A stretch of DNA of 64,000 nt, taken from assembly GCA_001244265.2 (NCBI GenBank), contig CDLV01000005.1:868001-932000 (forward strand), written 5' to 3'. The notes under the pieces were generated by a model that ran no database searches, was not told where the DNA came from, and was given only the letters and a program-made list of their open reading frames with translations. The stretch comes from Microbotryum violaceum (lineage: Eukaryota). Both the position numbers and the translations under genes were made by a program. Each line of letters begins with the position of its first letter. Position 1 is the first letter of the stretch. This document shows positions 1-64,000 of the stretch, in pieces.

Positions 1-2593
1 ATCAACCCCCTCTCCCCCACCTTGGTCTTCCATTTCTCCGGCATACTCTCGACCGTCTCACTGACCCTCGCCAACCTCCCCGCTTCGTGCACTTCCTCGT
101 CCGTAGCGTCCAAACGACCATACCTCACATTATGCAAGATATCGGAATGGAACAAGGGTGTATCCTGAGGAACGACCCCGATCTCCTTCCTCAACGATTC
201 GAGCGTCACTTGATCCAAAGGTTGACCATCAATCAAGATCTGTCCTGAAGAAGGTTCGTAGAAACGGAACAAGAGGCGAAAGACGGTCGATTTGCCGGAG
301 CCGGAGGGGCCGACGATGGCGACTTTTTTACCGGCGGGGATGGAGAAGGAGGTGTCCCGGAAGATGGGTCGGGAAGGGTGGTAGCCGAAGGAGACGTTGC
401 GGAATTCAATGCGGCCACCTTCGTGGAGCGATAAGGGCTTGGCGGTGGGGGAGTCCTGGTGAATGGGACGCAGATCAGCTGGGAGCTCAGAAATGACTTT
501 TCAAGGGAAGAGCAACTGGCCTTGATGGCTAGCCCGACGGACTGCAGGCTAAACAAAGTATCCATGTCGATCAAACTTTGACGTAGTTCGCGGTAGACGG
601 TACCTGCAAGAGTGAGGCGGAGCCGATGAGCTTAGTACATAGTAGAGAATACCATCCGACCCAAACATACCGAGAAAGTTGAGCGGCAACGAAAGCTGAA
701 ACACGAGCTGATTGATCATGACCAAATCGCCCACCGTCATCGCCCCGTTAACGATCCCTTTGGAAGCAAGATACATCATCGCCGTCAAGGCACTGGAGAA
801 AATGACGTTCTGGCCAATATTGAGTGCCGCGAGCGAGGTCGAGATCTTGACCGAAGCTTTGGTGTAGTCCTTCATCGCTTGGTCGTATTGTGCAATCTCG
901 AATTTCTCATTGTTGAAGTGCTGAAGTGAAGTAGACGGGACTCATTAGTCTCATTTGTGGGGCTTTGGACCTTGGGGCTTACTTTGACGGCTTCATAGTT
1001 GATCAGCGAGTCAACGGACATGGTCGCCGCTCGATTGTCAGCAGCGTTGGCTTGCTTTCGGAACTTGGTCCTATCGGCACTTCGATCTAAGCTCGGCGAC
1101 CAAAAGTACATGCGAGCTTATGTGACTAACCTCCATGACGTCGTCTTGATGGTGAACCACGTGTATGCTCCCATCGTGGCCAATGTGACCGCAGCAAAGT
1201 CCCAGCCGAATTTGTAGGACTGAAAAGGGATCGGGTGAACGGATCGAGTCAATTCCTGAAACTGGGATCGACGCAGATGCGGAGATCGACTGACCAAGAT
1301 ACCGCACACCATTGAGATTTCGAGCGCCGTCGGAACGACGTGGAAGACGATCGAGCTCAGTAGGAACGAAATACCCCTGCGTGCAGAGAACAAAACTGCA
1401 CGAGGTCAGATTTTCACCCTGTCGTATCCTCAGTGGGGATACCTTCCCGAGACCCACTTTGTACCACGATCAATAGCCCGTGTCAGCCCACCCGTTTGTC
1501 TTGTGAGGTGGAACTGAACGTCGAGGTTGAGTAAATGGGTGAAAACGCCGCGTGCGACTCGTCGGATCGCCCCCTGAGCGACATTGGCGAAAACTGCGTT
1601 GCGCAGTTCAGAAAATACACCGGCTCCGATACGTGCAAGACCGTCTGTGTGGTCATGTGGAGCCGCGCATATGAGCCTCGCATAGACTGCTGGTCTCATG
1701 GAGGCGAACAAGACTCACATCCAATGATGACCGTCCCGGCAATGGCGAATGCACCCCCTCCGGTGGTAGGATCAATCTCGACATTGAGAGTGTCGATGAT
1801 GCTTTTGAAAAAGAATGGGACTTGAATGTTGAGGAGCTGTTTCGGAGCAGGCATGTGATTTCGATTAGCTCGTTCATCGGAACAGCAGTAGCCGCCCACA
1901 TGAAGCTGGTGCTCACTTTTCCACCCACGAGCAAGCCCAACGCCAACAGAACCCTTGTCTTTGTGGACCAATCGTTCTTGGGCCATACGTTGGGCACGAG
2001 TTTCTTGATGATCTCCCAATCCCTCCTCGACTGCTCCTTGTCCGAAATTTCGGTGGTTTTACCGACATCCGTAGTGTTCGACTGATCACTCTTGGCTGGT
2101 GGAACTGGCGAAACACTCGTTGCTGTCGTCTCTGATGCATTGGATGTTCTTGCGGTGGGTGTTGTACTCGGTGCACCCTTGCTTGACTCCTCCTTTTGAT
2201 GCCCTTCAGGTCCCGAATGTTGCTGAGTGGCCTTCTTGGCCGCGGAATCATAGTCGTCTGGTTGGCCACTCCGAGCCATGTGAGCGTGAGATCGCACCCA
2301 AGCACATGCGCGAGTAAGATGTGGTGGTCTACGTCGGAGATGGTCGATCGATAGAGATGGGGAAGCACGTGACGAGGGCGAATGGGTCGAGTAGGACGCC
2401 GATTGATGGACGTTCGGCTGCGGGGGGGAGAAGCCGTTTCAGTTGGATAGGGGATAGAATACAGGATCACCCCGGCCTAGGTCTGACCACTCACCGCGGT
2501 AGATCTCGTCAGGTTGAGCCAGCAATGGCATGGCCGTGTGAAGTTGCTGGTTGCGATCGCTCTCGTCGAGGACCTCACCACCGCGGCGGCCAT
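1..2593 (-). CDS. ATM1: Mitochondrial ABC half-transporter Atm1/ABCB7 (multi-exon; 3' end runs off the left edge)
   Basis: Spliced exons give a presequence [18 protein letters not shown], then [75 protein letters not shown], Walker [10 protein letters not shown], and [11 protein letters not shown]...KVGERGL at the window edge. Confidence 0.95.
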
Positions 2594-2855
2594 CGCGCGA
2601 GAATACCGATCAACCGACCGATCCAGAGCCGGAGTGGAAGCAGACCTTGCTCTACTTGGAATGGGCAAAGAATGGGTGCTGAAGGCGTGGCAGGATGGTC
2701 AAAGAGGACGAGGCAGATTCGCGGGCGGCGATTCCGTCACGCGCCGTCACGCGGTCATGGCGCAATTTCAAATTACGGAAATCAAAAATCTGTGGGGACT
2801 AATCAGATCCAGATCAGCTGTTCCGCCTGTTCCGCTGCACCGACCACCTCGTCGG

Positions 2856-4533
2856 ATGAGCACGAACGACCGCGTTGGACAACGCAGGGTCGCCTACATC
2901 CACTCGCAGCAGTTGATCGACGCGGCAGATGCATTGCCTTCCAACCCAGGCCGTGCATCGCTCGTGCATCACCTCGTCGACGCGCTGGACCTCCTCGACC
3001 ACGACCCCCACACGGGTGACACGGCGCACGAGCAAGCGGAGCTCGAGGATGGTCAGCCTGCGCGTTCGCGTCTGGCAAGAGCCGAGGTGATGCCGCCGAT
3101 CTGCACTACGAGGGATATGCTCGCCAAGTTTCATGACCTCGAATACATTGGTCCGTGTCCGTTCCTTCTCTCACGAGTCGTCCAACCGATCCTAATCTAA
3201 CCTCTCTCGGGCATCCTTTGCAGATGCACTGCTGGGCAAAGCCGACACTTTATCGAACGATTCAGACTCGGACTCGGATGACACTTCCTCAAAAGACGAA
3301 GCAGCGTTCGACCCCTCCTTCCGACTGGTCGCAGCCACGTCAACCGCCGACGACCCGATCAGCCGTAAGCGCCGACGACTCGACACGGCCCAACTCGTCG
3401 ACGACTGTCCCGTCTTTGACCAACTACCCGACTACGTCTCACTCGTAGCGGGCGCTTCGATTCGCGCGGCTAGGGCGTTGAGGGATGACGAGGCGGATGT
3501 GGCTATTGCTTGGGCGGGGGGAAGGTTCGTCGGCGCTGCGAAAAAATCGACGTCAGATTTCGTTCAGCTGAGGGCGCTTCAGCTACTACAGACATCATGG
3601 AAAGCGAGGCGTCGCAGCGGGGTTCTGCTACATCAACGATATCGTCCTCGCGATACAAGAATTGAGGTCACCACCAAAGACCCGACCTTTTCCACCATTA
3701 TTTTCCTCATTCGAGGACGAGCCTCCCCCACCTCGACCGAAACCCGCCAAGATCTCTCGAGTGCTATACCTCGACCTCGACCTGCACCACGGCGACGGCG
3801 TCGAATCGGCCTTCTTCACCTCACCCTACGTTCTCACTCTATCGACCCATCTCCACGCCCCTCTCTTCTTCCCCAGTACCGGTTCCCTACACTCCCACGG
3901 TCCTTCGACGGGTAACGCCTCGTACCACGCTTTGAACCTCGCTCTAGAACCTGGCCTGTCCTCCTCGACACTCTTGCGCTTGTTTGAAAGCTCCATCGAC
4001 CCCATTTTCCAAGCTTTCAATCCCGATGCCGTCGTCGTACAATGTGGGACTGATGGACTACAGGGTGACCCCTGTGCGGAATGGAATCTATCCGCTTGGG
4101 GGATGGGAGAGGTCGTCAGGAGGGTGGTGCAGGTGTGGGGTACGAAGACTTTGTTGTTGGGTGGGGGCGGGTACGAGAGTGCGAACGCGGCGAGGTGTTG
4201 GGCTTATTTGACGTCGGTTGCGGTGAGTCGCCATCCTTCCACGACATACATTTTGAGTAGCGATGTACTGATGCTCCTCCTCGTGCGAACAGCTCGGTCG
4301 CCCCCTCCCTCTTGAAACCGAGATCCCTTCCTCGCTCGAATCAGCCGAATACGAACTCTACCAAGACAGTTTCACCTTGGACGCACCAGAGGGCCAGAGG
4401 AAGGATATGAATACGGAGGACAAAGTGAGGCGTGTGGAGGAAGTTTTCAGAGCGTACAAGGAAAAGTTGGAGGAGAGATATAGGGGGAGGAAGAAGGGGA
4501 ATGGCTCGCGGGAGGGGAAAGATGTGGGGGTAG
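2856..4533 (+). CDS. Class I histone deacetylase (Hos1/HDAC8-like), multi-exon
   Basis: MSTNDRVGQRRVAYIHS...LPSNPGRASLVH, DDCPVF, AWAGGR/HHG...GFCYINDIVL, YLDLDLHHGDGVE, QCGTDGLQGD and LGGGGY are present, so the catalytic and Zn-binding residues are intact. Stop TAG at 4531-4533. Confidence 0.9.
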
Positions 4534-5076
4534 GATTGGGCGAGGAATGAAAAATATAGCGCCGAACGACAAGAAGGGTGAGATCTTTCTCTCGTGCGCA
4601 ATAGCAATTTTCATAGAAATGCTATATGTCAACCCCAGACCTAACACGGGTCGCGGTCGAGGTCTCGCTGGCTTACCGAATCGGCTGCAGCGCTTGCAGT
4701 GAATTTGACTTCTCGCTAAGACAACGGGCCCGGGGCCGTACTCGTGGGGGTTTGCTTCCCGACCACCGTTCAGCTCAGCTGCCATCGCCCTCACAATCGC
4801 TGTGGCGCATCATGCGTTGAGATCGATCATCCATCAGCCAGCAGGAAGTGCCCTATTACCACAGTCCTACCCCAAGTCCTGCACTGTTGCAGCTTGCGAC
4901 CTGCAGCCTGCGAGCCGCTCCGCAAGCCCGCTCGGTCGTGTAGAACTTCCTCGCAATTCAAGTTTGTATACAGCTGCTTGACATCGGTTTCAACTTCAGA
5001 GATTTCAATCAAACGAGTAATCGTTGCATCGACCCCGGGTTGCACGCGTCGTGGCGCGCTCAAGTGCGCACGAGTC

Positions 5077-8000
5077 ATGGTCCGCTACCTCTGTGTCGCC
5101 GAGAAGCCTTCCATCTCAAAGTCCATCACCCAAATACTGTCAGGAGGTCGATTCACAACGGTCAGTCGACCCGCCCTACGACAATCTTCCAGCCGGTCGT
5201 CAAAGCGTCGTGAATTGATCGTCTCCTAATCACGTTCCCAACAGCGCAACGCTCGGCACCCCCCATGGATCAAGAACTACGACTTTTCGTACCGACTCCC
5301 TCAACATGGTCCGGCCTTCACCGACTTCACCGTCACCGCCGTTGCGGGCCATCTCATGACATCCGACTTTCCCGAAGCCTACAAGAATTGGCGAGGTTGC
5401 GATCCGTTTACCTTGTTCGATGCACCCATCAACCATACGGTCAACTCGGTCAGTCCGATTGAAACTCTACTTGTCTAAAAACATGTGTGCTGATCCATGA
5501 AGACCTCTCCGACCTCAGGATCCGAATCAAAAAGGCATCGCGGCAAATTTGGCCGCCGAAGCGAGGAATGCGACCCACCTCATGATCTGGACCGATTGCG
5601 ATCGTGAAGGCGAACACATCGGCAGTGAGGTCGCAACCGTGTGTCGCCAAGCCAATCCGAGGATTATCGTCAAGCGAGCGAGGTTTAGTGCGATCATAGC
5701 CAAGTCGGTGCCTCTCTGCCCTCGCGCTCAATCGTACGAGATCGGCCCGAACTGACCGTTCGCTCCTTTATATAGCCAAATCAACAACGCTTGTCAGAAC
5801 GCAGTCGAACTTGATATGCGACAAGTCAATGCTGTGGCCGCTCGGATGGATCTCGACCTCCGTGTTGGAGCCGCCCTGACTCGAACGCAGACGCTTGGGC
5901 TGCAGGGCCGTTTCGCAGCTTTGGCGGAGAAGATCATCAGCTATGGCAAGTGAATGAAGCTGGCTACGAGTCAACTGACACCAGACTGATTTCAAGCTCG
6001 CACCGAACTTGCAGGTCCTTGTCAATTCCCTACGTTGGGCTTTGTCGTCGATCAATACGAACGTGTGCAGGCATTCATCGCCGAGCAGTTTTGGTTCATC
6101 CGAGTCGCGATCACGAGGGAGGACTTGACAACGGTGTTTCGGTGGCAACGAGGAAAATTGTTTGACCACGATGTGGCGGAAGCCCTATTTGAGCGATGTC
6201 AGGAGGAGCCGGAGGTGACGGTGCTGTCGCAGCAGACCAAGCCGACTCAGAAATGGTCAGTCATATTGAGGCATCAAGAGCAAGAGCCTGGTATTGACTG
6301 ATGCTTGGTTGATGCTCTGATAGGAAACCTTTACCACTGACCACGGTCGAGCTGCAAAAGACGGGATCTCGACTTTTGAGAATGACGCCCAAGCAAATCC
6401 TCGATGTAGGCTCTGGCCGGCCGACTCATCCGAGTGTTACACTCTTACTAATCAAGAGCCGGTCGATTCGTACAGACCTCGGACAGCTTGTATCAGCGCG
6501 GTATCTTGTCCTACCCACGTACGGAGACCGACATCTTTGACAAGGATTTCGATTTCATGGACCTGATCCAGAAACAGATTGGCGATGGCGCTTGGGGGCC
6601 TTTTGCGACCAAGTGAGCCGGACGACACGCAATACTACGCAGCAAAGTGATAATATTGATGATTGATGACTACATTTCGTTCACCCAGCCTCGCGAACGG
6701 CGGCTTCGAGCGACCCCGGAACGGCAAAAAGGACGACAAAGCCCACCCCCCTATCCACCCGACTTCCCACGTCAACAACCTCACAGGCGACGACAAGAAG
6801 GTCTACGATCTCGTCGTGCGACGATTCCTCGCTTGCTGCTCCAAGAATGCTCGAGGCCTCGAAACGACGGTCGAGCTCTCGATCGCCGACGAACGCTTCA
6901 CCGCTTCGGGCTTGATCGTCCAAGAGCGCAACTACCTCGACGTCTACATCTACGACAAATGGGCCGGCAACCTATTGCCCTCATTCGAGGTAGGCGAACG
7001 CTTCGTCCCCGACGAATGCTCACTCGATGAAGGTTCTACGACCCGCCCCAATCTCTTGACCGAAGCCGATCTCGTTTCTCTAATGGACAAGAACGGCATC
7101 GGAACAGACGCGACGATCGCCGAACACATCGCCAAGATCATCGAGCGCGAATACGTCATGAAGCAACGCCAAGGAGGGACCGAATACCTCGTTCCTTCGA
7201 CATTAGGGATTGGCTTGGTCGAGGGGTACAACGCGATTGGGTTCGACAAGTCTTTATCGAAGCCTTATTTGCGAAGGTTGACGGAACGGAGGATGGATGA
7301 GATTTGTCAGGGGGGTAAAACGAAGACGCAGGTGATTGATGAGACGTTGGATGAGTATAGGCAGATGTTTATCAAGGCCAAGAGGGAGTTTCAGACCTTT
7401 ATCGATTCGGTCGCAAAGTATATCGATGGGGATGGAGGAGGAGGTGCTGGTGGGGATGGTCCGGGCGATGATGATCAGGGTGGAGGGGGCGCACCAGAGG
7501 CTGGGAGACGACCGAGGGGAGGGGCAGCTGAGGGGAGAGGGAGGGGCAGGGGCAGGGGCAGGGGCAGAGGGGCTGCTGCAAGGGGACGCGGTGCAGGTCG
7601 AGGGGCGGGAGCCGGGAGGAACAATGAGGACGATGACGACGATGGATCGAACGGGCCTGCCGGTGGAGGAGCAAGAGGTCCTGGACGAGGGAGAGGCGCA
7701 GCTGCTACTGCCACTGCCGCGAGAGCACCTACTCGAGCAGAAGCTGGACGAAGTCGAAAGAATGAACAGCCGCTTCCACCCGCGGTTCCCAAAGACGAAG
7801 TCAAGATTGAAGACGAGGCCGAAACTGGGCATGTCAACTACGAGTATGACATGGAGTCGGTTGGAATAGGTTAGTTTATGTGGTTCCCTTTTCACCTAAA
7901 CTGCTCCCTGATGCGGGTTTGCGCTTGAACAGAACAAGCCATAGCGATCGGACGGGATCTCTACATCCGCGAACGGGAGGCCATGCTTCGCAACACCCCA

Positions 8001-8961
8001 CCCGGCATGCCACCTACCTGCGATTGCGGTGACCTATCGGTCAAGAGGACGGTCATGAAGCAATCCGCCAATACGGGCCGCAAGTTTTGGGCGTGTCATT
8101 TGGGCATGGGTGGTTGTGGTTTCTTTGCGTGGGCCGATGAACCGGGGTCTTCCCGAGGGAACACGGCGTCACCGCCGAAGAAACGACCGTTTGCTGGTTC
8201 GAGCGACGTGAGCTCTTCAGCCTGTACATACAGTCAAAAGAGTTTAGAACTGAATTCATTGTCCGTCACAACAGTTGCCATCGCCCGTTCGACCTCGCTT
8301 CGCCGCTCCGACTGGGCAAGATGCAGCAGAGGGACAACGATGCGAATGTAATCTCACGCCTGTCGAACGCACCGTCACCAAGGAAGGCCCCAACACCGGC
8401 CGACGATTCCTGATGTGCAATAACACGTCCAAGAGTGCACAATGCAAATACTTTGTGTGGCTTGACGAGGATGATGTTCCAGGTCGGGCTGGAGGAAGCG
8501 GGAGTGGGAGTGGAAATAATGGTGCGGGCGCGGGAGGTGGAGGAGGTCGCCCCCCGACAGGAGAGTGCTTCATTTGCAAGCAAGAAGGTCATTGGTCACG
8601 AGATTGCCCGAGTAAGAACGTAGCAAGAGGTGACGATTGGAACGGTAGCGGTAAAGGCGGGGGTGGTCGAGCTCCGACGGGCGAGTGTTTCATTTGCAAG
8701 GAGGAAGGGCATTGGTCGAGGGACTGTCCCAGCAAGAATGAGCGAGGAGGCGGGGGTGGAGGGGCTTCGAATGGAGCCAGAGCTGGTGGAGGCGGAGGGA
8801 CATGCTTCAGTTGTGGCGAAGAGGGCCACTACTCGTCGGCTTGTCCCAATCCCAAAGGCGGTAGTGGAACGGGTGGGGGTTCGTCCAATAGGGGCCGTGG
8901 TCGTGGTCGAGGGGGCTCCACCGCGCGTGGGGGTCGAGGTCGAGGTAACAGATACGGGTGA
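5077..8961 (+). CDS. TOP3: DNA topoisomerase III (type IA, TOP3alpha-like) with RGG region, two GRF zinc fingers and three CCHC knuckles
   Basis: MVRYLCVAEKPS, IWTDCDREGEHIG (TOPRIM), SYGPCQFPTLG, catalytic GILSYPRTETD, DKAHPPIHP, GIGTDAT. The C-terminus has CDCG...GRKFWAC...CGFFAWAD, CECN...GRRFLMC...CKYFVWLD, CFICKQEGHWSRDC (x2) and CFSCGEEGHYSSAC. Confidence 0.95.
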
Positions 8962-9520
8962 ATGCTTACTGAGTTTCGCAGACAATCAATTCAGGTTCAT
9001 ATTTACTTTGTGCATTAGACCAAAGTGTTGTCGTACCATCCACGCAATCTCGCATCTCATCTCGTGGGAATTTCACCTGCCGGCATTGTAGGCTTAAAAA
9101 CTGATGGTTACTCAGCTGAACGGCTGGCTACCTGTAGGGAAAGAAAGCAAAACACAAGTTGAGAGCCGGCATTCTGACGAAATCATTTCGTCACGGGTAT
9201 TTCGACTTTGTAATGAGAGACTCCCTTTCAGTGTCATCGTTGAAATGTCGATGACGCATCGTGCCGGTCGCTGGGCACGCGCGCCCCGTCCAAAAGGGGC
9301 CAGCGGATCCGCTCAGCCGAACAGAATGCGAGCCGTCGCCCCCGCGTTTCCTTCCTGAAACAGCACAAAAGCGGACTTCAGCTCAGACGCCGTGCCTCGC
9401 CTCGCCTTTTGCCTCGCAATTGAGAGCTGAGTCCCGCACTCGCAACCAGCCGAATTTCAATCTTTGGTCCTTTCCTCCAACCACAGTATGTGGAACTAGA
9501 GCTGTACGACGTCTTTAACC

Positions 9521-12398
9521 ATGCATTTGGGCCTGAACGTGCACCAACCTCAGCGGGACCATGCCGTGTTCCCCGCGCGTCGCCCAAGAACGGACCCGAA
9601 TGCCGCGAGCACTCGAACCGGCGAAGCGACTGAGCATCGACTCTCGTCCCTCGTCGCTGCGTTGATTGGACCTTTCATCGTGCTCTTCTCTATCCCGGGA
9701 TTAACTGAATACTGGTCAGTATCATCCGCTTCGTATTGCGTCTTTATTAAACCCAACTCCCTGGGTGTCGTCAGCATCGAGGTCGATGTTGATCCAGACC
9801 CAGCTCGGGCAAGCCGACGTTCCGGGCTCCGAATTGGGCGGCCGATCCCCTTCGCCGCCTGTCGATCAGGAACTCCGATCGAAACTGACGGCGGGATGGA
9901 CCCAATTCATGCATTGACAATGCATGAGGAGATCAGAGCGGTACTAAAAAATCTTCTTGTTTTCACAAACAGGTATACTCAAAAAGGCTCGACAGAAGAG
10001 CGGGACTGGAGCCAACCGGATCCGAATCTGATTGTCATCTCGGGCACGATCACACTTGTACTCGGAATCATCGCCAACATTTTGCTCGCGCTGAGGCTGG
10101 TCGAAACACATGCTGTATGTCCGCCTCATGGTCTTTCACTTCAAATCCACTCGACCAATATCTAACACTCTAATTTTCCGGTTCACCAATCAGCGATTCT
10201 GCATCTTCTCGGGCTTGTTCATTCTATCCTGGTTCACATTCATCAACACGATCGCCCTCATCCTCTTCACCGTCAAGTCGAGCAAAGTCGATGATGGGTA
10301 CACCTTATCAACTGCCTTCTCCCTGACCGCGGCTTCGACCGCTCTGGCCGCACTGGTGCTAGTCATGTTTCTCCTTGATGGCTTCCAAACCAAGTGGTAC
10401 CGACAGGGTGGAACGGGGCTCAGTGGGAAGCAGAGGAGCCTGGTGGTCGCGTTTGGGGTGTTCATGGGGACAATTTGCGTGGGCTCGGTCATGACCAAGT
10501 ACCTGAACAACTTTAGCTCGTAAGCTTAGGGCTCTTTTAAAGGGACGGGAAGAAAACATTCAAATTTGCTGACATGCCGGATGCTGTCCTCGTGCAGGTT
10601 CCTTGACTCGATCTACTTCATCATTCAGACAATTACCACCACAGGTACGATTAATCCGAAAGCGGCCAACAAGGATAATCCGTTCTCACTTTCCCGTTCT
10701 CGTCCCGTTCACAGGTTTCGGCGATCTCGTCCCCAAAACGACGGCTTCGCGCATTTTTTCCATCTTCTACGACACATGGGGTATCCTCAGCTTTGCCGTC
10801 GTCGTCGCCTTCGTTCGCTCCACAGCACTGGAAGCGATGCAGACTCAGTGGGTTCAATTCGCACTGCCTTTTGATCACTCGGGTCACCAAAACTCATTTA
10901 TTGATATCCTCTCTTCTCTAGATACAAGAAACGCGAGAAAATTATCTTACAACGGATACAGGGTCAGCGGCTGGAGAGGATACGAACGGGCGACAGCAGG
11001 CAAGTCGAAGCTCCTCGCACCTCCTGGCCGCGTCGATTCTTGAACCGCTTTGCGTTCTACTCGGCACCTACCCCACGGCCGCGTATTGGAGCACAAGGCG
11101 TTGGTGAAGAGCAGGACCTTGACGCTCAGCGGATTGAGATGATGGACCCAAGGCTGTTGAACGGGAATATTATCGCCGATGCGGGGGGCCTCTTGCATGA
11201 GGATGATTATGAGAAGACGATCTTGGAGATGAAGAGAGAACGAGCCAGGGAACATCGATCTGAGGTGAGTACGATTCCAGCTGAATCTCAGATTTCAGGT
11301 CAACTAACCTGGCTAGTATCTTCCACGCGTGTGTGCAGCTTGTGGTAAGCTTGCTCATCTACCTCACCACCTGGGTAGTCGGAGCTGCAGTCTTTTCACG
11401 GCTGGAAAATTGGTGAGTGGGCTAGCAGTCTCAGCGCCGGCTTTAGAGCTGTCCTTTGTCCCGTGACTGACTCACCGAATCATCGAGCAGGGATTACTTT
11501 ATCTCATTCTACTTTGTCTTCATGACCTTCACGACGATCGGCCACGGCGACTACGCGCCAAGAACTCAGGCGGGACGAGCCTTCTTCAGTGCTTGGGCTC
11601 TGGTCGGAGCAGGTGTCACGACCGTCTTCTTCTCAATCTTGGCTGACAGTTACTCGTCGCGCTTCAACGGACTTGCAACTCGTAATTGGTTCAAACGTAC
11701 GTTGTTGCGGTTTCATAACAACCCGAAGGCACGCGCGGCTTTGGAAGAGGAGGAACGACGGTTTGGAATCCGACCTAGTGTGAACGTCGATGATGCTCCG
11801 TCCGGGTCGGTCTCGACTGCATCCCCGGCCCCCAAACCGACAAGCGAAGGCGAGGAGGATATTGTCGAAGGCAACTCCAACAATGTCGAGGACCCCACCC
11901 CGTTGCAAACTGCAAGGCTATTAGAGCTCGTCAAGGAGACTCGGGAGCACGTCGATGATCTTATCCACTATGATGGCATGTCATCGACGGGGGAATGCGG
12001 TATGGGTATCGATCGCGAGGTCAAGCAGTTGATGGATGAACAGAAATTCAGTATGCCGACGCGATTGGAGGTGATGAGTGACGAAAGGATGAAGAGGTCC
12101 CTCTGTAAGTCATTCCCTCCCTGAGGTCTTGGCAGCGCACCAAGTCTTGCGCACTGACTTGGCGACCTCGCCCCGGCCCAAATATTCTCCATGAGCAGAC
12201 CTGAGAAGGATGTTGGCGAAGCTAGTCGAGCTAGAAAAAATTGTCCATGTCGCCGTCGAGGATTACGAGACCACTCGGGCTGGAGCCGAAGGGAACGAAA
12301 TTTACATCGGCGAGCTTGGGACCCACATCCTCAACAGTCCACTGGCAGCCACAGGGGGCCCGCCGTTTCGAACGGATACCAATGAATCTTACAAGTGA
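9521..12398 (+). CDS. TOK1: TOK-type two-pore-domain potassium channel, multi-exon
   Basis: Multiple TM segments starting LVAALIGPFIVLFSIPG and GLSGKQRSLVV. Pore 1 is FLDSIYFIIQTITTTG/FGDLVP and pore 2 is YFVFMTFTTIGHGDYAPRTQAGRAFF. The start codon is uncertain. Confidence 0.85.
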
Positions 12399-12778
12399 GG
12401 AGAGGCCGGGAGTATATTGTTGGTATTTACCTGTTGTAGAGTAGAACTTTTAAAAGTAGCATCTTGCAGTCGTCGTCCGTGCATCATCTGTCCAGACTTT
12501 TTTTTTTTCTGTATCAAGCCTGACTAGATTTCACACATTCCGTTGTCTACGCAAAAATCAATGTTTCTTGATAAGGGGGGTTGGACTTATCTAAGTCATA
12601 GCCACTAGATCCATGCCAGACGAGGCAGAATTTGACACGCGAAGGGGTCCGTGCGCGCACGGCTAACGTCTGCGTTGTCTCATTCAACTTGTGAGCGCGA
12701 TCAACCTCGGCCCCGCGGGTCACGCTCAATTCGCACTGGCTTCGCACACACGACACACGATATTGTCATCTCCACGCG

Positions 12779-15395
12779 ATGCAATTTCCCAAAGCGAAGC
12801 GCTTCGCATCCCCAACACGTAAGTCACCCCAAGATTCAGTTCTAAGTGTTGACCGCGCCCACAAGCTGACGATGCGCAACCGCCTGGGCGCCTGCTATCA
12901 CGCGGTCATGTGACCCCAGCGGACGATGTCCCTCCCGTCGGCGCGTATTCGATCGAAGCACCCCTGGATCCCAACTACAAACGAGGTCCAATGCGTCTGA
13001 CCGACAAGAGATTCCATGACCCGAATGTACTACAGCAACCAGGTATGTTCGCACCTCCGCCGGGGCTCTGCGAGACTGCGACAATGCGCCGCCATCTGAT
13101 GTTGATTGACCTCTGTTGCTGATCCACCCCGCGCGATGACCGTTCCGGAGCAGACACCTTTGGCTTGTATAATCCAGCGGATAAGGAAAATCCGTTGAAA
13201 CGACCAAGATCGAGCGCAGTGGCTGGAAACGGGTTGGAACGGATGAAGCAACAGGTACGTCGGCATAGAACTCTCACGGCGCGCCCGTTTTCGCCGAGGC
13301 GTCAAATTTGACGGCCCCGAGATGTGCTTCCCGCGTCGAATCCAGATGGACGAACTCAAGGCACGGATATCGAATCAACATGAGAAGGAACTGGCCAAGC
13401 TGCAGGGGAAGATCTCGCGATTGGAAGCTAGTCGAGAGGAAGGGGTCAAGGAACGACAGGAGATGAGCAAGGAGTTGTTGAGCCTCAAATCGGAGCTGAG
13501 TGAGTGGACCAAGATCTCTCTTTCTCTTAATGCAAGAGTGCCAACTCATCGTTTCCCTCGCAGGATCCACAACAACGCGCGAACAAACCCTCGCGGGCAA
13601 ACTCGGCAAAGCCGAAGCGTCCCTGTCAAAATATCAGACGCTCTTACCCACACTGCAGACGAAGCTCGATCAATTGACGACGTCACATGCCGATTCACGC
13701 AAGCGCAAGGACGACGAGATCACCGAGCTCAAGGACAGAATTGAGAAGAAGAACCAAGAGTTGAGCGCCGCGAAGGATGAGGCGAAGGAGTTACGTAGGG
13801 CTGTAAGGGAGGAACGATGGGCCAGGCAAGAGATGTCGAGGGTCGGGGAGAAAACAGTGCGAGAAATTCGAGAGAGGACGCGGTTGTCATCTTTGGCGGA
13901 TCGACTAGAGCATGGCAAGATCATCGCGACACTCCAAGCGGATCTATTGGACAGGGAGAGCCGTCTCGAGGAAGAAGCAGCTTACAGCGAGGAGCTTCGA
14001 CAAGAGCTCGAGTTGGCGGAAGAGCTACTCGAGGATGCGCATCTCGACCTCGAACGACTGATGGCAGAGCGGGCAGGAGATCGACAGGAAACGCGCGCCG
14101 AAAAGGACTGGCGACAGCGAGCAAGGTCGGATCAGCGCGACGCTGCGGGCCTTCGCAACGATGTTGCCCATCTCGATCGATGCATCGAACTCGACCAACA
14201 ACGCGCTCAGGCTGCCACATGGCTACACGATACGCTCTACGCCGATCTGCGCGCCCAGATCTTGGAACACGAGAAGGAGCTCGAGATCGTCGAGGGCGAG
14301 TTGGACATGGCGCTCAACGACGAAATCCCGCGGTTAGAAGAGGCTTGCGACCTCGCGAATGAAGGACTTGAGGAGATGCGTGATCGGGTGCTCGAGCTGC
14401 AGGAGACGCTGGGCCAAAAGGAGGGCGAGGTTGAGGAGTTGCAGGCACGCGCGATCGCCGAAATTGAGCGATTCGAAGGCTCGCTCGAGGAAGAACGACG
14501 ACGTTATGCGGACAAGGAGAAGGAGGTCGAAAAGGAACGGGCTGAGAAGCGACGGATCGCTTCCTTGTTGGGCCAAGCCCGTTCTGCCGAAGCAGCGCTC
14601 GTAGAGGAACGCGACCTTTTGCTCGCCGAATTGCACGAGGCCGAGAGCCTGCGAATGACGCACCAGAACCTTGTGGCGAACCTCGACTATTTGGCTCGCG
14701 AGAATGCAGCGACGCGCGAGGATAATGTTCTGCTGGTCGAGCAGAATGCGGAATTGGCGAGTCATCAAAACTCGAGGCAGAAGATCCAGGTCCACGCTGC
14801 GACGAGGGCACAATTGGCTGACTCTAGGAGGGTGAGTTTGGACGCCAAAGCTGATTCCAAGATTTTCCTAACGATTGATGCTGCTATTCGTGTCCATGAC
14901 CAGGCACATCTCGCGGTCACGTCCAAGCTGGCAACTTCCGAGGCTCGCATCGTTCAGCTCCAGAGCGAGCTGCAAGCCTACAAATCCGTGTCGTCGCTCC
15001 CCTTCACGACAACCTCGACGATGATTAAGAGTACGGGTCGGACAAAAGTGACTCGACCTGTCCTTTTGCCTCTTGAGGACCTACCCCCTACACCGACACC
15101 GATGGCTTCGATCCTAGGCGACTCGCAGTCGATGCCCCCTCCAAGACTGCCCATTCCCAGGTCGACGGTCTCGTTCGCGCCAAGCAACATGTACGGTGAT
15201 TTTGAGGCGTCTTCGACAGAAGGACCTACTTTGGTGGCTAGTTCGCGCGCGGCGAGTCGCAAGACACGGCGGTTGACCCTCATCGCGGATGAAGAGGACG
15301 TGCGACCCAGCGAGGACGGTGGTTCGAGGTCGAGAAGAATGAGCAACGGTGGTGTTCGGATGACGGGCAAGATGAGTCTGAGTGAATTAATCTGA
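12779..15395 (+). CDS. HMMR/RHAMM-like long coiled-coil protein
   Basis: The spliced N-terminus is MQFPKAKRFASPTPDDVPPVGAYSIE...KRGPMRLTDKRF. It is followed by ~450 aa of E/K/R/L-rich coiled coil and a C-terminal NAELASHQNSRQKIQVH resembling the HMMR_C/KIF15-tail motif (LxGHQNxxQKI). Confidence 0.7.
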
Positions 15396-15996
15396 TACTG
15401 GAAGGTGCATATTCTGGCGCTCTTGGTTTGTGCCTGTCGCCGTTTAGTTCTGGACTGAGGGTTTTGTTCGATTTTCTCTCGCGCGACGCGTGTGTACAGT
15501 TGTGCCTTGTTGGCGTTCGTTGAAACAGTGGAAACGTGATGTAGATATTTCGCTAATCGCCACGAGCTAGCATCTGGTCTGATCGGCACGACCGGCACGG
15601 CTGCGGTTGCGGCCGACGCGGCCTGTTGGGAATCCGGATAGGAGCTAGGGTTCGCCAACTGGGTGTCCCCAAGCGGATGGAAAACAAAGACTCTTGAGAG
15701 CATGAATGCGGTTTCTGCCGTGCGCCGAGGGTTTGCGTCCATTCCCTCCATACGCCATAAGCAAACCCGTCGAAGAGTCGTGCTGTCCGAACGTGCTAAT
15801 TCAAGTGCCCCCGCGCAGCTTCTACTCCGGCACTCACTCGCTCTTCGTAAATCTGGCGCTCACTCGAGAGGCGCGTCGCACCCAGTTGCGCCTGCATTCT
15901 CTCTCTCCCGCTGCTTACAACATCGCAGTCGGCCACAACACAAACTTGGTGGCAAAACACGACGCTTGGCCCAAGGTGAACGAGTGACGACGTTGC

Positions 15997-18900
15997 ATGT
16001 CGAGTCCACCCATCATCACGTCCTCCTCTCGATCGACGCTCGACAGCTCGTCCCAGCACGGCCCAGCAGCCTCAGCCTCAGCTTCGGCACCAGCAGCCCA
16101 GCCCACCGCGCCGGCAGTGATATCGCGCGACGAGCTCGGCAGCGAGGACGGCGCCTCGAGCGACGATCCGCTCGACGTGCTGCCCCCTTCGTCGTCCAGT
16201 CCGATCGCACTTCACAAGCCATCCGTTTGTGCATCTCGTCATAGCAACAGCCAAGACCTTTCTCCTTCGCTTGCACTCAACAGCGGTCGTGGGAGGAGTA
16301 GGACCCGGAGCAGGAGCAGGAGGAGCAGCATGTCGTCGTTGAGTTCGCTCGACTCGGAGCCAGACGAGATGGAGACGCGTCGAATCGATCACGAAGGCGC
16401 CCTCGAAGGCGCCCATCCTGGCTCGGCCAAGACCAACGGAGCACGCCGTAACATCTTTGCGAATGGGCATGGATCGTCGTCCAAGAAACGCGCATCATCG
16501 CCGTCCCACTTTGGCTTCGTCTCACCCAAGCGCCGCACAACCGAGGCCATCACGTTCGACGATTCTCAAGACGAGATTGACGAGCTCGAAGACGACGACG
16601 ATGACAACAACACGGGGCGACAGGCCGACGACGAAGAGATTGACGAACTGGATCAAATCCAAGGCACGACTTCGATCAGCCACGGCAAGTCCAAGACCAA
16701 GGGCAAGCTTGTGGCGGTAGCATCGTCTTCAAAGTTCAAGGCCAAGGCGACAACAACCGCGGTCAAGGGCCAACAAAACGCCTCCGACGATGGAGGCAAG
16801 CGGGTCTACTGTCACCAGGTGCGTGTTTAATCTAATTTCGATCCAATTTCAATCACGATGAGCTCGTCAGGATCCTAACCATTTCGTGCAGGATCACCAA
16901 GCCCACGATTCGCTCAAGGAGACCATGTGGAGATGCTCGGCTATAAAGGCCTCCGCCAAAGGGTCCCATCGGGCGTGCGGTCTCTCCTACTGCGAAAAGT
17001 GCCTCAAGAGTCGCTACGAACCCGAAGCGAGCGGGATGAACGCCCCGGGAGCTCGAAAGAACTGGTCGTGCCCTCTTTGCCGAGGCATCTGTGAGTTTGC
17101 GAGTGCCAGGCGGCGCTCCGAGTTGGTGTGAGCAAAGCTAATCGTGCCGGATTCTCGCTCTGCTAGGCAATTGCTCGGTGTGCCGCAAGTGAGTGTTGTC
17201 GAACCCGCATCGAGAGACTCCAGGTGACGCGTATTGACGCAGCGTGACTTTGCCGCTTCTCAGGAAGCAAAACTTGGCTCCGGTGGGCTACCTCAAGTCG
17301 CAGACGGAGAAAGCCGTCGCAGAGGAAACCGAGAAGGCTGGAAAGCCCAAGAAGGTCGGTCTGAGCAGCGCCATGCATGTACTAGTGTCCTGGACTGCCA
17401 ATACTGATCGTGTACGTCACAACAGGAGAAGAGCGTCAAGAGGAAGGCGAAGCCTCGCGTGGAGAAAAAAAACGAGGCTGGGCAGCAACCGGGGTCCAAG
17501 AAGCTCGGCGCCTCCACAAATGGCAAGCCCACCAAAGGCACCGCAAAGGCGGCCAAGACGAAGGAGCCCAAGGCCTCACAGTCCCGCAAAGGTGTTCGGG
17601 GCCCATTCTCGATGAATGTCGACACCGAATCTTCCTTGTCGTCGCTCTCATCAGACGAAGACAAGCCCTCGGCCACGACGGCGGGCGCTGCCGTGGTCGT
17701 ACCCGTCAAGCGGCGCAACCCTCCTCCGCGCGCGCCCAAATTTGTGCGGCCGCCCAAAACCTATCCTCTCACGCGATCGACGGTCATCCCTTCGAACGGC
17801 TTGCTCATGGCTCGTCTTCACCTGAGGTCGTTCATTCTTCGTTTCAGCGGTTTTGCCCCAGTGCTCACGACCGAGTCGGCCAAAATTCGATCGGTACTGG
17901 GGGCCTTAGCCGATGATCGCGATGGGTGGGTATGGTCGCGGGAAGGCGATGTCGTACAACGATTCATGCTTCAGGCGCTGTGCGAACTGCTCGACCAAGA
18001 GGAGGAAAACATCGCAACCGAGGAAGGCAGCGCAAAGCTACTGCGCCGTCTGGCGCGCGAGGCCATCGGCAGCCAGATCGAAAAAGATCGAGCTTGGGAC
18101 ACGTTGCGGGAGATCGTCGAGCAGGAGAACGTATGGGATGATGGAGGATGGGGCGAAGAGGTGGTCAAGTGGGAGGCCGAGCGCGAAGAAGCTGATCGGG
18201 TACAGTTCGGTGGCCAGAGGGAGACCCGAGGCAGGCGAGGGGAGACGGGTCCGGACGAACGCTTGGCGCTGATGCTCGCTCTTGTGGAGCTTGCCTACGC
18301 TGCTGAATGCGTGCGGAAGGACTTCACTGACGTGAGTATCAGAATACCTGGCTTGTTCGAGCATCGTTCGATGATCGTTTCCGCTAACACTTTTCAATTT
18401 CCTGGTCGCGCGAGCAGGGCGTCGAAGCGGAGAAAACAGCGATGGTGACCCACAACCGATCGAAGTTCCAGTACCGCCACGATTGCGAAGACCGTCGCAA
18501 AGCAATCCTCGCCGAGAAGCCTGAGAAGCCCAAACTGCACATCGACGACATGCTGACGGACAAGGATCAAGCCAAGCCCAACCACGATCGTGAGCTCGCG
18601 GAATGGGCAGCCAAGTGCGCCGACATCGACGATCGACTCAAGGAGGAGGAGAAGAAGTGGCAGAAGGAATTGAACGAGATCCATCGCGACGTCTACCTAG
18701 TCACGGCCGAGAACCGACTGAGGTTCGCGCCGACGGGAACCGACGTGCACGACAACCAGTACTGGCTGATGTGCCCCTCGACGGCGTCCAAATTCCCCAC
18801 CGAGGCGGACCCTGCTACGGACGACTACCCGTTGTCATGGTCGATCCTTGTCCATGGCTCGCCGTTCTCCGAGATTGATCCCGTCGCAGATGCTGCAAAC

Positions 18901-19287
18901 GGTAACAAGGGAAAAACGATCGCCGCTCCACCTCCTTCCCCTCCCCCGACTCCCGACACGGTCGCGTCGATCAACGCCTCCCGCGTCGACCACAAGGATT
19001 CGTGGTTCGTGGTCACCGACCCGGAAGAAATGATCCAGCTCGTCAGCCACCTCGAATGGCAACAAAAATGGGCCGAATACGAGGTTCGACTTGCTCGACA
19101 CGAAAAGTCGGACGCGGGGACTCGCAGCCTCACGCCCTTGGGTGGCGAAGACGACGAGTCGACGGTCAAGAGCATCTCGGACCTCGTCGCCGAGTTGAGG
19201 ATCTTTGCTGATTACGTGGCTGCGGAGAAGGAGGACGCGATGAACGGGAACCGCAAGGCTAGAAAGAACAAGAAAAGAAGGTTTTGA
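15997..19287 (+). CDS. zf-4CXXC_R1 (CDCA7-like) protein with WHIM/WSD-like motifs
   Basis: Spliced Zn finger YCHQ/DHQ...WRC...CGLSYCEKCLKSRYE...WSCPLCRGIC/NCSVCRK/K...APVGYL. Downstream are RLHLRSFILRF, WHIM1-like PDERLALMLALVELA and WSD-like RLRFAPTGTDVHDNQYW. Confidence 0.8.
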
Positions 19288-19456
19288 GTTTGATATGTTT
19301 CGTGGATGTTGGGTCTTTACATTAGACGCTTGTTGTTATGGACGCGCGATCATGACCGACCCCATAGGAATGTTGAAATCATCGTCACCATAACAACGTT
19401 TTGCACAAAGTATGCAGTAGCGGGCAGGATGATATTTCAATCAACCAAGTGGTGCG

Positions 19457-21709
19457 TCATACCGTAGCTGTAACTTCATTCAGAGGGGTCTGCGTCGTGT
19501 CTGATGCGACTGCATCAGACGGCAATGGGGTCCCCATGCCTCCGCCATCCCTCTTGCGAGTCAACTTGCCCAATTCTTCGAACCAATCATCCACCTCCTT
19601 GTTTCCTCTCCGTTTGCCCAAATACGTCAATCTCCTCAACCGATGCTTGACGAGCAAGATCCTCGCCAACAAGACCTGACTCTGCTTCCTCCTGACCCGA
19701 CTCCTCATCGCCCCCAATTCCTTGGCCATCTGTGACTTGTTCGCGCGGGGCCCCGCCGATGGATCGCCCGCATTGTGCGTATGATCATGTAACTGCCTCA
19801 TCCGCTTCGACAACCGAGTCTCCTTCCTCCGTACATCCCAATAATTCGTGTAAATGTTGGAGTCGAGTTTGACAAGTTCGAGCATGGCGAGCATGCGCTT
19901 CCTCTCTGCATCGAGTCGATCGATTTGATGCGCGACGCGTTGGTAAAGCGTCGCATCGACGTCTTCGCGCAGTTTGGTCGATTGGAGCAAGGTCGTCAAG
20001 CGCGTCGATTGCGCGTCCATGAGTTGTAGTACTCGAATCGATCGTTTGCGTAGGAAGCGTAGGGTGACGTGATCGTAGTTTTGGCGCGCGTGGCGCACCA
20101 TGGACTGCAAGATCGTCCAGGGGATGGTGTAGCGTCTCGAATCGGCCGTCAGCGGCAGCTTGATTGAGAGTTGCGACGAGGACAATGGAGTTGCTGTAGA
20201 ATTTGATTCGGACAGGGCTGTTCCAAAGACGAGTTTGTTAGGATATGCCTGCGCAGCTCGTATTCATCTCGAGCACTCACTCTGCTCCGGCGTGATGACC
20301 TGCTCCAATTCTTTAAGCTGGGCGTCGACGATCAGGGACCACCGCTTGTACAGCTGATAAAAATAGTGTCGCATGATGGCGCCATTGCCAACTTGTCCAG
20401 CGAGCTCGATTACGAACGCAAAAGCATGCGGCCCAATGGGATGCGGCCCGGGGACGACGGGTGGTTTCGCACCTGCTGTGTGTTCGGGTGGAACGCTGAC
20501 CGCCGGTGTCGGTTTTCTCCCGAACGAGAACGAGTTGGCGAAAAATTGGACAAAGGAGCCGCCCTCCATACCCTGGTCCGGCAGCGATGGCACCGGTAAA
20601 GGATCGTCGAAAGATTCAAAGACGGCCATCATGGAAGAGAGGTCTCTGCTCTCCAACAGCATCTCGAGGATGAGCGCAACTTGCTCCTGCCCGATCGGTC
20701 TTCGCCCCGGTGCAAACTCGATCGGCGCGCCGGGCATGTCGATGTCAAAGCCATAGACGGCTTTAATCGTCGAAGAAAAGACGTGCGAGTTGCCGCCTCG
20801 GATGCAAATGCGCAAAAAGGGTGCGAGGCAGGCGTCGGTCCACTTCGGATTATCGGCCAGCTCTGCGAGCATCTCCATCGCCTTGGGCACGAGCGGTTGC
20901 GCTGCGGTACGGGCGAGTCTCTTACCTCCGTCGACCTCGTGCATATCGATCCAGCCGACCATGGTCTCGAAGATGCGTTTGTAGTGCAATGGCCTGAACT
21001 TGAGTCCGGACGCGATCGACTCGTCCCAGACGCGCATCGCCGCCGGGGCATAGTTGAGCATCTGGTACGCGGTCGCCATGGAGACAAAATCGCCCTTGAG
21101 CATCTTGGCCTCGGGGTCACGCTGGGCGATCCTCATCCTGATGAGCTGCACCTGGCTCGAGTAGGCGTTGGCGAGTTGGGTCGCTTCGTGCACCGAGAGC
21201 GGAGGCGCGGATTTGGCTCGTCGCGGCACTTCGATCGCCCACAGCAGTCGGTGCAGCTCCTGCAGCGGGAGGAGATACGTCTGCCCCTCCGCCTCGAGCT
21301 GGCGGAACAGTGGCCAGACCCTGGTCGGGTTGGGCATGTCGAGCTGGATCTCGTGCAGCAGGTCGCGGGCGGTGGTGGTGGTCGTGGTCGGCGCCGCGCT
21401 TGGTTCGGGTCGTGCTTGTGCGTTGACCGGCTGCTGCGCCTGCGACGAACTGGCGTTAGCGTTGAGGGTCGAGTTTGAGGCGAGTGAGAACATGTTGCGA
21501 CTCCAACTATCGGTCCATGTGCTTGACGAGGTGAACTGCTGATGGTGTGACGTAGACGAGGACGAGGACGGCGCCGTGTTGAGCAGGTTCGCACCGGCTG
21601 CGACCGAGAGATGGCGTTGAGCGAGGGCGGCACTCGTCGCAGCCGCTGCAGCATGCGGTGACTCGGTCCACGAGGCCAGAGGCACCAATCGTCGAGCAGC
21701 CCGCTTCAT
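19457..21709 (-). CDS. Probable mitochondrial helical-repeat (PPR-like) protein, 2 exons
   Basis: Presequence-like MKRAARRLVPLASW, PPR-like helices (DFVSMATAYQMLNYAPAAMRVWDESIASGLKFRPLHYKRIF) and a basic coiled C-terminal exon. The intron donor is at ~20280. The family call is tentative. Confidence 0.55.
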
Positions 21710-21958
21710 GCTTTGCGGGGAAATGGGTGTCGAAAGGGAGCGTCCGGGCAAATGAACGAAGGAGCTGAGCGCGAAGGGTCCGGACCGGACCCGGGTACGA
21801 CGGAAACAAAATCCAAGTTGGGGAAAACTGAGCTCGGACCTCTCGCCAATCTCTCGGCTCGGCGGCTCGGAGGGCGCCGCGGTCTCTTGATCACTTCGGA
21901 TCTTTGTTGCAAGATCAACACGAACATTGCACCACATCGACTACACCAGCCCTTCAGC

Positions 21959-24868
21959 TCAACCCTCGTACCTCTTCCTCGTCAAATCGCGCGTCGCATC
22001 CTTGACGCTCGCCCCCGAACGACTAATCGCCAATGAAGGCACAGGCTTGGCCGAGCCCAGACCCGCACCCTGAGCGAACGAACTAGCCATCACCGGCGCC
22101 GAACGACCTTCGCCCGTCGCTCCCAAGCCAGCACCTTTGCTCCAACCCTGAAAAGGACAGCCAAATCAGCACCAAGAAGTGCGTCAGGCCCGTATACTCC
22201 GGACAAGAACGTACCATCTTTTCCAGCATCTTGCTCCCGACATTCGTATCCTGGATGCCGTCGTTGTTGGGCTGCACCAATTCCTCCCTCGGCGGAGGGC
22301 CCTCGAACTTCTTCTTCTCCCTCGTCTCTCGCTCAGGTTTTTCCGGTTGATGAAAGTGTTCTCGTCGCGCAGCCGCCCGATCAATGTACTGAGGCGACTT
22401 GGCTGCATCGGCTTTGGAAGCGACTGCAGCGCGTTTGGCGATGTTGTCCGCCTTCATAGTCGTCGCACGAGAGACGAGTGCGGGATCAGAGAGGTTTGTG
22501 AGATGCAGTTTCGACAATCGGTTGTGCTTGTTGATCTCTTCGAGCGACTTGAACTGGCGGGCACAGAGCAAGCAGATCTTGCTGACGCTGTCGCCGTAGG
22601 GAAGATCGTCCCCGGGGGCACTGGTAGAGCTCGATGATGGGGCCGTGGCCGGACCTGGCTGCGCCACCGCGAGGGCCTTCATGCTGGAGGCCGGTTTTGA
22701 AGAGATTACTTTGCCAGCAGTGTCTTTCCCTCTCGAGGTGGCCTGCTCTGGCTTCGGCGTCGGTCGCGCAGGCTCTGATGAGGTAGGGTTCGTTTCAAAG
22801 ATGTCGATCGCCTTGAGCTCGGCCTGCTTCTGTGACCATTTGTCCAGGTGAGACGCCATCTTTTTGGCGACGATCGTCTCGCCGCTCTTCTTCTCCTTGC
22901 GGACTACAAGACAAGACGAATGCGGCATCAGTAGACTGTTAGTCGGGTGAGACAGATGCACAAAGGAGAGCTGACCTTGAAGGTTGGGTCCGATCCCCGC
23001 CGATTTGTCCCACGTAGTTGTTGACAAGGATGCCTTGGCGCGAGAAGTGGAGGTACTAGTACTAGCCTGCCCAAGGGCAGTGGGAGCACCTTCTGATTTG
23101 GAATCAGAGATGACGGGCTTTGACGTCGATCGTTCCGGCGGTGTCGGCTCAGCAGCGAATAGCCCGGGCGGCATCTCGGCAGCGATTGAGGACAGGAACG
23201 CTTCCATGTCCGCCTCGGCTGGGTCCATCTCCTTTTCCACTTCCACATTTCCTTGCTGCGAGGTCGATGCTGCACCTCCGCCCGTGCGCAGGGAAGTAGC
23301 CGGTGGTATCCAGTGCGTGACGAACGACTTGTCGTCCCAGTAGGTCAATTGCTGTCCGCCGTCACCGTTGAATGACCACTCGGATTTAGCGTAGATGGGT
23401 ACGAAAGAGTTGTCGTGGCAAAAAGATACGGCGGCAGCAACTTTCCGTATACGGAACCCTTGCGGGTACGAAATCGGGTTCATGACGCTCGCCATGACTG
23501 AATTCGCAAGCTGTTCAAGGCGAGGCCGAAGAATGAGCGTTACTCTAGATTCCGTCCTGGAGCATGGCGCTCTGCGACTCACTGAAATATCCTTGAACTT
23601 GACGAACGCAAAGCCCCAATTACTCCTCGTTGCCTTTTCTCTTGCCATCATGATCTTGACGATCCCACCGCATTCCCTGATCGCTTGGCCTGCCACGCCC
23701 TCGAGTCCCGCCAGTGCTTTCCAAATCTCATCCTCCGAAGTCAAAGCGTCCAATTTTCGTAGCAAAATGAGCGAGTTGTGCGTTGTGCCGATATCCCTCG
23801 TCCCATCGTTGACGTAGACGCCTTGTTGCGGTGTGTTGGCCCGCCCTGGCAGGAGGCCGTCCCTGCGCCGATCTTCGTTCCACCGTATTTCGGCGCCTTG
23901 CTCGTTCTTGTGCCCTCCCACCTTGGAAGCAAAGTTGACCCTGATTATGTACTCTGAAGTCCCCGTCGCGACGACCTCTCGATTCGGCACCCGATCGGTC
24001 CAAAGGATCCCTCGTTGAAAGTTGGGCTCGACGACCGACCTCGCATGTTCAACCGAGGCGAACTTGCCAAACCCATACCGCCTCGATTGGCCGGTCGAGC
24101 GATCAACGATGACGTTGGCCGATTCGACCGAGGTGGTCAGGGATTGGATCCATTGCAGCAGGGCTTCGTCCTTGGCGTAGGGGGGGAGGCCGAGAAAGAT
24201 GACCGAAGGCGAGGGCGCGTTCATCGGGACGGGCGGGCGACTCGATAGGCCATCACCTCGTCGCGAAGGGTCCCTTGGGGGTGGAGGGTACGGAGCATGT
24301 GGATCCATGCCACCGGTCGGATAGGTATACCCTCGGTCGTCGGTTGGGTGATCGTACCGTTCAGCCCCGGGCACAGTGGGGCCCCTCGCGGGGACATAGC
24401 CACGATACTCGTCCCCGTGGTAGTGCATCGACGGCGGCTCATACTGCGCAAATGAAGAAAGGTTCTGACCCCCAACGTCAATGCCAGGAAAGGAGGATGG
24501 ATCAGGAGCAGTTCTGTTTCGCCCTTGTCCTGACCTCGATCCGACTTCGTTTGGCGCCGCGGCGATCGTAATCGTCGTCATAGTCTACGGGATCTCGATA
24601 ACCCTGGTGGTCGTTGCCGTGATGGAAGGCACCGTTGTATGGGTCAGGATACGCTTGAGTGTGCGGTCGTGCCGGTCGTGCGCCTTGTTCATCCCGGCGC
24701 CGGTCGTCGCGGTCATAGCGATCCCGAGACGACACCGCGATCGAGCGACCACTGCTCGGGGGATCTTGGTTGCCGTAGTACCTGTGAAGGGAAAGAGTGG
24801 AACTTCAACACAGTGTTCATGGTATCGGCAGCCCCCGAGACGCTGTTTGGCGGGACGTACGGCAGCAT
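21959..24868 (-). CDS. RBM5/RBM10-like RNA-binding splicing regulator (2 RRM, C2H2 finger, G-patch)
   Basis: The first exon is ATG CTG CC|GTACGT, followed by an RD-rich N-terminus. RRMs are SVIFLGLP...SRRYGFGKF and LILLRKLD...NWGFAFVKF. Then come CLLCARQFKSLEEINKHNRLSKLH, YIDRAAARR and G-patch NVGSKMLEKM/GWSKGAGLGATGEG. Stop TGA at 21959-21961. Confidence 0.9.
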
Positions 24869-25367
24869 TCTGTGTCGTGCAGGCCAATGTGCAGCTGCAG
24901 CTTTGCCTTTCGCGAAGCAGACCTCTGCTCAGACCGAGTCATCGCTCGCGCCGCTGCAGTGTTATGTATGAGCTGGCTGTCGCGGAGTTTCGGCTAATTG
25001 TGGCATTCGCATTTATCAGTATCCGACTGCATAATTTTGAATCGGGCCATATATTAGGACGTAGATATTCTAGTGCTTTGAAATCTTCAGAAAAGTTGAG
25101 GTCCCGGTTCGCGAATGTAAAGAGAACGAGAAATCGCTAGACTATATACAGTCTTCGCTAGAAACAGTCTCAGTGATCAGCGCGCGGATGGGCGGACGGC
25201 CGGCGACTTGCCGTCGACTGGGCACGAGCACCAAGAATCAACCTATTCCCCACGAGGCCTCCCCGCTGTGACTGTGTGGGCCATCGACTAGCCGTCATTC
25301 GTCGGAGTCGTCCGTTCGCTCGTCGTGTCTCGTGACCGTGTGAGCCGTGACTCCCGCCGTTGATCGT

Positions 25368-25403
25368 CATCGCGTCATCGCGTCATCGCGTCATCGCGTC
25401 ATC
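25368..25403. repeat. (CATCGCGT)4.5 tandem repeat just upstream of the orphan gene ATG
   Basis: Seen directly: catcgcgt catcgcgt catcgcgt catcgcgt catc. Confidence 0.9.
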
Positions 25404-25421
25404 AGCCGTCGGTTCGAGCTG

Positions 25422-26429
25422 ATGGGCATCCCACTCAAGTCGCTGCTTGGCAAGCGTGACCCCCCGGGCTTTCTTCCATCAAATGTTGCGTCCTTCTACA
25501 CCTGGCTGTACGACTCGAAGAAACCCATAGTTTACCACTACGAGAGCGAGATCATCTGGCACGCGGTTGGGGAGTCGACATGGGCCCAGCTGGACGCGTA
25601 CCTCATCGCCATGAGCAAGCACACGAATCGGTGCCGTCGGCATCTTTGGTACGACTCGAGCCTGAACCTCTTCTCGGCGAAGGTGCGCAAGGAATGGGCC
25701 GAGTGGTTGGGCACGATCTCGCGGTACGAGTCGGACGTCTACCTCGTTCTCGAGTCCACAGATTTCTGTACGTCCGCAGATCCTACACGGAGCACCACCT
25801 AGCAAAGGCTCCACTGGCTACTGGCGGCGGCGGACCTCACGCCTTTCTCTCTTTCGATGTTGCTGTCACCCACCGTACAGAAATGCACCTGATGCGTCGT
25901 GACTTTATCAAGCTCTTCAATGCCAAGCATTCGGATCTTGACCCGCCGCTTCGATCGTCGGATGCCCTCGCTGTGCGCCTGCTCCCATTTGGAGGTCTCC
26001 GGACGTTCCAACCCGATTGGACCGACTTTATCGAGAGGAGGGACCGGCGGATACAACCTGGTTATCTCACGCCGGAGGAATTGCAGCACCTAGAGAGTGA
26101 GTCACTGAACACATCTTCCCGATCCAGACATCTGATTCTTACCGGTGCATTGTCTCCGGGCAGAGAAGGGCATTCGTTTTGGTGCCAGCGATGCCAGCGT
26201 GGGGTTCCAGCACGTAATGGATACGAGGACGCCGTCCGCTCCCGACCCGAGCGATCTGTTGGGACTGCCGTCGCTCATCGGCCAGAGTATATCCGGTACC
26301 TTTGTGTGGCCCGAGGAGCGAGTCGTGTTTCCCAAGCGGCCTCTGAAGCAGGTCACGCTGGAACCGGACGAAGATGACGAGCAATGGTGGGTACGGGCCA
26401 TCGGTGTCAGACGGCTCAGGGACTTTTAG
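25422..26429 (+). CDS. Hypothetical 3-exon protein with no recognised family
   Basis: MGIPLKSLLGKRDPPGFLPSNVASFYTWLYD... Introns at ~25768-25880 (GTACGT..CAG) and ~26097-26163 (GTGAGT..CAG) join three ORF segments in frame, ending ...WWVRAIGVRRLRDF*. Confidence 0.65.
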
Positions 26430-27134
26430 GGGCGCGCTCGGCATAAATGCACGTCTATTCCTCTTGTCCTCTGTGTGTGTGTGTATGTGTCTCTCTGTGA
26501 GATGGACGACCCTTTTTTGACTTCTGCTTTGTAAATCGCTGCAAGTGATGGTGTTTTTTGTTGTTGTTGTAAATCGAACGATTGCGTGCAAGCTCGGCCG
26601 ATGCTTGGAGGAAGCGAACGATTGAGTGCGCTTGGTTTCCCCTTTACTGTTGAGAACATGAGAGATACGAGTACCTTGAAGGGTGGACAGTGGATCCGTG
26701 CCGGCGCTTCTCACGCTCGAGGTGTTTGTAGATAGTCGAAAAATGCCATAAGCACTTTTCACGCACCGGCCGGGTAAGTCATCCTCGGCGGGGGGCGTTT
26801 TGAGCTAGAGGAATATATATATTGGTGTGGTGGGGTCGCTAGGTTTAAGGGTAAGGTTGACAATGACGGTGGGCATATAGCTACCTCGTTTCTCGCCTCA
26901 CGTGATCAAAGAGAACTGCTGCAACGGAACGAAATCCACCAGCCATGTATGTATTGCATGTCGCACGAGCATTCACCTCCCCTCAGCTGCAGTGGGTGGA
27001 CTCGGCACTGAGCTGAGAAAGAAAATCGGGTGGTCATGCAAAAGGGATACACGCGATCTGATACGAGCATTACAATGCAAAAGGCACCCAGTACTAGCTA
27101 CTGCTGTTCAACAACTTGAACCCCCCCGCCCCGG

Positions 27135-27865
27135 CGGCCCATCATTATGTTCGACTGGTTCAATCGCAAGACGCAACAAGTCGTCGAGGCCGTCAACACG
27201 ACGTGGAAGTTCGTGGAGAAGCGTGAGTACTCCAAGTGTCGTGCACAGCAGTGGCTAGTGGCAGGTGAACACGCCCGGCGCTCATGCAGTTCGCATCTTC
27301 TGCAGCTTCCACTCTACTTGTACTAATCCTCGCCCAACTCTACATTGGCGGCTTTTACTACCTGGGGATGCGAGCAGCTGCGTCGACGCCATACGGTGCC
27401 TTTCTCGTGGGGTAGTACCCGATGTCGTTTGGGGCGGCGGCGGCGGCGGCGCACCGAATCAATGCGCTACGGACCGTTCGACCTCGCCCTTTCCTTCGAA
27501 ACATGCAAGCTAGTCTTCGCCAACAGGAGGCGTGATCGCGTGATCGCCCGCGCCGTCCAAGTCCAAGACGATTCAATTATCACGCTACCCTACGTGAAAA
27601 GGCACCGTATGGCGTCGACGCAGCTGCTCGCATCCCCAGGTAATTTTAGGAATCCACCCATGTAGAGTTGGGCGAGGATTACAAGTAGAGTGGAAGCTGC
27701 AGAAGATGCGAGCTGCATTAGCGCCGGGCGTGTTCACCTGCCACTAGCCACTGCTGTGCACAACACTTGGCGTACTTACGCTTCTCCACGAACTTCCACG
27801 TCGTCTTGAGCCTCGACGACTTTTTGCGACTTGCGATTGAACCAGTCGAACATGATGATGGGCCG
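27135..27865. repeat. Long inverted repeat (fold-back): ~281-bp arms at 27135-27415 and 27585-27865 with a 169-bp spacer
   Basis: The left arm (cggcccatcattatgttcgactggttcaatcgcaag...gcgtcgacgccatacggtgcc) matches the reverse complement of the right arm at roughly 90% by manual alignment, with a few small indels. Confidence 0.95.
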
Positions 27866-29063
27866 TCGATGAGGTCGGGGATGAGGGCTAGAGGGAGAAG
27901 AAAGGCGACAAGAGCGGTCCGGTCGGATCGGCACTCGTCACAGTGATGTCCGCGGGCCGAGCTACTTGTCGGCTTGAGACTTTCAGACCCTCCTGTGAAA
28001 AATGGAAGCACGATTTTATTTCCTCGTAGCCTACGTACCGCACCCTGTTTTTCGCGACTTGCACTGCATTGACGCTCCGCATCGTGAAGAGTCGAAGACG
28101 AGTCTCTGAGTGGCCTATGGTCGCCACCTATCCGATCAGCACGAGATGCTCCAGAGACGGCGAGATTTTCGGACGGAGGTGGTTTGCAGTGGCTCCTCCG
28201 GAGAGAATACGCCCGCGCTGCTCCTCTCGCGCGGAGGCGCATCAGCGAGCGAAGCCCCTAAGCCCGACACCCGTCACCCCGTCGGCCGAAGAGGGCACGT
28301 GCATGCGGGTAGCTCATAGAACGTAAAGGTGCGGTGCCCTTTCCGCCAGAGCAGAAAATGGGGCCACAGTTCCGAATTGAACTCCACCCAAGCTGGGCCC
28401 TGAGCCGAGCAAATCTTCCCAGGGTGTCAGCGTACAACCCCAAGCCATCCCACTCTCGCCGAGAGCTTCTGAGTGATTGCCGACTCCTTGGTCGGTCCCG
28501 TGGCAGACACATTCGTGTTAGCTTCATTCCCCCCTTCTGATCTCAGTTCAGAGTCTTTGACAGTATATTACAGCTAGCTTGTACACACGTTCACGACTTC
28601 TAGACCCGTGAGAGCCTGTCGGGCAAATTTACCTTTCGCGCGACGCCGTTTCACGGCGCAGATAAATGAGGTCGCCTCCTGTCCATCGGATTGGGCGCCG
28701 CGGCCGCGCCAGAGATCGAAACGTCAGACCACACTGATCTGGTGGGTGGTGGAGAACCGGTAAAGAATAAGGCCTGTTTTCAGTTAATCTCCTATTTATC
28801 CACAACATCATCACTTTCACTTATGCAATCAAGTATCTCGTGCATCTCAAGCCGTGTCCAGGAGCGACTGCGTAAAGCCCAATACTTGCTGAAATGCCCG
28901 CCATGGTTGTGAGCTACAACAGTAATATTCAAGTTTTCACAATATGACTACGGCAAATATCGCTCAAAAGATTTGTCACCACCGACCTCTCCTCCTCACT
29001 CGTTCATACCCAAAGGAGGGGGAAGTTGGAGGTCACGGAAGAGACTTGCTTCGACGAGAACCC

Positions 29064-31348
29064 CTAATGATGAGACTCCTCGGCACCTGGGATTGATTCG
29101 ATCTGTGGACCACACAAGAGAGCGAAGATAAGTTAGTTCGAAGTGAGATCCACCTTTCTGGCGAAAGAGTGACGCAAGGCGTACCGTATCGAGCTCCTCG
29201 AGCGATTCCTTGATGATCTGCAACGTCCTCTCGAGATCCTCCTCCTCGATCACCAATGGGGGTGCCAGGCGAATACTAACAAGTAAGATCACGCGGTCAG
29301 CTTCGGGACCTTGTTCCAACTCCATATTGTGCGATGACTTACATGTTGACATGCGTCGGCTTGGCCAACAGACCCTTGCTCTTGAAGAGCAAGCACAGAT
29401 CCCATGCGCCGCGACCCTTGGTGCTCTTGGTCTGGTCGATGACGATGGCATTGAGAAGACCTTTGCCTCGTACGGTCGTGATCCACCCTCCATCGGGGCC
29501 GACGGACTTCAACACTTCGAGCCCTTTGCGCATCCTCTGGCCCAAGCGTTCGGCACGCTCCGAGAGCTGTTCGTTGACGAGCACATCGAGCGCGGCCGAG
29601 GCGACAGCACATGCAAGAGGGTTTCCACCGTAGGTCGAACCGTGTTCACCGGGGAGGATCTGCAGCATCACCTCCTTGGTCGAGATCACCGCCGAGACGG
29701 GGTACACACCGCCGGAAAGGGCCTTGCCGAGCAAGACCATGTCGGGCTTGACCTTTGGATTGTGTTGGTGGCAGAGGAGCTTGCCCGTTCGTGCGAGACC
29801 CTATGCCGGGGACTCATAAATCAGCGACATGCCTTGTATTCAAGCCAACTGTTATGAGACTCACGGTTTGCACTTCGTCGCAGATCAACAGGACGTTGTG
29901 CTTCTTGCACAAGGCCTGGACCTTTTCAAGATAGTCCTCCTCGGGAACGACGATACCAGCCTCTCCCTGGATGGGCTCGACGATGAAAGCGGCGACGTTC
30001 TTGCCATGAGCATTGAGGGCGCGTTCCAAAGCGGCAACATCGTTGTAAGGCAATCGTCCAGCGTCACCTTTGGCGACGGGGCAGCGAGGGCCGAGGTTGG
30101 GCGTAAAGGGGCCAAACTCGCGGCGCGACTCGGGGTCGGTCGACATGGAGACGATCGCAATACTGAAAGTGGGGAGAGAGATCACGATTGGATCAGACCT
30201 ATCCTATGCAAGCTGTGCTATGACCAAAACTCACGTTCGACCATGGAAGTTCTCCTCGGCACTAAGCACGATGGCCTTGCCGTCCTCGACACCCTTGACC
30301 TGTCGGTCGCCAACAGTGTCAGCATCAAATGAAAGAAATGCGTCACTGTGCATGTACCGACCTTGTAGGCCCACTTCCTGGCGAGCTTGATCGCGGTCTC
30401 CACGGCTTCGGCACCCGTGTTCATCATCAAAGCCATCTCGAAGCCGGTCAACGAGCTGCAGTTGCACCATCAAGGTCAGCATGGTAGTCAATACGTATAC
30501 GGGTTACTCACCAAATCTTCTTGCTGAAAGGTCCCAACGAACTCGTGTGGAATGCTCGCGACGAGAGGGTCAGTTTTTGAGCCTGGGTCGTCAAGGCGTT
30601 GACGATAAAAGGGTGGCAGTGACCTGGCCGGCGCAAAATCGATGAATGCGCGCGTCAGCTTGCCGAACACGAAGGACACCCCGTAGCATGTGCGAAGATG
30701 TGACCGACCTTGGTTGACAGCACTGTAAGCACTGAGGCAGTCGATGTACTTGTTTCCCTATGGTCATTTCGGGCAGAGGGGTTCAGCTCGGACCGAACGA
30801 GGAGACGTGTCAGATGTGCGATTTACCTCGGGATCCCATACATGGGCACCGGAAGCCCTCTCAAAGACAATGGGAAGAGGGTGGTAGCTGTGGGAGTAAT
30901 GAGGTGCACGGTCCGTGATTAGTGAGACGGGCCTCGGAAGGGCACGGCCACGGGTCAGGATTCAGGGGGCCAACGCGGTCCGAGCGTGTCGTGTCGTGCG
31001 GCGGCGGGCCGAGATCGGTACCGCAGAATGGCCTGCACAATGCCATGCAGGATTACTCTCGATATTACGCATCTTGCGGCGACTGATGATAATGCATGTC
31101 CCCTAAACTTTCCGGACGTGATTCCCGTGGTGATGTGGTCCCGTCGACGAAGCTTGAGCTCGGCTCGCTCGAAAGACGTGTAAAGCAGCCTCCTGTACCG
31201 ACAGTAGACCTCTACAATAGACAATCATATTGTGTGCGCGCACTCACTTGTGGGCGGCAAAGTCTTGCTCGAGTTCGATGCAGTTTTGCGAGGACAACTT
31301 GGCCGAGCCGGAGCCGGACTGCTGTGTGGAGGAAGCGTCGGGCGACAT
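29064..31348 (-). CDS. CAR2: Ornithine aminotransferase, multi-exon
   Basis: [60 protein letters not shown]-lysine motif [29 protein letters not shown] and IRLAPPL. Confidence 0.95.
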
Positions 31349-31899
31349 GGTTTGTAGTAGTAGAGGGTGAGAAACGGGTAGTGGTGATGTTGGTGATTGG
31401 ATCAACTTGCAGCAAAGCAGGTGGTACTTTTGGCTGTGTAGGCTTCGAAGGAGATTCGGTTTGCGAAAACGAACAGTCGGTGAAGTGCAGTAGAGATGGG
31501 TGAGGGAGGAAGCGAACTCAGCGCGCGCCACCGCCGACGTGTGTGCCGCCAGTCTCGTCGCAGCTTTGGACGAGCCGAGAAATGCCGAGCGGCTGGCGAC
31601 GGGCCAATCGGCTTGGCGCCAAATCGTTCCCCAGCAGGCCAAGCGCACGCAACACGGCTAGGTTGGAAGCACCTTACCGCGACTTTTCACGAGAGACCAG
31701 TACGGGAGACCTCTGCAAGACGATCGATAACATTGCTATAACGCTGTCTCCTTCCTCGGCACACCTAATATTAAAATATTTATATTCATCCCCACCCGAA
31801 TAGTACAATTGCAACAGACAGAAATAGAGATTGAGTCAACCCAGACCTCGCAAAATAGAGGGAGAAAACGATGACGAATATGACCTAGAAGAGAACGAG

Positions 31900-31927
<28 letters not shown>
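31900..31927. repeat. Poly(A)28 tract between PBS2 and CAR2
   Basis: Seen directly. Confidence 0.9.
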
Positions 31928-31930
<3 letters not shown>

Positions 31931-32174
31931 CAATGCTCTGATCAATGAAAAAACACGTAATGGGTCCACGCACTTACAAGTAGCCCAGCACCCTCGAAAG
32001 CGCGCGGATAGACGCTGACCCCCTACACAAGCATGGTACCGTACAATGAACCCATGACCAGACCATAGCCCCCCTTCCTCTGGGCCCCTTTAAGCAAGCG
32101 TAAATAAAAATGAAGCGCGATAGGCGATGTAATGTAGCGTGTTGTTGTTCTCCGGATCTCCGCTCAGGCGAGTG

Positions 32175-34545
32175 CTACTGTGGCGATTTTGGGGTGGGGT
32201 GCTCGGCTCGCTGCGAAGGCACAGAGGAGAAGGGTTAGCGTAGGCATCATATCACTTGCTCCCTCAAAGAACACTTACATAAGCCAGTGCGTCCACCACC
32301 CATTGGACCATGTCTACCTCCCTCCCAACGTCCTCCTTAAGGAAGGGGTGTTCCTGATGGGCACCACGAGTTGCGTTAGGACCGTCGGAACGCAGCCCTA
32401 CATCACCAGCAGATCAGAGCTCACCAGTAGTTGAGCATAGTTTGGCCTTCGCACCGCCGACTTTTCCAAGCAGCCCATCACGAAATCCCTCGCCGTCTCC
32501 GAGTATCGCGTTGGCAACGCCGGAGGGTCGCCGTGGACGATCGCGGTCAGTTGCGCAAAAACGTTTGAGTAAGTTTCTGGGGGGTAGGGGTAGTGCCCGA
32601 TCGCGAACTCGATGATGGATAGGCCGAGGGACCAGACGTCGGATGAAGCCGTGTAGGTCGAGGCGACACCTTGCGATTCACCCTTGATCCGTTCAGGCTG
32701 AAATAGTGGGCAATGAGGTCGGGTCAGGTGCGAAGCATTCAATTGTGGATGTCACCATGCACGTACCGCCATATAGCTTTGACACCCAATGTTAGTCTTT
32801 GCCATCGATCGATCGAGCTGACCCGAGACACCAAAGTCGCACAACTTGACAAAGCCTCTGCGGTTGATGAGCACGTTCGTGGGTTTGACATCTGAAATGG
32901 ATTGCGAAAATAAGAGGTCAACTCGGATATCGACCTAATTCTACCGCATCCTTTCAGTACTCACCTCGATGCATAATTGCGAGCTCATCTTTCAGGAACT
33001 TGAGCCCGTGCACGATACTGCTCGTAACTCGCGCAAGCACATTCTCCGGCACATCACACCCAGCGAAGAGCTCGAGCGACCCGGCATCCATGTACTCCAT
33101 GCAGTAGTACACGCATGACTCGATAAAGAATGCGCCGTAGAAATCAATGATGAACGGCGAGGTCGCGCGATGCAGGATGTCGAGCTCGGTGATGATTGTT
33201 TTGAGCTTGGAGTCGTCGAGTTCAAGACGGATCTCCTTGAGCGCCATCGTCACTTTCGTCGGCTTGTGCCACACCTTCTGCACTGTACCGTAATTCCCTT
33301 GCCCCAACTCTTCGAACAGTTCGAAATCCGCCATCTTGATCTTGAACGAGGCTCCCGAGGAAAAGTCAACACCGTCGGCGTGCAGCACCGCCTTGGAGGC
33401 AAAGTTGAGGCGTCCAGAAGGGTCACTGGGGGAAGGGTCGGCACCGATCGTCAGCGTGGTGATTATGAGTACACAGAGTGAGCTGGACTTACACAATCTT
33501 CCTGAAATTTGAAAATGGCGTTCCTGTCCCATCACGAGCTCCCGGACTGGCCACACTCGGCAGTGACTGTCCAGAATCGCCGCCACTCAAGATCATTCCC
33601 GAGGTCGACGGCGAGTCGCCCCCTGGCGATGACGTTGCAGCCCCTGCTCCCATCGCGCTCAAAGTCAATCCTGGACCTGCCCTGCGACGAGCCATCATGC
33701 CACCTCCCCTCCCTGCCGCTGGCCCCGTCGCAGTCATCCTTCCTGGGACGGCCGCCGGTGCGCTCGGTCGGAACGAGACGGTCGAGCCCGACGGTACGGT
33801 CCCACTGAAAGGGGTCGCCGGGGAGGAAGCCATCGCAGAAGCTGGTGAATTAGGGCTCGGTGTCGTGTTGCGCGAGCTCATCTGTTTTGCAAAAGTGTAT
33901 GGGGTATCGTCAGAGAGCGGCTCCGGCCGGAACTCTATCGCGGTCCTCATGACGAGAAGGAGAAAAAGGACTGACCGCGGCCATCTTGGCTGCTAAACTC
34001 GGTGGGATCTTCATAGCCCCTCCTACACCTATCGGAGCACCTCTTACACCAGCCTTGAGCCCACTGCTCGCCGGTCCCAACGGTGCCTTCCTCGTCGCAG
34101 CCGAAGGTGGTAGACTGGCGGGAGCGGTTGCACGAGGGAACAAGGGGGGAGGCACGCCGCCCCCGGGCCGCGGCGCTGCACCTGGACTGGTCGTCGAGCC
34201 TATGGGGTTGGGGATGGGAGGTGGTGACGCGGACAGTATCGGTGTGCCAGAGCTGGATGCGGTCGAGAGCGAGGGCTCCGAGATGGCGGGTGTGCCGAGC
34301 GTAGGTCGACCTGAAGCAGCAGACGATACCCTGCTCGCTTCTGCTCCTTGAACTGAGCCGTTACTCATTATCTCGACATCATGCTCGACCTTGGATGTTG
34401 TGGAGGAGGTGTTGGAGGGTGGTCCGTTGTCGAGGTCGAGTCGCGCGACACTGTCGACGAGCGCAGCATCCGTGCTGTTCGTCGCAGTCGATGGGTCGCT
34501 CGACCGTGCCGACGGATCATTCGAGGTGTTGTTCTGATCCGACAT
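32175..34545 (-). CDS. PBS2: MAP kinase kinase Pbs2/Wis1 (HOG pathway)
   Basis: Docking-like [52 protein letters not shown], activation loop [28 protein letters not shown] and [19 protein letters not shown]. Confidence 0.93.
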
Positions 34546-36709
34546 CGTTCTTCAGATCGGAAGGCGATGGGCCAAAGTGAACCGCAGGGCGAGCAATCGA
34601 GCGCAGTGACCCCAAGTAGCTGTTTGTCGAGAGTCGAGTTGCAGGTCTAGTGGGCGTCGTACGAAGCAGTGAATGGACGAGCGAGCGAAGCGGTCAAGAC
34701 GAGCGAGTGCCGAGCGAGCTACACACGAGGTGAAGGTGAGGCGTGTGGCGTGTGGCGTGTGGCTCGAGCAGCAGAGCAAAGTAATTACCGACAGGAAGAG
34801 CGAGAGAGAGCGGGGGTGGCGGGGGGGAGTAAGCGTCGAAGTGCGAAGCGAGGTAGAGCGAGGTAGCGCACGCTGACATGCACAATTACAGTCATGCACT
34901 GCCATGCGCTGCCATCTGCCAGGCTGTGGTGCGCTGTGGTGCACGCGCTGGGACTCGGCTCCGCGTATCGAGCGAGCGCCTCGCGCTCCCTGATTCCGGC
35001 CCGTTCGAGGCGCCGAAACTACACGCCGGTGCATACGGGTGCAGCGTTGTACATCGATGTGGAAACGAGCGCACTGTTATTCTAAAGCATTCATTAGGGT
35101 CCTACAGCAATCTGGACTGGATCCGATTCCTTTGCAGCCTGCTCTAGTAGGGGTGTTTGGTGTACGTGCGCTTCAATCGATAATTTAATTCACGCCGGCC
35201 CCCGGCCCTTGCACGTTCTTGCCATGTCTCCCACAGGTATTTTCATTCCATCCCTTGACTCGTCATATGGCCCGCTAATCCCACCGCGTGGATTGTCCTC
35301 CTCGCCCTGCTCCTACTCCACGTAGATTAGACCTGCACTGCACTCGGCGATGGGGTCACGGTTCGATCCGAGCATGCACGAAGGTGTGCAATGTCGTGCA
35401 GAGACATTGGACTGGGAGAAAAGCGAGTATGTATACCCAATGGGTATGTGCATGCAACGGTACGTATAGAAGGGGGACATAGGTCGGACGGCTGCCAGCG
35501 ACCGCAACTCACAGAGTGGGGGTGGGGGCTGCAATCGTCGAGAGTGAAGCATCGACGAGCTTGCTCGAGGTACCCCATCAAATCGGGTTCAGAGGATCGG
35601 AGATGCAATGAATTATGGGCTTTGATTGATGATCCCTGGGTCGATGACTCGCCCGGTCACCAGCGACTACCCCCAAAGTGGCTATGACTTATTCACATCG
35701 GCAAGGCACTGTGAAGGCGAGTGAAAGGGACAAGGAAGACGTGCACTTGCCGAGCACGCCCGGACCTGCCAGTCAAGCCCTTCATTTGGACGAGACCAAC
35801 CAGCTTTACTTCATTTCGCATGCTTTCTTCGCCAGTTCGACAAACGATTTGCGTAAGAAAGTGAAAATAAATATGCAAAGAATGCAGTGTCCGACTCACA
35901 AAAAGCCCCACGGCGGCCGCGCTGGCAAGCCGACCAGGCCAATTTCAAGTTGAAGCTACTACTAGCGGTACTCAGCCTGTCGGAACAATTATGTAGAGAT
36001 GCACCACAAAAAATGGGTGAGTGAAACGACTAGCAATCTGTGTCGACCGTCGACTTCAATTTTCCTACCGCCAACGTCTTGGCATCCGATCCTTCCCAGT
36101 GGGATTCAATTCCAGTGGCTGCCCACCCCACCGTCTCCTACCGTCTCTCTCCGTCTCCCTGCCCGAACGGGGCGCGTCGATCGTCGACGGAGCTCCCTCC
36201 CCACTTGTCACGGCCTCATCGGATATCGACCGGCGGCCCGACCGCCTCTGATTGCGATCAAGCAGGTTCTTCTTGGACTAAGGACTCCATTCGTTCGAAC
36301 CCTCGGGCCTCAGTCTACTCCCAGCGACTTTGAAAGCAAGTCTTGGTGCGCCGCCATCCGCGTGACCTCGATCGCGTCAACCCAAACTTACTCGCTCCGA
36401 GGCGCGACAGTGGATGACGATATCGGTCGTACGCGGCCAGGATCGATCATCGCTAGGCGTCGCTCCACCGGAACCTTTCGTGTATCAGTTCGCTGACCCT
36501 ATATCATAGCTCTCGCTCTGAATCGGAGGCACTGCTTCTACTCTCAAATCCCTTCCAGTGTTCATCAGGAATAGAGCCACGTGCCCCGTCTCTGGGCCAC
36601 ACCGCGGATCACTACTTGATCTCGTCAGCGGCCGGGTAAACGCTACGTTCAACACCATATTCAAGGGCTTCGTGGTGGTTTGGTCCTCTCGCGATTGCAC
36701 TAAACCGCA

Positions 36710-39700
36710 ATGACGAGCCACTTTGGTGGGGCACCAGCTCTCGCCTCTCCAGGGCCGTACTCTCAATTGGCGTACCCGTCGGTTCAACCTTCGTTGCAAC
36801 ATCAGCGCACCTCACTCGATGATGACACGAGAAGGTCAACCAGAGTCGACCTTGGTGCTGCCAAGGCCGACCAAATCGTCCAGGTGTGTGAACTCGCGCC
36901 TGTCATGTTGGTCTGATTCTGATTAGCGGTAAGGCCGAGCTAACCGCTGCCGCCGATCCACCATTCGCTCAGCATTTCTACTCCAAAACATGCACGATCG
37001 TCACTCAGTCGCGCATGACACATCTCCAAACCGACGAAGGCGGCCTTTCTTCGTCGATACCGAGCTCGACAGCTGGAGCAAAACGATCCCCCCTTCCCGC
37101 CTCGGGAGCGACCGCCAGGAAGGCCAGCACACCCACCGAGAGGACCAAATCGGTACATAAATGGGTGAGTAGCACGATCCACTTCTTTTCAGAAGAGATT
37201 GAATTTGAACTGACTGAACGTCGTTATGCGGCCTTCTTCACAAGTTCAATATTGAACTGGCGGATTCGGACGTGTTTCGGAACGAGCTCAAGACTTGGCG
37301 CTCGGTGTCGGCGCTCTACTCGCACACAAACTCGCCCTCCTCGTCGTCCCATCCAACGCTGATAACAGACCCTCCCGTTGTAACGGCTGTACCCCCGATG
37401 ATCCTCGACGTCCTGCTCGATACCCAGGAGATGCTGCCCAATCAAGTCCTGGTCCTGTCCGATCACCGGGGACGCCGCGTCCGGGTCGACCCTACCTTTG
37501 CTAAAGCCTCTCGGCGGACTTCCAACATCTCCTTGCCACCGAGCGGTGTGCGATCACCTTTGGCCACTGGTCCGAGCGGCGGCGGAGTTCGGTCGCATGC
37601 CACCTCTGCACCTGCGACGGTCGTGCTCGAGCGATGGACTTTGTCGCTCACCCCACATCCATCGACGTCGCTCCATCCATCACCCTCGAGCGCGTCGCCA
37701 GTTCCAACCACAGCGGACCTACCCGCAGTCTACAAACGCGCGATCGTGCACTTTCGGGCGCTCTACTCGACTGCGCGTGTTTTGCCCTCGTGGAACCTGC
37801 ACCGGAGGCTGGCAAGACGGAGGGCAGGGAATGGTGTCGTTGGTGGAGGGGTATTGATGATAGGCTGCAGGATGAGCATGAGCGAGCAGGAGATGTCGAA
37901 CGAAGAGGGGAAAGAGGGCGAAGTCTCCTTGGATACGCCCATAAGCGAGGGCGAAGGCGAGCAAGTCACAGAAACGATCGACTTTCCCGTCGTGGCAACT
38001 CCTATTGGGTGAGTGTGTTACGGATAAGCTCGACCGGAAGTCACATGCTGAAATCCTCTCGGTGTGGTCACGTCTCACAGCGGCCTGAAACTCATGTGCA
38101 CATATCGTATCAATGCCGAATTTGCCGTCGAGGACATTGAGACTCTGCTCAGTTCGCGCTTCATCGACGAAGATTTCTTTAAGCCGACGATGGCACGGTA
38201 CCAGCAGGATCCAGCTTTCGCCGCTTTGGATCGACCCGGTTCGTTGCCTACCTCAGCAAAAAATCGGACCCTCATTTCTCCGTCGACCTCACCTCCGATG
38301 ACCGGCTTCGCACCCAAACCATCCTATGGATCACTATCTTCGAGGCACCACCTCACCTCGGCCCCGGTTGTCATCAGTCCTAGCAACGGCGCCGTCATCA
38401 CCCAAGCGTCGACGGCGAGCTCGCAGCGCGAAGGAAGTGCATCGAGCAGTGGCAAGCTGAGCGTTTCCGGTTCGAGTACGGGTATGGGGTGCCATGCTAT
38501 CGAGCCAGCCTTCATCTCGCTGTCTCGCACACGCGGGGCATCCTATTCGAGCCAGATCCAGCGCGCCACAAGTGGGGGAACGGCTGCGCAGCAGATTCAA
38601 GGCAGCTCGTCGCTCCGACGGCCCTCGTTCACAACGTCCAACTCGTCGCCCGTCTCGAGTTCGCCGATCTTTCGCGCTTCCTCTTACCTTTCTTCTCCAC
38701 CGTTGCCCCAGCATGCGCTGTCATCGTCGCCCTCGACTGGGCCGACTTCGAACATCCACCGGTCAGGTGGTCAAAGCTCCACCAACACCCCTTCGTCGCT
38801 CGGCCTAGGGTTCGCCCGGCAGCAGCAGTACTACCAACAAGAAGTCGGTTTTGTACCAGCGCCGAGCTCGGGTGCGGGTGCTTCATCGGGGACCGTGACC
38901 ACCGGATCCACGCCGATGAATATGGTAGCTCGGTCTCCCCTCTCCGGCGCGACGCAAACGGCCCCACGCCCCATTCCCTCACCTTCCTCTGCTATTGCTA
39001 TGCCGCGGTATTCGTCCGGTGGGGGAAGCTACTCTCGCTCGTATGGGCGAGGTTCGTCTGGCCCCGGGTCGTACGGCTCTCTAACGGGCGGAGCTCTGAC
39101 AGGTGATCAGTGGGGCGAACGAAGGTCGCCGCTAACTGCGACGGGTCAAGCCCAGGCAAGAACACCCTTTGGTGCTTCCGAACCCGATCCCAAGAAGTTC
39201 CTCGAGACCGCTGAGGATGACTCGGACGACATCAACGCCTTCTTAGGCATGATCGATTCGCGGCCCGAGTTGTTGAAGGCGAGCATGATCGCCTCGAAAG
39301 CGTCTCCGAGCGGCAGTGGTGGTCCCGGAGCCGACAATGGAGGCGAACTTAGTACACGGAGTCAGGTCGACGAACAATTGCGAGCTTTGCGTGGATCGGT
39401 CTACGTCAACTTGGGCGCGGTCGGTGCTAGTCCTCCGCTCGGCGGAGGAAGCGCTGCTTCGGCTGGTCTGGGCCTTTCGACGTCTGGAGGCCCCGGCGGG
39501 AACCGGACGTCTTCGATGAGTAGTTCGAGGCGACAGACCAGTCGACAGGCCATCGAGGAAGAACCAAGTCAGACTGGACCTCCGCTTGGGGAAGGAAGGC
39601 GTGATTCGACGACTGCGCGCCACTCCTCGGTGGATCAAGTGCTACGTCCCATGCCGAATACTCCACGGTACCCGGCACCCGACACGGCCTCCATAACGGC

Positions 39701-40418
39701 GACGACGACGATGACCTCGGTTACATTCCCGCAGTACACGCCTAATTCTTCCAGAACTCGCAAGCCCATCCCCGCGGTCACCACCACTGGGTTTGACTTG
39801 ACCTCGCACATCCCCGCGGCATTTGCTTCTTCGCGAGCATCCCCCGCCATCCCTGCTCTGGAAGGGCCGCCTTCGGGCACTGGTTCGATGACAGTAGCGC
39901 CTTATGACTCCCCAAACACGAACACGGGCCACTCTTCGGTGACATCGTTCAATTCGGTACGGTCGTCGACATCAGGATATACCGCTGAGGAGGAGGAAGC
40001 GGTGGGGCGACTCGAACTCGGCGATCCGGATGATGAACCGCCGCAGCCGCAGGAGGGAGGGTATAATCGACGGTCTAGCTCTAGGGAAATCGAGGAAGAA
40101 AATGCGGGCAACAGAGGTCGGCACGGCCATGCGAGGGAGACGCCCGTGGCCCACACGCCCGCCGGAACCCAGTGGACCCTCCATAATCCCTCTGGTGCGG
40201 CCGCGGGAAGTCGAGATCCTACCCCGGCTGGGCGTCTTACGGGAACGACGACGACCATAGCGTCGCTTCCGCATCAACCAAGGCACCAGACGGCTATTTT
40301 CTCGACGACGAGTCATGGCGTTCGAACAGGCCAGGAGGACGAAGAGGCGGTCTTGCCCGATGTGGAGGTGGAGGAACAGCCTGCTCGGAGCCCAGGCGAG
40401 GCGCCTTGGATGGATTAG
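36710..40418 (+). CDS. ATG13: Autophagy protein Atg13 (HORMA domain plus long S/T/P-rich disordered region)
   Basis: KADQIVQ/HFYSKTCTIVTQSR, KW/FNIEL, VVLERWTL, LPAVYKRAIVHFRALYSTARVLPSW, TPIG/GLKLMCTYR...F, and an Atg1-binding-like DDINAFLGMIDSR. Confidence 0.9.
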
Positions 40419-42844
40419 GGTACGGAATCAGCTGCAGTAGAATGTGTACCTACTATGACGTTCTACTCAGACAGTGCTTTTGAGCCGAAGTTTTCGTTCT
40501 TTTTCACTTCGTATTGCAATCACCAGTCGTGCTTTGGCAAGGGAATTGTCGCGGCAACGCCAGTGGGCCATCTTCCGATGGATTAGTCAGCGCTCGATCT
40601 CGTCGAGAGGTTCACGCCAGCGACGCAAGGAAGAGACGGAAGTTGGACGCCTGCCAAACGCCGAAATTGGTGCTCAATCAGTACCGATTATACAGGACTG
40701 CATCTGGAATGGGAAGCCGTGGCAGCCACGTAGCGTGATTTGAATCTCCCTGACAAAAACCTGAGACCATTTATTGATCGCCGATCAAACACCGGCGCTC
40801 GTACACAACGCCTCCTGACTTTGGCTTGAAGCTTGAACGCAGATATCTGAGCAGAGTTGCTGAGAAGCTTCCGGAGTGAGATGTCCAAGTGGGCAGAAGG
40901 CTCTATTTGGCCTGGCGATCCACCTCTGAGCCATTGAAATAAACCAGAACCAGCCAAACCAATTGGGCTCACTGAATATCTCACGAGCACCTCTCAAGGA
41001 AGAAAGGAAGAGAAGATAAGCGATGTCGTACCGTTAGGGTCGATCCCGCCTGAACAACGCACTACTGCTTACTTCAAATGCCCTGGGGATATTAGGGATC
41101 GTCCAAAACGTGACTTTAAGACCTGCACTGGCCGAGGTCCGTCAAATCCTGCATTTTAGTAATTTGTGTCTTGTGTAACCCAAACCGAAATGAATACGGC
41201 CCCAGTCAGTACAAAATCGCTTGGTAGGGTTCGACTCGAGAATAGGGATGCCGTTGGGTACCTGATGGTCCAACAGGCCGAGGAGCTACGTCTTCTCGAC
41301 TGAGCTCTTGAACGTCGCAATTGGAAGACGATGCGAAAAGCGGACAGGGTGGCGCTCGAGGAAGCCATTTGAACCTCGCCGAGAGTACGGAAACGAGAGG
41401 GGTAAAAACCGTCGCATGCCTCGGTGACAGCTCTTTATTAATTTGAAATTGAGCGCAGAGATAGCGAATATAACTTTCGGCCCATCTATCGCGAGAGCAT
41501 GGATTCGGCATCGACTTCCCCATTTGTGCCAACTGCTACCGGACTGATCGGAAATCGAATCGGATCAGCATTGAAATCGTCACTCAAACTCTTGGTCATT
41601 TCCGGAGGTAGTAGCAGATGCTTACCATGAGTCCTTTGTAGCTCGGTAAACTTCAATCCTCATAGATGTTCCTCAGCTCCCTCCTCTGCCGTCCAAAAAG
41701 TCGCTCGAATAGGGCAATCTCTCACATAGTGTGGGGGAGGTGTGAAACGATGTGGCGAGTGAAGCCTGCAGGGTTAAAGATGCCATAGCGGCCGACCTGA
41801 GGCGGAGAGCGGGAGAGGGAAGGACGTACAAAGAAAGGGGCAAGGCTGGTGAGGTCGTCGCAGCGTAATAGCGTGATCTGCTCTGTCCGGCGGATCATGG
41901 AACGCCGGCCAATGTCGGCGAGCTCCGTGGCCCCTAGTCGCTGCGGAAGCGCTGAAGATGCTGCCGACATCTGTCACTACAGTTGGTTTGAACGATGGTT
42001 CGAATAATAATCGTGAAACCTCTCCTGAGCTTCTGAGCCAAAACCCTCTCAGAACAGTGACGTTAAGCCACATGGTCCGTCCCTGTATCTGTTGAGATTA
42101 TCCGTTAGGAGTTTTTAATGAAGAGCTGTCACCTGCGCTAGCCCCGCCTCAAAAACTGTGGGGAGCCTTCACCTGCGCTCATCCCCCCTCGTAAAAGACA
42201 TCAACGAGTCAGTTCTTCTAAAACACGAGCCTGCGCAAACTTGCAAACAATCGCGCTCAAACGACTCCAGCCCAAAATTTCCATCTGCGACTACCTCGGC
42301 ACCCAGGCCGCCGCAGGCGGCTTCAAGTTATGCACCAATACAAGGCTTGGACTCGATCATGCTGCGTCGATATATCTCCCCCCATCCCGTCTTCACTCCT
42401 GTGTAGCTATATGAGGCATTGTTTCGAACCATGAGTGTTGATCGAGTCAAGGTGCTTCAGACTTTTCCCCGCGACCGACTCCGACTCGCGATCGCCGCAC
42501 GTCGTCGATCGAGCAGCAGCTGCAGTGCATGCAGTGAGTCACAACCGTTACCTCAAATCCAGTATGTCGTAGTGTTCTCAGGGCGATGAATGTTTTTTTT
42601 TTTATGGTGTTCTTTGTAGTGTGTGTTTATATAACCTCTACTGAAATCAGGTGTACTGCTCAACTTTCCTGCTATCTGAATTTTATTATCCCGTTGATCT
42701 AACGGTCCACACAGGTGCACAGGTCCCCATTACTACGAAATCGCATTCGGGCCTCCAGCTCGTCCGCCTCCGACGTCGTGTTAGCTCTGCTCTCACTCTT
42801 GGTCCTGCCTTTGCTCGGGAACTCCTTTTGTTGTTCTTTCCTTG

Positions 42845-43932
42845 ATGCCCATTGTACTAGCGCGCCGTCGCACCTGCCTCGCCTTTACACTCGCCCTCGT
42901 CGCTGCCTCACTCGTGCTCATGGCGCTGCGACCGACGTTGCTCAACTCGTCGTCGAGGATGCTATCCCAGTCAGCTCGGAACGGAGCCGCCCAACTGAGC
43001 AGTGCTCCCCGACCCAAAGTCTTAGGCGCAGCGGCGGACCAATTGCTCAAGCAGCAGCAGCCGCCGCCAGCAGCAGCAGCTCCTGCTCGGGCTCAGCCTG
43101 CTGCCGCTCCGGACGGAGGGGTCGGAGGCGCCCCTCTTCCTCCGTCCCGACCGTTCTCCAACCAAGCCGCTGCCCAAGCCCAACGCCCCGCCAATCCCGA
43201 ACCCGCTACGCCACCCCAAGCAGACAACAAGATGTCCGTCAAGCAGACCGTCGACAAGCACATCAAGGACGGCCACGTCGTCGTCTTTTCAAAGTCGTAC
43301 GTCTGTTCCATCCGCACTACGCTGACTAATGAAGCCACGGCTCCCTTCCTCCCCTGGCGAGCACTACTCGTCTCGACACCATACAAGCAATATGCTGACC
43401 ACGTAGTGCGCTGTATATGACTGGCATCAGGTACTGCCCTTATTGTGAGTGACCACCCCTTTTGTGATCATGTCCTTGCCTCGGCATCTGACCCAGAGCG
43501 TCTCGATCGTTCGATGTCGTCATCCACCCTTTCGCCGATCCACTCCACAGGCAAAGCTACCAAGCAGCTCTTGAGTCAACTCGACGCCAAGGCCACTGTC
43601 TTTGAGCTGGATCAGATGGAAGAAGGTGAGCCTGCGGTGTGGATGTCGTGCCGATCTGTCCTTTCATGGTACGGCGCTGACCCTAATTGCCCCGCCTGCC
43701 AGGCTCGGACTGGCAAGCTTACCTCGGTGAGAAGACCGGCCAGAGGACCGTGCCTTCCGTTTGGATCGATGGCGAGTTCATCGGTAAGCTCCGCTCCGGA
43801 GCATATCCGATTCACGGTGCATTACTGTCTAGCTGATATGGATGCCATACCTCTTGTCAACCTCAAGGCGGGAACTCGGACGTGCAATCCGCCCACGGCT
43901 CGGGCAAGTTGCAAAAGCTCCTCAAGCAGTAA
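42845..43932 (+). CDS. Dithiol glutaredoxin (CPYC) with N-terminal extension
   Basis: VVVFSKS/YCPY/CKATK, GQRTVPSVWIDGEFI/GGNSD, ending KLQKLLKQ* (TAA at 43930-43932). Confidence 0.93.
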
Positions 43933-44583
43933 GGCCTTTTTTGCCCCTCTGCGACCCTTTTACATACCTGCCCAGCGCAAGCCACTGTCATATTGCAATG
44001 TCAACATCGTCACACACTTGTGCGAGCTTGTGATCGAGTGTGTGCCAAGCGAGCGGACAAGGTTGCATACTGACAAATTCTCACCCTGGGCTCTCTTTGG
44101 GCCGTATTGCTCTTGAATCCGACAGAGGCGGCAAGCTGTAATTTTGAAGGAACGAGAGGCGAAAATATTCTGGTGTGATGGATCGAGACCGTTCGTCCTG
44201 GAACACCACAGCATTACGGATCGAGGACCGAAGGCCCCGAGGCTCCGGAGCAGGGTTGTGCGAGAAGGGCTGTGACTGTGATTCGAGCAAGCACGCTGTA
44301 GAAAGCCCTAGGGCTGTGAGAGATGGCTAGAAAATCCTAGCAGGGGGAAAATGAATTTGAAAGCCCTCGGCGAGAATCAGTGTCTGGGCATCTACCATTC
44401 AGTCCTCCAAGGTCCGTGCGCGATGACGACGCGCTGAGATCTCGTCGTGCGGGGCTGCCAGAGGCGGTTTTGACTTTTGGCCACGACCTCGTACGCTCGG
44501 CTCGCGAAGGCTTTCCATCAAGGCGTGGCTGGGGTGCACGTCCACTTGACAGGGCTTCAATCTGGGTGGTGATAGTGTGAGGA

Positions 44584-46381
44584 ATGTGAGTCCTAGTCAT
44601 GGACGCTGGTTCAGCGCACAGGGTCGAACCTCCAGGATCGCTCAACTGACGTCGCGTGCGATCGCCTCCGTGCTCCATGACTTGCTCCCCTCTAACTCGC
44701 ACAGGGCCGAACTCCTCCCTTACATCTACCACGAGCGTTCCTCGTCCCCAATCTCTGACGATTGGGGCCATCACGCGATTAACAACCTCTTGCAACGAGC
44801 TGCATTTCGACCGCACGATCTGGCTTTAATCGCCTGTGACTCCCATCCCGAGCCAGACGAACACGACGCTGATGACGACGACGATGACGACGACAACGAG
44901 GCCGTCGACGAAGAAAAGTGGCTCACACAAGATCGTCGGAATGAGGCATGGAACTGTCATGCGCCAAGCAGGTATACGACCCCAACAGGTACATGCCGGT
45001 TCTTCTACGCGGTTGTAGATCCCTGTTCCTGAGAACGGCGCAATCCTGGGGGGTCCGTCTCGGCGTTCGAAAGACAATGCTGACCGTTGCTGCCTCGCCT
45101 TCCGGACTTTGACCAGTGATGAAAAAGACTGCGGGAAAGTACCACATATTTTTCAACTCTTCTTCTGATTTTGAAGTGTACAAGCGTCATCCAGAGTAAG
45201 TGATCTGGCTTCCCTGACCGGAGGACGGTTCCCGCCGACTCGAGCTGACCCGCGCTTTCTCCTTCGGTGCCCGACTTGCAGGGTGCTGGATGCCTTCATG
45301 TTGACGAACGAGTCTCATTGGATCACGATACGGTAAGAGCTCTACATCATATTCCACTCTTGTCCACCTCTAGCTGTACGCTGAGTCGATGGATATTCCC
45401 TTGGCTCAGGCGTTTTGGATCGTCAGAATGGTTCTACAACCTCGACTCTCGCCTCCCCCAACCTGGGTTGATCCCACGAACCGAGCTAAGACAGACCCTT
45501 AGGATGGCGAAAGCAATTGGTGAGTTTCGTTATCTCTCACCATGGGCCCACCCCAGTCGTTGACCACAGACTATCTCCCAATAGGCTATACCGTTTTTGT
45601 TTGCGAGCCGACGCTCGGCTCTGGTTTTCCACCATGTGGCGGCGGCCAGGCAAGCACGTCAAACCTCAACTGGATGGGCAGACTGCCGGGATCAACATCG
45701 ACTTCCCACAACACCCTTGCGATGAACGGCCACCTTGACCCCAATCTTGACCCCCAACCCAACGACCCGCGCCGATCGACAACCTCGAGCAATGGCAAAG
45801 GGAAACGGCGCATGATCGACGAGGAGGACTTGACGGATGAGGATGGCGATGACGACGACGTGATCATTGATGATGGAGACGCCGACGAAGACGACGACGT
45901 CATCATCGTCGAGGACTCTGATAGACAGAACGGAGGAGGAGGAAGAATGAACCCGTCGGCGAAACGAACTCGAGGGGGAGAAGCCAAACGCAAGAAACGA
46001 CGTTCCGATTATGGTGAAGATGTTGGTGGTGGAGTAGGAAACGATGGATCATCGTCGACACCACCCACGAACATGGCATCGACTTCGAATAGCTCCATTT
46101 CGGCGGCGCCTACGCGAAAAGAAACGTCCGAAGAGGCCCAGATGAGTCGAGCGATCACCGAGTCGATGAAAGCGGCAAGAGCGAACTCGACTTCGACGTC
46201 GACGTCGAATCAATCCCCTGGCCCGAATTCCGAGACGACCGAGGATTTGGAATTGCAACGGGCGCTCAAGGCAAGCTTGCTGGATGATGTCGAAGTCGAC
46301 GAGGATGACCATGCACTTGATGATACCCCTTCGATGGAGGAGCTGAGGAGGAGGAGGATGAATCGGTTCGCGCTCCGATGA
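44584..46381 (+). CDS. Ataxin-3-like Josephin-domain protein with 2 UIMs and a VCP-binding-like motif; catalytic Cys absent
   Basis: MAELLPYIYHER...DDWGHHAINNLLQ, AFMLTNESHWITIR/RFGSSEWFYNLDS and GYTVFV. UIM-like EEAQMSRAITESMK and EDLELQRALKASL, and a C-terminal SMEELRRRRMNRF. Confidence 0.85.
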
Positions 46382-46672
46382 GGTCTCGAGGGCGGGCTTG
46401 ATCGGGTCGGCATATGAGGCCGAGATTCTGTTTTAGCAGATACATTCTGTTTTTTTCTGACGCGCTTTCTACTTCCAATTGTTATATCTCGCTTTGACGG
46501 TCTCTGTACCGATCTCCCTTTTCAATCCGTAGTGCGCGATAACCCGGGCCTCGGACGACTTCGGCCCGGGCTCATCCGGTCTCACGCGATAGCGGGAGCG
46601 GCCGACCGAGTCTAGGTTGACACCGTTCCTATACTAGCTACCGTCTCGAGATCGACTCGCACCTCGACAAAT

Positions 46673-47604
46673 ATGCTGCTCGAACCATCATCATACCTTC
46701 CTCTAAATTTCGGACCCTCTTTGACGACCCACCCATCCCTGTGCTACTACGCACCAGACTCGTTCCCGTCGCCGTCGTCGCCGAGTTGCTCGATCGAAGC
46801 GCTAGTCAGGAAGGGGCTCCGCCCGTTCCCCGTGCGTCGCGTCACCTCAACGACGACCTGGCGTCTTCAAGTCGTCGATAAAGTACCAGTAAAGTTGATC
46901 GAGCTGGGGATTATGAGGACGAGCGATTTGGAAGGCGTCAAGATGTTGCATGTGAGTCGGTCTGCTCGAAGGCAAGCTGGGGGCAATCCGGGGCCGGGCC
47001 CCGGTCAACTGGTCTCGGAGATTGAAGCGATCGCGAGGAGATGGGTTACGGCTATCCCCGGAGGGCACAGAGCTCACCTGGCTCCCTCCCGCACCTGCCT
47101 CAGGATTCGAATCTACCACTGGTGTACCCAACATCTTTTTATACACATCTATTGATCTCGCCGTTGTTGATGTGCCTCGTCGCTCGGCCGTCCTCTCCAG
47201 CAAGCTCCGTGCCACGGACACTGGCAAATCATTTCCCTTTATCAACCGCGGCATGCTCCCCAGTGGGATGCATCTCGGCGCAGGTCTTCGAACCTTTCAA
47301 AACCACCTCCCTGCTACCCATTCCGACCCTTCAAGTCCTCTCGCTTGTCGTCGATAGTTCATCACGGAGATCTGGCCTGGCGCGAAGGTTGTTCAAAGCT
47401 TTGCTCGACCAAGCCTTCCGAGAACTGCCGACGGGTTCGACGTCTTGCGATCAAATCTATGTCAAGCTGCACGTGCTGGAACGCAACGAAGCGGCGATCG
47501 CGTTGTATCGTGATCTGGGTCTGGTCGAGACTGCGAGGTGTAGGAGGTATTATCAACGGTTGGGAGAGGACGCGATCGAGATGAGCGGGGTTGTACGGCT
47601 CTGA
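46673..47604 (+). CDS. GNAT N-acetyltransferase (Naa50/Naa60-like), 2 exons
   Basis: DLEGVKMLH/..NLPLVYPTSFY, LSLVVDSSSRRSGLARRL (acetyl-CoA motif), KLHVLERNEAAIALY and RRYY...DA. Confidence 0.85.
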
Positions 47605-48332
47605 CTCTTCTCGGAGCCGAGGGCTGTTCAGGGTATGGCCTGGCATGGCGAAGGTGTCCGGGAGACTTTTATCTGTTGTCAAATGATGTGTTGTGTAATC
47701 TTGGATGAATGTCGTCGTTGCACTCATCAGATGCTTCTGGAAGACAGAAACCCAGCTCCCTAAGTTGACCACGATTTGTCCTCCGTAATGGGCGCGGCCG
47801 AGCTCGAGGTCGGAGTTGATAGGTCCAAGCTCAAAACGGCGTAGCGTGCAAGTCACGAGATGTACAGGCGGCTCGTATCTCTGCTTTCTTTGGCCTTCGG
47901 CACGTTTGCAACCTTCTGCGCCACGCCCGCCTCTCGAACCTCAACGCGACACTCAGCAACTACACTCTCTTCTAATCAAACTGAGGAAGTACGGCCTCTT
48001 ATCTCGCTCCGAGTAGCAGAACTTTGGTCGGATCGCCGGTGACGCGGTGACGAGCGACGAGCGTGCGGAACGGCAGGGTGTCACGTGAAAAGAGGCGCAC
48101 GCCAGTTGGCGCGCCCACTCCGCCTCGACCCTTCCCCCACACCCGCCGTCGGTTTTGAATCCCTGAGCGGTGCTGGCCACCAACCCAGGTCCATTCGTTT
48201 CCTCACTTGCGGTTGTGGTGCCCTTGTTGGGGCCCCACATCACCCGCAACACCTTTCCAAACAAACGAAATTCTGGTGGGCTGGCGCAAGGTAGTGGACC
48301 TGTGAACGCGTGATTGGCCACGAGGTCACGAG

Positions 48333-51300
48333 ATGTTGGATCAGATATACGGTCGACCGAGTTCGAACTGGAAACGATCCCAGGTACGCCGAGGCTACCT
48401 CACGGCCGCGGGCTCGATCGGCGACCCCACAGCACTCACGCCCGAGCCTGCCAGGACGAGTTTGGCGGGAGGAGTTGGTGAAATATGTTTGCTGACCATC
48501 TCCGGTTGACCACACTGCCCTCCACAGGTCTTCCTCGTCCTACTCTTCTGGATCTCTCGGATCCGTTCAGGCAATCGTCATGGACCTCGCTCGATCCCAA
48601 TCTTACGCAGACTCAACCTGTACCTCACGCGCTTCACGCCATGGCAACTCGTCGTTTCGACCCTGACGCTCGTGTACGCGATCAAGAACTCGGATGCGAT
48701 TTTGGGGCTTCAGGCGCCTGAGCCTTTGGCGAGGTTGTACTCGCGGGAGTACTACAGGTCAGTCGGAGGGCACGGCGCGCCGTCGTGGTTCGGAAAGGTG
48801 GTGGGTGGGTACGAAGCTGACGCTCGGTCGCATACCTCCTCCGGCTCGAGCTCAACAGGGCAACTTGGATCGTCACCGCTTTGGATGCAGGTTTTGCGAC
48901 GGCCATGACGATAAGGTGGAAAAAGCTACGCGACATCGCATCACTCGCCTTCTCGTTGTACTACCTCATCTTCCCCAATGAAGCCGACGAAAAGGTGAAT
49001 AAGCTTTTCTTTTCCGGCCTGCCTTTCGAATCTTTTACAGCCTGTTGACCGCTCTTATCCTCTATACAGCTGCGACGATATCGAGCCGTATGCACAGTCG
49101 AGATGCTACGCGCGACATGGGAGAAGACGAGCAACCCCTACATCCGCTTCGCGACACAAAAGGATCGGCCCCAAGTCGGCGTTCATCGAAAAATATTGTT
49201 GCCAAGACCGGCTGGGTCGTCGTACGAGTCAGTTGTGACCCGTTCTCCTGCGGATGACTCTGACCCTACTGACGCTCAATTTGTGTGACTGGGACCTGCA
49301 GCAAACCGATAGTGGCGTGGATCTTGTTCAATGGCACGGATGAGGAGTTGGCCGAGCAGACCGAGCTGATCTTTGACGTGCCGGGCGGGGGTTTCATTTG
49401 CATGGATCCGACGCATCACGAAGAGCGAACGCTGCGGTGGACGATTAGGACGGGAAAACCCGTGTTGGGCTTGGATTACGGCAAGGTGAGTTAGGCGCCA
49501 TCGCACCAACCGCTGTGAAGCCGCTGATCGTGGTAGACACCATTCTCGCAGGCCCCTGAATACCCGTTCCCTTACGCCATCGATGAAACTTATGACGTCT
49601 ACAAGGTTTTGCACGAGAGTAAAGGGAAATGTATTGGGATGAAGGGAACCAAACTAGGCATTGTCATGACCGGTGACTCGGCGTGAGTAGCCTGTCAAGT
49701 CGGGTAGAGCACTTCCTCCGAGCTGATGTCGGTGATATCCCTTTGGACTCCAGCGGCGCCAACATCGCTACGGCCATGGTGATTAAGATCCTCGAAACTC
49801 GACCCCGCCTTCCCCTCCCAGTCTCACTCGTCTTTGCCTACGCCGCTCTCTCCTTCCACTTCACCTCGTGGATGCCATCCTCCGACGTCAAGGTCCTGCG
49901 CCAGCAGTCGGCGGGCAACATCGCCGATTTGCTTCGCGGCAAGGACCACCTCGATCGAAAATCTCCGTTGAGTGTGGTCGAAGATGTCGAGCGACCGACG
50001 CCGCGTAGGAGACGCTCGGCCGCTAGTCTCTGGGCTCGTCGACTGTCGGGAACGAGTCCTGCTAGGCTTTTGGGGGCGGGTAGGGGGTTGTCGAAAGGGG
50101 ATGAAGGGGACGATGAGGAAGATGATGGCGACCAAGCCGAGGTCGAAGCGAAAGACAAGTCGCTCTCCGACCGGGTCGTTTTCTGGAACGATGAGGCGAA
50201 GCAAGCCGAGTTGCAGGCCAAGGCGGACTCTCTGGGGAAGGAGGTGATTGAGAATGCCTATAAGGCTCCGATACAGACGAGATTGGCCATGACGAGTCGA
50301 ACGGCGTTCTTCAACGGTGAGCTCAATATGTTATCTTCCACCTGAACGGGCTTCATCTAATGCCTCTCTTCCGTGCTCAAAGATCGCATCATCTCGCCGT
50401 CAATGGTTAGTGCTCGCTGGCGACCCCCTGGTTGTGATCCAGATCAATTCTAATCTCATGGTGGCTTATCGAGTAGTGTCGAGCAATGGCGCTTTTGTAC
50501 ATTGGGCCCAACAATGCTCCTGACATGCATTCGGACTACCACATCTCCCCCATTTTCACCCCCGCCAACCTGCTTGCGCAATTCCCACCCGTTTACCTCT
50601 CGTGCGGCGAGCGCGATCCGTTCGTAGACGATGTGAGTCGTCACGTCGTCACGTCGCCACCACCTCAAATGAATTTAATTTGCGAGCTCGATCTGACCAC
50701 TTTCCCCTTCGAATGCCATAGACGGTCATCTTTGCTGGCAAGGTTCGAGAAGCAAAGGAGGCTCGGAAGCTGGAGCGGCTTGCTCGGGAGAATCGACACG
50801 GCGAATCCCTGCGCATGTCGGGCTCCTCTGCCCCTCGAGACCCATTGCTCGATCAAGATGAGGACGACTGGGCCAAAATGCAGATTCTAGGTGGATGGAG
50901 TCACGGTTATCTGCAGGTATGGGCGCGATTACCTCTCGGTCGCACGCCGAACAGACACTCATCAGATGTTGAATTTGCATAGATGATCGCTCTGCTCCCC
51001 GGAGCCGAGGAGGCCGTTAACATGCTCGCCGACTCGATCACCGAATCGTTCGAGAAGCAACGCGCCAGGGAAGCGGGTCATCCGATCCCTTCACCCGCCC
51101 TCGCCGCTACAGCTGCTCCACTCACCCGCCGACAGACTTCGCCTGTGCTTGCATCGACTCCGGCGCCGATGCACTACTCGCCGACGCCCATTCCTCAGCT
51201 CGAGGGCATGACCTCTGAATCCGATCGCGACGACCAAGACAACATGTTGTCCTTCACTCCGCGCAAAATTCGTTCTGCCTCGAGCTCGAACCCGCGATCA

Positions 51301-51698
51301 CGATCGGATTCACCCGCGTTTGGTTCACCGTCGAGGAACCCCGACGGATACGCTGCTCGCGTCCCTACTCCGAGGAGCGGGCTGGCTTCCAATTCGGACG
51401 AGACCGTCTCTTCCTTGCCTCGAACACCTGGAGATCATCCCGTAAGTGGCCTATCACCCCCGTGATCCTCGAATCGATCGGTGACGACGAACAAGGTCGG
51501 GCGACGGGCGTCAAAGAGGCTTCTTTGCCGATGCCGGTCAAGATGACGGCAGGCAAGACGAACCCATCGTTGTTGATTGACGCCAAGGATTTGCTGAGAA
51601 GGAGACGCGAAGAAGCCGTGTATGGGATTTCGTCGACGACCAACTCGAACGTACCTTCAGATGACGAGAGCTCGCCGAGGTCCGCATTGAGACAGTGA
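48333..51698 (+). CDS. Hormone-sensitive-lipase-like alpha/beta hydrolase, multi-exon (3' end has a frame problem at ~51460)
   Basis: MLDQIYGRPSSNWKRSQ/VFLV, oxyanion VPGGGF, DYGK/APEYPFP, nucleophile GDSA/G, GERDPFVDD and GWSHGYLQ/M. Confidence 0.88.
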
Positions 51699-52046
51699 GG
51701 CACGGCTCTCCGAGCACAAGAGCAGGCCGAGAAAGCGCTTCTGTTCAAGACGCTGCGCTGTATTAGGTCCTGTTGCTTTCCGGTGTAGGCCTTGTATGTA
51801 TGTATAGCGTGTGCAGCATTTTCTTCTGTTTGAAATCAGCATCTTTTCGGAAACGATCACGTACCGTCGAGGTATCGCGGCCTCGATCGCCAAGTAAATC
51901 AAAGTAGTCATGATCATGTAGATCAGCACCGGCCCAAGTTGATACCCGGCGCGAGCCGACTCGGACTTTTGTGCCCGGCATTTCGGCGAGCTCTCTTGGC
52001 ATCGGCATCTTTTGCTTAACCTTGTCGCAGGAAGCTGAAGCACTTG

Positions 52047-53282
52047 ATGGGATCTTTGACAGAAGTAAGCTCGACTCTTTCCCCAGCTAGCTGAATCGTT
52101 GACTGACCTATGTGCACCCCCGCCTTGCCCAGGCGATTCGAACGACGTTCGCTTACGAGCGCCAGGCCGGAACTCGAGTCTACAAGGGCAAGGTCGAGCA
52201 CTTTCTCATCGGTAACGCGCCCCATGGAGGTTACATCATCTCACTATGCACCAATGCGACGCAACAACACCAATCCTCGACTCCGCACCGTGATCCGGCG
52301 CATCTGGCGGCACAGTTCTTCTCGCCGTGTCAACCTGGCGCCGTCCAAGTCGAAGTCAAGACCCTGTCGGCTTCGAAGCGATGGACTCGACTCGACGTCT
52401 CGTTGATGCAATACTCGAGGACAGATGATGTCGCTTCATCGCCGGTGGAGCGTGTTCGATTGACGTACCTTTACACCGACCTGCCGCATCCCGCCGAGTG
52501 GGGCTCCAGCCCCAACGCCGACAACCTCTCTGTCCTTCCCTGGAGTGAATCACCCTTCGCTCGACCAACCCCGTTGGCACAACATCCCTCGGAACTCAGA
52601 GAAGCCAAAATGTACCCCTCGTTTCAATTCAGGGACGTGGTAAAGTGGTCCGAACTCGTCCTCATCGGTCCCGAAGATTCACCCGACCCTTCCGCGGCAC
52701 CGTTCCAAAGAATGCATTCGGCCTTCTACTGGTCCCAAGTACACGAGGAAGATGACGTGACCAAGAACGTCGAGCTCGTCTGCTTTTTTGCAGACATGTT
52801 CATGAACGGTCCCGAGTTGATACAGGGGGCTCATCAGGAGGTCGGACGCAAGTATTGGTTCCCGACGATGACCTTGTCGCTCGATTTCAAGGCCAAGTTT
52901 CCTCTCGTGGGAGTTCCAGGCGCGCCGAGTGGGTCTTCGCCTTCGAAGTCGACGGTGGGGATCTACTTTGCGACCAAGTCCATCTCGGAAGGGCGGCATG
53001 ACCAGACTGTAGAAGTGTGGACCAGTCCTGGAGGAATCGGGGAAGGCGATGCCAAATTGGGTGGACCTGAGTGGAGGCAGGAGGCTCAACTTTTGGCAGT
53101 GTCGACTCAGGTGAGCATGGTCTTCTCATCTCGCTCTCAACCACGATGCTCGAGCCCGAGTCTCAGTTCATAGTGTCTGACACGAACGTCCTCCCAAACC
53201 TTCACAGCTCGCTCTGGTGATTCCATATAGTGTGAACGAGAAGATCGCAAACAGGGAGGATGATAAGAGTAGCAAGCTCTGA
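52047..53282 (+). CDS. Double hotdog thioesterase-like protein with PTS1 (-SKL)
   Basis: MGSLTE/AIRTT, IGNAPHGGY, HRDPAHLAAQF, FFADMF, WFPTMTLSLDFK, EGRHDQTVEVW and LAVSTQ/LALV...SSKL*. Confidence 0.85.
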
Positions 53283-53544
53283 GTACTCTCGGCTTTGGAC
53301 TGTAGACTAGGAAGAGTTGACTGGACCTTATATTGTCTCTAAAGCGGAGTAAAGAGGTGCTGCAACTGCATCTGGTGATTAGTGTCGATGGTCAGGAAGT
53401 GGGACGCTGCTGTTCTCTGGGGTGCTTGGTCTGCACCAAGGTTCCCTTCCAGAGCGTCATCGAGGCTCCTTCGGATGGGAATCTCAGATAGAGCTTGTAC
53501 CGCATGTGTACGTGTGAACAATAAACGTGAATTTTGATGCGCTT

Positions 53545-54412
53545 CTATGCACTAGGGTCTTGCACGACGATCTATTGCGAGAGAATGGGGAAAAGCTTGA
53601 TGCGTTAGCGACATCTGAGGAACGTGAAAGGAGGAAGAGGTACGCACCAAAATGAATTCCGGATCTGTGGTAGGAAAATGAAAAAAAAAAAAAGTGAGGT
53701 ATGGTCAGCTCGAGCTTTGAGACGGCGATGGAGGTGAGGCAGAATGAATGAAGCTGACGGACCCGGGGTGACCATGATTTCGTGTTTCTGCGTCCGTACG
53801 CGCAAGAATCTCAGATTGTCCTGTGGTCGAGGATCAATTCGACAAAAAACTGATGGTCAACACAAGCTCTCTACGAACGAAAGAGCACTCAACCGTTGCG
53901 ACGACTCCTCACATCGTGATCGACGGCTTTGACTTCCTCGGCGACGTTTTCGACCAGATTGTGGCCGAGCCGAGCATAGCTAAGCGCGAGTTGATCGTTG
54001 GTGCTGTGCGTCTCTTCTTCTCCTGTACTTGCTTCCGAAGGTTGGGATGCGTCTTTCCCACTTGTATCGGCTGCGTTCGAGGTTATTGTGGAAGGTCCGG
54101 CAGAAGAGGTGGACGAGGTAGAGGTAGGGAAGAGGGGTCCTGCGGTCCTGAGGATGATACCTAATGGCCGGCGCAAGATCATTACACCCTTGACATCTGC
54201 ACGGAAGCCACGAAGGTGAGTTGAGCGATCCTCATCTTATGGAGACCGGGCAGAGCTTACTCTTGTTGGCTGTGAGGCGAGATAGGGTCGCATCGACTTG
54301 AGGAGGTACTTGCGTAGACGACGACTGCCGGCAAAGGGGAAAAGCGGCATCGACGGGCTCAATCGGAGAGGTTCAGATATTTCAGATATACCGGGCAGCT
54401 CTGGCTCACCAT
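53545..54412 (-). CDS. Dynein light chain roadblock/LC7 (6 short exons; missed by the ORF track)
   Basis: M/SSTQVPPQVDATLSRLTANK/NVKGVMIL...GIILRT...YARLGHNLVE...VDHD/DNLRFLRVRTQKHEIMVTP/DPEFIL/IVVQDPSA*. Confidence 0.9.
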
Positions 54413-54794
54413 AATTGAACGATGGTCGTTCGAAGAGGCCAGGATGAAGTGGCATGTCAAGGAATGCGATTCGAGCGCGCGATCACGTGGTTCGACGCGC
54501 CTGCCGCTACTCGCGCCTGCGCCGGCGATTTGACGGGCGAAAGCGACCGACTACAACACGCGCTGCCGCTCTTTTGGCTTCCCCCACATGGGCGCTCGAG
54601 ACGCGCATCACGTTCGCAGCAAGTCGGGGCAGAGCACACGGAAAAGGACGCCAAGGAGAAACGGAGAAACATCACGTAGGCGGATGGCCGGCTTAGGAAG
54701 CAGTACAGACTCGCCGGACGAGGCAGCACCGCGAGGCGCACGTCCACGAAGCAACCCACGCTCCTCTCAGCAGTCTCGGAGCTGCAGCTTCAGC

Positions 54795-57700
54795 ATGGAC
54801 CCATCCGGATGGGGCCTGTCGCAATCTCAGTCCAGCACATCTCCTCGAAAACGCAGTCGAGGTGTCTCTAGACCGTCCACGCATTCCAAGTTCGTTATCG
54901 TCGGCGACAACAGCTCCGACGAAGACGACGACGACGATTCGGGCGACGACGACCGGCACGAGCGAAATCGCGCTCGACGAGGCTCAAAAGCTGATTCGTA
55001 CAACCAGGGATCCTCGCAAACTTCACCTCATCGTAGAGGCACGAGAAGGACCCAGCATGGAATGAACCGGTCAGTACTAATCTGATCCTTTGCGCAGGGG
55101 ATCACAATTTGCACACGATTTTCGCTCCTGACCTAACGTGAATCCTTAGACCAATCGAGCCTGGCAAGCGCATCGAGGTGACGCTCATAGAAGCTAAATT
55201 AGACGCAAGTCACTTGCCAGCATCGATCGCCGACGAATGTGCCTCCTTCCAGCTCCCTCTCGAGTGCAAACTCTTGCTCGAGCCTTCGGATCCGACACCG
55301 GCTCGGCGCAAAAAATTGCTCCGGTTCCAGCGTCGGCCGATGCAAGATCAGATTGAGACCGACTCTGCGACCGAGCTAGACTGTGTTCATGTACTACCGG
55401 TACAATGTCGATTTGCGCATATCGCTTTTGAAAAACGTTGGCCGCACTCGATTGCAAGACTCGCCTTCGATCTGGCCGGATCACAGTTCTCGCTCGACCT
55501 CTTCGACCCCGTCAAGGATGCTTGGCGCGCTTCGAGCGAATTGGTTCTTGCATCCGAAACCGATGGTGCTTGGATCCAAGTGGCGTGGCGCGTCATGGAC
55601 CTTGCTTCCGACTCAAATGAGGAGACAAAGCCAAGAGTCACAGATGGTCAGCTGCGGGAACGACTCGAAAGTGAATTGACCGCGGCGCACATCGAGCTCC
55701 GCCGCGAGATCGCCCGACGCCATCTTCAGCTTGCTCGTGTGGATAATGATCAAGCTTCTTTACGGCGCACGAGTGGACCCTGCTCGGATTTCGAGCCGCC
55801 GCCTGGAGCGAACTTCAAGAAGGCCAAGCCGATCCCGCTGAGCAAGTTCATCTACGGTCCCCCACCGCCGTTCACGCACACGAGCTTCCTCTCCCACGCT
55901 ATGCCGACGGATCTACCTCCTTTCGAGGTCATACCACCCTGGAATTGTATGGCTCGACCGTCGGCTGATTTGACCGAGAAGGAGGTCGACCAACTTATTG
56001 CCGAGGTCATCGCGGAATATGCGAGAGCGAGACCGGACGAAGATTGTGAGCGCGTGCACATGGAGAACTGGGTCAAGGCGTCGATCTTCAACGAGAACAG
56101 CTTCGAGAGGGTAGACACCATGAGTGAGTGTCTGACCGATCATGTGACCCTGTTCCGAGTCGATGATACCAGCCGACGAACGATGTTCAAAATACCCTCC
56201 TAGGGCTTCGACGAGATTTTCAGGCGTTGAAAGGTGTGATGCAAGAGTTTGGCCGCGAAGCCGATGAGGTTCCTGGATCGGAGGACGTTCTTTACAATCG
56301 TCGCTTTCGTGCCCAAGGGGACCCCAAAGTCGGTCCCAAGTTGGCTCAGATCGTCGAGTTGTTCCAAGAGCGCTTGGGTATCACACCCTGGGAGCTGCAG
56401 TCGCAGTGAGTAGCTCTCTGACGTCTCCTTTGGTTGCTGTAGCTGACGCCTGAGCGGATGTTTGGCGACTGTTATTAGAGCTCAGTGTTTCACAACCGAT
56501 CAAATCATCCCCGAGTATGTATGGCTTCAGTGAACCGGGCTGGAGTCTCGCTGACAGGTGCTTTCATTCTGTGGTAGCCCACCGGTCTTGGAAATTTGCG
56601 AGCTATGCGGAGCGATCTGTTGTCGCGTTCATGAATGTAAACCGACTCTTTTCTCTTCTCAATCAAGGATATGCTGTGGCCTCCTGGTTAAGCGCCCATA
56701 CCGTTCTCATTGTTTGCAGGGTTTTTGGAGGCTCCCAACGTCCCGACCGCACGTAGCGCCAGGCCTCCGCTCGCGCCGGCGGAGGACGCACAGGGTAGTG
56801 ACTGCGGGACCCACTGTCACAAACGGTCCGAAAATATCGAGCAGGTGAGGAACAGCTAGATGTCTCGTTGCTGCTCACCTTCAATGCTCGTGCTGACCCA
56901 AGCGGTTCGTCAACAGGTGGAGCGCTATCACCTCAACGACACCACCGCTAGGGACCTTGCGACCTTCAAGCGCTTCCTCGATGAACAACCCAAGGTCCCT
57001 TCGTGCATCCTCGCCAGTATCACCAAGAGGAACTGCTTCGAAGTCGAAAGCATACGTCGTCAACTCGGGCGGACCAATGATCCGTTCGAGGCCGAGGCCG
57101 AGCCCGAGGTCGAGCCAGTCCGACAGCCACTCAGGCGGCTGAAAGGAAAACCTCTACCCGTGGGTAACACCCGAGGCTACGAGCCGTGTGGGTGCGATGG
57201 GCCCTGTCAGGGAACGACCATGACCAATGCGACAATTCCTGGAAGTGGAAGGACAACGGCGAAGAATGATAGGACAACTTGCGAATGCGTCAAGTCGGGG
57301 ACGTGGTGCGATCGATTTTGCGGTTGTCACGAGCTATGTAAGTCCTCGGCGATGGCTGAGAGTGCGAGAACGTGGCATGGTTCTGAATGTTGATCAATAA
57401 TCTTGCAACCCGGCTCTTTACTCGATTGTTCATTTCAGGTGCTCGACGCTTCCCCGGCTGCCTTTGTCGCCTCTCGCCCACCTTCCTTCGATGCGCACGC
57501 GAGGACTGCGAATGTCTCAAAGAAAACCGCGAGTGCGATCCTCATCTATGTGCCAGATTCGATGGACCCGATGTAGCGAGCGGGACGAATGATCAGATTC
57601 GCTACAAGAAGCTCAAGCGCACGGCGATCGTACGCTCGACCCTGCCAGGGGCTGGCTTTGGGTCAGTGTCGTCGATTCGCTTGGCTCAGATTCGTGGAGA

Positions 57701-58344
57701 TATAGGCTGACGCGAATAATCCGTTTGATAATGACCAGCGTCAAAATGCTAGAGGATGCATCGGCAGGCGATTTGATTGGGATCTACGGAGGCGAGATGT
57801 TCGATGTCGAGGAGTCACCTGCGTTGATCCGACAGTACGTTTGCCGGCCCCTGTTTCTTTTCCGGCGTGTTGCTTACTGGCAGCTCTTCGATCCTTTGCT
57901 CACCCATCCATAGCCAACTTCAAGAAGGAGTTCGAGCAGGTTATTGGTTCGACATCGACACGTTGCATGTAATCGACCCACTCGCGTCCGGCAACCACAT
58001 GCGCTACATCAACGATTTGGGAACCTGGAACTGCGAAGCCAGATGTCCGCCGGATCGACAGGTTGTATCACCCAGATTTGAGCTACAAATCACTGATGTT
58101 TGATGCGTTGGTCTGGACAGGGGTTTACATCGACGGAACGCACCAGATGGGCTTTTACGCCCGGGCCGACCTCAAGAAAGGCGATGAAGTCTCGCTCGAT
58201 TACGGACCTACGTATTGGGGTAAAAATGGGGGCTTGCAGCAGAAGAAGACGGCTAGTGGGGTTAAGCAACATGAGGGGAAGGACAATGGAAAGGGTAAGG
58301 GCAAGGGCAAGGAGAGGCTTGATGTGCCCGAAGGAAATGCGTGA
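54795..58344 (+). CDS. Enhancer-of-zeste (EZH2/KMT6)-like CXC-SET protein, divergent
   Basis: MCSS-like ICELCGAICCRVH. CXC GYEPCGCDGPC...CECVKSGTWCDRFCGCHELC/ARRFPGCLC...CECLKENRECDPHLC. SET GAGFG...IGIYGGE...YWFDID..IDPLASGNHMRYIND..NC..GTHQMGFYA...EVSLDYG. Confidence 0.85.
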
Positions 58345-58908
58345 GGTGGTGTGACTCAATTTGATCGAAAAGGTTTTCCGGGAGGTCGGACGCAAGAGAG
58401 ATATCGGAGCTTCTTCCCAAGCTGCGACTCCGCTCACATCCTACAAGGAAAGGACAAGACGGAAGATGCAATTTACGATTAGACCGAAGAGGGTCCGATA
58501 ACAAGTCCGTGGCCGAGTCTGTTGATCAGAGCGGGTCGTGGCAATCCATGCCCCGAGAACTGCATGCTTGGAGCAAGTTGGTGGTCCGGGAGCCACCCCG
58601 AACATCAGCAATCTCCATGTGTCTAAATAACAGTGAGACAATGCGCATCATTATGTTCTGCTCGTGCCTTTTTCAGATGCGCCGAGTCCACTAGCTAACA
58701 AAGAGCGGGAAGGTTGGGACTGGAGTCGTTGACAAGATGTGCGCGGCCAGTTCAGGGGCAGGGTGGCGTGGCGCGCGAGGTGACGGGGCTTGGCTGGCCC
58801 GCGGAACGTCCGGAGCGCGATCTAGCGCGATTAGGGCTGCGAGCGCCAACTGCCCTGCGAGACGCTTTCACTCGGCACTTCCTAGTCCGAGGTCGCTGTA
58901 TACCAACC

Positions 58909-61587
58909 ATGTCAGTACCTCTCTTTTTGGTACTGAGGCCGAAAACAGTATTTTCTTCCTGCTGACGCTGCTCTCGACGTCTCTACATCTGCCCATCTGC
59001 CCATCTGCCCATCTGCCCCCCTGTGCATCTCTCCCCACGCCTGGCGGTTGCTCCCCCTCAACCGACCGGACCTTGGATCTGGCCCTATCCGTACAGGCCC
59101 GCCCCTTCTTTCGACGCCAATGCTGGTGTCAAGATCACCAGCCGCCCCGCGATCGCCAACGCGCCGTTCCCGATCGAGTCCAATGGCAGTTTCTCCAACC
59201 TGACCCTCGCGGCGATCGTGCTGTTCGCGCCCTATCTCGTCGCGCGCTGGGTCCCCTTGCTGCCGACCAAATGGTCCTACTACCTCCTGTTCCTCCCCGT
59301 CGGGCTCGCGTCCGTGCTTGGCTACTGGATGCTCATGAGTCGTATCGGCGATAAGAAGCGCGATTATGGCACCCGTTTGCCCGGCAAGCCGCTCGAGTAC
59401 TACGTCGAGATTAAGGATGCCAAGTTGGCCCAAAAATACTCTGGGGGCAGGGCCAAGATCCCCGTTCAGACCTTTTACGACGCCTACTTTGCTGGAAAAA
59501 TCGACCTCAAGGGTCAGTTCATCGCGACGCTTGCAGGGGAAACCTTATCTTGATCGACCGAGGAAAATCGTGGTACTGACGTGGCCGTAAAATTGATGCA
59601 TTCGATGCTGCAGGTGACATGCTCGAATTGCTCGAGCAGCGCCATGACTGGGCCTCGTTCGAGTTCACGTGGGACTTGTTGAAATACGTCTTGACCGTGC
59701 TCATCCCCGATGTCGTCTGGCACTCACCTTCCCAAGACGAGGAGCAAGTTCGCGACCACTACGACCGAGGAGATGACTTCTGTGAGCATACAGTGTCTGA
59801 ATGATGTGCAGACGAGTTCCAAAAGGAAGCTGACACGACGATTCGTGTCGCGCCGTATTCCCCACCGGCCCACAGACAGCTGGTGAGTACCCACTGTCCT
59901 TTCGCGATTTCAAGATCCAGGCCCATTGGCTGACACGCTGTACACGCTATCCATAGGTTCTTGGGACCCCGAATGATCTACACGTCCGGTGTCATTAACG
60001 ATATTGACCGCAAGGAGACGCTCGAGGAGCTGCAAGACAACAAACTCGCGCTCGTCTGCCATAAGCTCGAACTCAAGCCCACCGACACCCTTCTCGACAT
60101 TGGCTGCGGATGGGGCACACTCGTTACCTATGCGGCCAAGAACTTTGGCTGTGACGCCACGGGAGTCACACTCGGCAAGAACCAGACCAAATTCGGCAAC
60201 AAGCGCATCGCCGACAACGGCTGCCACGCCAGCCGCGCCCGCATTTTGTGCAAGGACTACCGCGAAATCGGCGTCGACAAGAAGTTCAGCAAGATCGTTT
60301 CGCTGGAGATGGCTGAGGTATGTTGCCCTGATGCCGAACTTGACTGGCGTATGCGGCACGCGCCCTCGTGCACCACAACAGAACCAGGGTTGCTGACGAT
60401 TGAGCCATCCTCAACGATACAGCACGTCGGCATCCGCAACTACAACTCCTTCTTGCGCCAAGTCTACAATTTGCTTGAGGATGACGGTATTCTCGTCTTC
60501 CAGGTTGCTGGTATCCGCCCCCATTGGCAATACGAGGATCTCATCTGGTCTGTCTAAGGTCGCGACATGGAATGGGCTCGCAGCCTTTTCGAATCGACGT
60601 ATTCGAGGGCCGAACCGGGTTGTAATTGCTGAGTATCCCACTGAGCACACACATGTATTACTTGCAGGGGTCTTTTCATGAACAAGTACGTTTTTCCCGG
60701 AGCCGACGCGTCGTGCGCCCTCAACTGGGTCATCGGTCGCCTCGAGGGTGCTGGCTTCGAAATAAAGTCGGTCGATGTACTCGGTGTCCACTGTGAGTCC
60801 TCCCCCTGATCTCGTCACGATACCCAAGTGAAGCTGTTTGAATTGAAGGGTAACGATTGACCTTTTGACTCGTTTAGACTCTGCGACTTTGCACCGCTGG
60901 TACGAGAACTGGATGCAGAACCGGGATGCCGTCACAGCCAAGTATGGCGACCGATGGTACCGAGTGAGTATTTTAATATCCGTGTCCTCCGTGGTCTCCG
61001 TGCCACTTTGGAGGATATCATAAAGTCAATCATAAAGTCAGTTGCCGGGCTACTGACACTGGTCTTGTGGTTCGCGCGCAGATTTGGCTGTATTTCCTGG
61101 CGTCCGCGGTGATCACGTCTCGGTACGGCCCGTCTTGCCGACCCAGCTTCCTCGGATTTTCCGCTGACCCAAACTCCCCTTGTTTCTCCTTGGGTAACGC
61201 ATTCTATTTCGATCCCGCAGCCAAGGAGGAGCTTCGGTCTTCCAGATCAGCGCACACAAAAACCTTAACTCTTATCACCGTGTCGAGGTACGCACCATTT
61301 CCCCAGGTTCTGACTTCGCACTCTCCCCGCGGGAATCGCCCCCGTCCCCGGATATTAGGGCTGGCTGGCTGACCATCTCTCGTCTCTGCCACGTCGCTAC
61401 CGCCTCTACCCACGTGACTCCCGAATCACAGGCTATCCCTTCGCACACGTCGTTGTTCTTTAAGCCCGCCAAGGAGCCTTCGTGAGTGCACCGACATTCG
61501 CATGTGGTCGGCTCGATCACTGGCTGACCTCGAGTCCCGTTGTTCCTGCGCCCCCTCCGCCCTCATCATCGCAGGCTTGTCGACTAA
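58909..61587 (+). CDS. Sphingolipid C9-methyltransferase (CFA synthase family), multi-exon
   Basis: APFPIESNGSFSN, two TM segments, HSPSQDEEQVRDHYDRGDDF/YSW/FLGPRMIYTSG, LDIGCGWG, SLEMAE/HVG, WQYEDLIW/GLFMNKYVFPGADAS. Confidence 0.92.
58987..59018. repeat. (ATCTGCCC)4 tandem repeat in the first intron of the C9-methyltransferase gene
   Basis: Seen directly. Confidence 0.85.
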
Positions 61588-63108
61588 ATCTTGCGCGTGA
61601 CACCAAACCCCATTCACCTCCACTGCATCAATCTCTACTCTCCGATTCCTCATTTCTGCCAGCCCCAAAAAATGTTCTCACCATAGATCCAAACGGACAC
61701 TACCTTCACGCTCCTTTCCTCCCGCGACAACAGCCGCCGAAAGCTCGGTGTCAATGCATCCTGTGAATCGTGCCTCAAAACTTGCTATGCTGTTGAAATG
61801 GAAATCATCTTATTTCCGGACATTGAGTTGGACATGATATATGTTGCTCTCGTGCTCGTGCAGCAGAAACAGGTGCCATCGATTTCGACTACATAGAAAC
61901 GACCCACGACCCCTCCCCCCCTCCCCCAAACCGGACGTTTGAGGAGCGAGGTAACGTCTGACTACTATACAGTGATGTTTGCTCCCTAGTTACTATACAA
62001 TAAATTTTCAAGGCCTTATTGAACCATTAGAGTCGGAATCCAGCCTCTCATTGCTTCTAACAGCTGTCCCGCGGTGCCAGAAAGATTTTGACCTCGGGCC
62101 GTGGGGGATGACAGCACTCAGTCCGATACCAAGCGAAGGTGGCAGGGCACGACGACATTGCGCCGGGATCGACCATTTTCTTTTTTTTAAAAAAACCTGA
62201 AAAATTTGACTAATAGTAGTGTAAATATATCAAAGCCTAGAAGAGTCGGAAAGGTCGCAGGATATGCATTCAGGCACATGTCTGGCCACTTTTTTGTCTG
62301 CATTCCTTCCGGATGTAATCGGCTTTTCCAAAAAATATTCAACTTTTGAAAGCAGACTGAAGCGTCATTGAAAGCTCCGGGCCAAAACATCTTTTGAGGA
62401 GGCAGCGGGAATTTCCCCAACTACTTATTAAATGATGGCGGCAGCACCGGTGCTCACTGGACACCGGTTTGAAAATGAGGGCCGTGCGTGGCCAGAGTTG
62501 ACCGCACGTGACGATTTCCCAAAGCGACTCCGTGACGTACTTTTGTAACCAGAAAAAGCCAACTGTCGGTGTGATTGTCTGCTTGCAAAATCCATCGACC
62601 ACGGTGAACAGACACGATGAGCCTGTGGATGCTGGACTCGCTATGATTGAATTCGCTGGCTCGGGAGTACCGCATCGATAATGCCAGGGCGAACCAATCG
62701 ACGATCATAAGTCCCTCCGAGTGGATCGCCGCGCTGGAGCCGCGCGCCGCATTGCGAGCGCTTTTCGGTGCTTTCTCCGGTCCGTTATGCCTCGCCGCTC
62801 ACCAGTTGGCTTGCTCCTCTCAGCGGGGAATCATTTCATCGGGCCGCCCGTCCAGAGGAAAAGCACTGGGAGATTCAACAGCCGAAAGTCTCCTCTTGGG
62901 TCGGACTTCATGCTTTCTCCTTCTTTTCCTTCTTTCGTCCCTTACCTCTGACTTACTCTTCGATCTCTTCTCGCGACGAAGCGTTCAGGTTCGACTCCCG
63001 GTTCGGCCTCTCACGCACGCGCCCGCACTTTGACCCCTCTCGCTCCCAGCTCGCTCTTCGCAACGACCCCCTTTCCCCTACCTCTCCCACACTACATTTG
63101 CTCCAACA

Positions 63109-64000
63109 ATGTCTGACAGTGGCTCTGTTACCGGCGTCAAAGCTGCTGGACCCGATGTCCCGAAGCGACAACAATACTTTGCCTTTGGTCTCGTTACCTC
63201 CCTCTTCTTCCTGTGGGTTTGCTTCGGTAGGGCTCGCTGTCAATGCCGAGCGAACAGCTCCTGACCGAGACGCGCTTCCGTCCTGGTCCGGTTCTCTACA
63301 GGTGGGGGTTCTCTTACGGTCTCCTCGATGTGTGAGTATGACCCAAAAGGCTCTTCCGGGTAGTTCTTATTTCGGAAAGCTGACCTTCAGATTGTATGTC
63401 ACTCCACGCAGCCTGAACAAGCATTTCCAGACAGTCTTCGGGATCACCAAGCTCCAGTCGACCATGATTCAGGTCGCCTACTTCGGTGCCTACGTTGTCT
63501 ACTCACCCATTTGCGGTCAATTTATCTCCAAGTTTGGCTACAAGAAAGGTATCTACATGGGTCTTGGGCTCTACTGCATCGGCGCGCTCGGTTTCTGGCC
63601 CTCGGCCAAGTTCCAGAAGTACGGTGGCTTCGTCGCGTCGGCTTTTATCATCGCGTGCGGTCTCGCCACACTCGAAGTCTGCGCCAACTCTTACGTCACC
63701 GTCCTCGGCTCGCCCGAACAAGCCGCTTTCCGTCTCAACTTCTCGCAATCTTTTAATGGTCTGGCGTCGTTCGTGGGCCCATTGATCGCGTCTAAGTTTT
63801 TCTTCGGCGACGAGAAGGCGCGGAACTCGCTCGGCGCCGTCCAGTGGGTGTACCTCGCTGTCGCCTGCATGGGTGCTTCCGTCATGGTCCTCTTCTCCTT
63901 CGCGACGCTTCCCGAGATATCTGAAAGTGACATGATCGAGCAGCAAGCCGCCGCCGGTTACATCGATGACCGACCACTCTACAAGCGCCGCCACACCGTC
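63109..64000 (+). CDS. MFS transporter, L-fucose permease (FucP)-like; 3' partial
   Basis: FGLVTSLFFL/WGFSYGLLD/xLNKHFQ, QVAYFGAY, KFGYKKGIYMGL, GLATLEVCANSYVTVLG and RLNFSQSFNGL. Confidence 0.9.

What the first reader, a model, noticed from the sequence alone, without database searches (positions are those of the whole stretch)
44584..46381. Ataxin-3 homolog with catalytic Cys replaced by Trp: candidate pseudo-deubiquitinase/Cdc48 adaptor
Seen: the motif reads IYHERSSSPISDDWGHHAINNLLQ (TGG at 44763-44765). The HW and NLDS motifs, two UIMs and a C-terminal EELRRRR motif are intact, and all splices keep frame. Known: Josephin DUBs use HEKQ...LCAQH..NNLLQ (ataxin-3 Q9 and C14), and ataxin-3 binds p97 through ELRKRR. 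Inference: both the nucleophile and the oxyanion Gln are lost and the neighbouring residues have also diverged, which argues against a single sequencing error. The protein may be a non-catalytic ubiquitin-chain reader or p97 cofactor. It also has an acidic insertion (DADDDDDDDDNE) within the Josephin domain and no polyQ.
Basis: partly seen in the sequence, partly recalled or inferred. Interest (0 to 1): 0.8.

Follow-up and report, generated by a model that had tools for sequence, protein, structure and literature searches.

The report
Catalytically dead ataxin-3 in anther-smut fungi
This anther-smut fungus (Microbotryum) gene is the local version of the deubiquitinase ataxin-3, but its catalytic cysteine has been replaced by tryptophan across the genus while its ubiquitin- and Cdc48-binding tail stays conserved, so it most likely acts as a binder, not an enzyme.

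Summary
Window 44584-46381 (+) holds a six-exon, 440-aa ataxin-3 ortholog of Microbotryum. TGG at 44763-44765 sits where 81 of 83 homologs have the catalytic Cys; the other 2 are N-truncated models. The oxyanion Gln and the DD[ST]GFFS block are also gone.

- **Not an error:** three named Microbotryum species carry Trp, and so does an independent DNA run.
- **Transcribed:** spliced RNA contigs of a relative confirm all five introns and a start codon split AT|G.
- **Public models are wrong at this locus:** the same contigs give no support to the public model that fuses the upstream glutaredoxin gene.
- **Loss is lineage-specific:** all other Microbotryomycetes seen, including Leucosporidium, are canonical, and no canonical Microbotryum paralog appeared.
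- **Constraint is inverted:** the Josephin stem branch is 3.19 substitutions/site against 0.14-0.67 in relatives. Between two Microbotryum species the Josephin domain is 59% identical and the UIM-UIM-VBM tail 89%; canonical pairs show 65-83% and 49-61%.
- **Fold kept:** the model still predicts a Josephin fold.

Best reading: a non-catalytic ubiquitin reader and Cdc48 adaptor. Binding and inactivity are inferred, not tested. I rate it a new variant of a known kind, of moderate interest.

The parts
44484..44585 (+). Exon 1: 5' untranslated leader (at least from 44484) ending in AT, the first two bases of the start codon
   Evidence: RNA contigs of runs X17 and X20 begin at 44484/44494 and join 44585 to 44705. 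There is no ATG in 44484-44583 and an in-frame TGA lies at 44578-44580.
44705..44988 (+). Exon 2: G of the start codon, the former active-site helix with Trp21, the acidic insert, and the diverged DD[ST]GFFS region
   Evidence: Josephin 27 bits; joints 44585>44705 and 44985>45114, cut +3.
44763..44765 (+). TGG, Trp21, at the position of the catalytic Cys
   Evidence: profile register. In the AlphaFold model the helix starts at this residue. Unchanged in DNA run X14.
44850..44915 (+). Acidic insert (residues 50-71, with a run of Asp) in the helical-hairpin region of the Josephin fold
   Evidence: low model confidence, pLDDT about 57; also present in M. intermedium.
45117..45195 (+). Exon 3 (middle of the Josephin domain)
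   Evidence: joints.
45282..45332 (+). Exon 4, carrying the retained catalytic-triad His (His134 in SHW)
   Evidence: joints 45195>45282 and 45331>45409.
45410..45519 (+). Exon 5, carrying the retained Asn (FYNLDS, residues 147-152)
   Evidence: (Josephin, E 4.8e-4); joints.
45585..46381 (+). Exon 6: end of the Josephin domain, disordered linker, UIM1, UIM2, VCP/Cdc48-binding motif and the stop codon
45848..45922 (+). Two hydrophobic cores flanked by acidic residues (residues 264-274 and 278-288), resembling SUMO-interacting motifs
   Evidence: similar D-rich [VI]II[VI]E stretches occur in other Microbotryomycetes orthologs. The SIM consensus is recalled and was not tested.
45962..46003 (+). 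Basic cluster (residues 302-315) resembling a nuclear localisation signal
   Evidence: conserved in M. intermedium. This is inference from the motif only.
46127..46180 (+). UIM1 (residues 357-374)
   Evidence: Predicted helix at P0002 560-577; conserved in M. intermedium.
46238..46288 (+). UIM2 (residues 394-410)
   Evidence: Pfam UIM_2 at 13-15.8 bits, below the cut-off of 21; predicted helix at P0002 595-610; identical in M. intermedium.
46331..46378 (+). C-terminal Arg-rich helix (residues 425-440) matching the VCP/Cdc48-binding motif (VBM)
   Evidence: L-R-R-R-R-M-N-R fits the consensus PsiRXXRXXR quoted in PMC5559722. Predicted helix at P0002 628-640. Identical in M. intermedium and present at the C-terminus of orthologs.

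Best explanation
This is the single ataxin-3 ortholog of Microbotryum. It has become a pseudo-deubiquitinase.

**What happened (shown by comparison).** On the stem leading to the genus, the Josephin domain lost its nucleophile (Cys to Trp), its oxyanion Gln and the DD[ST]GFFS block. It gained an acidic loop and evolved very fast, but it still folds as a Josephin domain.

**What still works (inferred).** The parts kept under strong constraint are the two UIMs and the terminal Arg-rich VBM helix. The inferred mechanism has three steps:
1. The UIMs hold ubiquitin chains.
2. The VBM docks on the N-domain of Cdc48.
3. The bulky Trp fills the former catalytic cleft, so chains are bound and handed on, or shielded, without being cut.

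Two acidic-flanked hydrophobic motifs and a basic cluster in the linker hint at SUMO binding and a nuclear site of action. This last point is speculative.
For: **Identity and fold**
- Pfam Josephin scores 85.8 bits against a cut-off of 26.
- The Foldseek top six hits are the Josephin domains of ATXN3L and ATXN3, with E from 6e-11 to 5e-7.

**Loss of catalytic residues**
- Trp sits where 81 of 83 homologs have Cys; the other 2 are N-truncated.
- In a 25-row alignment, all 23 non-Microbotryum rows have Gln, Cys and DD[ST]GFFS-like blocks. Both Microbotryum rows lack all three.

**Genus-wide and real**
- Trp is in M. lychnidis-dioicae, M. silenes-dioicae and M. intermedium and in DNA run X14.

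**Orthology and timing**
- The Microbotryum pair lies inside the Microbotryomycetes clade (SH-aLRT 99) on a stem of 3.19 substitutions/site. End branches of the other clade members are 0.14-0.67.
- Leucosporidium and 30-odd Rhodotorula, Sporobolomyces and Rhodosporidiobolus proteins are canonical.
- None of the 63 organism-named rows among the 83 hits is a Microbotryum protein.

**Inverted constraint**
- M. lychnidis-dioicae against M. intermedium: Josephin 59%, linker 58%, tail 89%. The last 50 residues are identical.
- Six canonical pairs: Josephin 65-83%, tail 49-61%.

**A live gene**
- Spliced contigs in two runs confirm all five introns. Indels in that relative are in frame, -3 and -12.

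**Fold and motifs kept**
- Josephin core pLDDT is 85-96, and helices are predicted at both UIMs and the VBM.
- The VBM fits the consensus PsiRXXRXXR.

**Literature (passages read)**
- A preprint reports that bulky substitutions in a DUB active site exclude the ubiquitin C-terminus, and that Cys-to-Ala abolishes JOSD1 activity (10.64898/2026.10.20.760496).
- Another paper proposes that ataxin-3 unable to process ubiquitin still binds ubiquitinated species through its UIMs and sequesters them (PMC9887036).
Against: - No activity or binding was measured. Cdc48, ubiquitin and SUMO binding are all inferred from motifs.
- Pfam's UIM_2 model stays below its cut-off (13-15.8 bits against 21). The canonical ortholog P0004 scores the same, 15.5 bits.
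- The Josephin domain evolves as fast as the disordered linker (59% against 58%).
- Of the 10 coding differences shown against the RNA relative, 8 change the residue; 3 of these lie in the unreliable poly-Asp tract. The domain may therefore have no function left.
- The annotated M. intermedium protein lacks the exon-5 segment that carries the Asn. I could not tell annotation error from real loss.
- phmmer aligns human Cys14 to Ser18 rather than to Trp21.
- 77 differences in the RNA relative were not shown, so its codon at 44763-44765 is unverified.
- The paralog search covered annotated proteins of 150-478 aa only. No whole genome was held.
Confidence: 0.65

Rival explanations
1. Relic domain. 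Only the UIM-UIM-VBM tail still works. The Josephin part has no function of its own and stays open only because the tail must be translated through it.
For: - Josephin identity between two Microbotryum species (59%) equals that of the disordered linker (58%).
- Exon 2 differs from the RNA relative at 25 of 281 bases. The glutaredoxin exon 43701-43782 differs at 1 of 82.
- Among the differences shown, those that change a residue predominate.
- The M. intermedium model lacks the Asn-bearing segment.
Against: - Conservation inside the domain is patchy in a structural way. The former active-site helix is 23 of 31 identical, and the blocks around His and the last strand are also kept.
- Trp and the S-x-D-W-G-H-H motif are shared across the deepest split seen in the genus.
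- The core is predicted with pLDDT 85-96, although that prediction leans on canonical homologs in the alignment.
Confidence: 0.2
2. Cryptic enzyme. The domain still hydrolyses ubiquitin conjugates, for example ester-linked ones, without the canonical Cys. It would use the retained His and Asn together with water or the conserved Ser18.
For: - His134 and the Asn of FYNLDS are retained.
- Ser18 is conserved in both Microbotryum species and is the residue phmmer aligns to human Cys14.
- In the passages read, a preprint reports weak Ub-Ser esterase activity in the Cys-less pseudo-DUB OTULINL and strong esterase preference in MJD-family enzymes.
- USP53 and USP54 were annotated as pseudoenzymes and found to be active (PMC12037411; abstract seen).
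Against: - The same preprint reports that Cys-to-Ala abolishes JOSD1 activity and that bulky active-site substitutions exclude the ubiquitin C-terminus. Trp is the bulkiest residue.
- The oxyanion Gln and the DD[ST]GFFS block are also lost.
- The domain evolves fast.
Confidence: 0.06
3. Glutaredoxin-Josephin fusion protein, as in the public 642-aa model KDE04869.1. The glutaredoxin's last exon would splice from 43929 (CA|GTAAGG) to 44705.
For: - The public model exists.
- The donor at 43930 is consensus-like and the phase fits.
Against: - RNA contigs of the glutaredoxin gene run on past its TAA stop to 43980 and 44014.
- The Josephin contigs start at 44484/44494 with their own first exon.
- None of the 8 joints listed links 43929 to 44705.
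- The other two species' models start independently.
- Orthologs start with M-x-(D/E)-L, just as the split-ATG model does.
- Contigs drop rare forms, so a minor read-through isoform is not excluded.
Confidence: 0.04
4. Artefact or dead gene: a sequencing or assembly error at the codon, or a decaying pseudogene.
For: None beyond the fast evolution of the Josephin part.
Against: - Trp is found in three species' assemblies and in an independent DNA run.
- The reading frame is open over six exons.
- The transcript is spliced and indels in the relative are in frame.
- The last 50 residues of the tail are identical between distant species.
Confidence: 0.02

Closest known systems
Human ataxin-3 (MJD/Josephin deubiquitinase; Josephin domain structures 1YZB, 2AGA, 2DOS; ATXN3L 3O65)
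   Same: - Same fold (Foldseek top hits) and the same Pfam family.
- Same order of parts: Josephin, then UIMs, then an Arg-rich VCP-binding motif.
- His and Asn of the triad are present.
   Different: - Trp stands in place of the catalytic Cys, and the oxyanion Gln is lost.
- The block aligned to the human D-D-S-G-F-F-S-I-Q stretch has diverged.
- There is an acidic insert in the hairpin region.
- There is no polyQ and no third UIM, and the VBM sits at the very C-terminus.
Canonical ataxin-3 orthologs of other Microbotryomycetes (for example Rhodosporidiobolus ruineniae GAA6041114.1, Leucosporidium creatinivorum P0038, Meredithblackwellia eburnea KAM0750092.1)
   Same: - Same length class (about 410-460 aa) and the same architecture.
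- Same C-terminal ...EELRRRRLARFG-type ending, D-rich [VI]II[VI]E linker motif and basic cluster.
- The Microbotryum protein nests among them in the tree.
   Different: - They keep Q-E-P-G-S-M-L-C and DDSGFFS.
- They score about twice as high on the Josephin model (163.5 against 85.8 bits).
- Their Josephin domains are 65-83% identical to each other but only 35-39% identical to this one.
Pseudo-deubiquitinases such as OTULINL/FAM105A (Asp at the Cys position)
   Same: A DUB fold that has lost the catalytic Cys. The comparison rests on passages in 10.64898/2026.10.20.760496.
   Different: - A different fold family (OTU against Josephin).
- I found no paper that describes a Josephin-family pseudo-DUB. 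Searches returned 14 and 6 papers, which I judged from titles and abstract openings only.
RHBDL4-type Cdc48/p97 cofactors with a UIM next to a C-terminal VBM
   Same: A ubiquitin-interacting motif placed beside a terminal VBM helix, which forms a p97-ubiquitin-chain bridge according to the review PMC5559722 (passages).
   Different: - RHBDL4 is an active intramembrane protease.
- This protein is soluble and its catalytic domain is disabled.

Membership tests
Josephin / MJD domain family (Pfam PF02099) | Score above Pfam's gathering cut-off (26 bits) | tested here: met
   85.8 bits for P0002 and 77.4 for P0001. Exon 2 alone scores 27 bits.
Josephin / MJD domain family (Pfam PF02099) | Josephin three-dimensional fold | tested here: met
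   AlphaFold core pLDDT is 85-96. The Foldseek top six PDB hits are ATXN3L and ATXN3 Josephin domains (E 6e-11 to 5e-7, TM by target 0.60-0.69), and JOSD2 is at rank 33.
Active MJD cysteine deubiquitinase | Catalytic Cys at the N-terminus of the first helix | tested here: not met
   Trp21 occupies the position. 81 of 83 homologs have Cys there and 2 are truncated. Supported by the profile register and the predicted helix start at Trp. One pairwise alignment instead puts Ser18 opposite Cys14; either way there is no Cys.
Active MJD cysteine deubiquitinase | Oxyanion-hole Gln five to seven residues before the Cys | tested here: not met
   The position holds Ser in the window and Cys in M. intermedium. 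It holds Gln in 23 of 23 other rows.
Active MJD cysteine deubiquitinase | Catalytic His and Asn | tested here: met
   His134 (SHW) and the Asn of FYNLDS align with the nearly invariant columns. The Asn segment is absent from the annotated M. intermedium protein.
Active MJD cysteine deubiquitinase | Conserved DD[ST]GFFS(V/I)Q block. I recall it as bearing ubiquitin-binding site 1; the residue numbers were not in the passages I read. | tested here: not met
   Present in 22 of 23 non-Microbotryum rows; the last, P0026, has a variant (GDDGNFSIQV). It is replaced by unrelated residues in both Microbotryum rows.
Active MJD cysteine deubiquitinase | Hydrolysis of ubiquitin conjugates | not testable with these tools
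   Needs recombinant protein and Ub-AMC, di-ubiquitin and Ub-ester assays.
UIM-containing ubiquitin readers | Match to a UIM profile; helix with the Ala and Ser signature | tested here: inconclusive
   Pfam UIM_2 scores 13-15.8 bits against a cut-off of 21. The canonical ortholog P0004 scores 15.5. Both segments are predicted helices and are conserved. The signature M-S-R-A-I-T-E-S / L-Q-R-A-L-K-A-S fits a consensus that I recall.
VBM-type Cdc48/p97 cofactors | Terminal helix matching PsiRXXRXXR | tested here: met
   L-R-R-R-R-M-N-R at residues 429-436 fits the consensus quoted in PMC5559722. It is a predicted helix at the extreme C-terminus, where that review says such motifs usually lie.
VBM-type Cdc48/p97 cofactors | Physical binding to the Cdc48 N-domain | not tested

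The most novel reading that the evidence does not exclude
The Josephin fold has not died but changed chemistry. Trp blocks the old thiol site, while His134, the retained Asn and the genus-conserved Ser18 (S-x-D-W-G-H-H) form a Cys-independent hydrolase. That enzyme could be a ubiquitin esterase, or it could act on a different conjugate. It would be delivered to Cdc48 clients by the conserved UIM-VBM tail.
Probability: 0.05. Interest if true: 0.85.

Novelty: new variant of a known kind. Interest (0 to 1): 0.45.

Why it matters
Pseudo-deubiquitinases are described in other DUB families. My two literature searches found no paper describing one in the Josephin family.

Here evolution has performed the experiment usually done with ataxin-3 C14A, and then kept the result for the life of a genus. 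The loss comes with a clear signature of which parts still matter: the UIMs and the VBM, not the Josephin core.

That makes the gene a natural separation-of-function allele. It could show what ataxin-3 does as a scaffold on Cdc48/p97 apart from cutting chains, a point the review I read calls unclear.

It also corrects three flawed public gene models at this locus.

Tried and rejected
- **Whole-genome paralog search:** The paralog question rests on protein databases only.
- **RNA holders:** no listed holder was on record as RNA. Two runs guessed to be RNA turned out to hold spliced contigs of a 90-95% similar relative. Run X16, also guessed RNA, gave only unspliced low-depth pieces over introns and intergenic DNA, so it was not informative on splicing.
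- **dN/dS:** could not be computed. 77 differences were not shown, and DNA run X14 differs at only 2 coding sites, both changing a residue.
- **Alternative first exon of SGY93420.1 (44351-44410):** rejected. It is in frame only with a 1-base insertion present in X14 but not in the window. The canonical-Josephin HMM gives no hit there, and the RNA contigs use 44484-44585 instead.
- **Alternative catalytic exon:** a six-frame scan of all 64 kb with a canonical Josephin HMM (--max, E up to 10) hit only this gene's own exons above noise.
- **Literature:** MVLG_04729 occurs in no searchable paper.
- **Supplements:** these are closed. Expression tables of Microbotryum transcriptome papers, which I recall exist but did not see, might hold values for this gene.
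- **Rows dropped from the 25-row alignment and the tree:** of the 30 hits, I dropped P0006, P0007, P0010 and P0022 (C-terminal fragments), P0011 (replaced by its cluster mate P0033), P0012 (1550 aa, low-complexity match) and P0025 (its model lacks the N-terminal helix).
Full report
**1. What is in the sequence**

The stretch 44584-46381 on the + strand holds a six-exon gene. Joining 44584-44585, 44705-44988, 45117-45195, 45282-45332, 45410-45519 and 45585-46381 gives a 1323-nt reading frame of 440 residues, with GT..AG at all five introns.

The start codon is split. AT at 44584-44585 is followed by gtgagt, and the G comes from 44705 after a 119-nt intron. An in-frame TGA lies two codons upstream.

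**2. Transcript evidence and the public gene models**

The window matches Microbotryum. From Ala2 onward, the protein is letter for letter the C-terminal 439 residues of M. lychnidis-dioicae KDE04869.1 (P0002, 642 aa). It is 99% identical over exon 2 to M. silenes-dioicae SGY93420.1 (P0001, 472 aa).

The three public models disagree at the 5' end:
- P0002 fuses the upstream glutaredoxin gene (42920-43929) through a 775-nt intron.
- P0001 uses another first exon (44351-44410).
- M. intermedium P0003 starts differently again.

I laid contigs of four public runs on 42800-46600. Two runs of one study, 90-95% like the window and hence a relative, hold spliced contigs. Their joints are 44585>44705, 44985>45114 (cut +3), 45195>45282, 45331>45409 (cut +1) and 45518>45584 (cut +1), all GT..AG. 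These are exactly my five introns.

Further points from the same call:
- The first piece of these contigs starts at 44484/44494, and that leader holds no ATG. The split ATG is therefore the first start codon.
- The glutaredoxin contigs run on past the TAA stop to 43980 and 44014.
- No joint links 43929 to 44705. The fusion has no support here, although contigs can miss rare isoforms.
- P0001's first exon is in frame only with a 1-base insertion that DNA run X14 has and the window lacks.
- P0001 also keeps 36 nt of intron 4, which the RNA joints contradict.

**3. Is the Trp real?**

Trp is in three named species. DNA run X14, from a different study than the probable source, spans the whole stretch in one contig with 6 substitutions. 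All 6 are listed and none is at 44763-44765. Sixteen runs from several studies hold at least half of the stretch's words.

For the RNA relative I cannot say what the codon is, because 77 differences were not shown.

**4. What family, and what is missing**

Pfam's Josephin model scores 85.8 bits on P0002 against a cut-off of 26. The canonical Rhodosporidiobolus ortholog scores 163.5.

A full HMMER scan of 1.84 billion representatives found only 30 proteins at E up to 0.001. The nearest outside the genus are Microbotryomycetes yeasts.

In a 25-row alignment, all 23 non-Microbotryum rows carry Gln, then Cys at the head of the C-x-Q-H-x-x-N-x-L-x-Q helix. They also carry the DD[ST]GFFS block, with one row a variant. 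Both Microbotryum rows have lost all three.

A second search from a canonical relative (Phenoliferia, residues 1-200) gave 83 proteins. Of these, 81 have the Cys and 2 are N-truncated. None of the 63 rows with an organism name is Microbotryum. A canonical paralog is therefore not in the annotated proteomes, within the 150-478 aa range searched.

A six-frame HMM scan of the whole window found no other Josephin-like exon.

His134 and the Asn of FYNLDS are kept.

One caveat on register. phmmer against human ataxin-3 aligns Cys14 with Ser18 and treats D-D-W as an insert. The multiple alignment, the Pfam register and the predicted helix start at Trp all favour Cys to Trp. In neither register is there a Cys.

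**5. Evolutionary pattern**

In a maximum-likelihood tree of the Josephin domain (25 rows, 196 columns, quick search), the two Microbotryum rows pair (SH-aLRT 100) inside the Microbotryomycetes clade (99). Their stem is 3.19 substitutions per site, against 0.14-0.67 for the other members' end branches.

| Comparison | Josephin | Linker | Last 90 residues |
|---|---|---|---|
| Six canonical pairs | 65-83% | 30-56% | 49-61% |
| M. lychnidis-dioicae vs M. intermedium | 59% | 58% | 89% |
| Window protein vs canonical orthologs | 35-39% | 23-37% | 39-51% |

The final 50 residues are identical between the two Microbotryum species. The tail of the window protein is as similar to canonical tails as canonical tails are to each other, while its Josephin domain is far less similar.

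The acceleration is therefore specific to the Josephin domain, and constraint has moved to the tail. Within the domain, the former active-site helix (23 of 31 identical) and the blocks around His and the last strand are the best kept.

**6. Structure**

I ran AlphaFold2 on P0002 with a 26-row alignment:
- The Josephin core has pLDDT 85-96.
- The acidic insert is at about 57.
- The linker is disordered.
- Helices fall exactly at UIM1, UIM2 and the terminal Arg-rich motif.

Foldseek's top six PDB hits are ATXN3L and ATXN3 Josephin domains. The glutaredoxin part hits glutaredoxins. The confidence partly reflects the canonical homologs in the alignment.

**7. Mechanism**

*Shown:* a Josephin fold without its nucleophile and oxyanion residue; a conserved, transcribed and spliced gene; a highly constrained UIM-UIM-VBM tail.

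*From the literature (passages read):*
- The VBM is an Arg-rich helix with consensus PsiRXXRXXR. It binds the p97 N-domain groove and usually lies at a protein terminus (PMC5559722). L-R-R-R-R-M-N-R at residues 429-436 fits.
- Ataxin-3 that cannot process ubiquitin is proposed to bind ubiquitinated species through its UIMs and sequester them (PMC9887036).
- Bulky substitutions in a DUB active site exclude the ubiquitin C-terminus, and Cys-to-Ala abolishes JOSD1 activity (preprint 10.64898/2026.10.20.760496).

*Inferred:* the protein binds ubiquitin chains and Cdc48 and passes on or shields clients without trimming.

*Speculative:* two acidic-flanked hydrophobic motifs and a basic cluster in the linker suggest SUMO binding and a nuclear role. 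Both are also seen in the canonical fungal orthologs. Human ataxin-3 is recruited by SUMO through a motif in its Josephin domain (PMC5391139).

**8. Rivals**

- The strongest rival is that the Josephin part is a functionless relic kept open for the sake of the tail. Its rate equals the linker's, and the few visible differences mostly change residues.
- A cryptic Cys-independent activity is unlikely but not excluded. His, Asn and Ser18 are kept, and OTULINL offers a precedent.
- The glutaredoxin fusion, a sequencing artefact and a pseudogene are each contradicted.

**9. Novelty**

The gene is annotated automatically as a Josephin protein or 'ubiquitinyl hydrolase 1'.
- No searchable paper names MVLG_04729.
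- Searches for Josephin with pseudo-DUB or pseudoenzyme returned 14 and 6 papers. By title and abstract opening, these only co-mention the terms.

I rate it a new variant of a known kind: a lineage-wide pseudo-DUB in the MJD family.

**10. Limits**

- No biochemical test was possible.
- No whole-genome search was possible.
- No codon-based selection test could be done.
- The RNA evidence comes from one study of a relative, not from the window's own species.
- The M. intermedium exon-5 gap is unresolved.

Noticed in passing
window 42920-43932 (+), micro-exon 43431-43444: The upstream gene is a CPYC-type glutaredoxin (Pfam PF00462, 66.5 bits) with a long N-terminal extension. Its active-site motif is encoded on a 14-nt micro-exon flanked by AG and GT. 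RNA contigs join 43300 to 43551 with 10 extra letters in between, which fits that micro-exon.
   Followed up: partly
window 43929-44705; 44351-44410; 45333-45372: All three public protein models of this locus appear flawed. KDE04869.1 fuses glutaredoxin to the Josephin gene. SGY93420.1 uses a first exon that is in frame only with a 1-base indel, and it also keeps 36 nt of intron 4. The M. intermedium model lacks the segment equivalent to exon 5.
   Followed up: partly
window 44584-44705: The start codon is split AT|G by a 119-nt intron. The junction is seen in spliced contigs of two runs.
   Followed up: yes
window 45848-46003: The linker holds two acidic-flanked [VI]-rich cores that resemble SUMO-interacting motifs, followed by a KRKKRR-type basic cluster. 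Similar motifs occur in canonical Microbotryomycetes orthologs. This is motif-level inference only.
   Followed up: no
window 44856-44896: The GAC/GAT run that encodes the poly-Asp tract attracts pieces of unrelated contigs: depth spikes and there are loose ends on both sides. Differences reported inside it are therefore unreliable.
   Followed up: no
protein P0006 (181 aa, unnamed source): This is a C-terminal fragment whose tail is the closest to Microbotryum's outside the genus (E 3e-16). Its N-terminus is missing, so it cannot show whether its Josephin domain is canonical. A full-length copy could date the loss of the Cys.
   Followed up: no
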